A program made the translations under genes and the position numbers. The notes below the pieces were generated by a model. It saw nothing but the letters and a program-made list of their open reading frames with translations. It ran no database searches and had not been told where the DNA came from. Positions 1-64,000 of a stretch of DNA of 64,000 nt are shown in pieces (the stretch's first letter is position 1; every line of letters starts with the position of its first letter). Source of the stretch: an uncultured Candidatus Poseidoniales archaeon (lineage in GTDB: Archaea > Thermoplasmatota > Poseidoniia > Poseidoniales > Thalassarchaeaceae); assembly GCA_905182515.1 (NCBI GenBank), contig CAJJBW010000003.1, positions 19,248-83,247 on the forward strand. The letters are read 5' to 3'.

Positions 1-632
1 GATGTTCCTCCATTAATATCTACACTATTTGAAATCTCATTTGACGCCCAAATACTAGGTGCTTTATTCTGAAGTTCAAAAGCAATCATATTATTTGCAA
101 AACCAGCTTTGGCAAATATTCCTCCATAATCAATTCCAGTTGCAAGTCCTGCAATTAATTGAGTATTGTATAATATGTTGACTTGAGTTACTTCTGTGTC
201 CCCGTCCATTGATGCATGTTCTGTACCTGAATCATCGGTCCATACACAAGTTGAACACCATTCAAAAGAGTCATATTCGGAGTAAGTTATGGTGCCCGCA
301 ACTTCATCAAAATCTAAAATTTCTTTAGTAGTGGTGACAGTGTAAATAAATGGTCCCATCTTTTCCAGTTCAGGAATATCTCCGACTTCCAAGTTTTCGA
401 CATTAGTTATACTGTTTGCAAAGTATGTTCTTTCACTAGTTTGAACTAACCAATCATCATCGTCACTCCAATCTATTAATTCATCTCTACCGTCACTCAG
501 AGTATCTCCAACTCCAGAAATTACTCCTTCTGTTGCTATTCCTGATATTATTGTTAAGTTGAGAGTTGGAAGCAATAATCCAATCACAATACAACCAACC
601 GCTATTATTTTTACACTTAATCGTTCGCTCAT
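1..632 (-). CDS. CD36/scavenger receptor class B-like membrane protein (partial; runs off the left edge)
   Basis: Manual translation from ATG at 632: MSERLSVKIIAVGCIVIGLLLPTLNL (TM)...WLVQTSERTYFANSITNVENLEVGDIPELEKMGPFIYTVTTTKEILDFDEVAGTITYSEYDSFEW...DTEVTQVNILY. No stop in 210 codons. Absent from the ORF track because it is incomplete. Confidence 0.7.
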   Translation of the reverse strand, partial: MSERLSVKIIAVGCIVIGLLLPTLNLTIISGIATEGVISGVGDTLSDGRDELIDWSDDDDWLVQTSERTYFANSITNVENLEVGDIPELEKMGPFIYTVTTTKEILDFDEVAGTITYSEYDSFEWCSTCVWTDDSGTEHASMDGDTEVTQVNILYNTQLIAGLATGIDYGGIFAKAGFANNMIAFELQNKAPSIWASNEISNSVDINGGT

Positions 633-776
633 TTTTTCACACCTTCTATTGGGTCCAGCGTGTATCTATGGATAAATACGCACTATCATAAAGTATGATT
701 AATGCGGTAAATCAAGACTTGTTAAAATTTTCAAAAAAGATAAAGTTCATGACATTCGGTATAGGGCGGGACCATA

Positions 777-853
777 GGACCCGTAGCTCAGTTGGTTAGA
801 GCGCTCGGCTCATAACCGAGTGGCCATCGGTTCAAATCCGGTCGGGTCCACCA
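777..853 (+). tRNA. tRNA with CAT anticodon, most like archaeal tRNA-Ile2 (agmatidine-type); elongator Met not excluded
   Basis: Acceptor GGACCCG/CGGGTCC; anticodon arm CTCGG-CTCATAA-CCGAG; T-loop TTCAAAT; discriminator A850; CCA at 851-853. Confidence 0.92.
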
Positions 854-927
854 CAAATATTTGCAAAATAAGATGTTTTTTGTACATATCATAAGAAGTA
901 TAAAATAAGGTTCGGGAAAGCCAAAGG

Positions 928-1869
928 GTGATGAGTTCGTCCTTTAGAACTGCTATGATGCTAATTGGTGTCTATTTCCTCAGTACATTATCTGGTGTTG
1001 CTATGGTCCAAGCCCAAACTTCTCCTGAGATTTCCTTGGATTGTCAACAACCACAAGCAATTGACGTTTTCCCTGGTTCCACAAGAACTACTATTGTGTA
1101 TTGTTCTCTTACAAATCCTACTGCTGTTTCAGAAACAGTGAAATTAACTTATCAAGGCGGAATTCTTGGTGTCGCCGGACCTGGTTCGAAGTCGGTTTCC
1201 GGAGGAGGGACTGCTAGTTTTGAAGTTGCACTTAGGGCTGAATTAAGGGCACCAGAAGGTCAACAAGTTGTCACCATTACTGCTGAAGTCATTACTTGGG
1301 GCGGAGGGCCTGTAACGGGAATTTCAGAACCTGTGGAGAGCAAAGTCCTTGCAGTTTACAAACAATTTAGTAGATTGAGAGTTGGCGCCGAGCTAGCATT
1401 TTTACAACTAAGGCCAAAAGTTGATTATATGTTACAATTCGATGTTTATAATGATGGTAACGCTAGAGATAAATTCAATGTAGAAGTACAAAATTATGAT
1501 GAATTAAATGATGCTGGTTTCCAACTCAGTATCCCTTTATTGACTGATGAAATAGATTCCTTAGCGCCTCCAACAAAATTCCGTGTACAAATGAGAACTC
1601 CTAAAAACCAAGGTTGGACTGATCAGTATTACAATCTACAATTTAAAGCAACTTCTGAATTTTCAGTAAGAACTGAAGGGATTCCTAATTATCAAGTCCA
1701 AAGTATGACTATTTATATCCGAGGGGTATATTTGCCAGGATTTGAACTAACTGGAACTATGATGATTACTGCATTAGCGGCAATAGCTCTAGTCGGTAGA
1801 AAAGATACTTCAAGGGACGAAGATATTGAATATTCTGAGTTAGAACCAATGGATTCTCGGTTATTCTGA
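928..1869 (+). CDS. Choice-of-anchor T-like surface protein with PGF-CTERM-type sorting signal
   Basis: Signal peptide, Ig-like beta-rich body, C-terminal YLPGF followed by a TM helix and GRK. Confidence 0.7.
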   Translation: MMSSSFRTAMMLIGVYFLSTLSGVAMVQAQTSPEISLDCQQPQAIDVFPGSTRTTIVYCSLTNPTAVSETVKLTYQGGILGVAGPGSKSVSGGGTASFEVALRAELRAPEGQQVVTITAEVITWGGGPVTGISEPVESKVLAVYKQFSRLRVGAELAFLQLRPKVDYMLQFDVYNDGNARDKFNVEVQNYDELNDAGFQLSIPLLTDEIDSLAPPTKFRVQMRTPKNQGWTDQYYNLQFKATSEFSVRTEGIPNYQVQSMTIYIRGVYLPGFELTGTMMITALAAIALVGRKDTSRDEDIEYSELEPMDSRLF

Positions 1870-1958
1870 AGTTATCTATATTTGAACAGACTTTGAAGAG
1901 ATTTATCAACGGGTTGATAACCTAATGTATTTGTGAGATTAATTGCGAGGCGTATTAA

Positions 1959-3251
1959 ATGAGTGACGGTGGACTTCTTCAGAAAGCGTTGGAACAACAA
2001 GAAAAAGACAATTCAGGGAATAATGAATTAATGGATGCTAAAATTCCAGTATCTTCAAATACTCAAAAATCAGATGGCAATCATACTCTGAATATAAAAA
2101 ATATGCCTTCTTTAAAAAAAATCGGACTATCGCTAGCACTCGGGGGCTTACTGCCTCTTGTGGTGATAATGTGGTTTGGAATATATTTGATACCTGATGC
2201 TTTCCCAATTACTATCATAACTCCTTTGATTTCAATCATTTCTTTAGTATCTGTGTGGGTATATTTAGGCATAGGACTTCCTTCTAACTTCGGTGGCTCG
2301 GGAATTCATATTATTCCTGCAGTAATTGTGACAACATCATATTTATTCATGCTTCTAATGCCTGCAATCATGGGTATGCTATTGGTGGGAGATATGTCAA
2401 TAGGAGATGTCGAAATAAATGATGAAGGCACGGAATTAGAAGTCAAGATACGTCAAAACGGAGGATCTTCGTCTCCTATTGATGCAGTTGTCGTAATAGG
2501 CACATACTCTCAAACAATGCAATTAAAAATAGACAAATCTGATGGCTATGGGGATTATGGTAAATTGTTACTGCCAATCTCAGATTTTTACTCTGGTAAT
2601 GCGTTACCCTCATCTGATTATATTTTAGAAATAACAATTGAAGATAAGACAATGTCTACTATTTTAAATTCTAAATACCTATCAAGGACTATCGACGATG
2701 TTCAAAGCCATACGAACGGAATTATAAGTGAAGATTCCGATGATTGTGGTTCATTCGATAATTGTGTAATCGGTGTTTCTTTGGTTTCTTGGGCTGGACT
2801 GGATTCAAATGACCGTCCCGCAAGTTTGCCACTAGCAAATTATAATTTATCTGCCACGTTGTTCTATGAAAATGGGAATACGGCAATTGCTTATCCAACT
2901 GTATCAGTAACTGGTAGTCATTTGGAGCCCTTTGCAGTAGCATCATGGGATTCCAATTCTGGAGAATTTGGCTCAGGAAATTATGTAATAGGGGATTATG
3001 GATCAGAACTCCCTCTGCAAGGTTCTACTGAAGAGCCCAATTTTGGAGGTTTCAAGTATGTTCCAAAAGATCAATGGGAAGAATCACGTTATGGCTGTTA
3101 TTATTTTGTAGTTGAAGTTACGCAAGATAATACGTGGACTAATGAAGAAATTGTTTCACATACTTCTTACTATAATTATATCGAAGAAACTGCACCTGGG
3201 GAAGGCGGCGGTTCAACTGAATCGTGGGCAGTATCTTCAGATCCGTGTTAA
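1959..3251 (+). CDS. Hypothetical membrane protein (3-4 TM helices, then an acidic extracellular domain)
   Basis: 430-aa ORF; hydrophobic segments at about aa 55-145; its stop abuts the stop of the convergent ABC ATPase. Confidence 0.75.
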   Translation: MSDGGLLQKALEQQEKDNSGNNELMDAKIPVSSNTQKSDGNHTLNIKNMPSLKKIGLSLALGGLLPLVVIMWFGIYLIPDAFPITIITPLISIISLVSVWVYLGIGLPSNFGGSGIHIIPAVIVTTSYLFMLLMPAIMGMLLVGDMSIGDVEINDEGTELEVKIRQNGGSSSPIDAVVVIGTYSQTMQLKIDKSDGYGDYGKLLLPISDFYSGNALPSSDYILEITIEDKTMSTILNSKYLSRTIDDVQSHTNGIISEDSDDCGSFDNCVIGVSLVSWAGLDSNDRPASLPLANYNLSATLFYENGNTAIAYPTVSVTGSHLEPFAVASWDSNSGEFGSGNYVIGDYGSELPLQGSTEEPNFGGFKYVPKDQWEESRYGCYYFVVEVTQDNTWTNEEIVSHTSYYNYIEETAPGEGGGSTESWAVSSDPC

Positions 3252-3986
3252 TCAATCCCATGTTGAGAGAAATTTTTGCATTCTTTCTGTTTGAGGGTTG
3301 TCTATTATGTCACTCCCTCCTTCTTCTGCAATAATTCCTTGATCCATATATATAATTCTGTCAGCAACATCTCTTGCAAATCCAATTTCATGTGTGACAA
3401 TTACCATCGTCATTCCTTCATCAGCTAATGAACGTATATTTTCTAATACTGAACCTATCAATTCGGGGTCAAGAGCACTAGTAGGTTCATCAAAAAGTAA
3501 TATTTCTGGTTTCATTGCCAAAGCTCTAGCAATTGCAACTCTTTGTTTTTGACCTCCTGAAAGGTTACCTGGATATGCATCCTTCCTATCTAACATATCC
3601 ACTCTTTCTAATACAGAAAGAGCAAGGTCTTCTGCTTCACTCTCGCTCATTCCTCTGACATGGATGAGACCAAGTGTTATATTTTGTAACACCTTTAAAT
3701 GTGCAAATAATTCAAATGATTGAAATACCATTCCTATTCTTGATCTAATCTCATTTATATCTACAACTGGGGTATTGATTCTGTTTCCTTTTAGCATCAC
3801 GATTCCCTCTGTGGGCTCTATTAATCTATTTATACACCTTAATACCGTCGACTTACCGCTTCCAGAAGACCCAATTATCGCTACAGACTCTCCTTCATTG
3901 ACATAAAATGAAACTCCTTTTACTGCATGGACTCCCCCTGGATAAATTTTATGCATATCTTTAACATTTAATACTTCTTTATTCAT
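3252..3986 (-). CDS. glnQ: Polar amino acid ABC transporter ATP-binding protein (GlnQ-like)
   Basis: Walker [16 protein letters not shown]-loop, signature [25 protein letters not shown] switch. Confidence 0.92.
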
Positions 3987-3995
3987 AAAATAACC

Positions 3996-6356
3996 TCATA
4001 CGATTCCTAAACCCGGGATTTTTGTCTTTACTTCAATCCTTCTAAGTATTAATGCTAAAGTCCAAGTAACTACAAAATATGATATCATTACCATACCCCA
4101 TGTCCATGTAATTTGAAATGTTATTGCATTTATCAACTTACCTTGCCTGGTCAACTCGGTGTATCCTATGACCATGGCTAATGATGAATTAAGAACAAGA
4201 TTGACCATTTCATTACCAAGAGGAGGTATGCAAATTCTTATTGACTGAGGTAAAATAATCAATCTCATGGTTTGTAGATATGTCAATCCTATGCTTCTCC
4301 CTGCTTCCATCTGTCCAGAAGGTATTGCAGCTATTGCTCCTCTCAGGGTTTCACATTGATATGCCCCTGAATTCATGGCCAATGCACATATTGCACTCAA
4401 ATATATTCTATCGCTGAATATATCTGCTAAATACGGGATGTTATCGAAAATTCCATCTGCTGCATTTTCTATTCTTTTTCCCATTTCAATGCCGAAATGT
4501 AAGAAAAGAAATTGTACAACCAAAGGAGTATTCCGGAACATATCGGTGTATAGTGTCGCAAGTGAATTCAACGGTCTCAATTCCCATGGCTTAATTACGA
4601 TTTTTTTATCTTTCAGATAAGGAATCTCAACATTTGAATACTTCCCATTACTGGTTAATAGTAATAATCCTGGGAATGTAATAAATATTCCCAAAATAAA
4701 ATAAGAAAATGCCATTGGATCTCCAATAGGAGCAAATATATATGCCACGCCAGATAAATCCAATTTTTTAAATGAAATTACTGATTCAAATATCATAGCA
4801 AAACCTCCTCTTATCTCCATCCCTCTAATATTTGGAATTCCAACGATATAGGATAATCCTAAAATACGCGTCCACAATAACCTTCTTTCTGAAGAAATTA
4901 CCAATCCGAAAAACCCTTCTTGACCAGATAATTCTTCTGAATAATTATTATTATTTACAAATTCTATTAATTTAATTATCAGAAGTAAGGTAATTATCAC
5001 TAATACCGAAAATAATATATTTTCAAATTGTCTTGTTAATAAAACTGAAAGTGGCAACATGAACCATGAAAAAAATATTACTCTTTCCAAATGGCTCTCG
5101 AGCATGTCCTTTAATGATGTTGGGGCTGTTTTCAGCATGGCCAATGTTATTCCTATTATGAACCCAAATAAAATACCAAAACCAACGATTTTCATTGTTG
5201 CTATCAAACCATCAAGCATCCATGAAGAGTACTTATCTGCAAATTTACCAAATTTATTGAATTCTTCAATTTGAAAGCCCAATGTTTGATCCAATCCTTC
5301 TGTACATCCATCCTCATTAATTCCAGTGACTAATATAATTCCCTGGCTACCAGATAATACTCCGCAGAAACCATCAATCATTTCTATGTCGTATATTGTC
5401 CAATTCATCTCTAGTGGAATTAATGAAATATTATGTTCTTCAACAGTATTACCACCATCTTTGCTAGTTGCAATATAATTATTAGTCCCCGTTATTATGA
5501 TTTTTAAAGGGTTAATGACATCAATATTCACAATTTGAATATTATTATCTGGAAGTTTTTCTTCTGTCACTAGATCCCATTCAAAACCTATGCTAGTTTC
5601 TAAATTTCTAGACACTAGTATCCGACCTTCTTGTGTTGTTGCATAAGCTTTTGAGTTACTGAATAATTCTATTGAAATAATGTTTGAGTTTTTTATTGCA
5701 TCTGGCGGAGTAATAATATCCCAAGTAACTCCTTGATCTATTGTTGTTAAAATTAAACCATTATTTCCAACTATTATTCCATTCTGGCCATTATTATCAT
5801 CTATGAATGATATTGAATTATACTGCATTGAACCGTTCATGGAGATATTTTCCCATGCATCTCCATCATAATTCCATAAGGTACCTTTATCTCCAATTAC
5901 AAAAAAATAATCATCAGATGATATTGCTATATCTTTCAAATCTATTGAATTATCAGGGATAGACAAGTCTAACCATTCTGAAACACCCCTTTTTATCATT
6001 ACTAGGCCATTAGATCCTGCTATGGCCAAATTGCCATTTAGGTAATCTGATGATGTTAAATTTTCATTAGTTATTGAATCAAAAATATTCCAATTATGGC
6101 CCTTGTCGTCACTATGCATCATTAATCCAGATTCACCAAATCCCCAGACTTCATTTCCTTCTGTGGATATTACATTTAGAATATCTAATTCGGTATCTGT
6201 AGTGATTAATTCCCATCCACTCTTCTTGCTACTTTGCCCCTGTGCTTGTGTTGAACAAATTATTAATAATGTCAATGAAAATACTATTATTAGGCCCCTA
6301 AGGGTATTTTTTTTTGATTCTTTAGAATCAAGACATACCCTAGACAATTCACTCAC
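3996..6356 (-). CDS. Polar amino acid ABC permease (HisM/GlnP family) fused to an N-terminal YCF48/BNR-like beta-propeller
   Basis: C-terminal FRNTPLVVQ, NSGAYQCETLRGAI and EAA loop GQMEAGRSIG; N-terminal repeats such as GESGLMMHSDDKGHNW, GNNGLILTTIDQGVTW, TSKDGGNT. Confidence 0.85.
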   Translation of the reverse strand: MSELSRVCLDSKESKKNTLRGLIIVFSLTLLIICSTQAQGQSSKKSGWELITTDTELDILNVISTEGNEVWGFGESGLMMHSDDKGHNWNIFDSITNENLTSSDYLNGNLAIAGSNGLVMIKRGVSEWLDLSIPDNSIDLKDIAISSDDYFFVIGDKGTLWNYDGDAWENISMNGSMQYNSISFIDDNNGQNGIIVGNNGLILTTIDQGVTWDIITPPDAIKNSNIISIELFSNSKAYATTQEGRILVSRNLETSIGFEWDLVTEEKLPDNNIQIVNIDVINPLKIIITGTNNYIATSKDGGNTVEEHNISLIPLEMNWTIYDIEMIDGFCGVLSGSQGIILVTGINEDGCTEGLDQTLGFQIEEFNKFGKFADKYSSWMLDGLIATMKIVGFGILFGFIIGITLAMLKTAPTSLKDMLESHLERVIFFSWFMLPLSVLLTRQFENILFSVLVIITLLLIIKLIEFVNNNNYSEELSGQEGFFGLVISSERRLLWTRILGLSYIVGIPNIRGMEIRGGFAMIFESVISFKKLDLSGVAYIFAPIGDPMAFSYFILGIFITFPGLLLLTSNGKYSNVEIPYLKDKKIVIKPWELRPLNSLATLYTDMFRNTPLVVQFLFLHFGIEMGKRIENAADGIFDNIPYLADIFSDRIYLSAICALAMNSGAYQCETLRGAIAAIPSGQMEAGRSIGLTYLQTMRLIILPQSIRICIPPLGNEMVNLVLNSSLAMVIGYTELTRQGKLINAITFQITWTWGMVMISYFVVTWTLALILRRIEVKTKIPGLGIV

Positions 6357-6465
6357 TAAATCCCGATTGACACTTAGAATATAGAACCCTCGTATGATAA
6401 TTTATTAATTTAATTTCTATTGAAACATCAGTAATGTTAATTTCCTTAATTCCTTTCAGACGGCC

Positions 6466-7377
6466 ATGGGTGAGTTAATTTACCAAGGAAAAGTAAAAGA
6501 AGTTTGGAGTACCGATTCTCCAGATGTAATTGAATTTAGATATACAGATCAAATTAGTGCTTTTGACCAAATTATCCCAAGTCTCATCCCTAGAAAAGGA
6601 GAATCACTAAATCGTACTTCTGCTCACTGGTTCAAGATGGTCGAAGAAGCAGGTATTTGTGAAACTCACGTTATCAGAGTAAATGCACCTGATAGGATAC
6701 TAGCACGAAAATTTGAGGTAATACAAGAACCCGGTGCAATTGACAAGGATGCTGAAAATGTATTCGTACCTTTAGAAGTAATTTGTAGACATTATCTAGC
6801 TGGTTCTGGGTGGAGACGATACGAGCGAGGAGAGGCAGACGCAGAAGAGTTTGGATTTGAAAAAGGCACAAAATTATCTGAAGGAATAAAATTACCACAA
6901 CCATATCTTGAAGTATCTACTAAATTTGAACCATTTGATCGTCTTTTGGATAGGGAAGAAGCCCTCTTGATTTCCAATTTAACTGAACAAGAATTGGATA
7001 GTATCTTGGAAATAGTCCTCAAAATTGATGAAATAATAAATAAAGAAGCCCTTTCAAGGGGATTAATTCATGTTGATGGGAAAAAAGAATTTGCACTTGG
7101 GAAAAACCGAGTTCCTGTATTAGTTGATTCATTTGGGACTTTAGATGAAGATAGATGGTGGGATGCCGAAGCTTATGATAGAGGGGAGATAATACAACTT
7201 TCTAAAGAATCAGTACGTCAGCATTATCTTGACACTGGCCATCATGATGTACTTTATGCTGCTAGGAAAAATGGGAGTGAAGAACCTCCTATCCCCGAAC
7301 TTCCTCAAGAAATCATTAATGCTACTTCTAAGTTGTATTCTGATATGTTTGAGCGCCTTACTGGGTCACAGTTTTAA
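6466..7377 (+). CDS. purC: SAICAR synthetase
   Basis: YQGKVKEV, TDQISAFD, IPRKGESL, PLEVICR, VDGKKEF, DEDRWW and SKESVRQ motifs. Confidence 0.93.
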   Translation: MGELIYQGKVKEVWSTDSPDVIEFRYTDQISAFDQIIPSLIPRKGESLNRTSAHWFKMVEEAGICETHVIRVNAPDRILARKFEVIQEPGAIDKDAENVFVPLEVICRHYLAGSGWRRYERGEADAEEFGFEKGTKLSEGIKLPQPYLEVSTKFEPFDRLLDREEALLISNLTEQELDSILEIVLKIDEIINKEALSRGLIHVDGKKEFALGKNRVPVLVDSFGTLDEDRWWDAEAYDRGEIIQLSKESVRQHYLDTGHHDVLYAARKNGSEEPPIPELPQEIINATSKLYSDMFERLTGSQF

Positions 7378-7380
7378 GAA

Positions 7381-8007
7381 TTATGAATGTTTCCTCATCA
7401 AAATTCCACATCCCCTTCTTTCTGCAGATTTTAATATCTTAACTAAATTTTTAAATATTTCTTGAACTCCTCCGTCGTAAGTTTCTTGAGCAGAAACTAT
7501 CCATCTTCCTTTCTGGATATTGGTTTTTAGTTCACTAACTTCTTCTAAACTCAACCAGCCCATAAGTTCCAATCCTGCTATTCCTTTCTGATATCCTTCA
7601 ATTCCTAAATCCTCTTTTGATAATCCATTCATAAGTTTGTAAAGCAATTCATGTAATCTACTTTCAAAATCTTCCTGTGATGTATATTTTAATAGATATT
7701 TTATGGCATTCCCATCAGACGTCGGGAATCTGCCTATCCTCTCTTTTGCATTATTTCTATCTAATGGAATCGCTCCTCCTCCATCTTCTTGCCAATCTAA
7801 AGAAGATATGAAAAGCATGGTCGCTCTATCTAAATTAGATTTCTCACCTTTCTTAAGATTGGGAAAAGATTTTTTCCTATCTATTAATTTCATTAAATCG
7901 TCATGTTCTCCTTCTATGCTCATTTCTATTGAAGGGATTAGTTCTTCAACATCTATTTTCAATGGATCAAAAGTATAGAATGCACTAGTGGGTAAATATT
8001 TATTCAT
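7381..8007 (-). CDS. Hypothetical protein
   Basis: 208-aa ORF filling the gap, codirectional with and 17 nt downstream of the 1898-aa ORF; no motif recognised. Confidence 0.7.
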   Translation of the reverse strand: MNKYLPTSAFYTFDPLKIDVEELIPSIEMSIEGEHDDLMKLIDRKKSFPNLKKGEKSNLDRATMLFISSLDWQEDGGGAIPLDRNNAKERIGRFPTSDGNAIKYLLKYTSQEDFESRLHELLYKLMNGLSKEDLGIEGYQKGIAGLELMGWLSLEEVSELKTNIQKGRWIVSAQETYDGGVQEIFKNLVKILKSAERRGCGILMRKHS

Positions 8008-8024
8008 TGAAACGCCATCTCTGT

Positions 8025-11000
8025 TTACTCGTCTCGTCGAATACGCTTCAACCTACGTTCGAAATCATCTAATATTTCCTCGTCCTCATTCTCTTCTTTA
8101 TCGTCCAAAATTTCTCCTTCGGGGTTATCTTCCTCTATTCCTATGTATTTTTCCTCGCGTGCTAAGATTTCCTCTTTAATTACTGGAATTTCTTTTTTAA
8201 TTTTATCTTCATTAGGTTTCCCAGATATGTATAATTTATCTTTTATTGCCCTTTCAGTCATCTCTTCTAATTCTTTCATATCTCTGCGGTTTTTCAATAT
8301 CCATGAAAATACGATATATAAAATTATTATTGCAAATGCTGTAACCAAACTTAAGGGAGTAAATATGGATCTTTCATTATCAATAGCACCGCCTGTGAGC
8401 ACCTTTCTGATTTCATTATCTGCCTGATTTGCATCAATTTCCCATGGGAATGCACAATTTATCCTGACAATTATTTCTGTCCCATCTTCTATTCCCATCG
8501 GCCGTTCAAATTTTGGTTTAGGCGTCAATGCTTCTCTGGTACTCATATCAATTTTTTGAACTGATTCGTATTCTCCTGCTGTAAGTGTTATTGTGCAATC
8601 AGCATCTATTAACTGACTATGGCCGAATCTTTCAGCTGTTATAGCAATTATTTGATTATTTCCTGTTCCTATCAACTCTATGGATGTCAAACCAAGATTC
8701 CAATTATTTTTCCTAATTTCAAAATCCTTTTGATAATTTCCTATTTCATGCCCCTTGGAATCTATTATTCTTATCTCCAAAGTCCTAATTCCGGGGCTGG
8801 GTTCCCAATGTATTGAACTAAGGTTAATATTAGTTATTTGTTGAAAATTATTTAATATTCCAAATTTTGAATCTATAATTACCCCCTTATCGTCCGTAAG
8901 CAACATAGTATATTCAAAACTAGTATTCCCTGGCCCAATTGAACATGAAGAATGAACATCTCCAACAATTCCAGATATCTGGCACGTCACTGATCTTTTA
9001 TTTATTTGATAAGTTTCTAGGATATATGGTAATTTATCTCCCTCATTAATTGTAATGTTGCCATAAGTTATAGAATTCAATGCACCAGTGGGTAATAACC
9101 ATCCCTGTTCTGTCCATTGAAGCTCACTTCCTTGTTCGCCGATAATCGTGTCTTGATTTTGATCCACTCCTCTTATGTTGATTACTGCATTATCTCCTAG
9201 ATAAGAATTTATGAACGGAGAACTACCCCAAGAATAATCACTAAATTTAGTATCTATAAATATTTCTTGTTGATTACCTCTGCCATCTTCCGCTAGTATT
9301 CTAATTGTTTTGATTGATCCATCCCAATCTTCTGAAGGAATGATTTCCAATGGTAAGCCACTTTTTTCATTATTGGATAATACGATTTTAGTAGGGCCAC
9401 TCATGTTCCAACCTTGAGGTAAACTAAGTATTTGAAGTGATATTGTAGTCGGTGAATTCCCATGATTCTCTAAAGATACCAGTGCATAACCTCCGGTAGG
9501 TGATAATATCCATGAGTCATGCTTTACCATTGTAAAATTATAAATTGCAGATACACGAAGAGGCAATGTTATCTCTGAAGAAACACTTGAATCTCCTTCT
9601 CTTACCTTTACGTGCAACTCAACAGATTTTCCATATTGTGCATTATCAGGAGGGGTAACGTTCAAGATCATTTCACTAATTCCTCCTGGTGTTATCATCG
9701 GCAATTCATTAGGGGCCAATACTGTCCAGCCGTTTTCTCCAACAATCCATACAGAGACATATGGTCTAGATGCCATATTCCCTAATTGAACTATTGTCAA
9801 CTCAACGCCTGAACCATTATTCCCTATCTCTAGGTCAGCGTCATTAGCCACAACGGTCCATCCCGGGGAATGTTTTACTCCTATTTCAAAAGAAAATACA
9901 CCTACTTCATCTTCACCAGATACTGCAATGATTTTTACAATCATTATTGAGCCCACTAGTGCTCCTTCGGAGATAGTTGCATTAACCTGCATATTGACTG
10001 TCCCATTAACTCCAACTCCAGTTCTTGCTTCTCCAGTGGCAAGCCATCCAGCAACCAAATCGTTAGGTTCTAGGCTTAATTCTGTTATTGCGATTAGCTC
10101 TATATCATCAATCATGTTGCCTAAATTTTGAGCATTTACTTCTACTTGTAATGTATCTCCTGGATTTATCGTATATTCATTCCCACTAACTTCATTTCCA
10201 TCAATTTTAGCATCTATGGACCAAACATGATTTTGCCTGGCTTGAATTACAAGTATTTTCGAATCAGTAATTATTGTATCTCCTCTTGATGTCATAATTA
10301 TTTCTATATTGATATCTACTCTGGCCGGAGTTGAAGGAGGAATTACTATTGTGATCGGTATTGCCTTCAAACTCCCTGCTTCAAGAGATATAGGATTATT
10401 GGAAAATGTGATTATTATGCCTGGATCGCTTGTAATATTCTGATCTAAAATAATGTTGTGAGATAAATCAAACGAATCTCTTCCATTTCCTGGATTCTCA
10501 AGACGAAGAATTGCTACTTTTTCTTCCCCAATGTCTGCGAAACTTGGAATTTCAGTTGGAGAAGTTATCGTTAATGAGGCTCTGTAGATTTGCAATACTT
10601 CAAGAGAGAACTTAAGATTTGACCCTAGAGGGCCGGACGAACTACTAAATAAATGATACATCGGAGGAGAGTTATCTGGTAAATCTAGGTATAATACTCC
10701 TGTGCTTCTCGATCCGGGAGTCCCTTCAATACTTATCATTCCTCCAATTATTGAAACTTCTCCAGTTGTATTCCAGCTCCATCCATTTATTGCCATTCCT
10801 GAATCTGCTAATGACCAATTTAGGTATTCCTCGTCACTAGGGATATCTGCAATTATCGTCCATTGCAAACCTTCGGATGGCACAGACCTTTGATGATTGT
10901 TTTCAAATAGCACTCTTGATACTTCAAAACTTAATATTATTGTTTGACATATTTCTTCTTCGCCATTCCCTACACACATTGTCAGAGGTGTACTTACGGT

Positions 11001-13721
11001 TTCTTCATATTCGGCATCACTTGGAATCATTAATTTTGCTGCCATTTCTTTTGTTTCACCGGGTCCAAGTAGCAATGCTGTTTCTTCCACATCTTGAGAA
11101 TTGAATAATTTTAAATCCGATCCCCAATCAGTATTGTCCCAAGATATTGTAATTTGATTTTCTGCTGCATTTCCAACATTTTCTATCATTAACCATGCTG
11201 CTGCATAACTGCCAATTAGCCCATACCCTTCTGTAAAAGCTGTACCGTCAGGGCCTCTTAGTGAGAGCCCTCTTGTCCGATTGGCCTCGATTGGTAAAGT
11301 CGCATCTACGCTAATATTGTTATTTGCATCCAATACTAAATTAAGGACCAAAAAACCAGAATCAGAACCCAATGCATCATTTGGGGCATTTATTGATATT
11401 TCGGGGCGCCATGTTTCTCCAACTTTTATTTCAACGCCCTCTAATTCACTTCCTGAAACCTCATTCCAAGACCATCCAACTGGTAAATTACTAGAATCAA
11501 TATTCATGCTCCATGTCCCTGGTAACCTTCCTGTGGAACGTATCGTGGGAATGGCTATACTACTTTCTCCTGGATTGACCCTAATTGGATCAGTTGGTAT
11601 TTCAAAAGAAGCATTATATGGTGGTATTATGAACAATGTTTTTACTTGATTATCGTTATCATATCGAGATTGAGTTATATTCCTATATGGGTCTAATTTT
11701 AATTCAAAAATATGGCTACCTAAATCTCCCTCCCATTCTACATCAAAACTTGAGAATGTACCTGGCCCACTTGGATCTATTGGCTGCATATTTCCTGACC
11801 TATATCTCCCAATTTCATCACCATCTGCATAAAGGACCGCATCTACTCCTTCTTCCGTTGTAGAAGTTCCAGAATTTTCAAAGAATGCAGTTATTGTTAC
11901 TTTTTCTCCAGGATCGGGTTCATTTGGGTTAAACTCTATACTTCTGTTGTCTGTTAACGGCCTAATGTCTACTATCCCAGTAGATACTACCATGCTGCCA
12001 ATGACTATGTCTAAAGTCGCATCTCCATCGATATCTGCTAGAGAGGGAGAAGACCATGTTCTATGGCTTAATTCTACTTCGTTTGACCACTCTGAATTTA
12101 TTGCTGTCGACGTCCCTTCTTCTCCATCAAATGCCCATAGCGATCTACCATACGCAACTAACAATTCTTGTCCATCCTCTCCATCAATATCCATCCAAGT
12201 TGGTGCACTAACTGCAATTTCATCATTTGGAGTGCCACTACTCTGCTCTAAGTCTCTATTCCAAATTTGGTCAGGAATTGTTCCACTGACGTCATGACAT
12301 CCTGCTTCTCCGTGCCTTGCTGTGGTTGTTTGCCACCATGTGACCCAACAAATTCTATCATATATGCCGTCTGAATCAGAGTCTATTGCCGTAGGAGGCG
12401 CATCTGCAAAGCCGTTTACAGAATTGAAACTCCAAATTTCTTCCCCATCGCTGATTTCTATTCCTCTATATTCTGCACCATCTGCACTTGCAGAGCCATC
12501 AGCATCAGTGGGAATGGTAATTATCATTTCAGGAACACTATCAGAGTCCAAATTTACTATTATTGGACCAGGTAATCTAATGTGAGGAACATTATTGTCA
12601 CCATCGATATTATTCAGACTTAGGCCGCCATCCCAGCTAGAATCTCCTGTCTCAGACTCTATTTTCCAGATCCACATTCCTCCACTATTCGCTTCTATTG
12701 TGGTTAATAATATGTAAGCTGTTGAATCATCAGTTTTTGCAAAGGCTGGATCAGAAGGGTGACTGCCTTTGTCTAGGCTAACCTGCCAAATTGGATTGGG
12801 TACACTACTTGAAGGTAAAGGAAGTGCTAAGACTACTGGTTCATCTGTTATCTGATTAATTAGAGTAAGTATTAGTTCAGCATCACCGTCTAGGTCTATA
12901 TCTGCTAATAGAAGCTGAGTTGTTGGATTGTGCCCTCCAAGTAAATCGCTTGTGTAAGGGCCTTCTTGACTCCCAATTAGTAATGTTTCGTCACTCCAAG
13001 TCCAAAGTAATTCTGATGAATGACTTCCTGAGGACCATCCTGTTACCGAGCAAGATAGCCTAGGTGACCAAGCCTCGACAAAAACTGAACCCCCTGCATC
13101 ATATGCAATTATTATTTCTTGTTTGCCATCTTCATCGAGGTCAATTATCACGGGAGATGTTTTTATTCTTTCAGTCATACCTAAATCTACTTGCCAAGCT
13201 AGGTCAGAATCTTCTCCTTCTATGATGCGAAGAAAACTATGGTCGGAACCTGATACAACTTCGGTTTGAATAATTATTAAAAATAGAGAATCTTCTCCAC
13301 AGCGTTCTGAGGCTTCAACATCTTTAGTAATTGAATTTTCAAAATTAGCAATTGGAGTAGCTAATGCATCGTTACCAATTTCATAACTACCATATTCCCA
13401 ATTTATTTTTGGATCTATTATTGACATTAGTTCTGATGAATTGTTGGGATCTTCAAAACCTGCTCCTCCTTCTGGGCTATGGGGAGGAATGTCGCCAATC
13501 CTATCACCTGTTCTTCCAAATTGCGGCCAAGCCTGTCCTCCATCTGACCAAACATCAACTGAATTATGAGAGGTATTCCTTATGGATTCATTATCATCCT
13601 CGGTCATAATTAAATTATTTGAAGTTAGCAAAGGAGAAACCCCAACTAATAACATGATGAATGTTATCATCAGTGTTTTCCGAGCATTTTCGGAATGGTT
13701 CTGTATAGTGCCCACTACCAT
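8025..13721 (-). CDS. Large membrane-anchored surface protein: FG-GAP-like Ca-binding propeller, CARDB, tandem Ig-like (NEW3-like) domains, TM and charged tail
   Basis: Signal peptide; WPQFG; repeated DxDxDG hairpins (IDLDEDGKQE, DIDLDGDAE, DIDGDATLD); repeated IEN.GN Ig strands; TM near aa 1790-1810. Confidence 0.8.
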   Translation of the reverse strand: MVVGTIQNHSENARKTLMITFIMLLVGVSPLLTSNNLIMTEDDNESIRNTSHNSVDVWSDGGQAWPQFGRTGDRIGDIPPHSPEGGAGFEDPNNSSELMSIIDPKINWEYGSYEIGNDALATPIANFENSITKDVEASERCGEDSLFLIIIQTEVVSGSDHSFLRIIEGEDSDLAWQVDLGMTERIKTSPVIIDLDEDGKQEIIIAYDAGGSVFVEAWSPRLSCSVTGWSSGSHSSELLWTWSDETLLIGSQEGPYTSDLLGGHNPTTQLLLADIDLDGDAELILTLINQITDEPVVLALPLPSSSVPNPIWQVSLDKGSHPSDPAFAKTDDSTAYILLTTIEANSGGMWIWKIESETGDSSWDGGLSLNNIDGDNNVPHIRLPGPIIVNLDSDSVPEMIITIPTDADGSASADGAEYRGIEISDGEEIWSFNSVNGFADAPPTAIDSDSDGIYDRICWVTWWQTTTARHGEAGCHDVSGTIPDQIWNRDLEQSSGTPNDEIAVSAPTWMDIDGEDGQELLVAYGRSLWAFDGEEGTSTAINSEWSNEVELSHRTWSSPSLADIDGDATLDIVIGSMVVSTGIVDIRPLTDNRSIEFNPNEPDPGEKVTITAFFENSGTSTTEEGVDAVLYADGDEIGRYRSGNMQPIDPSGPGTFSSFDVEWEGDLGSHIFELKLDPYRNITQSRYDNDNQVKTLFIIPPYNASFEIPTDPIRVNPGESSIAIPTIRSTGRLPGTWSMNIDSSNLPVGWSWNEVSGSELEGVEIKVGETWRPEISINAPNDALGSDSGFLVLNLVLDANNNISVDATLPIEANRTRGLSLRGPDGTAFTEGYGLIGSYAAAWLMIENVGNAAENQITISWDNTDWGSDLKLFNSQDVEETALLLGPGETKEMAAKLMIPSDAEYEETVSTPLTMCVGNGEEEICQTIILSFEVSRVLFENNHQRSVPSEGLQWTIIADIPSDEEYLNWSLADSGMAINGWSWNTTGEVSIIGGMISIEGTPGSRSTGVLYLDLPDNSPPMYHLFSSSSGPLGSNLKFSLEVLQIYRASLTITSPTEIPSFADIGEEKVAILRLENPGNGRDSFDLSHNIILDQNITSDPGIIITFSNNPISLEAGSLKAIPITIVIPPSTPARVDINIEIIMTSRGDTIITDSKILVIQARQNHVWSIDAKIDGNEVSGNEYTINPGDTLQVEVNAQNLGNMIDDIELIAITELSLEPNDLVAGWLATGEARTGVGVNGTVNMQVNATISEGALVGSIMIVKIIAVSGEDEVGVFSFEIGVKHSPGWTVVANDADLEIGNNGSGVELTIVQLGNMASRPYVSVWIVGENGWTVLAPNELPMITPGGISEMILNVTPPDNAQYGKSVELHVKVREGDSSVSSEITLPLRVSAIYNFTMVKHDSWILSPTGGYALVSLENHGNSPTTISLQILSLPQGWNMSGPTKIVLSNNEKSGLPLEIIPSEDWDGSIKTIRILAEDGRGNQQEIFIDTKFSDYSWGSSPFINSYLGDNAVINIRGVDQNQDTIIGEQGSELQWTEQGWLLPTGALNSITYGNITINEGDKLPYILETYQINKRSVTCQISGIVGDVHSSCSIGPGNTSFEYTMLLTDDKGVIIDSKFGILNNFQQITNINLSSIHWEPSPGIRTLEIRIIDSKGHEIGNYQKDFEIRKNNWNLGLTSIELIGTGNNQIIAITAERFGHSQLIDADCTITLTAGEYESVQKIDMSTREALTPKPKFERPMGIEDGTEIIVRINCAFPWEIDANQADNEIRKVLTGGAIDNERSIFTPLSLVTAFAIIILYIVFSWILKNRRDMKELEEMTERAIKDKLYISGKPNEDKIKKEIPVIKEEILAREEKYIGIEEDNPEGEILDDKEENEDEEILDDFERRLKRIRRDE

Positions 13722-13804
13722 TAGAAAACATCATGCGCTTCCGAATCTTCTTGAACATTCGCACTAATAGTACATGCAAGACTATGGTCTTTGTACGTTA
13801 TCAA

Positions 13805-13933
13805 GAAACCGAGAATATGTTATCATCCGTTGCGCTTATACGAGATGTGCCGGTCGCTCGTCTCAACTGACCTCTCCTCTAGAGGCATAGCTGATGAGGG
13901 ACGAGAGGATTTTCCTCCGTCTTCCTCGGTTTT
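13805..13933 (+). ncRNA. Candidate structured RNA or 5' leader upstream of the rpoE' operon (unclassified)
   Basis: GC-rich intergenic patch. CTCGTCTC(13857-64)/GGGACGAG(13898-905); alternative GGGACG-A-GAGG/CCTC-CGTCTT(13898-923); AAACCGAG(13806-13)/CTCGGTTT(13925-32); CTGA and TGATGA motifs. Strand assumed. Confidence 0.35.
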
Positions 13934-13956
13934 GAATCTATAGGGGTGCATAAGTT

Positions 13957-13962
13957 GGAGGT
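13957..13962 (+). promoter_or_regulatory. Shine-Dalgarno site of rpoE'
   Basis: GGAGGT 7 nt upstream of the ATG at 13970. Confidence 0.7.
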
Positions 13963-13969
13963 ATAGAAA

Positions 13970-14518
13970 ATGTATAGACTTGTAACAAGAGAAGACACTA
14001 TTCGTATTCCGGCTGAATACATCCGTCGAGGCCGTAAACTAGAAGAACATATCGATGAGCTTGCTCATGAGGCCTTCGAAGGTCGTTTTGATGAGAATGA
14101 ACAGTATACTTTAGTCACTTTTAATCATGAGACTGTAGGGAGAGGTAAAATTATCCATGGTGATGGAGCAATATATCAAAGCGTAAGATTCAAGGCTCTA
14201 GTTTTCACAATGGAAAATAACGAAGTTGTAGATGGCGCCGTTTCTGAAGTGTCTGAATATGGGGCTTTCGTTAGGATTGGGCCAATAGAGGCACTATTAC
14301 ACAAATCTCAGATACTTGATGAGCCTATTCAAGTTAATTTAGGAATTCGCCGTATTGAAGGGGCGCAAACTGGTAAATCCCTTACCGAGGGCTCTTTTGT
14401 CAGATCAAGAATAGTATCCAAAGCAATTAACCAAAATGATCCACGCTCAAGTAAAATTGGCCTAAATTGTAAAATGGATGGTCTTGGTTGTTTCGACTGG
14501 CTAACAGAGAGTGATTAA
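13970..14518 (+). CDS. rpoE1: DNA-directed RNA polymerase subunit E' (Rpo7)
   Basis: DTIRIP, GKIIHGDGA, S1 domain with GAFVRIGPIEALLHKSQI; operon context. Confidence 0.95.
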   Translation: MYRLVTREDTIRIPAEYIRRGRKLEEHIDELAHEAFEGRFDENEQYTLVTFNHETVGRGKIIHGDGAIYQSVRFKALVFTMENNEVVDGAVSEVSEYGAFVRIGPIEALLHKSQILDEPIQVNLGIRRIEGAQTGKSLTEGSFVRSRIVSKAINQNDPRSSKIGLNCKMDGLGCFDWLTESD

Positions 14519-14519
14519 T

Positions 14520-14723
14520 ATGGCTAAAGTACCATTTGCATGCGGCGAGTGTAATAGGATACTGGACGATGGAGTCGGGCAATGCAATCACTGCCCCAAC
14601 GCACCAGTAACTACTGATTGGCAAGGTTTCGTAGTTATTTTACATCCATCACGTTCTGAAATAGCCAAAAGACTTAATGTTTCTGCACCAGGTAATTATG
14701 CATTAAAAGTTAATATTCGTTAG
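14520..14723 (+). CDS. spt4: Transcription elongation factor Spt4 (RpoE'')
   Basis: ACGECN...CNHC zinc ribbon, TTDWQGFVVI, PGNYALKV; ATG at 14520. Confidence 0.93.
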   Translation: MAKVPFACGECNRILDDGVGQCNHCPNAPVTTDWQGFVVILHPSRSEIAKRLNVSAPGNYALKVNIR

Positions 14724-14734
14724 GAGATGATAAT

Positions 14735-15037
14735 TTGGAAATAATTGATAGAAAAGATAACTCACTACTTAATAGGGTGGAAATAAAATTCACATTGAAT
14801 CACGATAGCGAACCAACTCCATCTTTGACCGAAATGATAAACATGGTATTGAAATTAGAACCAGGTTCAAAGAGAGAATTAATTTACATAAAAAACGTAA
14901 ATACTAGGTTCGGTATGCCTCGAACATCAGGATTAGCTCTAATTTACTCCTCAATGGAGGATGCGAGTATTGAGCCAGAATATATTAAATCACGCCATAA
15001 AGTCTCTGAAGAAGAATCTAAAGGAGGGAATGAATAA
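14735..15037 (+). CDS. rps24e: 30S ribosomal protein S24e
   Basis: NSLLNRVEI, PTPS, NTRFG...G.ALIY; TTG start with GGAG upstream. Confidence 0.9.
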   Translation: MEIIDRKDNSLLNRVEIKFTLNHDSEPTPSLTEMINMVLKLEPGSKRELIYIKNVNTRFGMPRTSGLALIYSSMEDASIEPEYIKSRHKVSEEESKGGNE

Positions 15038-15237
15038 TGCCGGATGGAAGTCCTAATCCTCAATCAAAGCATTCTAAGTATTCTATAGATGGAGATTCTT
15101 TAATCCGTAAAGGAGAGTTTTGTCCTAATTGCGGCCCAGGTGTATTTCTTGGTGTCCATAGTGACCGAAAGGTATGTGGCAAATGTGGATTTTCAAATCC
15201 TCCAAAAGCGTACCGTGGCTTAGATCAGGAAGAATAA
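15037..15237 (+). CDS. rps27ae: 30S ribosomal protein S27ae
   Basis: FCPNCGPGVFLGVHSDRKVCGKCG zinc finger. Confidence 0.93.
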   Translation: MPDGSPNPQSKHSKYSIDGDSLIRKGEFCPNCGPGVFLGVHSDRKVCGKCGFSNPPKAYRGLDQEE

Positions 15238-16151
15238 TTTTCCCACTGTCCATCATTGGTGATAATTTTATCATCAAATATGTGAATTCCTATGTTATTT
15301 CTAGGTTTACTTTTGTAGTCTTTAATTTGTATTCCGTCATTTGAAATTTTAATTTTACCATCATGTCTCCATCCAGTCCATTTCCACTCTCCTTCAGAGA
15401 AGTGGGCATCGATAACTGGCCCAGGTGTCTTAATTATTACTGGCGTGTCACTCAGTCCTTGCATCAATGCAATATATTTACCGTGCAGCATTATGAACCA
15501 ACCTCCGCAAATATCATATCTGATGTCCGTTATTTTGTCTTTAAGTTTAACAACTCTTCTTTCCTTCACGTTTCTTTCAGAATCTAATTGTATCAATCCT
15601 CCTGCAGTTGACCAAATTACTATTCCTGAATCACATTTAATTATTTTTATGATTGGGTTTTTACCTTCAGGAATGCCAATTTCAGGCCATGTTGGGTAAT
15701 GTTCTCTCCATATTTCCTCTCCATTTTGATCAACCATGTATATTCCCTTACTCATCATTGCAAATACTATATTATCATCAATTTTGCCCAAGGCCATTGG
15801 TTCAGATGTAAGTATTTTTTGCCAAATCGCGGAATTAGGTATAATTTCTGAATCTTCAAAAGAAGGAGAGGTTCTTAGGACATCTCTTCCAATACCATCT
15901 TCCCAAGTAACACTTAGGGGCAATGCTGCTATTCTTGCATCTCCTAAATCTCTGTCTAGCCAAATACCGACCCATATATCTTCAAAAATTACTCCCGAAA
16001 TTAGAGGGGTAGGAAATGGCCTAGAAGCATTTTCAATTTTTTTAAATTCAGAGTTTAGTTTAATCAATTCTCCAGAATTGCCTATGACGACAAATTTGCC
16101 ATTATTTCTATTGACCATCAATGGAGTGAAGTCTAACTGAATACTATCCAT
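15225..16151 (-). CDS. Hypothetical protein, probable beta-propeller-like fold
   Basis: 308-aa ORF of short beta-strand repeats (GIYMVDQNGEEIW); no signal peptide seen. Confidence 0.65.
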   Translation of the reverse strand: MDSIQLDFTPLMVNRNNGKFVVIGNSGELIKLNSEFKKIENASRPFPTPLISGVIFEDIWVGIWLDRDLGDARIAALPLSVTWEDGIGRDVLRTSPSFEDSEIIPNSAIWQKILTSEPMALGKIDDNIVFAMMSKGIYMVDQNGEEIWREHYPTWPEIGIPEGKNPIIKIIKCDSGIVIWSTAGGLIQLDSERNVKERRVVKLKDKITDIRYDICGGWFIMLHGKYIALMQGLSDTPVIIKTPGPVIDAHFSEGEWKWTGWRHDGKIKISNDGIQIKDYKSKPRNNIGIHIFDDKIITNDGQWENYSS

Positions 16152-16222
16152 ATTAACCGATTCACCCTCAGTCTTTCAATGTGTTTCCGCCAAGTTTGAA
16201 ATCTGTAGCCCCTACGAGCATC

Positions 16223-17203
16223 ATGGTCTCGTTATTGTTATGTTCTTCAAAAGATCCAGCTTCTATAAATTTACATAATGAATTATTGCTCAATGGAGGG
16301 TGGGCAGATCCAATACCAATGAAACATGGCATTCTATTTGAGCATAAAATCCAAAAAGTCCACATGCTATTAATGGAACATACTCATCACATATTTGCAG
16401 ATAATATTGATATTATCCATGAAGAAGAAACAAATGTTATTCTAAAAGAAGTATTAGTTCTCTCAAAACACGTTTCTAAATCTAAGATACCTGCTTTAAC
16501 TGTTCATGCTATAGGTCTTCCTGGGCAAACACCGTTAGGAGAAAAGGGTATTTCAGGGGGAATTAATGGAGAAGTTATACCCCCGTCTCCTAGGTTTTTC
16601 AAACTGTTTCAAATTTTAATGAATGTGGCTACTGAGATGGATTTAGATTCAGAGTTTGATATCACCTTGGAATCCACTCATCACGGGCCATTTCTTTCAA
16701 GACCTACACTTTATTTAGAAATCGGCTCCACTATGGCAGAATGGATTAGAAAGGATGTAGCAAAAACTTGGGCAATTGTCATTTCCAAATGCCTAGGATT
16801 AGATGGTAGTGAACCGGATGGAGAATGGAAAGGGAAAGGAGATGTCATGTTATGCCTTGGAGGGGGGCATTATGCGCCACGGCACAAATCAATAATCTCA
16901 CAGACAGAATTATGGTTAGGGCATATTTTAGCAAATTATTCACTAATTTTTGATGAATATTCTGAAAATACAGAGGCTGCAGGGGCATGGAAAAATTCCT
17001 TGACAAACTCTCTTAAAGCTACTCAAATTGCTTACCCTGGTGGCGATATCTTTGCCCATCTTGATCGTAAATCATTCAAAAGCTGGCAAAGAAATGCTAT
17101 TATTATATTTTTGGAAAGCCAAAATATTCCGGTCTATAGGGGAAAACAAATACTGTTGCTCCATAAGCATAAAAGTTCTACCAACTCTGCATCTAAACAA
17201 TGA
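16223..17203 (+). CDS. dtdA: Archaeal D-aminoacyl-tRNA deacylase (DTD2/GEK1 family)
   Basis: S..DPAS.N, SKH.SKS..PALTVH..G, TLESTHHGP, LEIGST, GGGHYAP; start moved to ATG 16223. Confidence 0.9.
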   Translation: MVSLLLCSSKDPASINLHNELLLNGGWADPIPMKHGILFEHKIQKVHMLLMEHTHHIFADNIDIIHEEETNVILKEVLVLSKHVSKSKIPALTVHAIGLPGQTPLGEKGISGGINGEVIPPSPRFFKLFQILMNVATEMDLDSEFDITLESTHHGPFLSRPTLYLEIGSTMAEWIRKDVAKTWAIVISKCLGLDGSEPDGEWKGKGDVMLCLGGGHYAPRHKSIISQTELWLGHILANYSLIFDEYSENTEAAGAWKNSLTNSLKATQIAYPGGDIFAHLDRKSFKSWQRNAIIIFLESQNIPVYRGKQILLLHKHKSSTNSASKQ

Positions 17204-18174
17204 AGTTAATGGGACGTTCTATTGTAACTCTCCTCCCCTTTGTACCTCGTTTCTTTGTTCGATGGATTTCCAAGAGGTACGTGGCAGGTGAAAATCTCAA
17301 TGATGCTGTTCTTGTTATGAAGAAATTACAATCAGAAAATACGTGTTTTACTGTTGATGTCCTTGGAGAAGAAATAAGAAATATGGCAGAAGCCTCTTAC
17401 TTCCTCAAAGAATATAATTTACTTTTGGATGCAATTGTTGAAAATAAGCTTGATGCAAATATTTCTATTAAACCAACGGCATTAGGTTTGTTAATTGATA
17501 GAGAAGGGGCTTGTTCCAATTTGATGAAACTACTAAAGAAAGCATCTGAAAATGATATTTTTGTACGTTTGGACATGGAAGATAATAGGGTCACCCAATC
17601 AACTATAGATCTAGTTTATGAAATGCATCAAAAAGGAATAAATAATGTAGGTACAGTACTTCAAGCTAGATTGTTCCGTACCTCTGATGATATAGAAAAA
17701 GTTTGTTCAATAACTCATAAAAATTCAGATTTAAGGATATGCAAAGGCATATATCTAGAACCGGAAGAAATCGCTCATACGAATTACTTGGATATAGTGG
17801 ATGCCACAATTCTTGCTGTAGATCAATTATTAGATAATGGAGCTTACACTGCCATAGCATCTCATGATGATCCAATAATAAATCATAGCCTAAAGTCCCT
17901 AAGAAGTAGAGGAATGGGCCCAAATTTAGATGATCCCAGAGGTAACGCTGGATTGAAAATCAAAGGAAAAGGACATGGATATGAATTCCAGTTCTTATTG
18001 GGAGTTAGAGGAGATGAAAGACGTAAATTAGCCCAAGCAGGTCACCTTACTCGTGTGTATATTCCCTATGGTTCACGCTGGTATGAATATAGTATGCGCC
18101 GATTAAGGGAAAATCCTGAGATAGCTATTCATGTAGCAAAAGCATTCTTACTGCCTTGGACTAATCGAAGATAA
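17200..18174 (+). CDS. Monofunctional proline dehydrogenase
   Basis: YVAGE, DVLGE, SIKPT, RLDME, VLQARL, RICKGIY, AIASHD, EFQFLLGV, VYIPYG..WYEY..RRL.E. Confidence 0.9.
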   Translation: MKLMGRSIVTLLPFVPRFFVRWISKRYVAGENLNDAVLVMKKLQSENTCFTVDVLGEEIRNMAEASYFLKEYNLLLDAIVENKLDANISIKPTALGLLIDREGACSNLMKLLKKASENDIFVRLDMEDNRVTQSTIDLVYEMHQKGINNVGTVLQARLFRTSDDIEKVCSITHKNSDLRICKGIYLEPEEIAHTNYLDIVDATILAVDQLLDNGAYTAIASHDDPIINHSLKSLRSRGMGPNLDDPRGNAGLKIKGKGHGYEFQFLLGVRGDERRKLAQAGHLTRVYIPYGSRWYEYSMRRLRENPEIAIHVAKAFLLPWTNRR

Positions 18175-18775
18175 TGTTATTGGGAGAATGCAAGTAGATT
18201 CTTTTTATTTCAGATGCTTCCCTCCTTCCTCTCAAGGTTCTTCCTTTGCCTGTATGTATGGCCCTTATTTTCCATCTACGGCCCTCAATTTCCATAATTG
18301 TACCGCATGAAAACATCTTCTCAGGAGCACATTCTATTGTAGAAGCTGTACTAATGTCATCCTCAGTCATAGTAATTTTTATTATTTTTTTATCAGTTCT
18401 TATTGCCCACATTGCATAAATTTCTGAAGCAATTAATTTTTTCATGGGTCTTGATATATTATTGTCTATTCTAGTTATCTCCCAATCAGCTCCTTCGAAC
18501 TCAAATATCTCTCCTATTGAAATAATTTCATCACTATCTACTTCTAAAAGGCCAGGTTTACTGATTTTACCTTCGGAAAATGTGGTATTGACAAAAACCG
18601 GCAAAGGAGGTCTTAATTCTATTAGGTGAATATCATTACAATCTATACATTTTGTAAGGATATCTTCTCCTTTTCCTTTTTTTGTCCGCTTTAATATTTC
18701 GTGTTCAGTTAGTTCTAAACATATAGGACAATTTGCCGCATCTAATACGTCATCCTCATCATACTGGGAACTCAT
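18161..18775 (-). CDS. HVO_0476-family zinc finger protein
   Basis: CPIC...HEIL...CIDC..IH followed by duplicated beta domains and a terminal EIKRIY; ATG 18775 preferred. Confidence 0.75.
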   Translation of the reverse strand: MSSQYDEDDVLDAANCPICLELTEHEILKRTKKGKGEDILTKCIDCNDIHLIELRPPLPVFVNTTFSEGKISKPGLLEVDSDEIISIGEIFEFEGADWEITRIDNNISRPMKKLIASEIYAMWAIRTDKKIIKITMTEDDISTASTIECAPEKMFSCGTIMEIEGRRWKIRAIHTGKGRTLRGRREASEIKRIYLHSPNNIIFD

Positions 18776-18851
18776 ATTAATCGCGCACAACTAACTTCTC
18801 TTCAAACCATCCAATAGTGAAAATTGAATAGTTGACTTCCTAGCGGATATT

Positions 18852-19640
18852 ATGAGAGAAGGGGGCGCGGGATCAGGCCTGCCACAAATGTCTGAAAAAG
18901 AGATGTTTGAAAGATTACTTTCAGAAGATGAAATTAGGGGAAAAGATGAGCCTGAGGTGGCTTCAAATATAGGTGACCAAATGATACATATGGGGCTTAG
19001 GCCATTATCCAGAACCATTAGGTCCAGGATTAGGGACATATGCTCCCGTGTCCCTGCAAATAATGTCATATTAGTAGGTGGAGGAATCGGGCACCTTTCT
19101 GCTTGGTTATTTGACATGTGGCATTCGGACCAATTGGAAGAAAATATAGTAACTAAGCCAAAGTCCTTTACAATAATAGAAGAAGGTGGCAAATTTAGCA
19201 TAATCATAAATCGACTAATAAGTAGATATGATGCTGATTCTTGGGCTAAGGTAATCGTTAAACCATGGCCTGAAATAGTTGCAGAAAGTTCTTCATGGTT
19301 TGCTTCGAATGCTGCTTCTTCAGATGCTACTCCCTTTTTATCAATTCCATTACCTGTCGATTTAATGGTCATAGATTTACCTGAAGATGAACGTATCGAT
19401 GCCCTTAATTCCTCATTTGAGTTACTTTCTCCTGGAGGTATAATAATTATTCTGGAACCGGAAGTACCTACTGGAGATGTTGGGGAATTGGAAAGTGGAA
19501 AAGATATGAGTAAGGCGCAAGAAAAGGTCTCGAGATTCAATAGATGGATTAGTTCTGTAAGGTCCTTCAGTCAAGATAATTCATTAGGCTTTGTAGAGTT
19601 AACTGGAGGAACTCTAGTTGTATTGCGCCGTTCAATCTGA
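18852..19640 (+). CDS. Hypothetical protein with a SAM-methyltransferase-like Rossmann fold
   Basis: VILVGGGIGHLS glycine loop, FTIIEE, DLMVID, LLSPGGIIII. Confidence 0.5.
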   Translation: MREGGAGSGLPQMSEKEMFERLLSEDEIRGKDEPEVASNIGDQMIHMGLRPLSRTIRSRIRDICSRVPANNVILVGGGIGHLSAWLFDMWHSDQLEENIVTKPKSFTIIEEGGKFSIIINRLISRYDADSWAKVIVKPWPEIVAESSSWFASNAASSDATPFLSIPLPVDLMVIDLPEDERIDALNSSFELLSPGGIIIILEPEVPTGDVGELESGKDMSKAQEKVSRFNRWISSVRSFSQDNSLGFVELTGGTLVVLRRSI

Positions 19641-20818
19641 ATGTCCTGAATAAAAGGTAATAAACTTGAACCCTCTGAATTGATTTCAACGCTAATTTGA
19701 TTATTATCATTTTTAGCATCTATCAATAAATCAATTCTCATTATACCATAGCCATAGTAATCATCATGCTCATTCTGACTTTCTTTCATTTGAGAATTTT
19801 GTGACAGTAAGTTTTTCACTTCCTCTATAGACTCTCTCCCTTCTGAATTTTCCCTTTGAAGAGCCGGGTATTCTTCCAGTAGTAAAGCCAAAGATCCGGA
19901 AACCCATGCTGTTGCAGCCGATGTTCCGCTAGACCACCCCCACCAATTATTGTTTCCTATGCCACTCGCCATTAAGATAGGAACTTCTTGACTAGGGGCT
20001 ACAACTTCTGGTTTCATATCTGGATTATTCCTTGCAAATATAGGGTTAGGCCATAATCTTCCATCATTATCCCCTACTGAACTCCCTTTCCATATCTCGC
20101 CAGCTCTATTTATTCCTCCTACGCATATTACATCTTCTACGGATCCTGGGGATTCTACGTCTCCATCATCATCCTCTCCATCATTTCCGGCAGCAGCGAC
20201 TACAAAAACTCCCAAATCTAACGCATCTTCAACTGATTGTTCTAATGCATCTGTGGTAAATATTCCAGCACCAAAGCCTTGCTCTCCGCCTAGGCTCAAT
20301 GATATTATATCGGCCCCATTGTCTACACACCATTCAACAGATTGGGATATAGTTTGGTCACTACCAATCCCCTCTTTATCAATGGCTTTAGCGACTAATA
20401 AAGTCACGCCTTGAGCATTACCTTGTAAGCCATTCTTTGCTACTATTATTCCAGCCATTGCAGTGCCATGCCCCTCATCGTCATAGGGAAACTGTTCCTG
20501 ATTGACGAAATCACTCCATTTCTCTAATAAAACGCCATCTAAACCAGGGTGGCTCATATCTATTCCTGAGTCAACAATACACAATGAAACTCCATCTCCA
20601 TTAAGATTTTCTAAATTACTTATTCCTGTAATATCTTTATATTCATTTTCCCAAATCACCAATGCCCCTGAAGGGCCCTCTGAAATAATGCCGTCTATGC
20701 TTGGCCAAAGATAAATAATTGAAATTGAAACCATTAACAATGAAACTAAAAGAGTAAGTACAATACTTACCATGTAGAATGCTGAATCATTTTCTTTCTT
20801 GTTGTCATCAATTTCCAT
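19571..20818 (-). CDS. Membrane-anchored subtilisin-like S8 serine peptidase
   Basis: Catalytic triad motifs IVDSGID, GHGTAMAG, SGTSAA; oxyanion AAAGND; N-terminal TM. Confidence 0.92.
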   Translation of the reverse strand: MEIDDNKKENDSAFYMVSIVLTLLVSLLMVSISIIYLWPSIDGIISEGPSGALVIWENEYKDITGISNLENLNGDGVSLCIVDSGIDMSHPGLDGVLLEKWSDFVNQEQFPYDDEGHGTAMAGIIVAKNGLQGNAQGVTLLVAKAIDKEGIGSDQTISQSVEWCVDNGADIISLSLGGEQGFGAGIFTTDALEQSVEDALDLGVFVVAAAGNDGEDDDGDVESPGSVEDVICVGGINRAGEIWKGSSVGDNDGRLWPNPIFARNNPDMKPEVVAPSQEVPILMASGIGNNNWWGWSSGTSAATAWVSGSLALLLEEYPALQRENSEGRESIEEVKNLLSQNSQMKESQNEHDDYYGYGIMRIDLLIDAKNDNNQISVEINSEGSSLLPFIQDIQIERRNTTRVPPVNSTKPNELS

Positions 20819-20857
20819 ATATATTTACACATCCATGTGTGGACTAATAATGATATT

Positions 20858-22021
20858 TCACCAAGTATCATGATCTCCAAAGTGACTATCAATCGGCGTA
20901 TTGGAATTACAACTTCTACATTTTAACCTAGTAGGTAACTTCTCTCCACATTCATCGCATTCATTACCAATCATTCCTTTACCTTTGCAATCAATTTCTG
21001 AGCAGGGAACTTCTATTTTTCCCGATGCGAATTTTTTCGCTGTAGTTTCAATATTACATATCGGGCACAACCCTTGTTCAACTTTGGGCTGGATATCTAT
21101 ATTCTCTCCTGCAACCTCTCTAGCTCTTACGGATTGAATCCTATCTTCTGCAGACCCTAACATAAAGTGAGGAAACCATATTATTACTAATAGCATCAAT
21201 ACTGATATTACTCCTGACAAAACATATAACAATATTAGTAAATAATTCAAACTTTCTGATTGCATGTTCATTCTACTTGCAACGGCATGAGATCCTGACC
21301 AGGACATAACGTTAATTGCAAAAATTAGAATCCCCATTTCCAAATCCCATGCCTTTAGGCTATGGTCTTCCCATGATTTTTCTACTACTCTCGGATCAGG
21401 ATGTGCATGCCTTTCTTGTACGTGTATATCTCGAGTTTCTTTCACTGCCCTATGTACTACTATTATGGCTAAAAAGAAAAGGATTATGTTCCCAATCAAT
21501 ACTCCTCCTAAGTCAGATAATTTTGAATTAAAAGGAAAAGAGGGGTTACTTGCATGCGAAGCCATGTATCCATACTGAACTGCAAAAGTACCAATTAAGA
21601 TATATATTATATTTTCTCTCATAATTGGATATTCTGACCATAAAGAAATGATTATGCCCAACCAGCAAATAACTGATAATAAAGATAACATTAATGTCCA
21701 ATCAGATACTTGTAAAAATCCACTATTTTCTCCAAAAATACCGAATCTATTGTAATCTCCACCTTGCGATAGTTCTCCTATTCCAATGTCCCATGAGCCC
21801 ATTGTAAATGCCAATACTCCTAACATTATGATTGTTAATTCTTTAATTCCCCATTTATGCCTTATTAGAGTGGCCTGAAATATCAAACCCCTTCTAATGT
21901 CGTCCAAAAGATGGAAATTACTATTGATTTCAGATAACTTGTATTCTAACTTTATCTGACTAAGCCTTATTTCCTTTGGAGTTGAAATATGGCTATCAAT
22001 TTGCGATATCTCGTCCTCCAT
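20858..22021 (-). CDS. Hypothetical polytopic membrane protein with C-terminal zinc ribbons
   Basis: About 7 hydrophobic segments; C-terminal CPIC, CSEIDC, CDEC, CRSC. Confidence 0.75.
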   Translation of the reverse strand: MEDEISQIDSHISTPKEIRLSQIKLEYKLSEINSNFHLLDDIRRGLIFQATLIRHKWGIKELTIIMLGVLAFTMGSWDIGIGELSQGGDYNRFGIFGENSGFLQVSDWTLMLSLLSVICWLGIIISLWSEYPIMRENIIYILIGTFAVQYGYMASHASNPSFPFNSKLSDLGGVLIGNIILFFLAIIVVHRAVKETRDIHVQERHAHPDPRVVEKSWEDHSLKAWDLEMGILIFAINVMSWSGSHAVASRMNMQSESLNYLLILLYVLSGVISVLMLLVIIWFPHFMLGSAEDRIQSVRAREVAGENIDIQPKVEQGLCPICNIETTAKKFASGKIEVPCSEIDCKGKGMIGNECDECGEKLPTRLKCRSCNSNTPIDSHFGDHDTW

Positions 22022-22099
22022 GAGTTACCCAAACGTCAATACTGCATAAGTTACGTGTATATTTGTCTATCAAATTAGTTTTTTTTAATATCTAATTAG

Positions 22100-22185
22100 T
22101 GGCGCCGAGAGAGAGATTTGAACTCCCGAGGGAAAATCCCACATGATTTCCAGTCATGCGCAATACCAGGCTATGCGATCTCGGC
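22100..22185 (-). tRNA. tRNA-Ser(GGA)
   Basis: Reverse complement GCCGAGA...CATGA-CTGGAAA-TCATG, long variable arm, TTCAAAT T-loop, G73, CCA. Confidence 0.95.
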
Positions 22186-22287
22186 AGGCAGCCCTCCGAA
22201 TGAAGAGTCAGTTTTGAGTTTGTTGCATTATTTCTTGCAATGTACAATCCATAGTGATTAAAACTTCGTTATGTTGCGACTCTTGTC

Positions 22288-22362
22288 GCCACTGTGGCTT
22301 AGGGGTATAGCATCCCATTGGTAATGGGAAGGTCGGGAGTTCAAATCTCCCCAGTGGCTCCA
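22288..22362 (+). tRNA. tRNA-Thr(GGT)
   Basis: GCCACTG/CAGTGGC acceptor, TCCCA-TTGGTAA-TGGGA anticodon arm, T73, CCA. Confidence 0.95.
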
Positions 22363-22478
22363 ATACTTATTAGTAAGATTTTCTAATTATTAAGTATAAT
22401 TTACTTTTTAACTTATAAAATACTCATAATGACTTTTTAAGTAATTAACTTGATAATCTACCTAATATACAGAGTGGC

Positions 22479-25400
22479 ATGGATAACTCCAAGAGAACAC
22501 TCGCCGTTACTCTCGTATTCTTGATGATAGGCGCCCCTTTGGCAAATGCAGGCGTATCTAATTGGGGCTCTTCTAATAATTTAAATTCCAATGGGAGCTC
22601 CACAACAGTTACAGCATTTGAAATTCCTGGTAATTCTACTATAATGGATGGGTGGCTTCATGTTACGGATTCTTACATGGCCACATCTACAGAAAACGGA
22701 ATATCATGGGAAGGTGAAGATTTTTCTGATGGAATTGCATATGGGACATTTTTGAATGAAGATGGCCATTTGACCATAATTGATGATGGGACTAGATCAA
22801 ATATAAGCAGTTTTGATGTCGGCGACATTTCGGTTAGTATGAACTCTAAATACAAATATACTCCAGGTTGGAGGCATATTTATACTCTAAGTTCGCAAAA
22901 CAGTGTTTCTGAATGTAGTAGTCAAAACGCACAAGTATTATCTCACGGTTTTGATAATGATTTTGATGTTATATTAGATTCTATGGAGATAATTGAAACT
23001 ATATATTATTGCGATACTTTTTCTAAACAAGATACAATTCAGGATTTAACTATTATTTCAGAAGGGGATGATTACTATGCAGGCAATCTATCTGCTTCAG
23101 GAGGGGGTGGTGAAAATTTTTCTGGAACTTATGAAATTAGTTCAGGCATAACCTCCATATCAATTAACAATGCTGGATCGGGTTATTCTACTGCGGATGA
23201 TATTACGATCGGCTGCCAATGTGAAGGTTATGATGCCAATGCCTCAATCACTTCAGTTGATGGTAGCGGTGGAATTGAAAGTATCATTGTCGATGATGCT
23301 GGCTCCGGATATACTTTAGATGATAATGTACTCTTTTCAATATCAGGTTCAGGAAGTGGGGCCAATCTCGATGCAGTCCTGGAATCTACAGGAGTAATTA
23401 ATACATTAGAAATTACTAATGAGGGGTATAATTATACTAGTATTCCTACAATAATAATTAGTGATTCATCAGGTTCAGGGGCTTCAATTTCTCCAACTCT
23501 TGGTGCTTATTTTGAATACGAACTAGATATTGATTCATTATCTGGTGGTAATTCTAATTGTGAATTTGGTGGGTTTGAGGTTAAAAGTGGACTTGATTAT
23601 AACGGCAATCGTAACCTTGGTACTGATGAAATTCAGAATACAAGTTACCTTTGTAATATTGTTAAATCGTGGGAAGCTACAACTTTCACTGGTTTGAATG
23701 GAACTATTTATGGTAATCAACAAAACATGAGTTATGGCGTAATACCTGCATCAGCATCAAGCGGAGTTGTTGCGATTGCTACTATGCCGGGTTCTCCCTT
23801 GCCGGCCGGAACTGATACTTCATTCGTAATTCCTCAAGTAAGCATCCCCTTTTATGATGATATAGAAAACTATTACTTATCTTTTGATCATTGGTACCAC
23901 GTAGATAGCACTGCTTCTGGGGGTGGAGATGGCGCATGGGTAGAATACCGAATAAAAGATTCGGAGACTTGGAATGATTGGAAATATGTCGCCCCAGATT
24001 TAGGGTATCCAAGTACAATGTCTACTGACTCACCGGTCCCTAATGGAGCTCCTTCTGAAGTGGCCATTCCTGTGTTTGCTTCTGATTCCTATAGTGGATG
24101 GGTCTCTAGTACCTTCGACATAGAATCTTTGGTAAATGAAACTTCTTCGGATATACAATTCAGATTCCATATTTGGACCCATCCTGATGCAGAAAATGAG
24201 CGTCCAGGGTGGTTTATTGATAATATCAATTTTAATAATGATGGCATAAATTATGGTGCTTGGCACCATGGTTGTTATGATCCAAGTGGTAATTTATGTT
24301 CATATTCTGCTAATGCTTATGGATCTCTCACTAGAGATATTGATTTGTCCGGGACAAATAGCACCTCCAAAATTGAAATAGATATGGAATGGGATTTAGA
24401 AGGTGTCTCAAATGATAACGCATGTGTCGAAATCTCCTTAGATCAAAGCACATGGTATGATATATCATCTACTAACCCATCTACTTCTTCAGATTGTGCG
24501 GCAAGGAGTGGTGCTATACCTGGCACCGGATATACTGCAGATAATGGCGTGACATATACGGATCAAAGCGGTCGATTGAGAACAGTTTCACTAGATATCC
24601 CCAATTCTTTCTATAACCAAGGAACAGCATACTTGAGAATTGTTGTAAATACTAATTATTACACTAATTATGGCGGCGCTCAAGATTCAAAAGAAGGTCT
24701 GACAGTAGATGAGATTAGGATTGTAGATTATAATGGCTCAAATCTGTTCTTTGATGATTTAGAAACATCTACCTCAATGTCACATACTTCCATAGGTACT
24801 GCCGTAGATGATTGGTATCATCATGTATTATTACGTGGAAATCAAGAAATAAGGATGAATTTTGAAGATTCTACAGCTAGTGCCCCTTCGGTTTCAGATG
24901 CCCCGGGTTGGGCTAGATCTCAAGCCAGTTCATGTAGTTCAGATACTTGTAAATGGACCTTGAATAAAATTGGGGCTAATTCCGGCCCTCCTAGTACTAC
25001 TTCATTCCCGTACTCTTATGGTGTTGCTTTTTCAGGAAATTATGATGGAGGAATTACTGAAGCTAAATTAATTTCACCAGAATATGAAATACCAGCTAAT
25101 GGAAACGCATTTTTAATGTTCGATCATTGGGTGGCGATGGAGCCTAATTGGGATGGCGGCGCTGTATTCATAAAAGTTAACGGAGGATCTTGGCAACATT
25201 TTGATCCAGGAAATTGGTATGATAGTCAAGTTAGTTATAATTACAATAACTTATATGGATATGACACATTCTCTTCCCAATCGTCACCTTCGGGCGGAAT
25301 GAAAAGTATGCAAGCAAGTTTACTTAGTTACCAAGGTGACACTGTCAAATTCAAATTTTCATTGGGTTCTGATTCCTATCAAGAATATGGAGGTTGGTTT

Positions 25401-28400
25401 ATCGATAATGCAGGGGTAAAAATCGCTAATTATGGCGAACCTGGAGATTGGATAAGTCCATCATTTTCAATCTCAGAATTTAATCAATTTAATGTAGGTA
25501 TGGTGGATATAGATGCCATAATACCAGAAAATACCTCAGTTACCGCCTCTTTGATAGATTATACAACTGGCTTAGTTATCCCTGGATTCTCGGATGTAAC
25601 CTTTCCAATTTCGTTATCGGGTATAGATTCTATTACTCACACTCAAATAAAATTACAAGTTCATTTGTCCACTTCAGATATGGAAGCAACCCCTTCAATA
25701 AAGAAAATAAGTATAGGTGGTAAAAGGTTCCTTAATGCAGATACAGGGGGAAATGGGTGGGAATTTAGTTCTGGAGTTGAAGAAATAAATGGACTGTTGA
25801 ATGCAACAACAATATCGGGAAGTTTAATTTCTGATTTTATTCCATCCTCTCGCCCTATCAAGGCGATAAATATAGGAGGCAATTTATCTAACGGTGTAAC
25901 TGTTACGGTATTGAATAAATTTGGCTCAACTCTCGGGCAAGCCTCAAAAGGGGGCGGAGTTACTTTCAATACTCCTCAACCTGGATTTGGATTGTCTGTC
26001 AGCCTTCCCACTAATGCATGGATCGATAGGCTGGTAATTTCTTCAATTTTTGCTGCACCTGCTTCTAATCCGGTGGTTGATGTTTTGAATGATGGTTCAT
26101 CTGAATGGTCTTTCTTACAGGGGGATTCCTATGGGCATTATGGATGGCAGTCTACATTTACTAGCCCTACTTCAGATGAATTTGCCACTAGTAAGACACT
26201 TTATTTGGATGGTATTAATTCTCAAACCGTGTATTTCAGAATACCTGCAGATGCAAATGTTAACTCTGGGGTGATATCAATATCATCAGATAATGATGGT
26301 TTTGACGGCCCAGTAAGTCTTTCTATAGCAGGCTCTTCACAATCTGTTCAATCTAGTAATGATATTTCTTACAATGTTCTTAATTCTGCACAAATATCAG
26401 GCATAGTTCTCATGAATCCTTCTCATACTGATTCAGATTCTGGTAGATTTTGGAAAGAAGTTCCAGTTGAAGTAGATTCTAACTCTCCTCAAGTTGTAAA
26501 ATTATCCGGCCTTGGCGTTGGATATACAATCTTTGAAAACGTCTCAGGCCTAGAAGGCATGATATCCTCATATCACGAACAAGTTATCTCAGAAAATCCA
26601 AATTTTGATAAAGTTGATATCCCTGTAACTCTATCTGCAGACATTGGATCAATTTCTATAGATGGGAGTATTATTTATGATTTCCTCATAAAAAATAGGG
26701 ATTTTGATGTCCCCAATACTCTATATCCTAATGGTGAATCAGTTGAAATAGTTACTTCGCATCATCATCTTTATGATAACTCAGAATTATCCGAAATAAC
26801 TCTAGAAGGAATAGCGTCTGATGGGAATGTAATAATGTTCAAGGTTGAAAATGGTGCTGATGGTTTATGGGGGGCTGGTTCAGAGCCAGTACTTTTCTCT
26901 CAGACTTCTGGTTCAAATAAAGTTACATTTGATGCCTATTCTAGCTACATTGAAGAAATAACTGCATCTGATGGTTATGTGGACATCACTTCTCATTGGA
27001 TATTTGACGTTTCATGGAATTGGGATGATGTTGAAGATATCCTATGGACTTCTAGGGCGAACGACAACAATGGAGATACTATTTGGCCCGCGCAAGCGTA
27101 TAGTGGCAAATCAGGGTCACAAGCAGTTGAAAATGATATTCAAATTGATACTTTCAATATTTTTGATAATGAAAATAGACTTATTTCTAATATATATGAT
27201 AATTTACTATATCCTTTCCCAATATTGGAAGGAAGTATCTTGAATATCTCTGGAAATGTTAGATTTCAAGATTCTTCTAGTAATAGGCCAATGGCTTCAG
27301 ATTTCTCTGTCGGATTAAATATATCTGGTAATTTGATACCTTTGGAATCAGGGGAAAACGGGGAATTCTTTGGTACTGTTACTACTCCCTCTGATTATTC
27401 ACTATTATCAGTATCACCAATCATAATTTCGATTGGCCCAAATAGTGGTGCAACCGGAGCTCAAGATGTTACAGGTCAACCCACTCCAATTGATATCTTA
27501 GTAGACACAAATCCTCCTTTGGCGGGGCCAATACAAGTTAATACCCCTATTGGATTACAGTTTGCTGATGGCATGGTCTGTGACCCAACATCTCCATTTA
27601 GAGCATACATAACTGTCAGCGAAGCCGAAGCACGTGGCGATTCTATAACTCTCAAATATTGGAGAACAGGTGTCGATGACCTAAATGGCGATGGCATTGC
27701 TACAGAGGGCGAATATTTATCTCAAACTCAATCATTAACCCCTGGTCTGACTGGTCAGCAACAAGTTCAGTTTAGTGGTATTGATGTGTCTGCACTTGAT
27801 AATGAGCCAATACATCTCTATATCGAAGGGACAGATTGGGCAGGATTGAGCTACCAAGAAGGAGCGTCAGGTGGTTCTTCAGGTGCAGATAACTCGTGGG
27901 CAAGTGTGATTATAGCCGTAGATGAACCAACTCAATTTGCTGGAGATAGCATAGGAGTAGGCCAAGGCAAAAATTCTGCATTCGATTTAAATCGAAAAAC
28001 TTCTGATAATATTGATTATTATCTTTTACCAGATGTTTTACATGTATTCTCTGTTCAAATAGATGATATCAACGGCCTCATTACTTTGGATAATATAACT
28101 GTAATGCTATGCGGATATGGCAGCAATTTAGGGTTGTTTACTTATGAGCCATGGTCCGGAGTTATGTGGACTCCAGAGGGAAGTATGACGACCCCAATTG
28201 GTTTCCAAACAGAAAAAATTACTGATTCGGTAACAAAATTAGAGTTAAGTTTCAAACTTTCATGGGATTTCCCTTGGGATGATGATACACCCAATTGCAA
28301 ACCTAGGGTTACAGTAGATGATAATCTCATAACAGTGGCTGAGTCTCAAGTTTTAAGTGCCCTTTCTTGGAAATTAGATAATAAAATAACTGCAATACCT

Positions 28401-29636
28401 TCTCAAGTTACAGACCTAACTTCTCCTGTTTCTCCCTCTTCAAGTAATATTTTATTTCTAAAACAAGGAGATGAATTCTCAGTTTCTGGAGAACTTTTCT
28501 ATGCAGGTTCCGGAGAGAAGCTATTGTCAATAAGTGATGATACGCAAGCAAGAATTTCTATTATTTATGGGACGGAAGAACGCGTATCAGTATCATCTGT
28601 TTCGCCTAATGGTTCTTTTTATGGTTCACTTATCTTACCATCTAGGGCTCCATTGGACTCTACGATGAGTGTTAGTACAGATTTAATTAATCTTCCTGGG
28701 GTTGGTATGTCAGTTACTAATTCTGAAGCATCTGTGACTGTTGATAGCGATTCCCCTTCAGCACTTTTCAATCAAGATCTTTATCCTGACTCTTCGTTCA
28801 CAATAATCGGAACTGATTATATGGATGATACATTAGTAACAATTTCAATTCTTGATGAAATAGGCATGAAAGATGGTCCTTTGTCAGTTGAATGGGAATT
28901 TAGAAGAGGCGGGCAAAAAATATCTGGAACTACGGATTCAGGCGAAATACCTCTTTCATCATCTTCTGATGGAGTTACTGTTTATCAAGGAAGAATGGAT
29001 TTCAGTCCTTTAATTGACATTACTTTCAAAGTTGGTGATCAAATAGCATTATGGATAAACTCTACTGACAAAGCGGGAAATGAAATTATAGGTTTAGGAA
29101 GCGAATTATCGCCTCGGGTCGCAACCCTCAGAGTCATGGAATTCCTTGGCCAATACACTAGGGAAATTACAACCCCTACAAAATTTCCTCTAACAGGAGA
29201 TATTCTGACTATTGTAACTTATTGGGAAAATCCTGGTAAAATAGATGGCGCATTTTCAATAGGGCTATGGGAACGATTGGATGATGGAGCATGGAGGCCG
29301 TCGGTTACTACTGCAATTAGTGGCGACACCGAACTCCTCCTCCCCTCAACAAGCTCCAGTATTATAGCTACTTTCAAATATGAAACTTGGCAAGAGGGGC
29401 AGCCTTTACTTGTTATTGTTGTAAATGGAGATTTTGAAAATGCCAATGGACTGAATGAAGAGATAACAGGAATATCTGTTGAATCACCAAATCAAGTTCA
29501 ATCAAGTGGATCTACGGTTTGGCTTCTTATGTTCGGCACCATCATTGTATCAGTTATTGGTTTAATTGTCTTTATGATGAGAGGCAGAGGTGAAGATTAC
29601 TATGATGATGATGATGATGAATATTATGATGAATAA
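22479..29636 (+). CDS. Giant (2385 aa) membrane-anchored surface protein with Gly-rich repeats, jelly-roll (MAM/InhA-like) repeats and Ig-like domains
   Basis: Signal peptide (PLANAG); GxI.SIxIxxxGSGY repeats; repeated SFDHW..DG..V..GW.IDN modules; C-terminal TM plus RGRGEDYYDDDDDEYYDE. Confidence 0.8.
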   Translation: MDNSKRTLAVTLVFLMIGAPLANAGVSNWGSSNNLNSNGSSTTVTAFEIPGNSTIMDGWLHVTDSYMATSTENGISWEGEDFSDGIAYGTFLNEDGHLTIIDDGTRSNISSFDVGDISVSMNSKYKYTPGWRHIYTLSSQNSVSECSSQNAQVLSHGFDNDFDVILDSMEIIETIYYCDTFSKQDTIQDLTIISEGDDYYAGNLSASGGGGENFSGTYEISSGITSISINNAGSGYSTADDITIGCQCEGYDANASITSVDGSGGIESIIVDDAGSGYTLDDNVLFSISGSGSGANLDAVLESTGVINTLEITNEGYNYTSIPTIIISDSSGSGASISPTLGAYFEYELDIDSLSGGNSNCEFGGFEVKSGLDYNGNRNLGTDEIQNTSYLCNIVKSWEATTFTGLNGTIYGNQQNMSYGVIPASASSGVVAIATMPGSPLPAGTDTSFVIPQVSIPFYDDIENYYLSFDHWYHVDSTASGGGDGAWVEYRIKDSETWNDWKYVAPDLGYPSTMSTDSPVPNGAPSEVAIPVFASDSYSGWVSSTFDIESLVNETSSDIQFRFHIWTHPDAENERPGWFIDNINFNNDGINYGAWHHGCYDPSGNLCSYSANAYGSLTRDIDLSGTNSTSKIEIDMEWDLEGVSNDNACVEISLDQSTWYDISSTNPSTSSDCAARSGAIPGTGYTADNGVTYTDQSGRLRTVSLDIPNSFYNQGTAYLRIVVNTNYYTNYGGAQDSKEGLTVDEIRIVDYNGSNLFFDDLETSTSMSHTSIGTAVDDWYHHVLLRGNQEIRMNFEDSTASAPSVSDAPGWARSQASSCSSDTCKWTLNKIGANSGPPSTTSFPYSYGVAFSGNYDGGITEAKLISPEYEIPANGNAFLMFDHWVAMEPNWDGGAVFIKVNGGSWQHFDPGNWYDSQVSYNYNNLYGYDTFSSQSSPSGGMKSMQASLLSYQGDTVKFKFSLGSDSYQEYGGWFIDNAGVKIANYGEPGDWISPSFSISEFNQFNVGMVDIDAIIPENTSVTASLIDYTTGLVIPGFSDVTFPISLSGIDSITHTQIKLQVHLSTSDMEATPSIKKISIGGKRFLNADTGGNGWEFSSGVEEINGLLNATTISGSLISDFIPSSRPIKAINIGGNLSNGVTVTVLNKFGSTLGQASKGGGVTFNTPQPGFGLSVSLPTNAWIDRLVISSIFAAPASNPVVDVLNDGSSEWSFLQGDSYGHYGWQSTFTSPTSDEFATSKTLYLDGINSQTVYFRIPADANVNSGVISISSDNDGFDGPVSLSIAGSSQSVQSSNDISYNVLNSAQISGIVLMNPSHTDSDSGRFWKEVPVEVDSNSPQVVKLSGLGVGYTIFENVSGLEGMISSYHEQVISENPNFDKVDIPVTLSADIGSISIDGSIIYDFLIKNRDFDVPNTLYPNGESVEIVTSHHHLYDNSELSEITLEGIASDGNVIMFKVENGADGLWGAGSEPVLFSQTSGSNKVTFDAYSSYIEEITASDGYVDITSHWIFDVSWNWDDVEDILWTSRANDNNGDTIWPAQAYSGKSGSQAVENDIQIDTFNIFDNENRLISNIYDNLLYPFPILEGSILNISGNVRFQDSSSNRPMASDFSVGLNISGNLIPLESGENGEFFGTVTTPSDYSLLSVSPIIISIGPNSGATGAQDVTGQPTPIDILVDTNPPLAGPIQVNTPIGLQFADGMVCDPTSPFRAYITVSEAEARGDSITLKYWRTGVDDLNGDGIATEGEYLSQTQSLTPGLTGQQQVQFSGIDVSALDNEPIHLYIEGTDWAGLSYQEGASGGSSGADNSWASVIIAVDEPTQFAGDSIGVGQGKNSAFDLNRKTSDNIDYYLLPDVLHVFSVQIDDINGLITLDNITVMLCGYGSNLGLFTYEPWSGVMWTPEGSMTTPIGFQTEKITDSVTKLELSFKLSWDFPWDDDTPNCKPRVTVDDNLITVAESQVLSALSWKLDNKITAIPSQVTDLTSPVSPSSSNILFLKQGDEFSVSGELFYAGSGEKLLSISDDTQARISIIYGTEERVSVSSVSPNGSFYGSLILPSRAPLDSTMSVSTDLINLPGVGMSVTNSEASVTVDSDSPSALFNQDLYPDSSFTIIGTDYMDDTLVTISILDEIGMKDGPLSVEWEFRRGGQKISGTTDSGEIPLSSSSDGVTVYQGRMDFSPLIDITFKVGDQIALWINSTDKAGNEIIGLGSELSPRVATLRVMEFLGQYTREITTPTKFPLTGDILTIVTYWENPGKIDGAFSIGLWERLDDGAWRPSVTTAISGDTELLLPSTSSSIIATFKYETWQEGQPLLVIVVNGDFENANGLNEEITGISVESPNQVQSSGSTVWLLMFGTIIVSVIGLIVFMMRGRGEDYYDDDDDEYYDE

Positions 29637-29760
29637 TGTATCCCGTGTTTATATCAGACTCTTATTATCTACTCTTTAGTCGTAATTATACCTCCATCAT
29701 TTATAGGCTATAGAACGACAAGAGCAATTGGAGAGAGAAATCTTTCTAGATGGGATTGGG

Positions 29761-29934
29761 ATGCACACAAACAATGACGAAGTTATGACTGTTGATGATT
29801 TAAGGAATGAGTTAGATGATCTCAAGTCTTTGGTTAATACACTTCTTACTATAATAATGGAAGAAGCAGATGGAGTTCAAAATGGTGCTGCACCTTCGTT
29901 GGGGGAACATCCTCGACGAGGATATTGCATGTAA
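29761..29934 (+). CDS. Small hypothetical protein (amphipathic helix)
   Basis: MHTNNDEVMTVDDLRNELDDLKSLVNTLLTIIMEE...; its stop abuts the stop of the convergent glycosylase. Confidence 0.55.
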   Translation: MHTNNDEVMTVDDLRNELDDLKSLVNTLLTIIMEEADGVQNGAAPSLGEHPRRGYCM

Positions 29935-30561
29935 TTAATATTGAACAGGCTCAGGATCAATACTTCTCCATAGGTACCATGTTGCTATAGTTCTCCATGG
30001 TGACCATTTGTCAGTAATTTTCTTTATTTGGGAATTATTCATTTTTTCACCATCTGAATATATTTTTTCTAATGCCCTTATTGCTCCAATATCTCCCATC
30101 GGAAAAATATCAGGCCTTAACAATGTAAAAATTAAAATCATTTCTGCAGTCCACACACCAACTCCTCTAATTTCTGTGAGTTTATCAATTACTAAACTGT
30201 CAGAAAGGTCTTCCCAACTTATCTTATAGTATTCATCCACCCATATTTTAGAAATTCCTTTTATGTACTCTACTTTTCTATGTGATAGTCCACATTTCTG
30301 TAGATTTTCAGCATTTTTCAGAGAAATATTTTCAGGTATAATATCTCCAATTTCATTTGTTAATCTATTCCAAACTGTGTCTGCTGCTTTAACTGATATT
30401 TGTTGCCCAACAATTGAACGTATCAATGTCATAAAAATATCTTCTCTTGATTTTAGCGCAGGTTCTTCGTATAGGCAAATTAATTTATCCATTTTTCCGT
30501 CTATTTCTCTCAAGTATTTCTTCCCTTCTTCCCAGTATTTTGGTATCTTATTATTATTGAT
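29935..30561 (-). CDS. alkA: DNA-3-methyladenine glycosylase (AlkA/HhH-GPD family); start uncertain
   Basis: RSIVGQQIS, GLSHRK, HhH IRGVGVWTAEM, FPMGDIG, WSPWRT. The family N-terminal motif PKYWEEG lies upstream of the track's TTG (30513), so I extend the gene to ATC 30561. Confidence 0.85.
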   Translation of the reverse strand: MNNNKIPKYWEEGKKYLREIDGKMDKLICLYEEPALKSREDIFMTLIRSIVGQQISVKAADTVWNRLTNEIGDIIPENISLKNAENLQKCGLSHRKVEYIKGISKIWVDEYYKISWEDLSDSLVIDKLTEIRGVGVWTAEMILIFTLLRPDIFPMGDIGAIRALEKIYSDGEKMNNSQIKKITDKWSPWRTIATWYLWRSIDPEPVQY

Positions 30562-30567
30562 AATAAA

Positions 30568-32040
30568 TCACCCTTTTATTACTGCAAATGGTTTCAAACG
30601 AGCCACAGGTCTAGCCAACCTAGCCTTTTGAGTTAAATCAATTACTTCATCTACATCTTTGTATGCATCCGGAGCTTCTTCAGAAAGTACATTAGGCGTC
30701 TTTACATTTACGTAAATTCCTTTTGCTTCAAGGTTCTTCTTTAATTCTACAGAATCAATACTGTTTCTAGCCGCCGTTCTAGATAATTTTCTTCCTGCTC
30801 CGTGACATGAAGATGCAAAAGCATCATTCGAACCAATCTTTGGGCCGGCAAGGACCCAAGAAGCTGTACCCATGTCTCCTGGTACGAGGACTGGTTGTCC
30901 AATTCCGGAAAATTGATTTGACAATTCAACATGATCACCACCCAGTGCTCTTGTTGCTCCTTTTCTATGAACGCAGCATTTACATTGTTTTCCGTGAACT
31001 TCGTGATTTTCTATTTTTGCGATATTGTGACTAACATCATATATTAATTTTAAATTACTATCTCTTCCTAATATGTCTCTTAATGAGTTTCTAAGTCGCT
31101 GAGTTAGAGCTGAACGATTGGCGAAAGCGTAATTTCCTGCAGCATTCATTGAATCTACGTATTCTTGACCTTCTTTACTATATATCGGTGCTGCGGCTAA
31201 TTGTCTATCCGTTATCTGAATATCCCACTCAGGAGCATGCCAAAATCCATCATTTTTTTGATATTTGGATTCTATAGCATTAACATGTTCAGAACATACT
31301 TGATGCCCCAATCCTCTTGAACCAGTATGTATCATAGCAGTAATCTGGCCTTTTCTCAAACCATAAGATTTAGCTGCTTCGTGATCAACTATTTTATCTA
31401 CAATTTGCAATTCAAGAAAATGATTTCCTGAGCCTAGTGTTCCTAAAGCACTCATTCCCCTCTTCATAGCCCGTTCACTCAACTTCCTTTCCTGGCAATC
31501 GAGTAAACCATTCGATTCAATGTTAAAAAGATCTCTTGATTCTCCCCATCCTAAATCTACTGCTGCCCCAGCACCTTCAGAGAGAATTACTTCTAATTCA
31601 GTCAAATTTAATTTAACGCCTCCCTTTCTAGACGCACCAGAAGGTATTGTTTGTGCCAATTTTTTAGATAATTCTTTGATATTAATGTCATTAACTCCTA
31701 TGTCTAAAGAACAAAGTCTTACGCCGCAATTAATGTCAAAACCAACTCCTCCGGGAGATATTGAGCCACCTAATTCTCCTGCTTCTGTATCGGTTGCAAC
31801 CACACCTCCAATTGGAAATCCATATCCAAAATGCCAATCAGCCATTGCCCATGCGTTTCCAACAATGCCAGGTAAAGAAGCAGTATTGATTACTTGATTA
31901 GGAGATCTATCATCAGTATGTTCTTTGATGTGCTTCTCATCAGCAATCATTATTGCATCTGTCAACATCCTCCCATGTTTCTTGATACGCATTCTTCCAG
32001 GGCCATTTGATTCTAGGTGCTCTCTCCATTCTCCCTCCAT
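30568..32040 (-). CDS. rtcB: RtcB tRNA-splicing/RNA repair ligase
   Basis: DWHFGYGFPIGG, GFDINCG, GSGNHFLE, IHTGSRGLG, SHN, VHRKGAT, CHGAGR, EEAPDAYK. Confidence 0.96.
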   Translation of the reverse strand: MEGEWREHLESNGPGRMRIKKHGRMLTDAIMIADEKHIKEHTDDRSPNQVINTASLPGIVGNAWAMADWHFGYGFPIGGVVATDTEAGELGGSISPGGVGFDINCGVRLCSLDIGVNDINIKELSKKLAQTIPSGASRKGGVKLNLTELEVILSEGAGAAVDLGWGESRDLFNIESNGLLDCQERKLSERAMKRGMSALGTLGSGNHFLELQIVDKIVDHEAAKSYGLRKGQITAMIHTGSRGLGHQVCSEHVNAIESKYQKNDGFWHAPEWDIQITDRQLAAAPIYSKEGQEYVDSMNAAGNYAFANRSALTQRLRNSLRDILGRDSNLKLIYDVSHNIAKIENHEVHGKQCKCCVHRKGATRALGGDHVELSNQFSGIGQPVLVPGDMGTASWVLAGPKIGSNDAFASSCHGAGRKLSRTAARNSIDSVELKKNLEAKGIYVNVKTPNVLSEEAPDAYKDVDEVIDLTQKARLARPVARLKPFAVIKG

Positions 32041-32144
32041 GCATTGACGTAATATGGCGCACCTTTCAACTCGACGGGCAATTATTAAGCATCGACTTCA
32101 ATACTAATTGATAAATCGGAAGGCCATAGGAAAGATGAGATATT

Positions 32145-35021
32145 ATGGTGTTCGGAGACGTAGAAATTCCTTTTTGGAACGAGTCAGGGCATTTTCGTAA
32201 AGAATGTATTGTAACTGAACTTAAATTTTGGACTAGGGATGACGAAAGAAAAACCTGCGGAGATTCTACTGCAGATTCATACACATTCATCGGCAACCCA
32301 CTCATTCAAGGATACCCAATGAGGGGAAAAGAGTTGAAAGATGCAATGAGGAAGACATTTCTTTCCTTTTTTGAAAATAGGGGGCATACCATTATTTCTC
32401 CATATCCTGTTATAGCAAGATGGCGTGATGACATACATCTTACAATTGCTAGTATTGCTAACTTTCAACCTCATGTGACTAGCGGACAAGTCCCTCCTCC
32501 TGCTAATCCACTTACTATAAGTCAGCCATGTATAAGGCTGACTGATGTCGCAGCGGTTGGGCGTTCTGGAAGGCACCTTTCTACCTTTGAGATGATGGCA
32601 CATCATTCATTCAACAGACCGAAGGATGGAAATACAATATATTGGATCGATCAATGTGTCCGTTATTGTGATGATATGTTAATTAATACATTTGGTATTC
32701 CGCCTAATGATATAACCTATGTAGAAAATCCATGGTCAGGAGGAGGTAATGCAGGTCCAGCCTTAGAAGTCATTGTCGGTGGCCTAGAACTAGCCACATT
32801 AGTCTTCATGAATTTAGAAGAACATGAAAAGGGAGATGTAGATATAAAAGGTATTATGTATCGTGAAATGGATCTCCAAATTATTGATACAGGTTATGGT
32901 TTAGAAAGATTTTGTTGGGCTGCTGCAGGGACTCCAAATATATACGAGGCAATTTATCCCGAATCCGTATCTTGGTTAAAGAAAACTTCTGGGTATGATA
33001 AATTTATCCAATCTTCTGATATTGATGTAAATATTGATTTACTTCTTGGAGAAATTTCACGTTTATCGGGTATTCTAAATATAGATGTGGGTACAGATGT
33101 TAATTCATTATATGATATACTAATATCCCGTTTAAGTGATTCAGGGTTCTCAATATCTATAGAAGATCTGAAAAAAATTACCGAACCTCTTTCGTCGATA
33201 TATGCAATTCCTGACCACTTGCACGCAATATGTAACATGTTAGGGGACGGATTGGTTCCAAGTAATTCTAAAGCAGGATATTTACTTAGGATGCTGGCCC
33301 GTAGAGTTTGCCGGATGAGAGATAGTATTGGAGTTTCGACAAGCCTATCGGAACTCGGCTCTATGCATATTGAAAATTATCTGGACATTAATAATTTTGT
33401 TCAATCTTACCAAGGTATATTTGATATCCTAGATATAGAAGAAAAAAGATATTATGAAATGTTAAGAAAAGGTGAAGCAGCGGTTAAAACTGCGCTCCAT
33501 GGAGTTTCAAAATTAGAGTTAGAACTACCTGATGAAATTTTATTTCGATTATCGGAAGAAAGGGGACTTAATCCTGAAATGGCAATTTCAATTGCTAATT
33601 CACTAGGGTGGAATAAATTATCTGTTCGTGTTGGGTTTTCGGCAGATATGGCCGCCAGAAACGCAACGGCTACCAAAGACGCCTCAAAAATAAAAAATAA
33701 AATTTCAGAATTAGATGTTTCTTCATACCCTCAAACTTCTCTGGATTATTATGAAGATACAAAGTCAATTAACTTGGAAGCAAAAATAATTGATTGTTTA
33801 CAATTGTCAAAAAAACAATTATCATTATTCAAATTTTCCAATGAAGTTATTTCAGCCCCCTCGCATGCAATAATATTGGACAGAACTCTCTTTTATCCTG
33901 AAGGAGGTGGGCAACTTGGTGATCAAGGATTTTTAAAACAAAATGGTATAGAAATTAAAGTGCTTGATACTAAAATTATAGAAGGAGTAGTATTGCATAT
34001 GACGGATCAAAGTTTAGAGATTGGCCCAGTATCGGGTTCTGTTGATTGGATCAGAAGGAAGCAATTAATGGATCACCACACTGCAATACATTTGGTTGGA
34101 GGGGCAACTAGGGAATTACTTGGGCCACATATTTGGCAAGCAGGCTCCAATAAAGGAGCTCTTTATGCAAGGATAGACGTTACTCATCATTCAAGGATTA
34201 ATAGAAAAATACTTGATAAAATTGAAGATAGAGTTAATGAAATAATAACAACAAATCTCAAAGTCAAAAAGTTACTTCTGTCTAGGGCAAATGCTGATGA
34301 AAACTTCGGCTTTAATATATATCAAGGAGGCCCCCCTAAACAAGATCAAATTAGAATTATTAAAATCGGTGACTTTGACGTTCAAGCATGCGGTGGCACA
34401 CATCATGATGAAATTGGTGAAATAGGCGACTTACGGATAATTCGTGCCAGTCAAGTCCAAGACGGGGTAGAGCGTCTGCAAGTCGTGGCCGGAGACTCTG
34501 CACGCGAGCATGCACGTTTACGAGATAAAATTTTAAGCGATACTTCTGGAATGCTAGGTGTTAATCCTGAAAATTTACAAAAGACAGTATCACGATTCTT
34601 TGAGGAATGGAAATCTCAACAAAAGAAAATTGAGGAATTAGAAGGTGAAATAATCCGATTACGAACAACAGGTACTGGCAATGAGTCTTCAGAAGTGGAT
34701 GGCGTAAGGTATGTGGTTATGGAAATAACAGGAGATTCCAAACAAATGATGGCAATGCTGGGCGAATTAACTCGTGACTCCAAATTACCTACATTAGCCG
34801 TTATTGGTACTCGCAAAGGAGGTGGGAAATTAATAGTTGCATGCACTGAGAATTCATTAGCCTCCAAACGTCATAATGCAGTTGAAATATTAAATATTAT
34901 CTCAACCCATATCAATGGAGGAGGGGGGGGAAAACCTTCATTTGCCCAAGGAGGGGGGTCGAATCCAGAAGGTATTTCCGAATCTCTTTCTCATGCTCGT
35001 CGAATCTTAGGATTGGAATAA
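32145..35021 (+). CDS. alaS: Alanine--tRNA ligase (archaeal type)
   Basis: Archaeal N-terminus FWT.D..R.TCGD, ARWRDD, ASIANFQP, FEMMAHH, DTGYGLER, editing motifs HTAIH and ACGGTH, C-Ala GGGGK..FAQGG. Confidence 0.96.
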   Translation: MVFGDVEIPFWNESGHFRKECIVTELKFWTRDDERKTCGDSTADSYTFIGNPLIQGYPMRGKELKDAMRKTFLSFFENRGHTIISPYPVIARWRDDIHLTIASIANFQPHVTSGQVPPPANPLTISQPCIRLTDVAAVGRSGRHLSTFEMMAHHSFNRPKDGNTIYWIDQCVRYCDDMLINTFGIPPNDITYVENPWSGGGNAGPALEVIVGGLELATLVFMNLEEHEKGDVDIKGIMYREMDLQIIDTGYGLERFCWAAAGTPNIYEAIYPESVSWLKKTSGYDKFIQSSDIDVNIDLLLGEISRLSGILNIDVGTDVNSLYDILISRLSDSGFSISIEDLKKITEPLSSIYAIPDHLHAICNMLGDGLVPSNSKAGYLLRMLARRVCRMRDSIGVSTSLSELGSMHIENYLDINNFVQSYQGIFDILDIEEKRYYEMLRKGEAAVKTALHGVSKLELELPDEILFRLSEERGLNPEMAISIANSLGWNKLSVRVGFSADMAARNATATKDASKIKNKISELDVSSYPQTSLDYYEDTKSINLEAKIIDCLQLSKKQLSLFKFSNEVISAPSHAIILDRTLFYPEGGGQLGDQGFLKQNGIEIKVLDTKIIEGVVLHMTDQSLEIGPVSGSVDWIRRKQLMDHHTAIHLVGGATRELLGPHIWQAGSNKGALYARIDVTHHSRINRKILDKIEDRVNEIITTNLKVKKLLLSRANADENFGFNIYQGGPPKQDQIRIIKIGDFDVQACGGTHHDEIGEIGDLRIIRASQVQDGVERLQVVAGDSAREHARLRDKILSDTSGMLGVNPENLQKTVSRFFEEWKSQQKKIEELEGEIIRLRTTGTGNESSEVDGVRYVVMEITGDSKQMMAMLGELTRDSKLPTLAVIGTRKGGGKLIVACTENSLASKRHNAVEILNIISTHINGGGGGKPSFAQGGGSNPEGISESLSHARRILGLE

Positions 35022-35055
35022 GGCTATAAATTAAATTTACACCCCTCTAATTAAG

Positions 35056-35063
35056 TTTTTTTT
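35056..35063 (+). terminator. Oligo-T tract after alaS (possible archaeal terminator)
   Basis: T8 run 35 nt after the alaS stop. Confidence 0.3.
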
Positions 35064-35100
35064 CAGTCGAGTTGATGTTCAAAGTGGACTTCGCATTAAT

Positions 35101-36300
35101 ATGGTAGAACAGGTCGATGTTTCATCGCGTGCATCTCAAATTGAATATGCAATAAGGGATGTTGTGATACCAGCGATTGAATTAGAATCTCAAGGTCATG
35201 AGATTATTAAATTAAATATTGGAGATCCATTGGCATACGAAGGCCTCCCAACCCCAAATCACATGATTGATGCTTTTAAAAAAGCATTAGATAATCAAGA
35301 TAATGGATATAGTCCTTCATATGGTATATCTGATTTAAGGCAGGCTATAGGAGAAAATGAAACTCAAAAAGGCTGGATTTGTTCCTCTGATGATGTCTAT
35401 GTTACTCATGGGGTGACTGAAGCTTTACAGATAATTTTCGCGGCATTTCTTCAAGAAGGAGATATCGTTCTCGCACCCGGGCCACATTACCCTCCTTACA
35501 TGGCATATCCACAAATGTATGGGGCGACTACGATGGAGTATAGGCTGAATTCATCAGATAGTTGGAAAATAGATTTAGAAGATATAAATTCTAAAATGAA
35601 TTCAAATGTCCGCTTATTGGTCATAATAAACCCCAATAATCCAACAGGTAATGTTGCTACAAAAGAAGAAATAGATGCTTTGATTAAAATTGCAGATGAC
35701 TGGCCAAAGTGTACTATTGTAGCAGATGAAATTTATGATGGATTGGACTTCACAGGAAATTTAGTTTCAGTAGCTTCAAGGTCTCAAAAAACTCCTGTGA
35801 TTGTTTTAAATGGAGTTTCTAAAGTATATTTTGCTCCCGGATGGAGGGTGGGGTACATGGCTATACATGATCCTAATAAATCTTTGAAATTAGTACGTGA
35901 CGGAATGGAAAGACTTCTACGCAGTCGTTTGTGTGCATCAACGCCCGCACAATATGGCTTTTTGGCAGGCTTGACAGCAGATAAAAAATGGTTAGGCAAG
36001 CACAGACTAGTGATCAAAGAAAGGCTTGATTATTGTTTAAAAAGGATTTCTCAAATTGATGGCATTGAATGTGAATCACCCGGGGCTGCATTTTATTTGT
36101 TTGTAAAAATAACAAAATCAAAGTTTTCCAAAGATGATAAAAAGTTTGTTTTGGACCTTTTGCATAAAAAACATGTACTTGTTGTCCATGGTTCGGGATT
36201 TTCACCCGAATTCGGCAGTGGGCATTTCAGAATGGTATGTTTGCCTCCAATTGAAATTTTGAATATTGTATTTGATAGAATTTCAGACTTCTTAAAGTGA
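35101..36300 (+). CDS. PLP-dependent class I/II aminotransferase (alanine aminotransferase-like)
   Basis: YAIRDV, LNIGDP, INPNNPTG, DEIYD, GVSKVY..PGWRVG (PLP lysine), HFRMV. Confidence 0.9.
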   Translation: MVEQVDVSSRASQIEYAIRDVVIPAIELESQGHEIIKLNIGDPLAYEGLPTPNHMIDAFKKALDNQDNGYSPSYGISDLRQAIGENETQKGWICSSDDVYVTHGVTEALQIIFAAFLQEGDIVLAPGPHYPPYMAYPQMYGATTMEYRLNSSDSWKIDLEDINSKMNSNVRLLVIINPNNPTGNVATKEEIDALIKIADDWPKCTIVADEIYDGLDFTGNLVSVASRSQKTPVIVLNGVSKVYFAPGWRVGYMAIHDPNKSLKLVRDGMERLLRSRLCASTPAQYGFLAGLTADKKWLGKHRLVIKERLDYCLKRISQIDGIECESPGAAFYLFVKITKSKFSKDDKKFVLDLLHKKHVLVVHGSGFSPEFGSGHFRMVCLPPIEILNIVFDRISDFLK

Positions 36301-36305
36301 TTATA

Positions 36306-37424
36306 ATGTCTTGGTTACTATCATATTTCAGAAATATGAAATGGAATAAGTCTAAAATCAAAAATATATCTATTGCTTCAAGATGGTCTCATTACTCCAA
36401 TGGCTTGATATTAGATTCGAAAGACTCAAATAATCCTGTTTGGATTGTAGGCTCAATATGGTTTGAAACATGGTTTTTAGGCTTAGAAGAAAGATTACAA
36501 TTAGTTTTAAGTAATAGGCTCATGCAATCTTCATCTGAATCTATGGAAAATTACTTGATTAGGAATGATCTTGATCCTCCTAAAAATAATGATATCGACA
36601 TGTGGAAAGAACTCCAAACAGAATGGCACGAAAGAGGAATGGGGATTTTTTCACTTTTTGAGAAAGAGGAAAATGGAGATATTAAGTTACTGATTAATAA
36701 CTATCCAAATTTATATATTGCAATAGGCTATTTATTATCTGCATGGGAAACCATGATGTGTTCAAGATATAAATCCTATTGGAATGATTCTGAATTAAGT
36801 ATTTTACTTACTTTGACTCCAACTTCTGATAATTTCCCACCTCCTCAACCTATCAGTAATGGCGTGTTTATAGATGGTAAATCCTCGCTCAGCGACTCCT
36901 CTGAATGGTGGGAAATGCTAAAAATTGATCCAGAAGGTAGTTGGTCAATCTCTAATGATAGGAAAATGGTTGTATCTAGGGATTTGTTTGAGCGATTTAT
37001 TAAATCTTCAATACCCTATGTCAATGATATTAATTTCCCTAGGTTGAAAAATTATAACTGGAATTCTATTGATGATTTAAATTCAATTTGGTGGTCAGCA
37101 GCAGCCGATTCTGCGCGAGCGATGTTTATCTCAGAATCTTATCATGTGATGATAGATAAAACTGATGATTGGAAGAATGTTGGCTATCGACATTTACAAA
37201 AAAATGGTTTGGGGGTGATAAATAAGGTGCAAAGATATGATGATAACGGAGGTATAATTTTACACATGAAATCTCTATTCCACCCTTCTATTAGTTGTGG
37301 GATTTTATTGGCTTGTTGGGAGCGAGCATATGGACGAAATGGGCAGTTAATTTTTACTAATGAAAATAACATGTATATTGTAAAAATATTTTCTTCTCTT
37401 GTCGTCACACCCCCCAATTCATAA
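36306..37424 (+). CDS. Hypothetical protein, probable tandem V4R-like domains
   Basis: Two parallel halves: W...GMGI...IAIGYLLSAWE and L...GLGVI...ISCGILLACWERAYG. Confidence 0.55.
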   Translation: MSWLLSYFRNMKWNKSKIKNISIASRWSHYSNGLILDSKDSNNPVWIVGSIWFETWFLGLEERLQLVLSNRLMQSSSESMENYLIRNDLDPPKNNDIDMWKELQTEWHERGMGIFSLFEKEENGDIKLLINNYPNLYIAIGYLLSAWETMMCSRYKSYWNDSELSILLTLTPTSDNFPPPQPISNGVFIDGKSSLSDSSEWWEMLKIDPEGSWSISNDRKMVVSRDLFERFIKSSIPYVNDINFPRLKNYNWNSIDDLNSIWWSAAADSARAMFISESYHVMIDKTDDWKNVGYRHLQKNGLGVINKVQRYDDNGGIILHMKSLFHPSISCGILLACWERAYGRNGQLIFTNENNMYIVKIFSSLVVTPPNS

Positions 37425-37487
37425 TCGTGTGCTGTCAAACATTATAGCCAAACTCAAATCCAAAGGGTTGTACTTACGTAACGGCGG

Positions 37488-40400
37488 GTGTTTTCAATGG
37501 CTCTAAATCATAATCAATATGCTGTTGCTGCAATTGTCGCAACCTTATGTTTAGCTGGAGTTTATACAATAGTTGGAGCAGCTATTTCAAACACAGATGC
37601 CGGCGGTTTCGAATCTGCGATAGATGATATATTATTAACTGAAGATGAGAATCCAAAGGAATGCCCAGAGGGTGTTGCCACAGTAGGTTGTGATTGGGAT
37701 GGAGATGGTATCCCTGATAGAATGGAACAAACTCTCTATGGTACTAATTGGCAGCAGGCAGATACTGATGGAGATGGGTTAGATGATGGTTGGGAAATTG
37801 AAAATGGACTAGACCCACTTGACACCGGTCAGCCATGTCTTTCATTCGGCGACTCATCTGGGGGGCAAGGCGATTGCCAAGATATTCCGATTAATTCTGT
37901 AGATACAGAACAAGAAACTGGTGAACAAAATGAAACTTTCCCAAATCCTGATAATGGACCATTGGGGGATCCAGATAGAGATGGATTAACCAATCTAGAA
38001 GAAGCGGATTTAGGCACTAATCCTAATTTGAAAGATAGCGATGGCGATGGCCTAAATGATAAATGGGAATCCAAGTATACATATGAAATAATTACAGCCC
38101 AGGGGCCAATAACGCTACTGGATCCTCTGGATGGGAATTGGAATTGCGATTTACTTACAGCATCCGTAAGAGCGGAAATAGAGCAAGATATCGGCAAAAG
38201 TAAATGGGATGAAATGGGAAACCAATTTGGCCACTCTTGCGATGCTGTGCTTGACTTAGAACAACCTCAACCTGATAGTCTAAGAAATTATATCGAAGAA
38301 AGGTATGATACGAATCCTCTTGCTGAAGATAGTGATAATGATCTAATTGATGATAGATATGAAATAGCTTTCGGAGAAATAAGCCTTGGAGTTCATTGCG
38401 GTGTTCCTGTTTTTGGGACATTAAATATAGATGCGCCTTATACTGACTTAATGCAAGCAGCAGGTGATCTTACTTGGTTTGAACAAGATATGGATGGAGA
38501 TGGTAGATTGAACGGCCCAGGAGATTGGGACACTGATGGCGATGGTATGCCAGATGGATTCGAATATTGTTACAGGGAGTTGCTTAACCCCGCTAATGCT
38601 ACAGATGCATACGGCGATAATGATAAAGATGGACTAAATAATGTAGAAGAGTTTGAAGTTTCATATGTTTGGGGGGATTCTAATTTCACTAATCCTTTAG
38701 ATTCTGATACAGACAATGATGGTATGCCGGATGGGTGGGAATCACTTAGTGGCATACACCCTAATGATGGTAGCAACGCCGACGATGATCCTGACTATGA
38801 TGGATATGACCTTGATAGAGATGGAGGAGTGCGTTATTCTGATATGTTGGGAGTTACTACTGTACATTCAATAAATGTAGAATTAGGTGACTTCGTACAG
38901 GAAAATCAAACAGTCCTTTGGGTAAGGACTGTCCAGGAAGGAAACTATGTAAACATTCCAATTAAAACTCAATCAGAAGGATGGGTATATCACATCAATG
39001 TAGACGTTGGCGATGAGGTAACCAGTAGATTACAAGATCTAATTGTGGTTCTTGAAAATAATGAACGTTTTACAAATTTAGATGAATATAATGCTCGTGA
39101 TAGGGACTTTGATGGGGTTTTAGATGGTCGTTCTACTGATCCTCTAAATTCAGACACAGATGGTGATGGCTTACTTGATGGAATTGAGGTAATGGGTTGG
39201 ATTATAAGAATTGTAGATAATGGAGTAAGGGACGTAATAGTGCGCAGTGACCCAGGGACTTATGATAGTGACAATGATGGACTTAATGATTCAATGGAAT
39301 ACTACGTTACGTTTACAAACGCTACAGATAGAGATACAGATAACGATGGTCTAGAAGATTATAGAGAAGCTATTACTGGCCATTACATTGAGATAAATGG
39401 TTCAACCATTCATTACTTCACAAATGCTTCGGCTTTTGATACCGATAATGATGGTCTAGAAGATGGTGAAGAAGTAATCGACGGCTCTGATACATACGTT
39501 ACACATGCAAATAATGCTGATACTGATGGCGATGGATTAAATGACGGTGGTGAAGTACTCTATATCCCTAGGCCTTGGCAAAGTCCAACAAGCCCACTAA
39601 ATAATGATACAGATGGTGATGGTCAACCTGATGGTTGGGAAATGCAAATATTTTCAGTCCAACAAAACACCAACAGTCATAGTCTTTGGATATCTACTTC
39701 TTCTTGGCTTCCTCCAAATTGTGATTCAATGATAGAATGCGGACTTGGACCAGGAGGATGGGTTTGGACTAATTTTAATACTGGTTTTTCTACATCTGGG
39801 GATAGAGATGGAGATGGAATAATGGATCCAAAATATTTCCTTCATGAAATGAACTTATCTGGATTTTCAATACCTGAGCAAGGCCGTTGGGCATTAAATC
39901 CGTCTAGTATGCTTACAGATTCAATATATGATATTGATAATGACACACTTCAAAATTCATTAGAAGCCCCTAATAGGTGGAATACAAATCCTGTTGATCA
40001 TGATACTGATAATGATTTATTGCCTGATGGCTGGGAAGTTAGTAAGACCGAGCAAGCATTAAGTTTAGGTTTAGTTGATAATAATTCATTAAGTGCACTG
40101 GGATCCAGGGGCCCCATGGATCCTAGGATGCCAGATTCAGATTTAGATGGAATTAATGATGGCCAAGAAGACTTTGATAATGATGGATTGAACCGAACCT
40201 ATCTTTTGAATAGATATTGCCCAGGATGGTCCAACCCTCAAGATTCTGAATGTCATATAGATCCGACTGGCGCTGGTATTGCTTTCTACAATGATTTAGA
40301 GAACTTCACTAATTATGAAGAGTACCAAAATGGGACTAATCCAATTCTTAGTGATTCTGATTTATGTGATGATGGGTCTAGTTGCCCTGACGGCTGGACC

Positions 40401-40616
40401 GATGGTTCAGAGGTCTATCACCAAGATCAAGATGGAGATGGAATGTGGTCTGGATGGGAATTTTTCTTCAATTTCGACCCTCACGATGCCTCTGATTCTA
40501 CTATCGATTCAGATGGCGACGGTTACATAAATAAGTGTGAGAGTAAATGGAATACTAATCCAAAAGACCCTACTAGTTTCCCTTCTCAAGGTGAACTCTG
40601 TGATAACTTTAGTTAA
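37488..40616 (+). CDS. Membrane-anchored protein with many TSP3-like DxDxDG calcium-binding repeats
   Basis: N-terminal TM; many DTD.DGL.DG.E....T.P repeats. Confidence 0.8.
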   Translation: MFSMALNHNQYAVAAIVATLCLAGVYTIVGAAISNTDAGGFESAIDDILLTEDENPKECPEGVATVGCDWDGDGIPDRMEQTLYGTNWQQADTDGDGLDDGWEIENGLDPLDTGQPCLSFGDSSGGQGDCQDIPINSVDTEQETGEQNETFPNPDNGPLGDPDRDGLTNLEEADLGTNPNLKDSDGDGLNDKWESKYTYEIITAQGPITLLDPLDGNWNCDLLTASVRAEIEQDIGKSKWDEMGNQFGHSCDAVLDLEQPQPDSLRNYIEERYDTNPLAEDSDNDLIDDRYEIAFGEISLGVHCGVPVFGTLNIDAPYTDLMQAAGDLTWFEQDMDGDGRLNGPGDWDTDGDGMPDGFEYCYRELLNPANATDAYGDNDKDGLNNVEEFEVSYVWGDSNFTNPLDSDTDNDGMPDGWESLSGIHPNDGSNADDDPDYDGYDLDRDGGVRYSDMLGVTTVHSINVELGDFVQENQTVLWVRTVQEGNYVNIPIKTQSEGWVYHINVDVGDEVTSRLQDLIVVLENNERFTNLDEYNARDRDFDGVLDGRSTDPLNSDTDGDGLLDGIEVMGWIIRIVDNGVRDVIVRSDPGTYDSDNDGLNDSMEYYVTFTNATDRDTDNDGLEDYREAITGHYIEINGSTIHYFTNASAFDTDNDGLEDGEEVIDGSDTYVTHANNADTDGDGLNDGGEVLYIPRPWQSPTSPLNNDTDGDGQPDGWEMQIFSVQQNTNSHSLWISTSSWLPPNCDSMIECGLGPGGWVWTNFNTGFSTSGDRDGDGIMDPKYFLHEMNLSGFSIPEQGRWALNPSSMLTDSIYDIDNDTLQNSLEAPNRWNTNPVDHDTDNDLLPDGWEVSKTEQALSLGLVDNNSLSALGSRGPMDPRMPDSDLDGINDGQEDFDNDGLNRTYLLNRYCPGWSNPQDSECHIDPTGAGIAFYNDLENFTNYEEYQNGTNPILSDSDLCDDGSSCPDGWTDGSEVYHQDQDGDGMWSGWEFFFNFDPHDASDSTIDSDGDGYINKCESKWNTNPKDPTSFPSQGELCDNFS

Positions 40617-40658
40617 TCTCATAAAATATTTAAAATTCTATCTGGGGCTTTTTTAGTT

Positions 40659-41135
40659 ATGTCATGGTGGATTCTTCCTACTACTGCAGACATTGGAATT
40701 AGGGCATTTTCTTCGAGTGCTTCAGAAGTGATTAAAGAAATGACACTTGGTCTCCAAACAATTCAACTATCTGATGATGAAAATCCTAATTTTGAATCAT
40801 TAGTACGCCATACAGGTCATTGGTCAATACCTTTGGTCAAATCAGATGTTGAAAGAGGAATGGTAAGGTGGTTAGAAGAAGTATTGTACCAAGGTATGAC
40901 TGAAGACCAATGGTTGGTAGATGCCACATTTAAAATTTCTAACGAATCAATCGAAGCCCAAGTATCCTGGGTCGACTCTAATTTTATAACTAGAGAAATA
41001 GAAATAAAAGCGGTAACAATGCATGAACTGATACTAAGGGAAGTAGAAGAGGGAGAGATTATACAAGGAGTTGACGCGGATATCCCTACTTTCGAGGGGC
41101 CAGGTTGGATTGCACAAGTTGTACTTGATATCTAA
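40659..41135 (+). CDS. Archease (RtcB cofactor)
   Basis: TADIGIRA, EIKAVTMHEL, terminal VVLDI. Confidence 0.88.
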   Translation: MSWWILPTTADIGIRAFSSSASEVIKEMTLGLQTIQLSDDENPNFESLVRHTGHWSIPLVKSDVERGMVRWLEEVLYQGMTEDQWLVDATFKISNESIEAQVSWVDSNFITREIEIKAVTMHELILREVEEGEIIQGVDADIPTFEGPGWIAQVVLDI

Positions 41136-41138
41136 TTG

Positions 41139-42191
41139 TCATTCTTCAACATTAAATTTCTGATAAACTTCATTAGTAGTTTGAGTGACTCTTATGAAAG
41201 TAGTACATTTGGGTAAATCTTTGATTCTTCGTGCTCCTACGTAAGAACATGCAGACCTCAATCCTCCTAATATGGCCTGTATGGTTTCTTCCAGAGCCCC
41301 TCTATATGGAACTCTTACTTCTTTACCTTCTGGTGCCCTATGCTTGGCAACCTCTCCATAATGAGTTTCCATTGCCTTCGATGAAGACATCCCATAGAAT
41401 GACTTGTAAATATTACCTTCTTTTCCTTCTACTAGTTCACCTCCTGATTCATCATGCCCTGCGAACATGCCGCCTAGCATCACAAAATCTGCTCCTGCTG
41501 CAAAAGCCTTTGCAACATCTCCGGGAGAGGAGCAACCGCCATCTGCCATGACGTGGCCTAATAATCCATGAGCTGCATCAGCACATTCTGAAATAGCTGA
41601 TAACTGGGGATAACCCACTCCAGCAACCTTCCTTGTCGTGCACACCGATCCTGGACCAATTCCTATTTTTACTATATCTGCCCCTGCTAAAATTAATGCT
41701 TCCGTCATTTCTCGTGTAGCAACATTTCCTGCTATAATTATTTTTGAAGGAAACTCTTCTCTTACTTTTTTAACATATTCGAGGAAAACTTCTCTATACC
41801 CATTAGCAACATCGATACATATCATTTGTAAATTTACATTTGTCCCTATTTTTCTCTTAACTAATTCAAAACTGCTTTCTGTTGAGCCACACGTTACTGC
41901 TATAAATTCAGGGTTAACTCCTTCTTCCCATGCCGTACAAAATTCCTTTGTTGAGTAGAATTTTTGTGTACAAGTTAACATTTTATGTTTTTGAAGGACT
42001 TTAGCAAGAGAAAAAAGTCCAGTGGTATCCATATTGGCAGAAACTATTGGAACACCATTCCATATTTCTGTAGAATGCCGAAAACTAAATTCTCTTTCGA
42101 GGTTAACATCAGATCTAGAAACAAGCGTACTGCGCTTAGGTCTTATCAAAACATCATTAAAAGTCAGCTTAACATCTTGCTCTACACGCAT
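41139..42191 (-). CDS. guaC: GMP reductase (E. coli/animal type)
   Basis: [68 protein letters not shown]. Confidence 0.92.
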
Positions 42192-42278
42192 TAGGACCTT
42201 AATTATCGAATGTACTGGGACTTAAGATTGTTCTTAATCAAAAATAAAATACAAGGTATACAATTCTATGGTCAAAAG

Positions 42279-43046
42279 TCATTCATTCGATTCCCGAAAA
42301 AACTTTATCATATTCATTTTTTGTTGAATACTGGATTCTATTATGTCAACCACTTCCTTTATATTCTCAGATTTCAAACAAGTAACTTGATCTTCTATAG
42401 TATCAATAACCATTGAAGCAAGTCTCCACGCATTTTCTTCATTTTGCTGTTTGAATGTTTCTCTTAATTCTGTTGCAAGCCTAGAATTATTTTCATTTAC
42501 TCCTGTAATTTCAGCTATTTGCATGATGTATGTTTCCCATAATGATATTAAATTATTCCATTTATTATCGTTGACAACACCTTTAAGTTCAGGCATAATT
42601 TCTATTATTGCCCGTAGATATAATTTACCATTAGGGGCATTTTCCGAATATTTCTTTTCTAAATCATATACTGAAGGAAAAATACTTTCAAAATCTGAAT
42701 TTTCTAATTCAGGTTTAATTATAGATATTATTCTAAATCTATTTCTTCCTGTAGCACTATATAGTAAATTTGACCCATTCTCTTGTAGGTCATCTACTTC
42801 TACTAATGTACCTACATCAAAAGGGATTGCCCATCCTTTAATCTGAGGAGCCGAAGAATTTTCAACCACATGCCCATAAGGTAATGTTTCCATTACAATA
42901 TCATCTAACATCTGCTTATACCTTGGTTCAAAAACTCTCATCATCATACTATCGCCTGGCATCAACAGAGAGTCTAATACGAATAAGGGTATAATTAATT
43001 GTTCTTGGAGGGGCGATAGATTGTCTTCAGCACTAACTTGATCCAT
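42279..43046 (-). CDS. Stand-alone Lon N-terminal (substrate-binding) domain protein
   Basis: PLF.L..LLMPG......FEPRYKQML, GTLVEV, G..RFRI; no AAA+ or protease domain. Confidence 0.8.
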   Translation of the reverse strand: MDQVSAEDNLSPLQEQLIIPLFVLDSLLMPGDSMMMRVFEPRYKQMLDDIVMETLPYGHVVENSSAPQIKGWAIPFDVGTLVEVDDLQENGSNLLYSATGRNRFRIISIIKPELENSDFESIFPSVYDLEKKYSENAPNGKLYLRAIIEIMPELKGVVNDNKWNNLISLWETYIMQIAEITGVNENNSRLATELRETFKQQNEENAWRLASMVIDTIEDQVTCLKSENIKEVVDIIESSIQQKMNMIKFFRESNE

Positions 43047-43180
43047 ATCTCTCTTAACCTATTATTGCATATTAATAATTGTCTTTATTTATCATCAATT
43101 TAAATTATTTATAACATAAAAAAGCATTTTGTTGGTGTTTATTAATAAATCATTTAGAACTATGATACATAGGATATAAT

Positions 43181-45973
43181 ATGATTTCCGGGAGTAATGC
43201 CGATTTTGGTAAAATCAGTTTTACCGGAACTCTTCGCCCATCGCAACTAGATTCTTCAATTATTATTAAAGAACAACTATTTAAAAATGAAAAAAATCTT
43301 CTAATAGTTGCGCCCCCAGGTTCTGGAAAAACCGTTTTAGGACTTTATGTGTGGTCTAATTTAGTCAGATTACCAACTCTCGTTTTGAGTCCAAATTCTG
43401 CTATCCAGGCCCAGTGGATTGCAAGGGCAAATGAACTTTTTGAATTAGATGGTAGGGAAAGCAACATTGGTACTAATGCCGCTACAAATGGGCTTCTAAC
43501 ATCATTAACTTATCAATCAATAACTCTTCCAAAGAGAAATGATGTAAATTTAAACCAAGATTCTAAAGAATTATGGATACAGAAACTTATTTTTGATGAT
43601 GAAGCAGATAATGAAGAAACCGCAAAGCTATGGATTGAAGATCTTGAACGAAACAATAACAAATATTATGAAAAAAGACTAAGTTACTACCGCAAACAAG
43701 TCAGAGATAATCTAACATCTCATGGTAATTCTTTAGGGGTGCTTCATGAATCTGCAAAACAAAATCTAGAATATCTTTCTAAATCTGGAATTGGCATGAT
43801 TATATTGGATGAATGCCATCATTTATTGGGCCATTGGGGAAGGGTACTTTCTGATATTCGTGAATATCTTGGAAATCCAATAGTCTTAGGCTTGACGGCA
43901 ACACCACCACTCTCCGAAAAAGTAAATATTGGGCATTATGATAGGTATACTAAGTTCTTTGGAGGTGTCGATTATGAAGTCCCTGTCCCTGCTCTTGTTC
44001 GTGATTCTAATTTAGCCCCCTATCAGGATCTTGCATATTTTGTTAGGCCAAATACTGAAGAATTAACTTATATTGCGAATGTAGATAATGAATTTGACAA
44101 ATTAATAACCGATACCATCGAGGGATTCCCTGGCGATACAGATAGATTACCCGGGTTAAATAATTGGTTAATTATGATATTATCTAATCTCCAATTACCT
44201 GGGGGGCAAGCAAAAAATTGGAAATCTTTCATCAAAAGAGACGAAAATTTGGCCAATATGGCAAGAATCCATCTTTTACATCAATGTATCCCACTTCCGA
44301 ATAACATACCAAATATTGAACAACGGTTAACTGATATTAATTATAAAAAGACTGACGTTTTAGTGCCATTATTAGATAGGTATGTCAGGCACGGCTTGTT
44401 GAGGTCAAGGAACTCTGAAGATCATAAATTGGCAGAATTAATAAAACAAAAACTGAGGATGCTAGGGCAACAAATAACTGAAACCGGGCATCGCGCATGT
44501 GCTTCTCCGGTAGGTAGAATAATGGCCTATACTAATGCTAAATATGAGGCACTAAGAGATATTTTGACTACCGAGATGGAAACCTTGGGAGAGGGCATAA
44601 GGGCAGTAATAATTACAGATTTTGAGAAATCGTCTGCTACAGCACTAGTTGAGGGGGTATTAGATGATGATGCTGGGGGTGCTATAGCAGCCTTTAGGGC
44701 ACTTCTTGGAGGAAGTACAGATGACTTAGATCCAGTTCTTATGACTGGATCTACTGTTTTAGTAGATGATGATTTATTCCAAAAAATTATGCCTAGATTT
44801 AATCAATGGGTTTTAGAAAAAAATTTGAATATCAAGTTCTATGATAATGAAAAACAAGGCTATCATGAAATAATAGGAAAAGGGTCTCAATGGCAACCAA
44901 GATATTACACTGAGATGATTACTGAATTATTTCAAGAAGGAGTAACCAAATGTTTAATTGGAACTAGAGGATTACTCGGAGAAGGTTGGGATGCGAGTAG
45001 AATTAATGTTCTAATCGATTTGACTACTGTAACTACGAGTATGAGTATTAACCAATTAAGAGGGCGTTCATTTAGGTTGGATAAGCACGATCCTCAAAAA
45101 GTTTCAAATAATTGGGATATTATTTGCTTAGCAGAAGAATTTAGTAAAGGATTTGATGACTACGACCGCTTCAAGAGGAAACATGCAAGGCTATTCGGAG
45201 TATGTGATGATGGCGCAATAGAGAAAGGAGTAGGGCATGTCCATGCAGCATTCACTGAGGTAAGGCCAGAAGGTATTTCTGAAACTATGTCTCTATTTAA
45301 TGATGAGATGTTAGCACGGTCAAGAAATAGAAAAAGGACACGAGATTTATGGAAAATAGGCGAACCATTTAATGCATCGCCCAAAGAGGCTATAGAATTA
45401 AAAATGAAAGATGGATTTTCAGATGGATTCCCAACATCATTAACCATAGGCAACGCTCAATGGAATGATGAATCCTTAGCTTTGGCTATAGCAGATGCAG
45501 TAGCACGTGCTTTGCGTGAAATAGGAATTTTAAGATATGATACTAAGGTCACCGGAGGAGATAGAGGGGGCGGGTGGATGCGCACGTATCTAGAAAATTC
45601 TAATGAAGAAGAATCAAAAATATTTGCAGAAGCGATGCGAGAAGTTTTAGGTCCATTAGATAACCCTAGGTACATAATTTCTAGAGAAATTAAAACAATA
45701 AACCATACGTGGCTAAGTAAAATATTGCCAGATGTTTTAGGTAAATACTTTATGAAATCTCGTAAAGAATTATTTATGTATCACATGATTCCGAGGTATT
45801 TATCACAAAAGAAAGAAGATGCATTAATTTTCTTAAACCATTGGAATTGGGCAGTTAGTCCGGGGGGGATAACTTATTGCCATACTGAATCTGGAAAAAA
45901 AAAGGTAAAATTTGCTATTGATAAAAATCTATCGCCAAATGGAAATTTCCATAATAAGAGTATATTTATATAA
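43181..45973 (+). CDS. Superfamily 2 (ResIII-like DExH) helicase/ATPase
   Basis: APPGSGKT, DECHH, GLTATP, LLGEGWDA, QLRGRSFR. Confidence 0.85.
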   Translation: MISGSNADFGKISFTGTLRPSQLDSSIIIKEQLFKNEKNLLIVAPPGSGKTVLGLYVWSNLVRLPTLVLSPNSAIQAQWIARANELFELDGRESNIGTNAATNGLLTSLTYQSITLPKRNDVNLNQDSKELWIQKLIFDDEADNEETAKLWIEDLERNNNKYYEKRLSYYRKQVRDNLTSHGNSLGVLHESAKQNLEYLSKSGIGMIILDECHHLLGHWGRVLSDIREYLGNPIVLGLTATPPLSEKVNIGHYDRYTKFFGGVDYEVPVPALVRDSNLAPYQDLAYFVRPNTEELTYIANVDNEFDKLITDTIEGFPGDTDRLPGLNNWLIMILSNLQLPGGQAKNWKSFIKRDENLANMARIHLLHQCIPLPNNIPNIEQRLTDINYKKTDVLVPLLDRYVRHGLLRSRNSEDHKLAELIKQKLRMLGQQITETGHRACASPVGRIMAYTNAKYEALRDILTTEMETLGEGIRAVIITDFEKSSATALVEGVLDDDAGGAIAAFRALLGGSTDDLDPVLMTGSTVLVDDDLFQKIMPRFNQWVLEKNLNIKFYDNEKQGYHEIIGKGSQWQPRYYTEMITELFQEGVTKCLIGTRGLLGEGWDASRINVLIDLTTVTTSMSINQLRGRSFRLDKHDPQKVSNNWDIICLAEEFSKGFDDYDRFKRKHARLFGVCDDGAIEKGVGHVHAAFTEVRPEGISETMSLFNDEMLARSRNRKRTRDLWKIGEPFNASPKEAIELKMKDGFSDGFPTSLTIGNAQWNDESLALAIADAVARALREIGILRYDTKVTGGDRGGGWMRTYLENSNEEESKIFAEAMREVLGPLDNPRYIISREIKTINHTWLSKILPDVLGKYFMKSRKELFMYHMIPRYLSQKKEDALIFLNHWNWAVSPGGITYCHTESGKKKVKFAIDKNLSPNGNFHNKSIFI

Positions 45974-46009
45974 AATATTGTTAAAGTACTTTAATTAAAA
46001 TATGGAAAA

Positions 46010-46087
46010 TGGTGCTCGTGCCGGGATTTGAACCCGGGTCGTCGCCTCGAGAGGGCGACATGATGGGCCGAACTACACCACACGAGC
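46010..46087 (-). tRNA. tRNA-Glu(CTC)
   Basis: Reverse complement GCTCGTG...TCGCC-CTCTCGA-GGCGA...TTCAAAT...CACGAGC-A-CCA. Confidence 0.95.
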
Positions 46088-46209
46088 GACAAGTTAATCC
46101 AAATGACTTATCTTTATCAAAACGATGTACAAAATATGATATTTTCACTTTCACTTTCACAGAACCCTCTCGTACTTTCATTGATATGCTAAGCTTTCCT
46201 CATAGAGGT

Positions 46210-46494
46210 ATGAATGAAATAAAATGCTTTAGTAATAATGTTATTTACAGGAAGAAATTAGAACCTTGTAGAATCGTCCCTCTGGGGGCTCTTATTCAAA
46301 CTAGGAATCCCATAAATAATAATGACCCATCTGATGGAATTTTTGTTAATTATACTGGATCCATTGTGAGTGATGCCGATGCATGGATGCCTCTCCGTAA
46401 AGAAATATTGCCAATTGAAGTAGGTACAACTAGTTGGGTAGGGTTAAGAAAAAGACTACGCGAATCCAAAATAAATTATGTAGAGGTATTTTAA
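46210..46494 (+). CDS. Small hypothetical protein
   Basis: 3' part of the track's 46009..46494 ORF; ATG 46210 follows GAGGT; the stop overlaps the next ATG (TAATG). Confidence 0.5.
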   Translation: MNEIKCFSNNVIYRKKLEPCRIVPLGALIQTRNPINNNDPSDGIFVNYTGSIVSDADAWMPLRKEILPIEVGTTSWVGLRKRLRESKINYVEVF

Positions 46495-46751
46495 TGTCAG
46501 GGACACGACGTCTTCGGGAAGAAGTTAGGTGCTTACTAGGGGAACAAGGTACTGCAAATACTGTTGAAATATTTGATCATTTAAACAGTCGCTTTAGGTG
46601 GGGTGCGACTATGAATCAAGTTGGTAATATTCTTGCAAAGGATATAAGATTTGAAAAAATTGGTCACACCAGAGGGCAATTCAGAGGCAGCGTCTATACA
46701 GTTTGCGTTTGGGGGTTAAGTAGTATCCCTAATCCTGTTATTGCCCCATAA
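46494..46751 (+). CDS. Small winged-helix-like protein (DUF3860-like)
   Basis: TVEIFDHLNSRFRWGATMNQVGNILAKD..F..IG; SD GAGGT at 46483-87; ATG 46494. Confidence 0.65.
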   Translation: MSGTRRLREEVRCLLGEQGTANTVEIFDHLNSRFRWGATMNQVGNILAKDIRFEKIGHTRGQFRGSVYTVCVWGLSSIPNPVIAP

Positions 46752-46781
46752 AGTAAAGTTCTCAATCTTCTCCCATTAAAC

Positions 46782-47684
46782 GTGGGAAAAAATAGTAATC
46801 TTAGAAATTGGGCTATACTTTTCCGATTAGGAAATAATATTAGTGGCATAGTTGGTGTTTTCTTGGGATCAGTAATGGCACTTGGATTTATGCCTAATGG
46901 TTATCTTTTGTACATCACTTCTCTATTGGCTCTTTCAGTTTTCTTCTTTATGGGATCTTGGAATGCACTAAACGACTATCTTGACTTTGAAATTGATAAA
47001 TTAAATAAACCAGATCGTCCTCTACCTTCGGGAGGAATATCAGTTAAAGATGCTAAATTAGCAATAATTTCTATGATGTTATTGTCTCTTGTATCGCTAA
47101 TTTTTGCTGCATTGATTGCTAACAAAACAGAAAATGGTCTAATTGATTGGTCTCCCTCAGTTATTATATGGATTGTAGCGGTTTTCCTTTTAATTAATTA
47201 CGAATCATCATCTAAGTATAGTCTTAACCTCAAAAACCGTGGATTACCTGGAAACTTAGCAATTAGTGCTGCTGTTGCAATGGTTGTTTTATTAGGTGCT
47301 GCTGGAGTTTACCATCCGACTAATGTCAGAGTAATATCAGTAGCTATAATTGGATTTTTATTTAACCTGTCTAGAGAAATAATCAAGGATGTCCAAGATA
47401 TGGAAGGAGATGAAGGCAGGAATACTCTGGCAATGAAAATAGGTGCCGAAAGAACTAGAATATTTGCATATTTGATATCTCTTTTATCTCTTATCTCAAT
47501 TATTCTTCCCTTTGCTTTAAACATATTTGAAGATTATTATTTGGTTCTTACTACTCCTGGAATATTTCTACTTCTTAGGGTTAAAACTAAATTAGCAAAT
47601 GGCCAAGATTTTCAAGCTCAGCAATTATTAAAGAAGTCGTTATATTTATGTGTAGGCGCTTTCTTTATCTGTTCATTAATTTAG
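46782..47684 (+). CDS. UbiA-family prenyltransferase, DGGGP synthase-like
   Basis: NDYLDFEIDKLNKPDRPLPSG and REIIKDVQDMEGD Asp-rich motifs; multiple TM helices. Confidence 0.85.
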   Translation: MGKNSNLRNWAILFRLGNNISGIVGVFLGSVMALGFMPNGYLLYITSLLALSVFFFMGSWNALNDYLDFEIDKLNKPDRPLPSGGISVKDAKLAIISMMLLSLVSLIFAALIANKTENGLIDWSPSVIIWIVAVFLLINYESSSKYSLNLKNRGLPGNLAISAAVAMVVLLGAAGVYHPTNVRVISVAIIGFLFNLSREIIKDVQDMEGDEGRNTLAMKIGAERTRIFAYLISLLSLISIILPFALNIFEDYYLVLTTPGIFLLLRVKTKLANGQDFQAQQLLKKSLYLCVGAFFICSLI

Positions 47685-48640
47685 AATAATTCATTAAATG
47701 TATGCCATGCATTTTCATTACACATGTATGTCAATAGTGACATCTGCCCCCACATTCTATTTTCAGCTTGATCAAAAACTACACTATTTTTAGAATCAAT
47801 GACCTGATTAGTTACCTCTTCTCCTCTGTGAGCAGGTAAGCAATGCATGAATAAGTAGTCTGGATCCGCATTAGCGACCAATTCTTCATTTATTTGGAAG
47901 CCATCAAAAGCGTGATATTTATCTTTCATTTGTTCTTCACCCATTGATACAAATATGTCGGTGTATATGACTCCTGCATCAGTAACAGCCTCTACTGGAT
48001 CATTAGTGGAAATAATTTTAGCACCTGTTTCCTCAGATATCCTATTAGCCCTATCAATAATTGTAGCATTCGGTTCATATCCTATTGGAGTGGCATAACT
48101 AACATCATGTCCCATTGAAACACTAGCCAACAATAAGTCATGAAATACGTTGTTCCCATCGCCTACCCATGAAATATGGCCGTTTACATTTTTTTTATGC
48201 TCAGTAATTGTCATCAAATCAGCAGCTGCTTGACATGGATGATGGAGATCAGAAAGTGCATTTATGACAGGTATAGTGGAATATTTTGCTAAATCCAATG
48301 CATCTTCATGCTTAAAACATCTGTAAGTAATGCCATCTAGGAAACGGGACAATACGGCTGCGGTATCTGCTATAGATTCACTTTTTCCTAATTGTATATC
48401 GTTGGATAACAATGTAATTGGCTGACCTCCTAACTTACTAACTCCTACTTCAAAAGACACTCTAGTTCTGGTTGATGGTTTTTCATATATTGAGCCTATT
48501 GACATACCTTCAAGAGGTTTAAATTCATCAACTATTCCTTCTCCATTTTTCATTTTAATGGCCCAATTAATTAAATCAGGTAATTCTTTTTTGAAATCAT
48601 CAATTGCTAATAAGTCTCTTTTTTCTTCATGATCGTTCAT
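47681..48640 (-). CDS. argF: Ornithine carbamoyltransferase
   Basis: STRTRVSF, HPCQ, GDGNNV, YTD..VSMG, HCLP.HRG, QAENR. Confidence 0.95.
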   Translation of the reverse strand: MNDHEEKRDLLAIDDFKKELPDLINWAIKMKNGEGIVDEFKPLEGMSIGSIYEKPSTRTRVSFEVGVSKLGGQPITLLSNDIQLGKSESIADTAAVLSRFLDGITYRCFKHEDALDLAKYSTIPVINALSDLHHPCQAAADLMTITEHKKNVNGHISWVGDGNNVFHDLLLASVSMGHDVSYATPIGYEPNATIIDRANRISEETGAKIISTNDPVEAVTDAGVIYTDIFVSMGEEQMKDKYHAFDGFQINEELVANADPDYLFMHCLPAHRGEEVTNQVIDSKNSVVFDQAENRMWGQMSLLTYMCNENAWHTFNELF

Positions 48641-49472
48641 CTTCTATATCTCCTGCAAATCCATCTCTGGTGTCAGCCATGCCTCCAAATATACTCTGTG
48701 CGAAGGTTAATACATCGGCCAAACCATCTTCAATCTCACTAGAAAGTGGTATTAAACCTGGTTGAATAGCAGCATTTTGCATCATTCTCAGTTGCCCTAT
48801 TGCAAATTCTGCTCTTTGACTTCCTGACTTTGCATCATTAGATTGTTGTTCTGATTCTTCATAAAGTGCTACTTCTAATATGTCTAAGTTACCTCCCCAA
48901 TCTAATATTTTTTCTAATTCTTCTGGTTCTAATAAATCAGTTTTTGAAAGGAAATTGGCTGTTGGTAAGCCTAACCTAAAATGTACTATTGAGGATAATA
49001 GCATCTGAGAGACGAAGCCAGAAGGAGTTCTCGATAACATTGGATCGAAAAGGAATATCAAACAAGCCCTCCCTTGACCTATGACTTCTACTAGGTGACT
49101 TGAAGCCTCTCTAAATGCAAATAATTCAACTTGCCCTGGTGTATCGACAATTAACATATCTCCTGATAAACCCTCAATTTCTTGAAATACATCTTCGGCT
49201 TGTGATGCGACTAAATCTGCTGCTAATATTTGTGCACCATTTGGACCTAAATCGTATTCGTTCATTACATCTGAAAGTGAAACCAAATCTCTAACGTCAA
49301 ATTCTGGATCATAATGAACCCTTTCAGCTCCAGGATCTAAGTTTATGGCCATTACATCTACTTCTAAAAATCTGGCCCATCTTTGGAAAGCAGTAACTAA
49401 AGTACTCTTGCCTGCTCCTGCGGTACCTACAACAAAAACTACTGGTGGACTTGTACTATCTTGCGCGCTCAT
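48627..49472 (-). CDS. GPN-loop GTPase
   Basis: GTAGAGKST, NLDPG, LGPNGA, DTPGQVELF, SKTD. Confidence 0.93.
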   Translation of the reverse strand: MSAQDSTSPPVVFVVGTAGAGKSTLVTAFQRWARFLEVDVMAINLDPGAERVHYDPEFDVRDLVSLSDVMNEYDLGPNGAQILAADLVASQAEDVFQEIEGLSGDMLIVDTPGQVELFAFREASSHLVEVIGQGRACLIFLFDPMLSRTPSGFVSQMLLSSIVHFRLGLPTANFLSKTDLLEPEELEKILDWGGNLDILEVALYEESEQQSNDAKSGSQRAEFAIGQLRMMQNAAIQPGLIPLSSEIEDGLADVLTFAQSIFGGMADTRDGFAGDIEDERS

Positions 49473-49591
49473 AGTGCCCCCAACACTCCTCTAGTTTCAA
49501 CTATTCTGTGGTTGGTATTAACTAGATTACGAACAGGTAATCGTTATACCCTCTAACTATTGGGGTTGATTACTGTTAGGGGCGTTTAAGC

Positions 49592-52435
49592 ATGGACGAA
49601 GAAAATACCGCTACTCCTCCAAGTAGATTACCATTGCCTCCTCCGCCGTTGCCTCCGGGACTGTCAGGCCTAGCAATAAATGAACAAAATGACTCATTAG
49701 ATGATGAAATCAACATAAATCTCGATGATGGAGATAATCCTAAATCAAATAAGATGAGCGAAATATTACCGCCTTTGGCATCCTCTACATCCCTTCCACC
49801 ACCACCACCTCCAGGTTTTCCCCCTCCTCCTCCTCCAGGTTTTCCGCCACCACTACCTCCAGGTTTTGCCCCTCCTCCTCCTCCAGGTTTTGCCTCTCAG
49901 AAAGATTTTTCTACCGATGATCATTTGTCTATTATTGATAAAAAAGTTAATCCTGACAAAAATATATCGACGCCCAAAAACAAATATGGCTCAATTACGG
50001 AGGGAAGTAATAAAGAAATTATCACTCCCCCCACAAGTCTTGATGATTCTTCTGAGCAAGAACAAAATAGTATGGAAAATATAAATAATGATATTTCTTT
50101 GAAATCTTTGGCTGATTCATTATCATTAATTTCTGGCCCCACTAAGTCAGAAGGAGAAATAGTCATCAATAAAAATTCTGACGTAAATATTAACTCAGAT
50201 TTAGATTTAACTACCGAATCATTTGCCATTATGTATGGTTCAGAAGAACAACAATACGCATCTATGCCTGAAGGAAAATCTTTCTCCCTCCTACGTCCTT
50301 CTATTGAAGTAGATTCTATCCCAGGAGATAAATTACACGTAATATTAAAGGAAGAAGAGGAAATATCTCTTAATCCTAACGGGACAGTTAGGAATCAGAC
50401 CATAAGGGGGGAATTAATACTTAGAAATGCCAGTAAAAAACATCGTGCATGGGATATTGAAATCCAATTAAAATCTACTGAATCCACTGACTTTGGCGAT
50501 GCCATAATACCAATTAGGGAATTGGATGCTACAGAAGAAAAAGTAATTTCTTATAATGCGCAAGGGCCCAGGATGATTGTTTTAACAGAATCAATCGATA
50601 CTGACCCTGAGAGAAATGAAGAACCAAGTTTATCGTTAGTTTATTTAGATAATCCTCAAGAAATATTAATTATGATAGAATTAGAAAATATCTCGCCAGG
50701 TCCACTAAACGATGTTCAAGTTAGAAGAACTATGCCTGAATCATTTATTCACGCAGAAGATGCAGAATATGTAATAGAAAACGAATCTTTAGTTTGGAAT
50801 ATTGGGAGACTAAATCCGGGGGAAAAACGACCACTTTCATTGTCCGTATCAGCTAGTATATCTTCAATAGAAAAAATATCTGCAGGAGTTTGTACCGCAA
50901 CCTATGCTGCAGATGCAACAGTTTCAAGATCAGAGTTTGAAAAGGTCGTAAGTTCAGGAAGGCAATTTTCATATGTAAATGCCCAAGAACAAGATAGGCC
51001 AGGAGTTTGGGATTGCAAATGTGTTTTTGAGAATAAATCATCTTTTGTCGTCGCTCTCTCAGGCGCAACAGTCCGTTTGGCAGGTAGGGAAGAACCGATT
51101 CTTGATGTATCTGACATACGCCAAGATGTACCCCCAGAGGGTCGATGGGATTCTATGATAAAGAGGGTTGAATCAGATGAACAACCTAGCTTCACCCAAG
51201 AAGTAAGATACTCTATTCTTCCGAGAGTATCTGTTGAATCAAAAGGTAAAGTGACGTTAAAAGAACAAAAATTAACTATATTGGATGCCATACTAAAAAA
51301 GAGGTATGACAAATCTAGAATTAAATCATATTTGACATCCAATGTTGAAGCCGCCATAACAATTGAAAATACAGGTTCCGCAGTAATGAACGTCGTTAGA
51401 ATTTTAGATGACATACCAGGGATTTTCAAACCTCCTTCTCATAGCCAAATATCTATAGAAATAGAAGGTGCTGAGTTGAAACCTGAGCAATATCAAGTAG
51501 AAATAATTGGAGGGATTCAAATTGAAGAAAGATTAATTTCTCCAGATTCAGAAGGGCATGGATTAAGGGCAACAATTGGAACTTCTGCTCCTCTGGGTTT
51601 ACGCCCAGGAAAAACCATGATAATCCGATATCCTTTGCATGCTGAAGATCCATCTCCAAAGAACAAATTACTTTCAGCACCAGTTAAGGCATATTTTAGT
51701 TCTGAGCGTTTCGGCCCAGTTGCAGAAAGATTAGTAAAAAAACCTCCTCAAATTAAAGTAGTACACCGTAGGAGGAATATTAGTACTGGGAAAGAAGTGT
51801 TTCCTGGAGGGGGAGCAGGAAAGTATGAGATTCTCTTAATGTTTGATAATAATTCAGATAGTGCCTTAGAAGATTTAGCTTTGCATGATGTCGTCCCCGG
51901 GACATTTGCAATTGAAGAATATAGTATCAAGTCTTCAGTTTCGGGTGAAAGGGAAGGCTCAACAACGAAAGAATCAGCTAGAGAAGGAACTCATGTTACG
52001 TGGGCAATAGGTCGAATAGAAAAAGGAGAAAGAGTAGAGGTAGTATATGTGATACAAGGTGATCCAGAATCTGAATACAAAGTTTCAGATGCGCAAGACT
52101 TCCATGGTGCAACATTTGGCGATGAAGTAGATGAAGAACCAAATTTACCTGAATGGGTGGAAGAATCTCTATCTGATGAACTTCTCACTGCTGATAATGA
52201 TGTTACATTATTTCCCGATTCAGAAGATTTTGAAAATCAAGATCAGGTAAATATTACTGAACAAGTGCCTGTCGAACAAGTGCCTGTCGAACAAGCACCT
52301 GTCGAGCATCTGCCTACTCAACAAAAAGTGACCGTTATTGATAATTCAAGACAAACTTGCCCTACTTGTGGTTCTGAAAATTCAATAGGGGCCGTCCAAT
52401 GTTTACTTTGTGGGTTTTCATTTAACTCTCAATAA
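49592..52435 (+). CDS. Proline-rich protein with mu-homology-like and Ig-like domains and a C-terminal zinc ribbon
   Basis: N-terminal PPPPPGF repeats; LHVILKEEEEISLNPNGTVRNQTIRGELILRN; DUF11-like strands; terminal CPTC...CLLC; no TM or signal peptide. Confidence 0.7.
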   Translation: MDEENTATPPSRLPLPPPPLPPGLSGLAINEQNDSLDDEININLDDGDNPKSNKMSEILPPLASSTSLPPPPPPGFPPPPPPGFPPPLPPGFAPPPPPGFASQKDFSTDDHLSIIDKKVNPDKNISTPKNKYGSITEGSNKEIITPPTSLDDSSEQEQNSMENINNDISLKSLADSLSLISGPTKSEGEIVINKNSDVNINSDLDLTTESFAIMYGSEEQQYASMPEGKSFSLLRPSIEVDSIPGDKLHVILKEEEEISLNPNGTVRNQTIRGELILRNASKKHRAWDIEIQLKSTESTDFGDAIIPIRELDATEEKVISYNAQGPRMIVLTESIDTDPERNEEPSLSLVYLDNPQEILIMIELENISPGPLNDVQVRRTMPESFIHAEDAEYVIENESLVWNIGRLNPGEKRPLSLSVSASISSIEKISAGVCTATYAADATVSRSEFEKVVSSGRQFSYVNAQEQDRPGVWDCKCVFENKSSFVVALSGATVRLAGREEPILDVSDIRQDVPPEGRWDSMIKRVESDEQPSFTQEVRYSILPRVSVESKGKVTLKEQKLTILDAILKKRYDKSRIKSYLTSNVEAAITIENTGSAVMNVVRILDDIPGIFKPPSHSQISIEIEGAELKPEQYQVEIIGGIQIEERLISPDSEGHGLRATIGTSAPLGLRPGKTMIIRYPLHAEDPSPKNKLLSAPVKAYFSSERFGPVAERLVKKPPQIKVVHRRRNISTGKEVFPGGGAGKYEILLMFDNNSDSALEDLALHDVVPGTFAIEEYSIKSSVSGEREGSTTKESAREGTHVTWAIGRIEKGERVEVVYVIQGDPESEYKVSDAQDFHGATFGDEVDEEPNLPEWVEESLSDELLTADNDVTLFPDSEDFENQDQVNITEQVPVEQVPVEQAPVEHLPTQQKVTVIDNSRQTCPTCGSENSIGAVQCLLCGFSFNSQ
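49795..49894 (+). repeat. Imperfect 24-nt tandem repeat (about 4 copies) encoding PPPPPGF(P/A)
   Basis: CCTCCAGGTTTT recurs every 24 nt. Confidence 0.9.
52259..52303 (+). repeat. 15-nt tandem repeat (3 copies) encoding EQVPV/EQAPV
   Basis: GAACAAGTGCCTGTC x2, then GAACAAGCACCTGTC. Confidence 0.9.
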
Positions 52436-52495
52436 AATGTTATTTTGAACATTTCAACCGAAGTATTCATTCTTGTTGCTTTCAGCCACTTACTT

Positions 52496-53419
52496 ATGGT
52501 GAGTCCTGAGCCAAGCGGAGATGGTCAAGCGGAAGCTATGTCAGCTATGTTATTGCCAATGTTATTTTTGATTGGCATGATGGTTTTATTGATGTTCTTT
52601 CCTGGCTTTAGGGACGCTCTTGCATCAGGCTCTGGGATAGTCATAGAGCCAATTTTACCTTTTCATGAAAAATATTTCGTACCAACTGTTTTCATTCTAG
52701 GTTCATCAATAATGGTGGTAAATACCATCATTAGATCATTTTTTATGGACCCTCTTAGACAGGCTCATTATTCACATAGATCTAGGCAAATTGGTCAAAA
52801 ATCTAGAGAAGCTAGAATAGCTAGAGATACAGCAACAGCAGATAAAATGTCCAAACTTCAAATGGAGATGATGCCTGAACAGATGGCCATGCAGGCTGCC
52901 ATGATGAAGCCAATGATGTTCACAATGATTTTCATAATAGGGATATTTAGTTGGATGGCAAATTCAGTTGAGAGTTTTAGAGTTGAATATGTTAGCACAC
53001 CTTGGTCTGCAAATTGGGGCTTTGATAACCGAGTATTTTGGATTTTTCCTGCATGGATTGCAACATACATTTCTATGAGTGCTCCTTTAGGGAGAATTGT
53101 AGATCGCCATATTAAGCTATTGAGGTATAAAAAACATCCTTTAGTAATGTCTGGAGAAACCATTCCTGAACCATTACTACACTTATTGGAAGATAGTCGT
53201 AATTCAGGTTCCGGTAATTCTCATTCTCATAGGACTCAGAGGAAAAGATCAGGCCCTAAGAAGTCTAACAACAGTACTGCGGAAACTCGTAAAACAGGCA
53301 ATTCTTATGTAGCCCCTCCAAAATCAGGGACAACATGTCGTTCATGTGATTCAGATATGATATACAGGACTACTAGTGGTAAGTTAAGGTGTGAAATGTG
53401 CCGTCACGAATGGAGGTAA
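52496..53419 (+). CDS. EMC3/TMCO1 (DUF106, Oxa1 superfamily) membrane insertase with a C-terminal zinc-ribbon extension
   Basis: TM, coiled-coil (KMSKLQMEMMPEQM), TM with MKPMMFT..IIGIFSWM; W...Y..S; tail CRSC...CEMC; upstream of cmk and cbf5. Start 52445 (TTG) or 52496 (ATG). Confidence 0.8.
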   Translation: MVSPEPSGDGQAEAMSAMLLPMLFLIGMMVLLMFFPGFRDALASGSGIVIEPILPFHEKYFVPTVFILGSSIMVVNTIIRSFFMDPLRQAHYSHRSRQIGQKSREARIARDTATADKMSKLQMEMMPEQMAMQAAMMKPMMFTMIFIIGIFSWMANSVESFRVEYVSTPWSANWGFDNRVFWIFPAWIATYISMSAPLGRIVDRHIKLLRYKKHPLVMSGETIPEPLLHLLEDSRNSGSGNSHSHRTQRKRSGPKKSNNSTAETRKTGNSYVAPPKSGTTCRSCDSDMIYRTTSGKLRCEMCRHEWR

Positions 53420-53423
53420 GTCC

Positions 53424-53957
53424 TTGTTAAAAGTTACTATAAGTGGTCCACCTGGAAGTGGAACCTCTACTTTGGTGACAAAATTAGCTGAATTTAGAAA
53501 ATGGAATTATATTAATGGCGGTGATATATTTCGTGCAGCAGCTAAAGATAGGGGGATTACTATTGAAGAGTTTAGTGCAATTTGTAAAAATGATTTAGAT
53601 ACAGACAGATTATTGGATTCTAAGTTGAAAGAAATCATGGCGTCTACAAACACTCCTGAAATTATGGAGAGTAGGCTTTGTGGCTGGTGGGCTGACGAAT
53701 TAAATACTAAATGCATAAAAGTATGGATTTCTGTATCTGGTGAAGAAAGAGCGCGAAGAATACAAAATAGGGAAGGGGGAGATTATGCTTCTTGTTTAAC
53801 TAAATCTAAAACTCGTCAGAAAGATGACATGGAAAGATATATCGCATTATACGGTATCAATTTAGATGACATGTCTCCATATGATTTAATAGTAGAGGCA
53901 GATGATAAAAACGAAGAAGAAGTTTTCCAGTTAGTTAATCAATATTTAGGGACGTAA
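53424..53957 (+). CDS. cmk: Cytidylate kinase (archaeal type)
   Basis: VTISGPPGSGT, GDIFR..A, D..LD, ESRLCGW, RARRI..RE; SD GGAGGT at 53412-17 before TTG 53424. Confidence 0.9.
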   Translation: MLKVTISGPPGSGTSTLVTKLAEFRKWNYINGGDIFRAAAKDRGITIEEFSAICKNDLDTDRLLDSKLKEIMASTNTPEIMESRLCGWWADELNTKCIKVWISVSGEERARRIQNREGGDYASCLTKSKTRQKDDMERYIALYGINLDDMSPYDLIVEADDKNEEEVFQLVNQYLGT

Positions 53958-53962
53958 TTAAG

Positions 53963-54943
53963 ATGATAAATGAAGAATACTGGATATTTGATGAAAAAGC
54001 AGTAACCAATGATAAATATGGCTGCCACCCAAGTAATAGGAGTATTACGGAATTACTTGACTCTGGCATTATATTAGTTAACAAACCATCAGGGCCAACT
54101 AGCCATCAATTAACTGCATGGGCAAGAAATCTCCTGGGCCTCAACAGACTAGGGCATGGAGGGACACTCGATCCATTCGCAACCGGACTTCTTACCTTAT
54201 TATGCGGTAAAGCCACCAAGATTACTAATATAGTTTTAAACTCAAATAAAAGTTATGTAGCCGTAATTCGTTTTGGAAAGCCAGTACTGGAAGATGAACT
54301 CAATGATCTTTTAAAGAAATTAACAGGAGAGATTTATAATGTACCTCCAAAAGAATCTGCAGTCAAGATTCAAGTGCGTTCGCGTTTTATATTTTCTAAC
54401 AAATTATTGGATTTAGATGAATCTGGTAAAATTGCAATAATTCAATTGTCGTGTAATGCAGGGACATACGTTAGAACATTGACAAAGGACTTTGGTTTGA
54501 TTCTTGGTACTAATTGTGATTTGATAGAATTACATAGGGATGAAACTGGAATTTTTGAAGAAAATATGGCCTGTACTATGCACCAATTAACAGATGCTGT
54601 GTTTTTATGGCAAAATCAAGGAGATGACAGAGGACTAAAGCAAATCATGGCACCAATCGAATCAATATTGAATAATCTACCTAGAATTTATGTAAAAGAT
54701 GGTGCTGTTTCAGCCGTTTCTCATGGTGCTCCTCTTGCCAAGCCCGGAATAGTCAAGGCATCCAAAGGAATAAAAAAAGGAGATTCCGTGATAATTTTAA
54801 GCCTTAAAGAAGAAGCAGTTGCAATTGCAACATTACATGTAGATTCTGAAAATTTAATGGAAATGTCAAATGGTCAAGTAGCTACTGCCCAATCAGTGTT
54901 AATGGCTCCAGGCACCTATCCACAGACGTGGGCAACGAAGTAG
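53963..54943 (+). CDS. cbf5: H/ACA pseudouridine synthase Cbf5
   Basis: KPSGPTSH, GHGGTLDP (catalytic Asp), PP..SAVK..R.R, AGTYVR, C-terminal PUA domain (A..HGAPL..PG). Confidence 0.93.
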   Translation: MINEEYWIFDEKAVTNDKYGCHPSNRSITELLDSGIILVNKPSGPTSHQLTAWARNLLGLNRLGHGGTLDPFATGLLTLLCGKATKITNIVLNSNKSYVAVIRFGKPVLEDELNDLLKKLTGEIYNVPPKESAVKIQVRSRFIFSNKLLDLDESGKIAIIQLSCNAGTYVRTLTKDFGLILGTNCDLIELHRDETGIFEENMACTMHQLTDAVFLWQNQGDDRGLKQIMAPIESILNNLPRIYVKDGAVSAVSHGAPLAKPGIVKASKGIKKGDSVIILSLKEEAVAIATLHVDSENLMEMSNGQVATAQSVLMAPGTYPQTWATK

Positions 54944-55159
54944 ATATGGTTTTCAAGCCATTTCATGTTCTTCATATACCCATTCTTCTGTTTCTAGACG
55001 AATCTTTAATTTCATCATATTTTACACACACACTGCTAACTCTAAAATCATAAGACGATAGAGGGTAACGTTTCCTTTTCACACTCAATCATGATATAAC
55101 TATTCCCTAGTTAAGGGTGATTATCGGCCAAACATTAATCGATTACTAGTTTTATTGGT

Positions 55160-57535
55160 CTATTTTTTTTGCTCAAACTCTCGTTTTACTTTGGATGGCC
55201 CTAGTTGAAGTGCCAGTATAGAGACAATTATCAACCCTATTGATGCAATAATTGAGGCCACAGCACGCTTATTAATATCTATGCCATCAGATTCTCCTCT
55301 TTCAATTACTTTGATACTTATTATCAAAATATTATTGTTTTCATCAGTTTCTTGTATCTCTAATGTACTATCAACTTCTACTTTTATGGATAGTTCATTT
55401 TCTATCTGATTAATCTGAGCATCGCATGTTGCAACACCCATCCCTCCGGGTGAAATGTTTTCTATAGTTGAATGGCCAACTAGAATTCCTCCAATTGTAC
55501 ACTGAAGAGTTACTATCCCAGTATCTCCCATCCCTGTATTTCTAACATATGTTATGATCTCTATTATATCTCCCTCAATGATTATGTCAATAATCTTTCC
55601 ACTTTCTGTTATTTCAATACTTTCAATTATTAGATCAGGTTTTGCTTCGACTATTACTTCTATACTTTGCTTTATCTCAAATAGCCCGTCAGTTATTGTA
55701 ATTTCCACATCATGAATCCCACTCTGCACAGGGGAAAGAACTAGATCTCTTTGTTCGTTAACTATTGCCCAACTTCTACTCGTGGAAATAGTTAAATCTG
55801 GGCTATCTACATCTATTATATTCATTTCTAATATTTCTGTATCTCCTAAATTTACATAAGTACTAAGTGGTAAGCCTTCTAAAACGGGTGAATCAGGTAT
55901 TGAATTAATTTTTATTATAAAACTATCATTCCAAAAGTTTCCTCTTGCATCTATTACATTGACGTTAATCTTAGCATCCCCATAAGCGTTTTCTTTGGGT
56001 TGTATTCTTAAATCTCCAGAAGAGGATGAAACTGAAACCAGTTCTTCATTCATACTTATTCCTGATATAAATAATTCGTCAGTTGGAGTATAATCATCCT
56101 CACATCGAGTAGAAACTGGAATTATCAAGCCACCTTCGTCTTCATCAATTTCTATATTATCAAGATTTAAACAATTGGGGTCATAATCCCATTCAATATT
56201 ATACCCTCCTTCTATTGAGATAGAAGTTATATGTACTATACTAGTTTCCTGAGTTCCATTTGATGCCCATTGAAATCTTGATGCTATGCCAACGTCAAAT
56301 TCTCCCTCTGCTGGCAAAGCATGACCTATGTTAGCAGAAATAGAAAAACTTCCGAGACTAATCGGCATTGTATGGACTAACTCGTCTCCTATTGCAAATA
56401 ATACTTGAGAGGTATTAGATAAACCTTCTATTTTGCCAGACACATAGCCGTTAATGATTAATTTAGGATCATTTATATCTATTCTTATTTTTTCAATACA
56501 TCCGTCAGTTATTGTTATTTTCAAGTCTAATTCATCCAATTCAGAAGGAAACAACTCTCCTGATAATATTCCTTTATATTCATCATCATTTTGTTTATAT
56601 GATATTGTAAAGTTACCTTCTCCATAAGAATGCAATCTGCCTATACTTTGCCCTGGAGGAATTACAATGCCCTCAATAGTCCAGTACCCTATTTCTGACT
56701 GAAGGCCATTTATTAAGCCACAGCTTGATTGAATCAATCCTTGAAAATTTCCATGATAGGGGCCAAACTCTAGAATAGGCAACTCTTCTTCTATGATTGT
56801 AGTCTCTGCTTTTACATTTTCAAAGGAGTACCAAGGTTGATGATATTTTACTCTTAATCCAACGGCATCTACTCTTACTTCCGAATCATCTTCACCTATG
56901 TTGTCAGATACATAATCAATAGTTAATTCAGAGATTTCTAACTTATTCCAGTCCCAGATTAGTTCGTTATCTAATAATATTACTACAGGATTATTCATCC
57001 TATTCAGTCCTCCTGAGGTGTCAACATTAGTAAATGTTCTAATTAATCGGTCTGAATTGTGATTTTTTAATAAAACATTCACCTCATCCTGATTTAATTC
57101 ATTTGGGATGCTAATGTGCAATACTAGAGAAACACTTTCAATAATAAAATTATTGTAATTTGAAAAATCATACCCATCCATAGATATTTCTGGGCCAGTT
57201 GACCAAGTATACGATCCATCTGGAGCTTCTAATGTATTGTTTGAACTTGTGGAACTAGTTTCTGCCCAAGCAGTATAAAAAGCAAAATTATCTGGCCTAT
57301 TATGTGTAATTGATAATTCATTGTCTGCTATCATGCCTACGCTATATTCTGCAATATTATTTGAGAATCCTGAAGAGCTACTAATTCTCCATTCTTCTGA
57401 ATTCATAAAATCTCCTGATTTAAGTATTTCATTGTTTTCTGCAGATATGACTTCATCTGCATATGATATTTGTACAGGTAAAAGCAAACTCAATATTATC
57501 AATGAAATCAAGCACCTATGCCTCGTCCTTGCCAT
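55160..57535 (-). CDS. Secreted or membrane-anchored surface protein with cadherin-like and CARDB domains
   Basis: Signal peptide from ATG 57535; INSIPDSPV cadherin-like repeat; KPDLII...VRNTG...IQETDENNN CARDB; C-terminal TM. Confidence 0.8.
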   Translation of the reverse strand: MARTRHRCLISLIILSLLLPVQISYADEVISAENNEILKSGDFMNSEEWRISSSSGFSNNIAEYSVGMIADNELSITHNRPDNFAFYTAWAETSSTSSNNTLEAPDGSYTWSTGPEISMDGYDFSNYNNFIIESVSLVLHISIPNELNQDEVNVLLKNHNSDRLIRTFTNVDTSGGLNRMNNPVVILLDNELIWDWNKLEISELTIDYVSDNIGEDDSEVRVDAVGLRVKYHQPWYSFENVKAETTIIEEELPILEFGPYHGNFQGLIQSSCGLINGLQSEIGYWTIEGIVIPPGQSIGRLHSYGEGNFTISYKQNDDEYKGILSGELFPSELDELDLKITITDGCIEKIRIDINDPKLIINGYVSGKIEGLSNTSQVLFAIGDELVHTMPISLGSFSISANIGHALPAEGEFDVGIASRFQWASNGTQETSIVHITSISIEGGYNIEWDYDPNCLNLDNIEIDEDEGGLIIPVSTRCEDDYTPTDELFISGISMNEELVSVSSSSGDLRIQPKENAYGDAKINVNVIDARGNFWNDSFIIKINSIPDSPVLEGLPLSTYVNLGDTEILEMNIIDVDSPDLTISTSRSWAIVNEQRDLVLSPVQSGIHDVEITITDGLFEIKQSIEVIVEAKPDLIIESIEITESGKIIDIIIEGDIIEIITYVRNTGMGDTGIVTLQCTIGGILVGHSTIENISPGGMGVATCDAQINQIENELSIKVEVDSTLEIQETDENNNILIISIKVIERGESDGIDINKRAVASIIASIGLIIVSILALQLGPSKVKREFEQKK

Positions 57536-57642
57536 ATTACTCAACGAGAGGCTATACTGCTTCAATACGTTGGTTAATTGAGCCCGTAGCATGCCTATAC
57601 ATACGTTTGATATATGGAGAACATCACGCTACCTCTACGTAC

Positions 57643-57718
57643 GGCTGTGATAGTGTAGAGGTTAGCACGGTGGGTTGTGGTCCCGCCGGCCCGGGTTCAA
57701 TTCCCGGTCACGGCCCCA
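57643..57718 (+). tRNA. tRNA-His(GTG) with genome-encoded G-1
   Basis: G(-1)GCTGTGA/TCACGGC-C73-CCA; anticodon loop TTGTGGT. Confidence 0.95.
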
Positions 57719-57724
57719 CTAAGA

Positions 57725-58333
57725 TTAAATTAAGAAATCCTTATTTATTGAATGGCCCATTCTACCTACTTTAGTTGTCATATAGTCGCGGTTATCTTCA
57801 CCTATTCCTACAACCAATGGCACAGTTTTTCGAACCTCAATTCCATACTTTTCTAATTGTTTAATTTTCTCAGGATTATTAGTCAATAGGCATACTTTAT
57901 CGATTCCAATGGAATTTAATATCTCGGAAGCAACATTATAATTTCTAGCATCTACGGGATGGCCCAACATTAAGTTTGCATCATGTGTATCTACTCCCTT
58001 ATCTTGAAGATTATATGCTTGTATTTTGGCATGTAATCCTATGCCTCTGCCTTCTTGCCTCAAGTAAACTAAACACCCCCACCCATTCTCCTGGATTTGA
58101 CCTAAAGCGGAACTTAATTGAGGTCCACAATCACACCTTAAACTTCCAAAGGCATCTCCAGTAAGGCACTCTGAATGCACTCTGACTAAGACGGGATCAG
58201 GACCAGACATTTCTCCAAGCGTTAGTGCGACATGATCAAATCCTGTAGTTTCTTCATGGAATACTCTGATTCTAAAATGACCATATGATGTTGGCAATTT
58301 TGCATCCGCAGGAATTTCTTTTTCAGATACTAT
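57725..58333 (-). CDS. ribA: GTP cyclohydrolase II (bacterial RibA type); start uncertain
   Basis: A.LPT.YG.F, VRVHSECLTGD.FGSLRCDCG, YLRQEGRGIGL, LLTNNP.K. The conserved start of the domain precedes the track's TTG (58297). Confidence 0.9.
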   Translation of the reverse strand: MVSEKEIPADAKLPTSYGHFRIRVFHEETTGFDHVALTLGEMSGPDPVLVRVHSECLTGDAFGSLRCDCGPQLSSALGQIQENGWGCLVYLRQEGRGIGLHAKIQAYNLQDKGVDTHDANLMLGHPVDARNYNVASEILNSIGIDKVCLLTNNPEKIKQLEKYGIEVRKTVPLVVGIGEDNRDYMTTKVGRMGHSINKDFLI

Positions 58334-58397
58334 GTAATCCTCTCCATACCCTGCTAATTCTTCTTCTTATTAAATAAAATTGCATCAAATCTTCGTA

Positions 58398-58646
58398 TTA
58401 TTCTATCTCGGTGTTAATTATAGTAAAAGTATATTCTCCTGCATCCTCATTAATTTGTTTTAGGATAATCCCCATCCTTTCGCACAAAGCTGGTATGTCA
58501 TGTAGCGTTTCAGGATCATCGCACAACAGTTTAATCACTTCTCCTTCCTTGGCTGTTTTAATTGCCGTTCTTAATTCATGCACGGGTATAGGGCAATAGA
58601 AACCTAGTAAATCTAATATTACTATGGATTCATGCCCATTATTCAA
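58398..58646 (-). CDS. tusA: TusA/SirA-family sulfur carrier
   Basis: LDLLGFYCPIPV, L.LLCDDP....DIP. Confidence 0.9.
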   Translation of the reverse strand: MNNGHESIVILDLLGFYCPIPVHELRTAIKTAKEGEVIKLLCDDPETLHDIPALCERMGIILKQINEDAGEYTFTIINTEIE

Positions 58647-58655
58647 GATAATCCC

Positions 58656-59912
58656 TCATTCATAGATTCTCATATAGTGAAAAGTAGTCGATTCTTCTCT
58701 ACTCAATTCTCCTTTGATATTTCCTTCTGATGCCTTTTTCCATCTTTCCATAAATATTCCTTTTTCCCAATCTTCCAAAAACATTGGTCTAATATATGAT
58801 GATCTACATACTGCCCTAGTATTTCCTAAGTCTGCAGCAACTGTATCTATGATAGCTATCATTGTAGCCATTCTTTCTTTGTTTTCTTTTCCTGGTAATG
58901 CACCTTTATCAGCTAATTTTACTAAACCTTCAGGTTTTTTTAATCTAACAGGTTTACCTAAAGAATCTTCCTTCCAAATTATAGTTGGATCTAATTCTAA
59001 CATATCTTCTTCTTTAGCCTTTTGATATAACTTTGGAATTTGCATTATTTCATCTTCAGTTGCTTCTGATATTAATGCTAATCTAGCAGCCATTTTCCAA
59101 GAAGCAGCCCAGGTTCTAAAATGCTTAGCTGTAAATTCTGAATCGGTGGATTCTTGAATATATTTATTGATATGTTCTGCTTTTACGTCAAAGTCATTTC
59201 CATTTTCATCTTCATATCTGAATAACTCTTCTTTATTTCTATCGGGTCCAACTTTTCTTGATGCTTTAATTAATTCAACAAGTTTATTGTCCTTTACTAA
59301 AATCTTCCATTCTTTGCCCGACTTGCCTGTAAATTTAAAAAATGCATCATTTGTACCTTTAATATATTTAAAATGCCCATTTTGTAATGTTGTTAATCCA
59401 TAAGATTCATTTTCCTTTGCGTATTCATCAGAGCCTACACGAATATGATATCTATCCATTAATTTAATTACTAATGCAACAGTTTTGTCTAGTGGCATAC
59501 CTTCTTTTTGTATGTCTATAGATACTCTTAATCTTAATTTTGACAATTTCTCTGCAAATTCATCTACTTCTGCAAATTTATCATCTGCTCGCTTTTTTAT
59601 CCATTCTGGGTGATATCTATATTGTAATCTGCCTTTTGAATCTAGCCCAGTGGCTTGTATATGCCCATTTCCTTTACTATCAAACCATACGTCTGTCCAA
59701 GCAGGAGGTACTGCGAGAGAATTTAACATTTCTATCCTCTCAGCATTATTCAAAACTTTACCGTCAGGAAACCTATATTTCCATTTAATTTCAATCTTAC
59801 CTCCTTCTTCAACGGGGGGTATTTCTATCATTTCTCTGGATATACCGGGGATTGTCCTATCAGATATTTCTAAGCCGGCTTCTTTTGCAACTGTTGCAGT
59901 ATCAACGCCCAT
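58656..59912 (-). CDS. DNA topoisomerase IB (short bacterial/poxvirus type)
   Basis: PPAWTDVW, GHIQATG.D.KGR.QYRYH, IRVG (Arg), FTGKSG (Lys), K.FRTW (Arg), LGNT (Asn), RSSYI (catalytic Tyr). Confidence 0.93.
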   Translation of the reverse strand: MGVDTATVAKEAGLEISDRTIPGISREMIEIPPVEEGGKIEIKWKYRFPDGKVLNNAERIEMLNSLAVPPAWTDVWFDSKGNGHIQATGLDSKGRLQYRYHPEWIKKRADDKFAEVDEFAEKLSKLRLRVSIDIQKEGMPLDKTVALVIKLMDRYHIRVGSDEYAKENESYGLTTLQNGHFKYIKGTNDAFFKFTGKSGKEWKILVKDNKLVELIKASRKVGPDRNKEELFRYEDENGNDFDVKAEHINKYIQESTDSEFTAKHFRTWAASWKMAARLALISEATEDEIMQIPKLYQKAKEEDMLELDPTIIWKEDSLGKPVRLKKPEGLVKLADKGALPGKENKERMATMIAIIDTVAADLGNTRAVCRSSYIRPMFLEDWEKGIFMERWKKASEGNIKGELSREESTTFHYMRIYE

Positions 59913-59951
59913 GCTCTGCGTACAATGAGGAAGACTAAATTAGTTACGAAC

Positions 59952-61295
59952 CTAATCAGAGAATTGTGCCAATATTACTTCTAAACTTCTGATGTCATTC
60001 TCAATATTTTCTTTTTCTGTACGCTTCAAATCTCCTTGAGTAATCTGCGTGTTTAAATACTCTAATTCTGCCTTCATTTCTCCTCTTTCCGACATAAGTG
60101 CAGATTCATCTCTGGCCATAGTCATAGTAGCTACTTGTTGCCTACTGGATTTTCTTCTTTTTCTTCTTTTTATTGTTGCTTCATCTTCTCCAAATAGTGT
60201 AGGTTTATGTTCTAATTCTATCGCCACTGGATAAGGTATGCTTATTCCCTCTATGTTAAATCTAATATCTATTTCCCTCAAAAGCCAATCTTTCGCAAAG
60301 AATTCATCATCATAATCTTCTATCCATGTATATAGTCTGAAAATTTTTGAGTAATCTCCTAATTCTCTAAGTAAAACCCGTGGAGGTGGATCTGAATTAA
60401 CAAATTTACATTTTTTTGCTACCTCTGTTATGACTTGCTTCACATGTGCTGAATTTTCATCATAATCAACTCCTATGTCCATATGAAGGGATACTCTGCT
60501 GGCAACTCCGTCGCCCCCACCTCTCGCAAAGTTTGTTATTGTTGAATCTATTAATCTGTTATTTGGTATTATGACTAATTGTTCGGTAAATGTTAGTATT
60601 TTAGTTGATAGTATTCCAACCGATACTACACTCCCTTGAATTCCCTCAACTTCTATTCTGTCTCCAACTTCAAATGGTTGATCTATTGCGAGCATAAAAG
60701 AATTTATTATGTTTCCAAGTGTTTGCTGAACTGCTAATCCTATTATTAATGAGAATACTGCCAAGGATGCCAATATTCCAAACAATTCTATTCCGACAGT
60801 ATCTAATGCTAGATTTAATCCTATGAACCATACCATGCCTCTTCCAATAAATACCATTATTGGGTTTCCTCCGGTGACAGTAACTGATTTATTTACTGTA
60901 TATTTGTCAAATACTGCAGGAATTATGAATTTTATTCCGATACTAATTAATGATGTAGTAAGAAGTATGTAAGTTGCTGAAAAATACCCTTCAATACTTA
61001 AGTAAAATAAACTATCTCCTACTCCATCAATCCAATCAATTGAAAGCTCTAATCCTGCAGCTAAAACAAAAATATAAATTCTATTAATTATTGGAATTAA
61101 AGCTGCATTATCCCAATCATTTTCAGTTTTTTTAACTATTTTCCAGGCAACCCTAGAAAGTACTAATTTGACTACCAATAATGTAAATATTATTGCTCCT
61201 ATGCAAAATCCTATTTGATAAATAGCGCCTAAATCACTAATTTGCTGCAGCATTTCTGTTATTGGAGAAAAAACGTTATTTAATTCACCTGCCAT
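59952..61295 (-). CDS. mscS: Small-conductance mechanosensitive channel
   Basis: IIGLAVQQTLGNII, FEVGDRIE, G.V..VGILST, IPN..L...ITNF, GISIPYP. Confidence 0.9.
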   Translation of the reverse strand: MAGELNNVFSPITEMLQQISDLGAIYQIGFCIGAIIFTLLVVKLVLSRVAWKIVKKTENDWDNAALIPIINRIYIFVLAAGLELSIDWIDGVGDSLFYLSIEGYFSATYILLTTSLISIGIKFIIPAVFDKYTVNKSVTVTGGNPIMVFIGRGMVWFIGLNLALDTVGIELFGILASLAVFSLIIGLAVQQTLGNIINSFMLAIDQPFEVGDRIEVEGIQGSVVSVGILSTKILTFTEQLVIIPNNRLIDSTITNFARGGGDGVASRVSLHMDIGVDYDENSAHVKQVITEVAKKCKFVNSDPPPRVLLRELGDYSKIFRLYTWIEDYDDEFFAKDWLLREIDIRFNIEGISIPYPVAIELEHKPTLFGEDEATIKRRKRRKSSRQQVATMTMARDESALMSERGEMKAELEYLNTQITQGDLKRTEKENIENDIRSLEVILAQFSD

Positions 61296-61371
61296 GCTGA
61301 TAACGCCGCCTCAATCCCTATTTAATTACTATCTAATATATTATTTATTAACTTTGATTTATTAAATTAAA

Positions 61372-64000
61372 TTATTTAATGAAGTCATATGCTTGTTTCG
61401 CCCATTCATCCCTTTTGATACGCCCTAGGAAGAATTCAATAGCGACATTCACTTGATTCTCTATTTCTTCATCCATATTTGATATCTGCCTAAAGGTAAA
61501 TATCCCTAAAGCATTTAATTTTTCTTCAATAAATGGTCCTATGCCCTTGATTTCTTGTAAATCGTCCTTATTGATTAGGATGGCACCCTCTTGTAGGCTT
61601 CCTTTTATTCCCGTTACCCCTGTTAAAATATTTTCCTTTTTGCCTGTCCAATTTATGATGGTATTACCGGATTTATCATTGATATATGCCTTACCAGTAT
61701 CGGGAAATTCAGATGCATCTGATAGGGCGATAAGCGAATTATCTGGTGAATACTCAGAGATAATTTCTGAACTAGCAGCATGGCCAATAGTTACAAAATC
61801 TATACTGCTAGCCTTTGATGCTATCCTAGCCAAGTCTTTTCTTTTCTTTTCTTCTTTAGTGTATTTAGGTTGTTCTACAATAACGGTATTTGTAATTTCA
61901 TCATCAAATTCATCATCAAATTCATCATCAAATTCATCATCAAATTCTTCAACTACAACTTTTTCTTCCTTTTTCTCAACTGGTTCAATGATCTCTTCTA
62001 AAGGAGATACTCTAACTTCCCATCTAAAGTATACTGAAGCCCTCCCTACTCTCATAAATGCATTAAATGTAGTAGCGATTTTATTTGGATTATAATCAGT
62101 GAATTGTAATCTGAATTCTATCTCTCCTCTAGCATTAGCTCTAGTATCTTTAATTCTAAAATTACCTTCTTCTCCTTCAGTTGAAAGATTGATGAAGTCT
62201 ATTTTTAGCCTAGGGGTAATATTTGTTATTTTAATCAATTCAAGACTTTCTGCGCTTCCTCCTGACCTAATTCCTTTCAGGGATTTTAAGACAAAAGGAT
62301 CTTCATATTCTCCGGATCCAGATGAAAATTTATGAGAGGAACTAGTATATGGTGGCTCAGGGCCTCTTATTTCGTCATCATTAACTCCAAAAGGATTCAA
62401 TGCCCAGAATAATAATAATATTAATAGAACCAATGGGAAACATATTACCCAGAAGATTTTAGTTGACCCAATATCTGATAATTCTAAATGATCACAAATA
62501 TTATTTTCATCCTCATCTAGAGGGAAATCCGTACTATTTTTTGGACTAGTACCACAATTTACTTCTGCAGTATCATTCCATCCATCACCATCATCATCTA
62601 AGTCAGAGATTAGATTTAATGATAAACAGTAACTGGAATTTGTAGCATACTGACAAGTAATATCATCAGGGATTCCATCTCCATCTGTGTCGTCCCATGC
62701 AAATGAATCATTAGCAAATGCATCTATGTCATCAGCCCTTCCGTCTCCATCATCATCATCATCTACAAAGTCACACTTACCATCATCATCAATATCATTT
62801 GGATATGATTCAGGATCAATAATAGACGTATTACAATCGAACTCATCCTGATCGTTCCATCCATCTCCATCTGAGTCTAAATCCTCAATTATTTCTGGAA
62901 TAATATCGAAATCCACAGTATATGAAAAGTTATATTGACCATTAATTCCCATTATTGTATGGGAGTACTCTAAGATTAAGTGATTATATTGTACCAATGG
63001 CGTACCAGAGATAATTCCTGTAAAGATATCTAAAATTAAACCATCAGGTAAATTCGGTATTACACTATATTCTAGAATATCTCCTCCTGAAGGTGCAATT
63101 CTTGGAATAATTGGCTGAATTTCTTCTCCTACTATTGCAACTATTTTGTCATTAGGATAAAAGAAAAGAATCGGAGAATCATCAATTAAATCTAAGATAT
63201 TGCATATTCCATCTCCATCTAGGTCGCTAGGAGACAGATACAATTCCAATGGCTCAGTGCCACACTCAATTTCAATAGTATCATTCCATCCATCGTTGTC
63301 ATCGTCTTCATCTAATATATCGGGAATTCCATCTAAATCACTATCTAGATATTCTACAGATATTGTTAGATTAAATATATCTATGTGGATTGAATTACTT
63401 GCAGAGATTGAAAATATAGTATCATTGAATGTAATTAATGGCGCTCCAGAGACGACTCCATTAGTAAAATTAAATATTAGGCCATCAGGCATTTGAGGCA
63501 TTATACTCCAATTTGTAACATTTCCTCCAAATATCTGTGGCTCAAGATATATTTCATCAAATTCTATAATTAGATCAACGTCATCTTCAAGGTATAATAA
63601 ATCAAAATAACTATCATCTACGTCGGGAATCGAAGACTTCAATGTAATTAAGATAGAATCACTATATTGAGAGTTATTGGCCCACACAGTGAATGTTGTT
63701 AATGGAAATTCAAACATTGGGGATCCAGAAATTGATCCGGTCCCTACCATGGAAAGTGACCTATATGCTGAACCATTATCTAAATTAAGGCCCGAAGGTA
63801 GTTCAGGACTAATCTCCCATTCTCGTACGTCTGCACCATAAACTGTAGCTATTAAGACATCCATTGGCTCATTTACAAATAAGTTCTGAGAAATACTGGA
63901 ATATGTCAAATATATTTCTCCATCATCAACATCATCTAAATTATCACATATATTATCTGAGTCGGCATCTAAAGGTATACTCGTGGATAGTAACGGATTA
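61372..64000 (-). CDS. Surface protein with putative-Ig (He_PIG-like) and TSP3 repeats, TM and a cytoplasmic helix-hairpin-helix domain (partial; starts beyond the right edge)
   Basis: Frame stays open to 64000 (NPLLSTSIPLDADSDNICDNLDD...); LP.GL..D..TG.ISG.P Ig repeats; DxDGDG repeats; DDLQEIKGIGPFIEEKLNALGI. Confidence 0.82.
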   Translation of the reverse strand, partial: NPLLSTSIPLDADSDNICDNLDDVDDGEIYLTYSSISQNLFVNEPMDVLIATVYGADVREWEISPELPSGLNLDNGSAYRSLSMVGTGSISGSPMFEFPLTTFTVWANNSQYSDSILITLKSSIPDVDDSYFDLLYLEDDVDLIIEFDEIYLEPQIFGGNVTNWSIMPQMPDGLIFNFTNGVVSGAPLITFNDTIFSISASNSIHIDIFNLTISVEYLDSDLDGIPDILDEDDDNDGWNDTIEIECGTEPLELYLSPSDLDGDGICNILDLIDDSPILFFYPNDKIVAIVGEEIQPIIPRIAPSGGDILEYSVIPNLPDGLILDIFTGIISGTPLVQYNHLILEYSHTIMGINGQYNFSYTVDFDIIPEIIEDLDSDGDGWNDQDEFDCNTSIIDPESYPNDIDDDGKCDFVDDDDDGDGRADDIDAFANDSFAWDDTDGDGIPDDITCQYATNSSYCLSLNLISDLDDDGDGWNDTAEVNCGTSPKNSTDFPLDEDENNICDHLELSDIGSTKIFWVICFPLVLLILLLFWALNPFGVNDDEIRGPEPPYTSSSHKFSSGSGEYEDPFVLKSLKGIRSGGSAESLELIKITNITPRLKIDFINLSTEGEEGNFRIKDTRANARGEIEFRLQFTDYNPNKIATTFNAFMRVGRASVYFRWEVRVSPLEEIIEPVEKKEEKVVVEEFDDEFDDEFDDEFDDEITNTVIVEQPKYTKEEKKRKDLARIASKASSIDFVTIGHAASSEIISEYSPDNSLIALSDASEFPDTGKAYINDKSGNTIINWTGKKENILTGVTGIKGSLQEGAILINKDDLQEIKGIGPFIEEKLNALGIFTFRQISNMDEEIENQVNVAIEFFLGRIKRDEWAKQAYDFIK
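61897..61944 (-). repeat. Perfect 12-nt tandem repeat (4 copies) encoding FDDE
   Basis: TTCATCATCAAA x4 on the + strand. Confidence 0.95.

Follow-up and report, generated by a model that had tools for sequence, protein, structure and literature searches.

How does an amino acid importer obtain its substrate when its permease carries a beta-propeller at the position where related permeases bear a binding domain? This question is raised by a two-gene locus in a 64,000-nt stretch of DNA ("the window") from a Thalassarchaeaceae (Marine Group IIb [MGIIb]) archaeon. The original prediction was that the propeller takes the place of the solute-binding domain, and that it either captures substrate itself or docks a binding protein encoded elsewhere. 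Here, we argue that the locus encodes a binding-protein-dependent importer of polar amino acids with an accessory propeller, and that its substrate is probably supplied by a family 3 substrate-binding protein (SBP3) domain encoded on contig C1 of the same genome. We give this reading a probability of about 0.6.

Open reading frame (ORF) coordinates (Table 1) confirm the predicted layout, i.e., a two-gene unit with the ATPase gene 9 nt downstream of the permease fusion, flanked by a divergent purC and a convergent ORF. They also bear out the predicted absence of a binding-protein gene among the ORFs around the permease fusion; a Pfam search returned no match for the ORFs at 928–1869, 1959–3251, and 7381–8007. 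A GAGG Shine-Dalgarno-like motif in the sequence overlaps the TGA of the permease gene. Metatranscriptome contigs reveal that the fusion is transcribed in the sea. Two of them cross the permease/ATPase junction with 0 mismatches (X26, positions 3745–4099; X27, positions 3915–4172). The permease fusion and ATPase genes are thus co-transcribed. The ATPase gene is directly downstream of the fusion in 79 of 80 related loci (the best 80 of 201). In 37 of these 80 loci, the convergent downstream neighbor encodes glutamate dehydrogenase, an adjacency that is missing in the window's clade.

Table 1. Features of the locus and the candidate binding protein. Positions refer to the window unless a contig is named.
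Feature	Position	Strand	Details
Convergent ORF	1959-3251	+	430 aa; abuts ATPase stop
GlnQ-type ABC ATPase gene	3252-3986	-	244 aa; ATG at 3984-3986
ATPase motifs (translation)			Walker [11 protein letters not shown]-loop MVFQSF; signature LSGGQKQR; Walker [14 protein letters not shown]-loop VTHE
Permease/ATPase spacer	3987..3995	-	9 nt (sequence)
Permease fusion gene	3996-6356	-	786 aa; GTG start; stop TGA at 3996-3998
Canonical permease core, TM2-TM5	3999..4586	-	residues 591-786
Lineage-specific insert, TM1-TM2 loop	4587..5123	-	residues 412-590; ~180 aa
Linker helix and TM1	5124..5276	-	residues 361-411; conserved
Seven-bladed Ycf48/BNR-type beta-propeller, extracytoplasmic	5277..6230	-	residues 43-360
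N-terminal Sec-type signal peptide or anchor	6243..6356	-	residues 1-38; hydrophobic core 18-36
Permease/purC intergenic region	6357..6465		AT-rich; divergent
purC	6466-7377	+	divergent to permease; PF01259, 3.5e-43
SBP3-LivK-LivK lipoprotein	C1:249878-253042		1054 aa; SBP3 domain N-terminal, circularly permuted

The chance that the fusion is a chimeric assembly, or two separate genes miscalled as one, is negligible. The reading frame is uninterrupted for 801 codons from stop to stop, and at least 20 metagenome runs, drawn from over a dozen studies, contain 99–100% of the sampled words of the window's DNA. The prediction named absence from relatives as the sign of an artefact; instead, the same fusion recurs in 80 named species genomes (the best 80 of 201 in a genome-contig scan) and in at least 571 homologous protein clusters, all of which combine PF14870 with PF00528. 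Together with the independent runs, this recurrence rules out an assembly artefact. Fusion-bearing genomes include single-cell genomes (AG-xxx isolates) and long-read metagenome-assembled genomes. Many MGIIb genera carry the fusion, as does Marine Group III (MGIII), but MGIIa does not; the best 80 of the 201 genome-contig matches are exclusively Thalassarchaeaceae/Poseidoniales records.

Judged by its motifs and homology, the transport machinery is intact. The ATPase matches NCBIfam GlnQ (2.7e-85) and Pfam ABC_tran (1.4e-37); against the GlnQ equivalog it scores 285.6 bits, below the cut-off of 379, so the assignment is at the level of the family and not of an exact ortholog. Its catalytic motif set is complete (Table 1), and it shares an operon with the permease. 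The permease core matches Pfam BPD_transp_1 (PF00528; 6.9e-16; 58.9 bits, cut-off 26.4; residues 594–772) and an NCBIfam GlnP-type permease model (2.5e-33), and the closest solved transmembrane domain (TMD) is that of ArtQ (PDB 4yms_D; 2e-27 over residues 592–776). The core contains an EAA coupling loop (EAGRSIG...ILPQ; residues 684–704, nt about 4248–4307), an FRNTPLVVQ motif, and a conserved C-terminal KT(K/R)IPGLG tail, with a mean top-residue frequency of 0.79 across 27 homologues.

The first transmembrane helix is separated from this core. TIGR01726, the HEQRo N-terminal 3-TM signature, scores 41.8 bits (cut-off 42.2) over residues 592–626 only; an insert of 180 aa splits the signature, with TM1 aligning separately to ArtQ (residues 375–411 with ArtQ 10–46). 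The ArtQ alignment is interrupted between residues 411 and 592. An AlphaFold2 (AF2) model places helices at residues 423–444, 447–471, 489–505, and 547–567 of the insert, plus two beta-hairpins. Hydropathy supports helices at 423–441, 446–464, and 549–567, but not at 489–505. In this model, the insert appears to add four extra membrane helices. It is variable or partly missing among homologues, and it is absent from the 606–625-aa MGIII versions, which keep the propeller on a plain 5-TM permease. In the AF2 model, a continuous helix (residues 369–410) runs from the final strand of the propeller to the membrane; an alignment of 33 MGIIb sequences has invariant F369, F372, G383, T387, and K409 in the linker and TM1.

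The N-terminal region was predicted to consist of YCF48/BNR repeats following a signal segment, at about residues 45–345 (nt ~5320–6225). Pfam, AF2, and Foldseek agree with this assignment, and the predicted range corresponds closely to that of the propeller in Table 1. Signal peptide cleavage is probable after TQA, and homologues have a conserved small residue 5–9 positions ahead of an SGW motif. The domain matches Pfam PSII_BNR/Ycf48 (PF14870; 1.8e-15; 57.4 bits, cut-off 27) and has Asp-box-like SxDxGxxW turns between strands C and D. The AF2 model, built from a 33-sequence alignment, has 28 strands in seven blades (pLDDT 85–93); with a pTM of 0.47, it was read for domain folds and not for the placement of the propeller relative to the TMD. 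The best 12 PDB matches in Foldseek are all Ycf48 (5ojr/2xbg; E = 1e-14; target TM 0.70–0.76). The seven-bladed model and these matches rule out a periplasmic binding protein (PBP) fold, and there is no PF00497 (PBP) signal in the 786-aa protein. An enzymatic propeller (sialidase or GH74-like) was set aside as well: the glycosylhydrolase match is weak and partial (27 bits, cut-off 175), and the homologue alignment has no conserved acidic or catalytic residues in the propeller. The genome has a single PSII_BNR locus, and a propeller is absent from its other oversized permeases, AapQ (721 aa) and AapM (550 aa).

Conservation within the propeller is largely that of a scaffold. Among 27 MGIIb and MGIII homologues, 16 of 18 invariant positions are occupied by Gly, Trp, or Pro, with F184 and S249 making up the remainder, and there is no conserved polar cluster on either face. 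No face stands out as conserved; the loops at the top and at the bottom vary about as much as the strands do, with lineage-specific insertions in the top-face D-A loops. In Ycf48, a conserved arginine patch binds the D1 peptide; here, the only conserved basic residues are R/K236 and K285, both in bottom-face A-B loops. We also compared homologues with and without an SBP-like neighboring gene at equal core identity. Propeller conservation is lower where that gene is gone than where it is present (0.39 vs 0.44, 0.54 vs 0.67, and 0.66 vs 0.77), the opposite of what would be expected if the propeller had taken over as receptor. The higher conservation beside a persisting SBP-like gene hints at a link between the propeller and the SBP.

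The history of that neighboring gene is informative. In MGIII, a family 3 SBP gene adjoins the fusion divergently (L023–L025; PF00497, 3.6e-25), and its product has a signal peptide and a C-terminal TM anchor. An SBP gene is also divergently adjacent to the fusion in MGIIb genera g4 and g7, and an SBP-like gene lies between purC and the permease gene in 21 of 80 related species (the best 80 of 201). On a permease tree rooted on MGIII, SBP adjacency requires at least four changes, and the gene is missing in all eight tree rows of the window's clade. This pattern fits an ancestral adjacent SBP gene and at least four losses of it, one of them in this clade. The adjacent MGIIb copies lack the amino-acid-ligating motifs VQSGTTSD, IGD, YPPFES, and SAMTITDAR. 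Since relatives have the fusion beside an SBP gene, the propeller arose alongside an SBP and not instead of one. Thus, the idea that the propeller stands in place of a binding domain is correct as to position but not supported as to replacement, given that an SBP gene adjoins the fusion in MGIII and in roughly one in four MGIIb species.

If the dedicated SBP gene is gone, is there another source of bound substrate? The original prediction called for a search for an orphan family 3 binding protein, and the C1 lipoprotein emerged from it. Searches of this genome with PF00497 and with a profile built from the adjacent SBPs return only AapJ (contig C4) and the domain at the N-terminus of the C1 lipoprotein; the assembly is 71% complete, such that a stand-alone SBP could be missing from it, although two genomes of the same genus and the single-contig genome G066 likewise have none. 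With the adjacent-SBP profile, each of these four genomes yields exactly one homologue (E = 2e-30 to 3e-41), which is the N-terminal domain of a lipoprotein of ~1050 aa. The C1 domain shares 40% identity with the MGIII cognate SBP; among PDB entries, it best matches Lactococcus lactis GlnPQ SBD1-2 (6h30; 4.7e-31). Once re-permuted, it retains the four ligating motifs that the adjacent MGIIb copies lack, and we consider it ligand-competent on this basis. The lipoprotein gene sits beside a LivHM/LivG system. LivHM systems are known to use cluster-B SBPs and not family 3 SBPs; the C1 domain therefore seems to be an orphan in need of a polar amino acid (PAAT) translocator. The lipoprotein is present in 42 of 43 fusion-bearing MGIIb genomes and in 1 of 23 fusion-less genomes, but this pattern follows whole genera, and the co-occurrence is therefore not phylogenetically independent. 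An equally possible donor is AapJ, encoded in the aapJQMP operon. A binding protein encoded elsewhere, as the original prediction allowed, fits these data better than a propeller receptor.

Together, these observations suggest the following mechanism. By analogy with Art(QN)2 and GlnPQ, the proteins would assemble into a type I ABC importer of the PAAT family (TC 3.A.1.3) with the composition (propeller-TMD)2(GlnQ)2. A signal peptide on each permease chain would export the N-terminal propeller, and the short conserved helix leading into TM1 would hold it above the membrane as an accessory ectodomain, not as a substrate receptor. The ancestral unit would have consisted of a membrane-anchored family 3 SBP, a propeller-permease, and an ATPase, an arrangement that MGIII retains. 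In MGIIb, the neighboring SBP gene presumably lost its ligating residues first and was deleted several times later. The C1 SBP3 domain or, less likely, AapJ would deliver substrate to the translocator; judging from sequence, the substrate is probably a Glu/Gln-type amino acid. The propeller may serve as a docking or retention platform for a tethered SBP, in the way that the P2 loop of MalF serves MalE, although this more specific proposal, made by analogy, is tentative and less likely than not. The system has outlived at least four losses of its dedicated neighboring gene and therefore works without it, a pattern that would also suit an SBP-independent mode.

Such a mode would arise if, in lineages lacking the SBP gene, the propeller itself captured an amino acid or short peptide and triggered an importer that no longer needs a binding protein. 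Its appeal comes from a locus that has no SBP gene and has kept fusion and ATPase intact through repeated loss of the adjacent gene, from a propeller placed exactly where GlnP bears its substrate-binding domains (SBDs), on a short conserved linker, and from structural relatives that bind peptides, the top Foldseek entries being titled "YCF48 bound to D1 peptide" (5ojr). We nevertheless regard it as unlikely. Type I importers sense an open-to-closed motion that a rigid propeller does not make, and an orphan ligand-competent SBP3 domain is available in the genome. In MGIII, the propeller coexists with a ligand-competent cognate SBP, which argues that it is not a receptor by origin, and the lack of a conserved polar or charged pocket, like the reduced conservation after SBP-like gene loss, is unfavorable. 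The part of the original prediction in which the propeller captures substrate is thus not supported. It is quite unlikely, too, that in SBP-gene-less MGIIb the propeller is a receptor or obligatory co-receptor, or, in a variant, an adaptor that lets the SBP3-LivK-LivK lipoprotein serve two translocators.

Two further proposals also seem improbable. The propeller could bind proteins, peptides, or a secreted peptidase, such that amino acids are freed at the mouth of the transporter. According to genome surveys, MGII, notably MGIIb, are rich in extracellular peptidases and amino acid/peptide transporters (PMC6336850, PMC9723583); the closest sequence relatives of the propeller outside its family are giant secreted multi-propeller proteins; and variable top-face loops with lineage-specific insertions would be expected for changing macromolecular partners. 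On the other hand, our survey of related loci found no conserved peptidase gene nearby, and the propeller has no conserved binding surface. Alternatively, the propeller could stabilize or assemble the large TMD, or space or anchor the transporter under the S-layer, recognizing neither substrate nor SBP. A purely structural pattern of conservation, the rigid helix that joins propeller to TM1 in the AF2 model, and the role of Ycf48 as a photosystem II (PSII) assembly factor, reflected in the names of PF14870 and NCBIfam PRK13684, are all consistent with this. However, MGIII keeps the propeller on a permease without the insert, so that handling the insert is not its purpose; AapQ and AapM are oversized yet lack a propeller; and the higher propeller conservation beside an SBP-like neighbor hints at a link to the SBP. 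We therefore retain the binding-protein-dependent importer with an accessory propeller as the preferred reading.

The importer can be compared with several known systems. GlnPQ of L. lactis (PDB 6h30, 4kpt) likewise pairs one permease with one GlnQ ATPase of the same families to give a homodimeric translocator, and it has a signal peptide and a large extracytoplasmic module joined by a short linker to TM1. In GlnPQ, that module is the Venus-flytrap pair SBD1-SBD2; here, it is a seven-bladed propeller, the PBP is encoded by a separate gene (in relatives) or is a putative domain of another lipoprotein, and the permease has the 180-aa insert with apparently four added TM helices. Without a PBP fold, the fusion falls outside the SBD-fused importers of the GlnPQ/OpuA type. 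Art(QN)2-ArtJ of Thermoanaerobacter tengcongensis (PDB 4yms–4ymx) and E. coli GlnHPQ and HisQMP2 share the 5-TM core and EAA loop, and they use a free or tethered family 3 SBP, as in the MGIII relatives; their permeases have neither an extracytoplasmic domain nor a TM1-TM2 insert, both of which are present here. The proposed functional analog, MalF P2 of E. coli MalFGK2, is a large extracytoplasmic domain of the TMD in a type I importer whose function still requires a separate SBP. Its affinity for MalE corresponds to a Kd of 7–22 µM, and the two remain attached throughout the cycle (PMC6906923). MalF P2 is Ig-like, ~185 aa, and inserted after TM3 and before TM4 in a permease for sugars (CUT1), whereas here a 320-aa propeller forms the N-terminal part of a PAAT permease, and SBP docking is putative. 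Ycf48/HCF136 (PDB 2xbg, 5ojr, 8am5) shares the seven-bladed fold, the Pfam family, and a location on the non-cytoplasmic side of the membrane, and it binds a membrane-protein partner. Identity to Ycf48 in Foldseek alignments is 14–16%, and the score against the Ycf48 equivalog PRK13684 (58.8 bits, cut-off 326) does not indicate orthology; moreover, the host is a presumably non-photosynthetic archaeon and the propeller is covalently fused to a transporter.

A search with the propeller alone against representatives of 1.84 billion proteins returned the fused family (about ten clusters), followed by generic giant multi-propeller proteins, and full-text literature searches found no description of a beta-propeller mounted on a type I importer. 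As far as the literature was searched, the propeller-permease fusion seems to be an undescribed design. MGIIb are among the most abundant archaea of the surface ocean, and we know of no cultured member. They have been described as proteorhodopsin photoheterotrophs (PMC6336850), and their uptake of amino acids via aapJ and livK is among the most transcribed functions in metatranscriptomes (PMC9723583). If the propeller docks tethered SBPs, it would be a second, independent case of the MalF P2 principle, and it would show how cells without a periplasm hold binding proteins at the translocator. Were the propeller instead a receptor, it would be an exception to the rule that a type I importer requires a Venus-flytrap protein. 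The family also bears on the evolution of binding proteins, with circularly permuted family 3 domains, including one joined to a pair of LivK domains, and a dedicated SBP gene that appears to have decayed stepwise and been lost repeatedly.

On the minus strand of the window (3252–6356), two tightly coupled genes encode a propeller-permease fusion and an ATPase, as described from the sequence alone and confirmed by gene calls, Pfam and NCBIfam (see table). The permease stop codon lies 9 nt from the ATPase start codon, with a GAGG overlapping the stop. NCBIfam groups the permease with GlnP (2.5e-33), cystine permease and EhuC, and the ATPase has complete Walker A, Q-loop, LSGGQ, Walker B and H-loop motifs. 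Judged by sequence, the transport machinery is a polar-amino-acid ABC importer (PAAT) at family level, equivalog cut-offs not being reached.

Features of the transporter locus and of related loci (window positions, or residues of the fusion, unless a contig or locus is named)
Feature	Position	Strand	Description
Propeller-permease gene	3996-6356	-	786 aa, GTG start
Signal segment of fusion	residues 18-36	-	hydrophobic (hydropathy)
Propeller of fusion	residues 43-360	-	Pfam PSII_BNR/Ycf48 1.8e-15, 57.4 bits (cut-off 27)
C-terminal permease domain of fusion			BPD_transp_1 6.9e-16 (Pfam)
Cytoplasmic C-terminal tail of fusion	residues 776-786 (3999-4030)		KT(K/R)IPGLG
ATPase gene	3252-3986	-	244 aa, 3' of permease gene; GlnQ 2.7e-85 (NCBIfam)
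Metatranscriptome contigs across junction	3745-4099; 3915-4172		
purC	6466-7377		divergent from fusion
430-aa ORF	1959-3251	+	secreted or membrane protein, converges on ATPase; no annotation or Pfam match
313-aa ORF	928-1869	+	secreted or membrane protein; no Pfam match
1898-aa acidic surface protein	8025-13721	-	C-terminal TM anchor
1054-aa lipoprotein, own genome	C1:249878-253042		outside window; partly L001 1375-3528; lipobox AGC
aapJQMP operon, own genome	C4:306-6286		AapQ 721 aa, AapM 550 aa
SBP-like genes beside fusion, relatives	L021 2186-3166; L022 3747-4718; L026 2085-3065; L030 3605-4582; L039 2715-3725		
Secreted protein, relative	L029 3-2678 (G148:C19)	-	at least 892 aa

The propeller is modeled by AlphaFold2 (33-sequence alignment) as 28 beta-strands in seven four-stranded blades, with pLDDT 85–93. 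In a Foldseek search of the PDB, the first twelve matches are all Ycf48 (5ojr, 5oj5, 5ojp, 2xbg, 5oj3, 8am5; E down to 1.6e-14, target TM 0.70–0.76), with generic WD40 propellers next. The model and these matches rule out a PBP fold for the N-terminal region. The propeller shares the PSII_BNR fold family with Ycf48 but is not its orthologue (58.8 versus 326 bits, in a host that is not an oxygenic phototroph). In GlnPQ and OpuA, the fused extracytoplasmic domain is a PBP, whereas in the Marine Group IIb (MGIIb) fusion it is a propeller, which places the protein outside the SBD-fused class. A full-text literature search found no description of the propeller-permease architecture; the binding proteins discussed in papers on MGII genomes and transcriptomes are limited to aapJ and livK (PMC6336850, PMC9723583).

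In the model, the last propeller strand is followed by ~10 residues and a single continuous helix (369–410), the second half of which is TM1. Permeases of the HisQ/HisM/ArtQ type have five TM helices with the N-terminus outside. Since it lies N-terminal to TM1 in this topology, the propeller is placed outside the cytoplasm, in agreement with the signal peptide. A small residue (A or G) 5–9 positions ahead of an SGW motif is conserved among homologues, which suggests signal-peptidase cleavage. Residues 375–411 align with ArtQ 10–46 and residues 592–776 with ArtQ 47–212 (PDB 4yms_D, 2e-27). Between them, a 180-aa insert (residues 412–590) is modeled as helices 423–444, 447–471, 489–505 and 547–567 plus two hairpins. 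The helices are read as four extra membrane helices, with hydropathy backing three but not 489–505. Across other MGIIb lineages the insert varies or is missing in part, and Marine Group III (MGIII) versions (606–625 aa) have a plain five-TM core without it. The AapQ and AapM permeases are also unusually large, and multi-TM expansion of ABC permeases seems to be a habit of the lineage. The cytoplasmic tail is near-invariant in MGIIb and MGIII homologues, most of which run on to ...GISGG, and could serve in regulation or in binding a partner.

The fusion is not an assembly artefact, being conserved across species genomes, with DNA that recurs in metagenomes. A search of 5.8 billion proteins gave at least 571 clusters of homologues (E ≤ 1e-3, among 8000 scored candidates); PF14870 is present in all 120 clusters listed, and PF00528 in all but one partial sequence. 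Among named species genomes (best 80 of 201 records), the fusion occurs in Thalassarchaeaceae, Thalassarchaeum, MGIIb-N1/O1/O3 and Poseidoniales, with single-cell and long-read assemblies included. In 20 metagenome runs, drawn from over a dozen studies, 99–100% of the words sampled from this DNA are present. Metatranscriptome contigs cover parts of both genes with zero mismatches, and two bridge the 9-nt junction, which shows that the two genes are transcribed together in the sea. In a 200-genome sample of the class, the fusion is found in 43 MGIIb genomes from six genera and about ten genomes of family f3, which we take to be MGIII, and no genome listed for the sister family f2, taken to be MGIIa, has it.

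The relatives change the interpretation of the fusion. The original prediction put the propeller in the place of a solute-binding domain, where it may capture substrate or dock a binding protein encoded elsewhere; its observation stands, but relatives pair the same fusion with an adjoining gene for a family-3 substrate-binding protein (SBP). All f3 genomes of the 200-genome sample that carry the fusion have such a gene (SBP_bac_3), divergently oriented and some hundreds of bases upstream. Three f3 loci have the order SBP (320–331 aa), propeller-permease, ATPase; in the MGIII SBP, a signal peptide is combined with a C-terminal TM anchor, and PF00497 matches at 3.6e-25. In the MGIIb genera g7 and g4, a homologue of 323–326 aa occupies the corresponding position, between purC and the permease gene. 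Across the best 80 of 201 named species loci, the ATPase directly follows the permease in 79 and an SBP-like gene is adjacent in 21; the eight-member clade of the window lacks one throughout. On a permease tree (FastTree, rooted on MGIII, local supports only), adjacency changes at least four times, and with a positive outgroup the gene is best read as ancestral and repeatedly lost.

The MGIIb copies, in three separate clades, have lost all hallmarks of amino acid ligation, motif roles that we assume from LAO/HisJ-type structures. Ligand-competent GVQSGTT is replaced by GEES, ETPA or GTPA, LGD by IGP or LTS (IAD is kept in the clade of locus L039) and YPPFES by DQDSSM-like sequences, and SxTxxxxR has lost its Arg. 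The gene is nevertheless conserved inside each clade (54–62% identity within g7; three-quarters or more among g4-type copies), and its product may be a pseudo-receptor or may bind a new ligand.

PF00497 detects a family-3 domain in just two proteins of the own genome: AapJ, which heads a normal aapJQMP operon, and a 1054-aa lipoprotein on contig C1. The orphan binding protein sought after the original prediction was found in the latter. Its N-terminal 300 residues form the family-3 domain and the remainder two LivK-type domains (Peripla_BP_6 1.1e-29), with a fused LivHM permease (1226 aa) and a LivG ATPase downstream. This domain is the sole match in the own genome to a profile built from relatives' adjacent SBPs; in two same-genus genomes and the single-contig genome G066, only the corresponding domain matched. 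It shares 40% identity with the cognate SBP of MGIII, the two being circularly permuted relative to each other (MGIII 31–213 = own 118–295; MGIII 214–283 = own 39–112) and to canonical SBPs: here Pfam profile positions 38–129 precede 1–36, and the MGIII protein is permuted elsewhere (lobe 2 first). Re-permuted, it retains VQSGTTSD, IGD, SDTTYPPFES and SAMTITDARDEVVDFTRAYY; in the PDB it best matches the tandem binding domains of GlnPQ from L. lactis (6h30, 4.7e-31). In another relative (locus L029), a secreted protein carries a complete, non-permuted family-3 domain between several LDL-receptor-class-A-like Cys repeats (FVCDNGEEIPASWVNDGEADCSDGSDE).

LivHM-type translocators are known to work with cluster-B proteins and are not known to use family 3. 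The lipoprotein's family-3 domain is therefore an orphan requiring a PAAT translocator, and the propeller-permease is the PAAT translocator that lacks its own SBP. The lipoprotein may feed two different ABC translocators. It occurs in 42 of 43 MGIIb genomes with the fusion and 1 of 23 without (200-genome sample), a co-occurrence that follows genera and is suggestive only.

Similarities to GlnP, GlnQ and the GlnPQ binding domains, and a glutamate dehydrogenase that is the convergent downstream neighbor in 37 of the best 80 of 201 loci, suggest a Glu/Gln-type substrate. Counting against this, the window's clade lacks that neighbor and has two secreted proteins and a CD36-like gene instead. The 313- and 430-aa proteins are convergent downstream neighbors of the ATPase in 30–34 of 80 loci, with the CD36-like gene next. 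The 1898-aa surface protein, whose homologues in related loci have weak FG-GAP, CARDB and NPCBM_assoc matches, is syntenic with the transporter region in several genera.

Were the propeller the true receptor in lineages without an SBP, it should be better conserved there. The opposite is seen: at equal core identity, propeller conservation is 0.39/0.54/0.66 where the SBP-like gene is lost versus 0.44/0.67/0.77 where it is kept. We regard receptor take-over as improbable. Across 27 MGIIb and MGIII homologues, mean top-residue frequency is 0.49 in the propeller, 0.64 in the linker and TM1, and 0.79 in the permease core. Of 18 invariant positions in the propeller, 16 are Gly, Trp or Pro and two are F184 and S249; the only widely conserved polar positions (D58, S94, D104, R/K236, E266, K285) are scattered over both faces. 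With loop classes taken from the order of strands in the model and from standard propeller geometry, no conserved small-molecule pocket or catalytic center was seen among these homologues.

At a probability of roughly 60%, we favor a PAAT importer that depends on an SBP and carries the propeller as an accessory domain. The conservation contrast is a weak hint that the neighboring SBP-like protein and the propeller act together. The closest functional precedent for such a TMD-borne domain is the periplasmic P2 loop of MalF, to which MalE stays bound throughout the cycle (PMC6906923). On this precedent, we tentatively propose a docking or retention role: in a cell without a periplasm, the propeller would dock or retain membrane-tethered binding proteins.

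Follow-up and report, generated by a model that had tools for sequence, protein, structure and literature searches.

A DNA glycosylase gene of an uncultured Marine Group IIb archaeon that probably starts at an isoleucine codon just past the rtcB stop

Metagenomes are the only source of knowledge on Marine Group II archaea, which rank among the most abundant archaea in surface seawater. The window analysed here, a stretch of 64,000 nucleotides, derives from one of them, an uncultured, oceanic Marine Group IIb archaeon, and carries on its minus strand a gene for an RNA ligase (rtcB) followed by a gene for a DNA glycosylase whose reading frame offers no ATG, GTG or TTG ahead of its conserved N-terminus. 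This raises the question of where, if anywhere, translation of the glycosylase begins. We propose, with a probability of about 0.65, that the gene is intact and that its translation begins at AUC 30561 or AUU 30564, led by a Shine-Dalgarno (SD) sequence and probably with help from translation termination on rtcB.

The junction and its candidate start codons

The RtcB product matches the Pfam profile PF01139 over its full length (E 6e-146; profile positions 1-426 of 426, the match ending at residue 490), which places the TGA at the normal C-terminus of the family. On the minus strand the junction reads ...ATA AAA GGG TGA TTT ATT, followed by the 16 codons INNNKIPKYWEEGKKY, which begin with ATC, and by TTG. 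Direct reading and translation bear out the preliminary description, in which the glycosylase ORF, there called alkA, lay in frame with the rtcB stop and had no canonical start: in the 24 nt between this stop and the Pro codon at 30543 there is no ATG, GTG or TTG in any frame, the eight codons that follow the stop are open, and the first canonical start codon of the glycosylase frame is the in-frame TTG 30513, 57 nt (19 codons) 3' of the rtcB stop, with 54 nt in between. An SD sequence had also been described across the stop, 6 nt before the ATC, and the coordinates agree: GGGTGAT, made up of the last rtcB codon, the stop and one further base, is complementary to the 3' end of the organism's own 16S rRNA (...GGATCACCTCCT; 16S on contig C4), and its GGTGA portion (30572-30568) ends 3 nt 5' of ATT 30564 and 6 nt 5' of ATC 30561. 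The features of the junction are collected in Table 1.

Table 1. Features of the rtcB-glycosylase junction (positions in the window)
Feature	Position	Strand	Remark
rtcB (RNA ligase)	30568..32040	minus	490 codons + TGA stop; ORF, PF01139
rtcB stop TGA	30570-30568	minus	same frame as the glycosylase ORF
Shine-Dalgarno GGGTGAT	30567..30573	minus	last rtcB codon + stop + one base
12-bp RNA hairpin	30542..30572	minus	encloses SD core and AUU/AUC codons
ATT, alternative candidate start	30562..30564	minus	3 nt past GGTGA and past the rtcB stop
ATC, preferred candidate start	30559..30561	minus	6 nt past GGTGA and past the rtcB stop
16 codons INNNKIPKYWEEGKKY	30514..30561	minus	5' of the database start; contain P7, Y9, W10, K14
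TTG, start in public gene calls (192 aa)	30511..30513	minus	codes for invariant Leu17
Mag/AlkA-like HhH-GPD DNA glycosylase CDS as proposed	29935..30561	minus	208 codons + stop if ATC is the start

Across the genome, GGTGA precedes an ATG once at a spacing of 3 nt, and 22, 11, 17 and 7 times at 4, 5, 6 and 7 nt, respectively. The usual spacing is thus 4-7 nt, and ATC at 6 nt fits it; the 3 nt of ATT is rare in this genome and marginal. The same ATC was also recovered by an independent genome-wide scan. We consider AUC the more likely start, with AUU serving as an alternative or additional one.

In the mechanism that we propose, the GGGUGAU sequence would position the ribosome on AUC or AUU, which the initiator tRNA would decode as Met, and ribosomes that have just terminated on rtcB 3-6 nt upstream would probably assist by termination-reinitiation coupling. 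The geometry suits such coupling, as the two genes are co-directional and the restart would lie at +3 (ATT) or +6 nt (ATC), compared with +1 or +4 in relatives. Such a start should yield the full-length protein of about 208 aa, but slowly, as would befit a DNA glycosylase; initiation at AUA, AUC and AUU in E. coli reaches about 1-2% of that at AUG (bioRxiv 10.1101/063800). The codon used, the efficiency and the coupling are the parts of this scheme that we infer.

Identity and N-terminus of the glycosylase

The glycosylase scores 56.1 bits against PF00730 (curated cut-off 26.2; E 5.4e-15), and its relatives of known structure 2h56, 2yg8 and 3s6i are recovered by sequence at E 1e-25 to 1e-29. 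Its stretch RGVGVWTAEM...FPMGDIG aligns with the helix-hairpin-helix, the Gly/Pro-rich loop and the catalytic Asp of these three proteins, Asp to Asp, and none of G133, G135, P154, D157 and G159 varies across 36 aligned homologues. An AlphaFold model (mean pLDDT 77.7) has a two-lobed, all-helical fold that includes an N-terminal helix and matches 4b23 (Mag2), 2h56 (Mag) and 2yg8 (AlkA2) with Z 14-15 from model residues 5-8 to 203-205; helical folds easily reach middling Z, and it is the sequence E-values that support a true relationship. Based on profile, motif and fold, we assign the protein to the Mag/AlkA-like branch of the HhH-GPD glycosylases, with a predicted role in the excision of alkylated bases. 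It resembles Bacillus halodurans Mag (2h56), Deinococcus radiodurans AlkA2 (2yg8), and Schizosaccharomyces pombe Mag1 (3s6i) and Mag2 (4b21) in being an HhH-GPD protein of about 200 aa that lacks the N-terminal domain of AlkA; against these structures it shows E-values of 1e-20 to 1e-29, an aligned catalytic Asp and the N-terminal helix, at an identity of only 21-25%. Mag2 is an inactive homologue, and glycosylase activity is therefore not to be assumed from the fold alone.

If the canonical code of starts is adhered to, translation would begin at the annotated TTG 30513 (or at ATG 30492), and the only glycosylase made would be an N-terminally truncated one, 192 or 185 aa long. TTG is the first canonical codon, it is the start in every public gene call, and it is preceded at 9 nt by the purine-rich GAAGGG, a weak SD-like sequence, making some truncated product possible. 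Against this, the preliminary description had named the motif P.YWEE... as the conserved N-terminus of this subfamily and had judged the TTG to lie too far downstream, and the alignment supports that judgement: P7, Y9, W10, K14 and L17 are invariant across the 36 homologues, which are 52-70% identical, and L17 is the TTG codon itself, an internal Leu codon that is a Leu codon in all relatives. Helix 1 of the model spans residues 8-20, the two 10-residue blocks over residues 11-30 have mean pLDDT of 90 and 92, and the solved structures align from residues 5-8; a start at TTG would thus remove most of helix 1 (9 of its 13 residues), which has counterparts in the solved Mag2, Mag and AlkA2, together with the four invariant residues that precede L17. 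Furthermore, termination-reinitiation in Haloferax volcanii operates only over very short distances and is lost at about 22 nt (PMC10666635), which is less than the 54 nt from the rtcB stop to the TTG.

The codons upstream of the TTG also still look coding. PKYWEEGKKY (30543-30514) is identical to its counterpart in the relative L002 at 9 of 10 residues, and the underlying codons match at 18 of 20 first and second positions as opposed to 6 of 10 third positions; over the remainder of the gene, 17 of 45 four-fold sites agree with L002. The comparison thus supports a coding signature in the ten codons before the TTG, as measured against relatives with saturated synonymous sites, although this signal comes from ten codons only and would be the same for a segment that is still translated and for one whose start was lost recently. 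On balance we regard a start confined to the TTG or the ATG as unlikely, if the strongest of the competing explanations. The absence of a canonical start ahead of the invariant N-terminus, the pairing of the SD with the 16S 3' end and the constraint on the intervening codons are, as far as sequence can tell, the marks of a candidate near-cognate start.

Isoleucine starts elsewhere in the genome and the loss of the ancestral start

In three other genes of this genome, those for an NTPase (ATA), an FKBP (ATT) and a radical-SAM enzyme (ATA), an Ile codon occupies the very position of the ATG or TTG of relatives. With the glycosylase, the Ile-start cases counted in this 1.26-Mb, 71%-complete MAG come to four. 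In all three the SD keeps the same aligned spacing as in the relatives, 4 nt, compared with 3 and 6 nt for the two glycosylase candidates, and the P-loop of the NTPase, the CxxxCxxC of the radical-SAM enzyme and the FKBP core all precede the first canonical start. The ATA start of the NTPase is common to four species, in which the first 12 codons differ only synonymously. These three strict hits rest on homology and not on an enrichment statistic: Ile codons account for 3 of 16 SD-positioned codons in pre-start regions against a background of 11%, which is not significant (p 0.26). A relaxed scan returned 24 candidates, most of which are antisense junk. A sulfotransferase (C5:103610) and, with CTG, a 1130-aa ORF (C1:90447) are also among the 24, as is an MscS-like candidate (C11:5882) that was rejected as unclear, its relatives aligning no earlier than about residue 60. 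The genome encodes aIF1 (SUI1), so loss of this proofreading factor is not the explanation of the Ile starts. A search of the same 71%-complete MAG for an L24e gene found none. Taken with the usual spacing of the SD and the constrained codons before the TTG, the three further genes favour the ATC/ATT start, which the preliminary description had listed among its alternatives.

The junction in relatives indicates how the canonical start was lost. Each of the nine same-genus relatives begins its glycosylase gene with ATG or TTG, 1 or 4 nt past the rtcB stop; in eight of them the start is preceded by GGGTGAT (ATG in four, TTG in four), and in the ninth (L004) an ATG lies 4 nt past a TAG stop inside GGGGTAG. 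This TAG stands at the same place as the TGA of the window, so the TGA is a true stop. The distance from the rtcB stop to the Pro codon is 19 nt in all nine, a frame offset of +1, as opposed to 24 nt here. In a nucleotide alignment with the closest relative, the old ATG lies opposite TT (one base deleted, G>T), a 6-nt insertion stands beside the lost start for a net gain of 5 nt, and the ATC and ATT of the window pair with old codons 3 (AGC) and 2 (ATT). Remodelling by indels has thus left no Ile codon exactly at the old start position of the glycosylase. It had been suggested that the ATC is a single-base variant of, or an error for, ATG; the alignment speaks against this simple change. We propose that the ancestral ATG or TTG was lost by the one-base deletion beside the in-frame 6-nt insertion, which would have brought the rtcB stop into frame by accident.

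The loss could instead signal recent inactivation, leaving a gene without useful translation on its way to becoming a pseudogene. It is private to the species of the window, the closest relatives (G002, G003 and G006) having kept ATG; the constraint signal is compatible with a recent event; and a search of 40 genomes failed to find the glycosylase in 7, of which 5 are at least 90% complete, so that it may be dispensable. Yet the ORF has neither stop nor frameshift and retains every one of the 59 residues that are invariant in the family, the aligned catalytic Asp among them. Proteins at least 99% identical occur on about 100 contig records (JGI, Tara, NCBI, Logan, ENA) and differ mutually by about one residue each; they are called only as 192 aa or shorter, all beginning at TTG or later and none of about 208 aa, which suggests, on protein lengths only, that the start-less state is fixed in the population. 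A protein search returned no relatives of 70-99% identity, and a degenerate back-translation of EEGKKYLREIDGKMDK found no match in a metagenome scan, whose scanned set may lack records very near the window. Furthermore, strongly conserved genes elsewhere in this genome retain Ile starts, in one case in four species alike. We judge inactivation improbable, somewhat more so than a start at the TTG.

Two further explanations carry very little weight. Read-through of the rtcB UGA by a suppressor or Sec-like tRNA, or through leakiness, would yield an RtcB-glycosylase fusion with glycosylase activity, a possibility raised in the preliminary description; the ORFs do share a frame, with a single stop between them and eight open codons beyond it. 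The +1 offset in all nine relatives instead makes the in-frame state a by-product of indels; TGA is a common stop, ending 212 of 655 long ORFs (about a third) of the genome; no tRNA with a UCA anticodon is among the 27 tRNAs found in this incomplete MAG; no protein combining PF01139 and PF00730 (RtcB with HhH-GPD) is among 10 longer homologues, which is weak evidence; and the Ile starts of the FKBP, NTPase and radical-SAM genes are not explicable by read-through, which leaves it highly improbable. Equally improbable is an assembly or consensus error that hides a genuine ATG or TTG in this AT-rich, low-complexity junction, given that the many assemblies and sources behind the roughly 100 records yield only the short call and that the difference from relatives is a remodelling and not one base.

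Precedents, consequences for gene calls and a junction hairpin

Near-cognate starts of the Ile type are an already known kind, to which the glycosylase would add one further case. E. coli infC (encoding IF3) and pcnB have SD-led AUU starts, and ATT, ATC and ATA are rare initiators in NCBI genetic code table 11. As in infC and pcnB, a near-cognate Ile-type codon behind an SD would be the only possible start of an ordinary conserved protein, with low efficiency expected. The present case differs from both in its archaeal host, where aIF1, aIF1A and aIF2 check the start instead of IF3, and in that the old start was lost by a deletion and an insertion that left two adjacent candidate codons; unlike infC, the glycosylase has no evident autoregulatory logic. 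The junction also resembles the termination-reinitiation pairs of Haloferax volcanii and E. coli (PMC6728339, PMC10666635), being co-directional, with a start few nucleotides past the stop and the SD in the 3' end of the upstream gene. Those coupled pairs restart at ATG or GTG, usually in -4 or -1 overlaps, whereas here the restart would be near-cognate and the coupling is a conjecture from layout.

Were the ATC start true, every public copy of the glycosylase (about 100 contig records) would be 16 residues short, a loss that covers most of helix 1 and four invariant residues. Likewise, canonical gene calls would deprive the NTPase, the FKBP isomerase and the radical-SAM enzyme of the P-loop, the FKBP N-terminus and the Fe-S cluster motif, respectively. 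Ile starts imply that gene finders limited to ATG, GTG and TTG truncate such genes, and that the truncated calls mislead the alignment of families, the prediction of structures and the inference of metabolism. The locus would further offer a concrete case in which near-cognate initiation can be tested in an archaeon, a host whose start codons are checked by eukaryote-type factors.

The SD core and the AUU/AUC codons are enclosed in a predicted 12-bp RNA hairpin (-7.7 kcal/mol, z -3.4; none of 200 shuffles folds as well). It is not conserved in relatives, among which only L006 reaches z -2.0. The hairpin would hide the SD unless opened by a ribosome coming from upstream. A bolder version of this idea, which we hold to be doubtful, is that the glycosylase never initiates independently, the SD and the AUU/AUC codons being locked in a lineage-specific hairpin and freed only by a ribosome that finishes rtcB and restarts on the near-cognate codon, and that, more broadly, Marine Group II archaea tolerate Ile starts as a regular fourth class. 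Such a lock would tie the amount of glycosylase made to that of RtcB, at a small fraction of it. Ile starts in Marine Group II may be balanced by stronger SDs, under an AT-biased mutation pressure.

Coding status of the glycosylase N-terminus

The ORF after rtcB codes for a single-domain HhH-GPD DNA glycosylase (PF00730), whose nearest solved structures are B. halodurans Mag, D. radiodurans AlkA2, and S. pombe Mag1 and Mag2. Its source genome is a MAG of 1.26 Mb (G000; completeness 71%, GC content 36.7%), in which the window occupies C3:19248-83247; it is placed by the public names of the homologues in Candidatus Thalassarchaeaceae, Marine Group IIb. The full-length match of rtcB to its Pfam model marks the TGA as the normal end of that protein. 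The preliminary description had reported that this stop lies in the glycosylase frame with no canonical start ahead of TTG 30513, and in this it was right throughout: downstream of the stop come the codons TTT ATT ATC AAT AAT AAT AAG ATA CCA AAA TAC TGG GAA GAA GGG AAG AAA TAC TTG, and direct reading and translation in the glycosylase frame found no ATG, GTG or TTG between the rtcB stop and TTG 30513.

The homologues (204-226 aa) start a few residues ahead of a P-x-Y-W-E-x-[GA]-K motif, and an alignment of 36 sequences (52-70% identity) has P7, Y9, W10, K14 and L17 as invariant positions, with TTG 30513 being the codon of L17. In the AlphaFold2 model helix 1 spans residues 8-20, mean pLDDT reaches 90 and 92 in the two blocks of ten residues that make up 11-30, and the solved structures of Mag2, Mag and AlkA2 align with it from residue 5-8 on (Z 14-15). 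Judged from the alignment and this model, a TTG-started protein would be deprived of four invariant residues and of most of helix 1 (9 of its 13 residues). The invariant residues, the helix and the structure alignments all agree with the earlier view that the N-terminus is conserved and that this TTG is too late.

Compared with L002, the locus of the closest relative (71% protein identity), nine of the ten residues in the Pro-to-Tyr stretch are identical, and the codons match at 18/20 first and second positions and 6/10 third positions; four-fold degenerate sites in the rest of the gene match at 17/45 and are thus saturated. This codon pattern, together with the saturated sites, points to protein-level selection on the extension, which would then have acted through most, if not all, of the period since the two lineages diverged, as judged from a sample of 10 codons; seen against a sample of this size, a very recent loss of the start is still conceivable. 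Public proteins at least 99% identical, on roughly 100 contig records with JGI/IMG, Tara, NCBI, Logan and ENA as the sources, are every one 192 aa (TTG start) or shorter, and none among them has the ~208-aa form expected from any upstream canonical start; the next relative in the public protein search is only 70% identical. This indirectly suggests that the junction is not an assembly error, as judged from the lengths of these proteins.

Features at the glycosylase locus and at other loci with putative Ile-codon starts
Feature	Position	Strand	Remarks
rtcB	32040-30568	minus	490 codons; end-to-end match to Pfam RtcB
rtcB stop TGA	30570-30568	minus	same frame as glycosylase ORF
AU-rich RNA hairpin	30572-30542	minus	12 bp, -7.7 kcal/mol, z -3.4; encloses SD core and AUU/AUC
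NTPase (NTPase_1, PF03266), putative start ATA	C1:214784-214786 = L032:1285-1287	minus	homology and SD GAGGTGAT
FKBP-type isomerase, putative start ATT	C6:24526-24528 = L031:1027-1029	minus	4 nt past GGTGA; homology
radical-SAM gene, putative start ATA	C8:118537-118539 = L066:138-140	plus	7 nt past GGAGG; homology

The junction in related genomes

In nine same-genus species rtcB lies directly 5' of the glycosylase gene, which starts with ATG in five and TTG in four, 1 or 4 nt past the rtcB stop. The interval from that stop to the Pro codon is exactly 19 nt in all nine and 24 nt in the window, and the glycosylase frame is +1 relative to rtcB in 9/9. Eight have the same GGGTGAT ahead of the start as the window has at the junction; in L004 the stop is TAG, inside GGGGTAG. 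In the pairwise alignment with L002 the old ATG stands opposite 'TT', one base having been deleted and G replaced by T, while ATT 30564 aligns with old codon 2, ATC 30561 with old codon 3 (AGC), and an in-frame 6-nt insertion follows further downstream. This disposes of the single-base change of ATG to ATC that had been considered; the in-frame rtcB stop is a by-product of the net +5 nt change.

The gene order, with 1-4 nt between the genes, is present in all nine same-genus genomes with the gene (L002-L010; window 29935-32040, minus strand), inside which the start alternates between ATG and TTG. In L013, from another genus, rtcB is likewise upstream.

Isoleucine codons as candidate starts elsewhere in the genome

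We scanned G000 for ATT, ATC or ATA lying 4-7 nt past a GGTGA in a long open frame, with at least 8 further codons free of canonical starts behind the Ile codon. The strict scan returned three loci, namely the glycosylase and two others, and a relaxed scan a fourth; the scan statistic (p 0.26) is no statistical proof, and the weight lies on homology checks, for which all three extra loci were compared with relatives. The NTPase gene reads ATA-GGA-ATA-AAT-CC in G000 versus ATG-GGA-ATA/ATT/GTT in twelve relatives. Its ATA is common to four species (G000, G002, G003 and G006; 95-97% protein identity) showing only synonymous differences in the first 12 codons, and its P-loop precedes the first canonical start. 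The SD is GAGGTGAT in this ATA clade as against GTGGAGAT, the stronger form suggesting compensation. The FKBP gene begins ATT-AAA-GTA-GAA, with the aligned codon being ATG (7) or TTG (2) in nine same-genus relatives, five of which have an identical upstream context, GAAGGTGAT. The radical-SAM gene begins ATA-ATT-CAT-CAA, aligned with ATG in the closest relatives (G003: ATG-ATT-CAC-CAA), and its first canonical start comes only 60 codons in, past the CxxxCxxC cluster motif. The distance from the end of the SD to the Ile codon is equivalent to 4 nt at each of the three. From their sequences, none of these genes can be expected to function from a canonical start, and the comparisons show that SD-led Ile-codon initiation is apparently tolerated in the lineage, once across speciation events.

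Read-through as the cause of these starts does not fit any of the three. The GGTGA of the FKBP gene contains the upstream gene's stop TGA, out of frame. SD-positioned CTG, ATC and ATA also head further long ORFs, respectively at C1:90447 (+; 1130 aa, unmatched in Pfam), C5:103610 (+; a sulfotransferase) and C11:5882 (+); the last, an MscS-like channel, was rejected as an unclear case, since its relatives align no further N-terminal than about residue 60.

Choice of codon and mode of initiation

The 16S 3' end, ...GGATCACCTCCT, pairs with GGGUGAU. GGTGA-to-ATG spacing in G000 is 4, 5, 6 and 7 nt in 22, 11, 17 and 7 cases and 3 nt in one; because of these counts ATC, at 6 nt, is better placed than ATT, at 3 nt. 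We favor ATC by roughly two to one, and both may be used. The SD spacing, the coding extension and the three homology-backed Ile starts support the ATC/ATT start of the preliminary description, and we give near-cognate initiation of the glycosylase a probability of about 0.65. A restart 3-6 nt past the rtcB stop would lie inside the termination-reinitiation range of H. volcanii, in which reinitiation is lost at roughly 22 nt (PMC10666635); TTG 30513, 54 nt from the stop, is past this limit. Near-cognate codons made up about 30% of the putative alternative initiation sites in H. volcanii, though the authors set these near-cognate sites aside (PMC7261190), and in E. coli AUA, AUC and AUU initiate at about 1-2% of AUG (bioRxiv 10.1101/063800). 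G000 encodes aIF1, the archaeal proofreading factor (PMC7531240).

The in-frame stop had also raised the alternative of UGA read-through into an RtcB-glycosylase fusion, which we consider very improbable: the two frames are offset in all relatives, TGA is a common stop that terminates 212 of the 655 long ORFs of G000, no UCA-anticodon tRNA is among the 27 tRNAs found in this 71%-complete MAG, no RtcB-HhH-GPD fusion was found among longer homologues (weak evidence), and Ile-codon initiation as a single mechanism already accounts for all four genes. One tRNA-like aragorn call in this incomplete MAG has an ambiguous two-base anticodon, '(tc)'.

Ile-codon initiation of the glycosylase would resemble the AUU starts of infC and pcnB, the only ones confirmed in E. 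coli (10.1101/063800), with the addition of tight operon coupling; unlike infC, its host is an archaeon and infC-type autoregulation is not evident. The observation holds up and bears on annotation; the proposed mechanism is of a kind already known, the instance being archaeal. As an aside, the placement of the hairpin, which is not conserved in relatives, would be compatible with its opening by the upstream ribosome, and its 3' arm takes in the lineage-specific 6-nt insertion.
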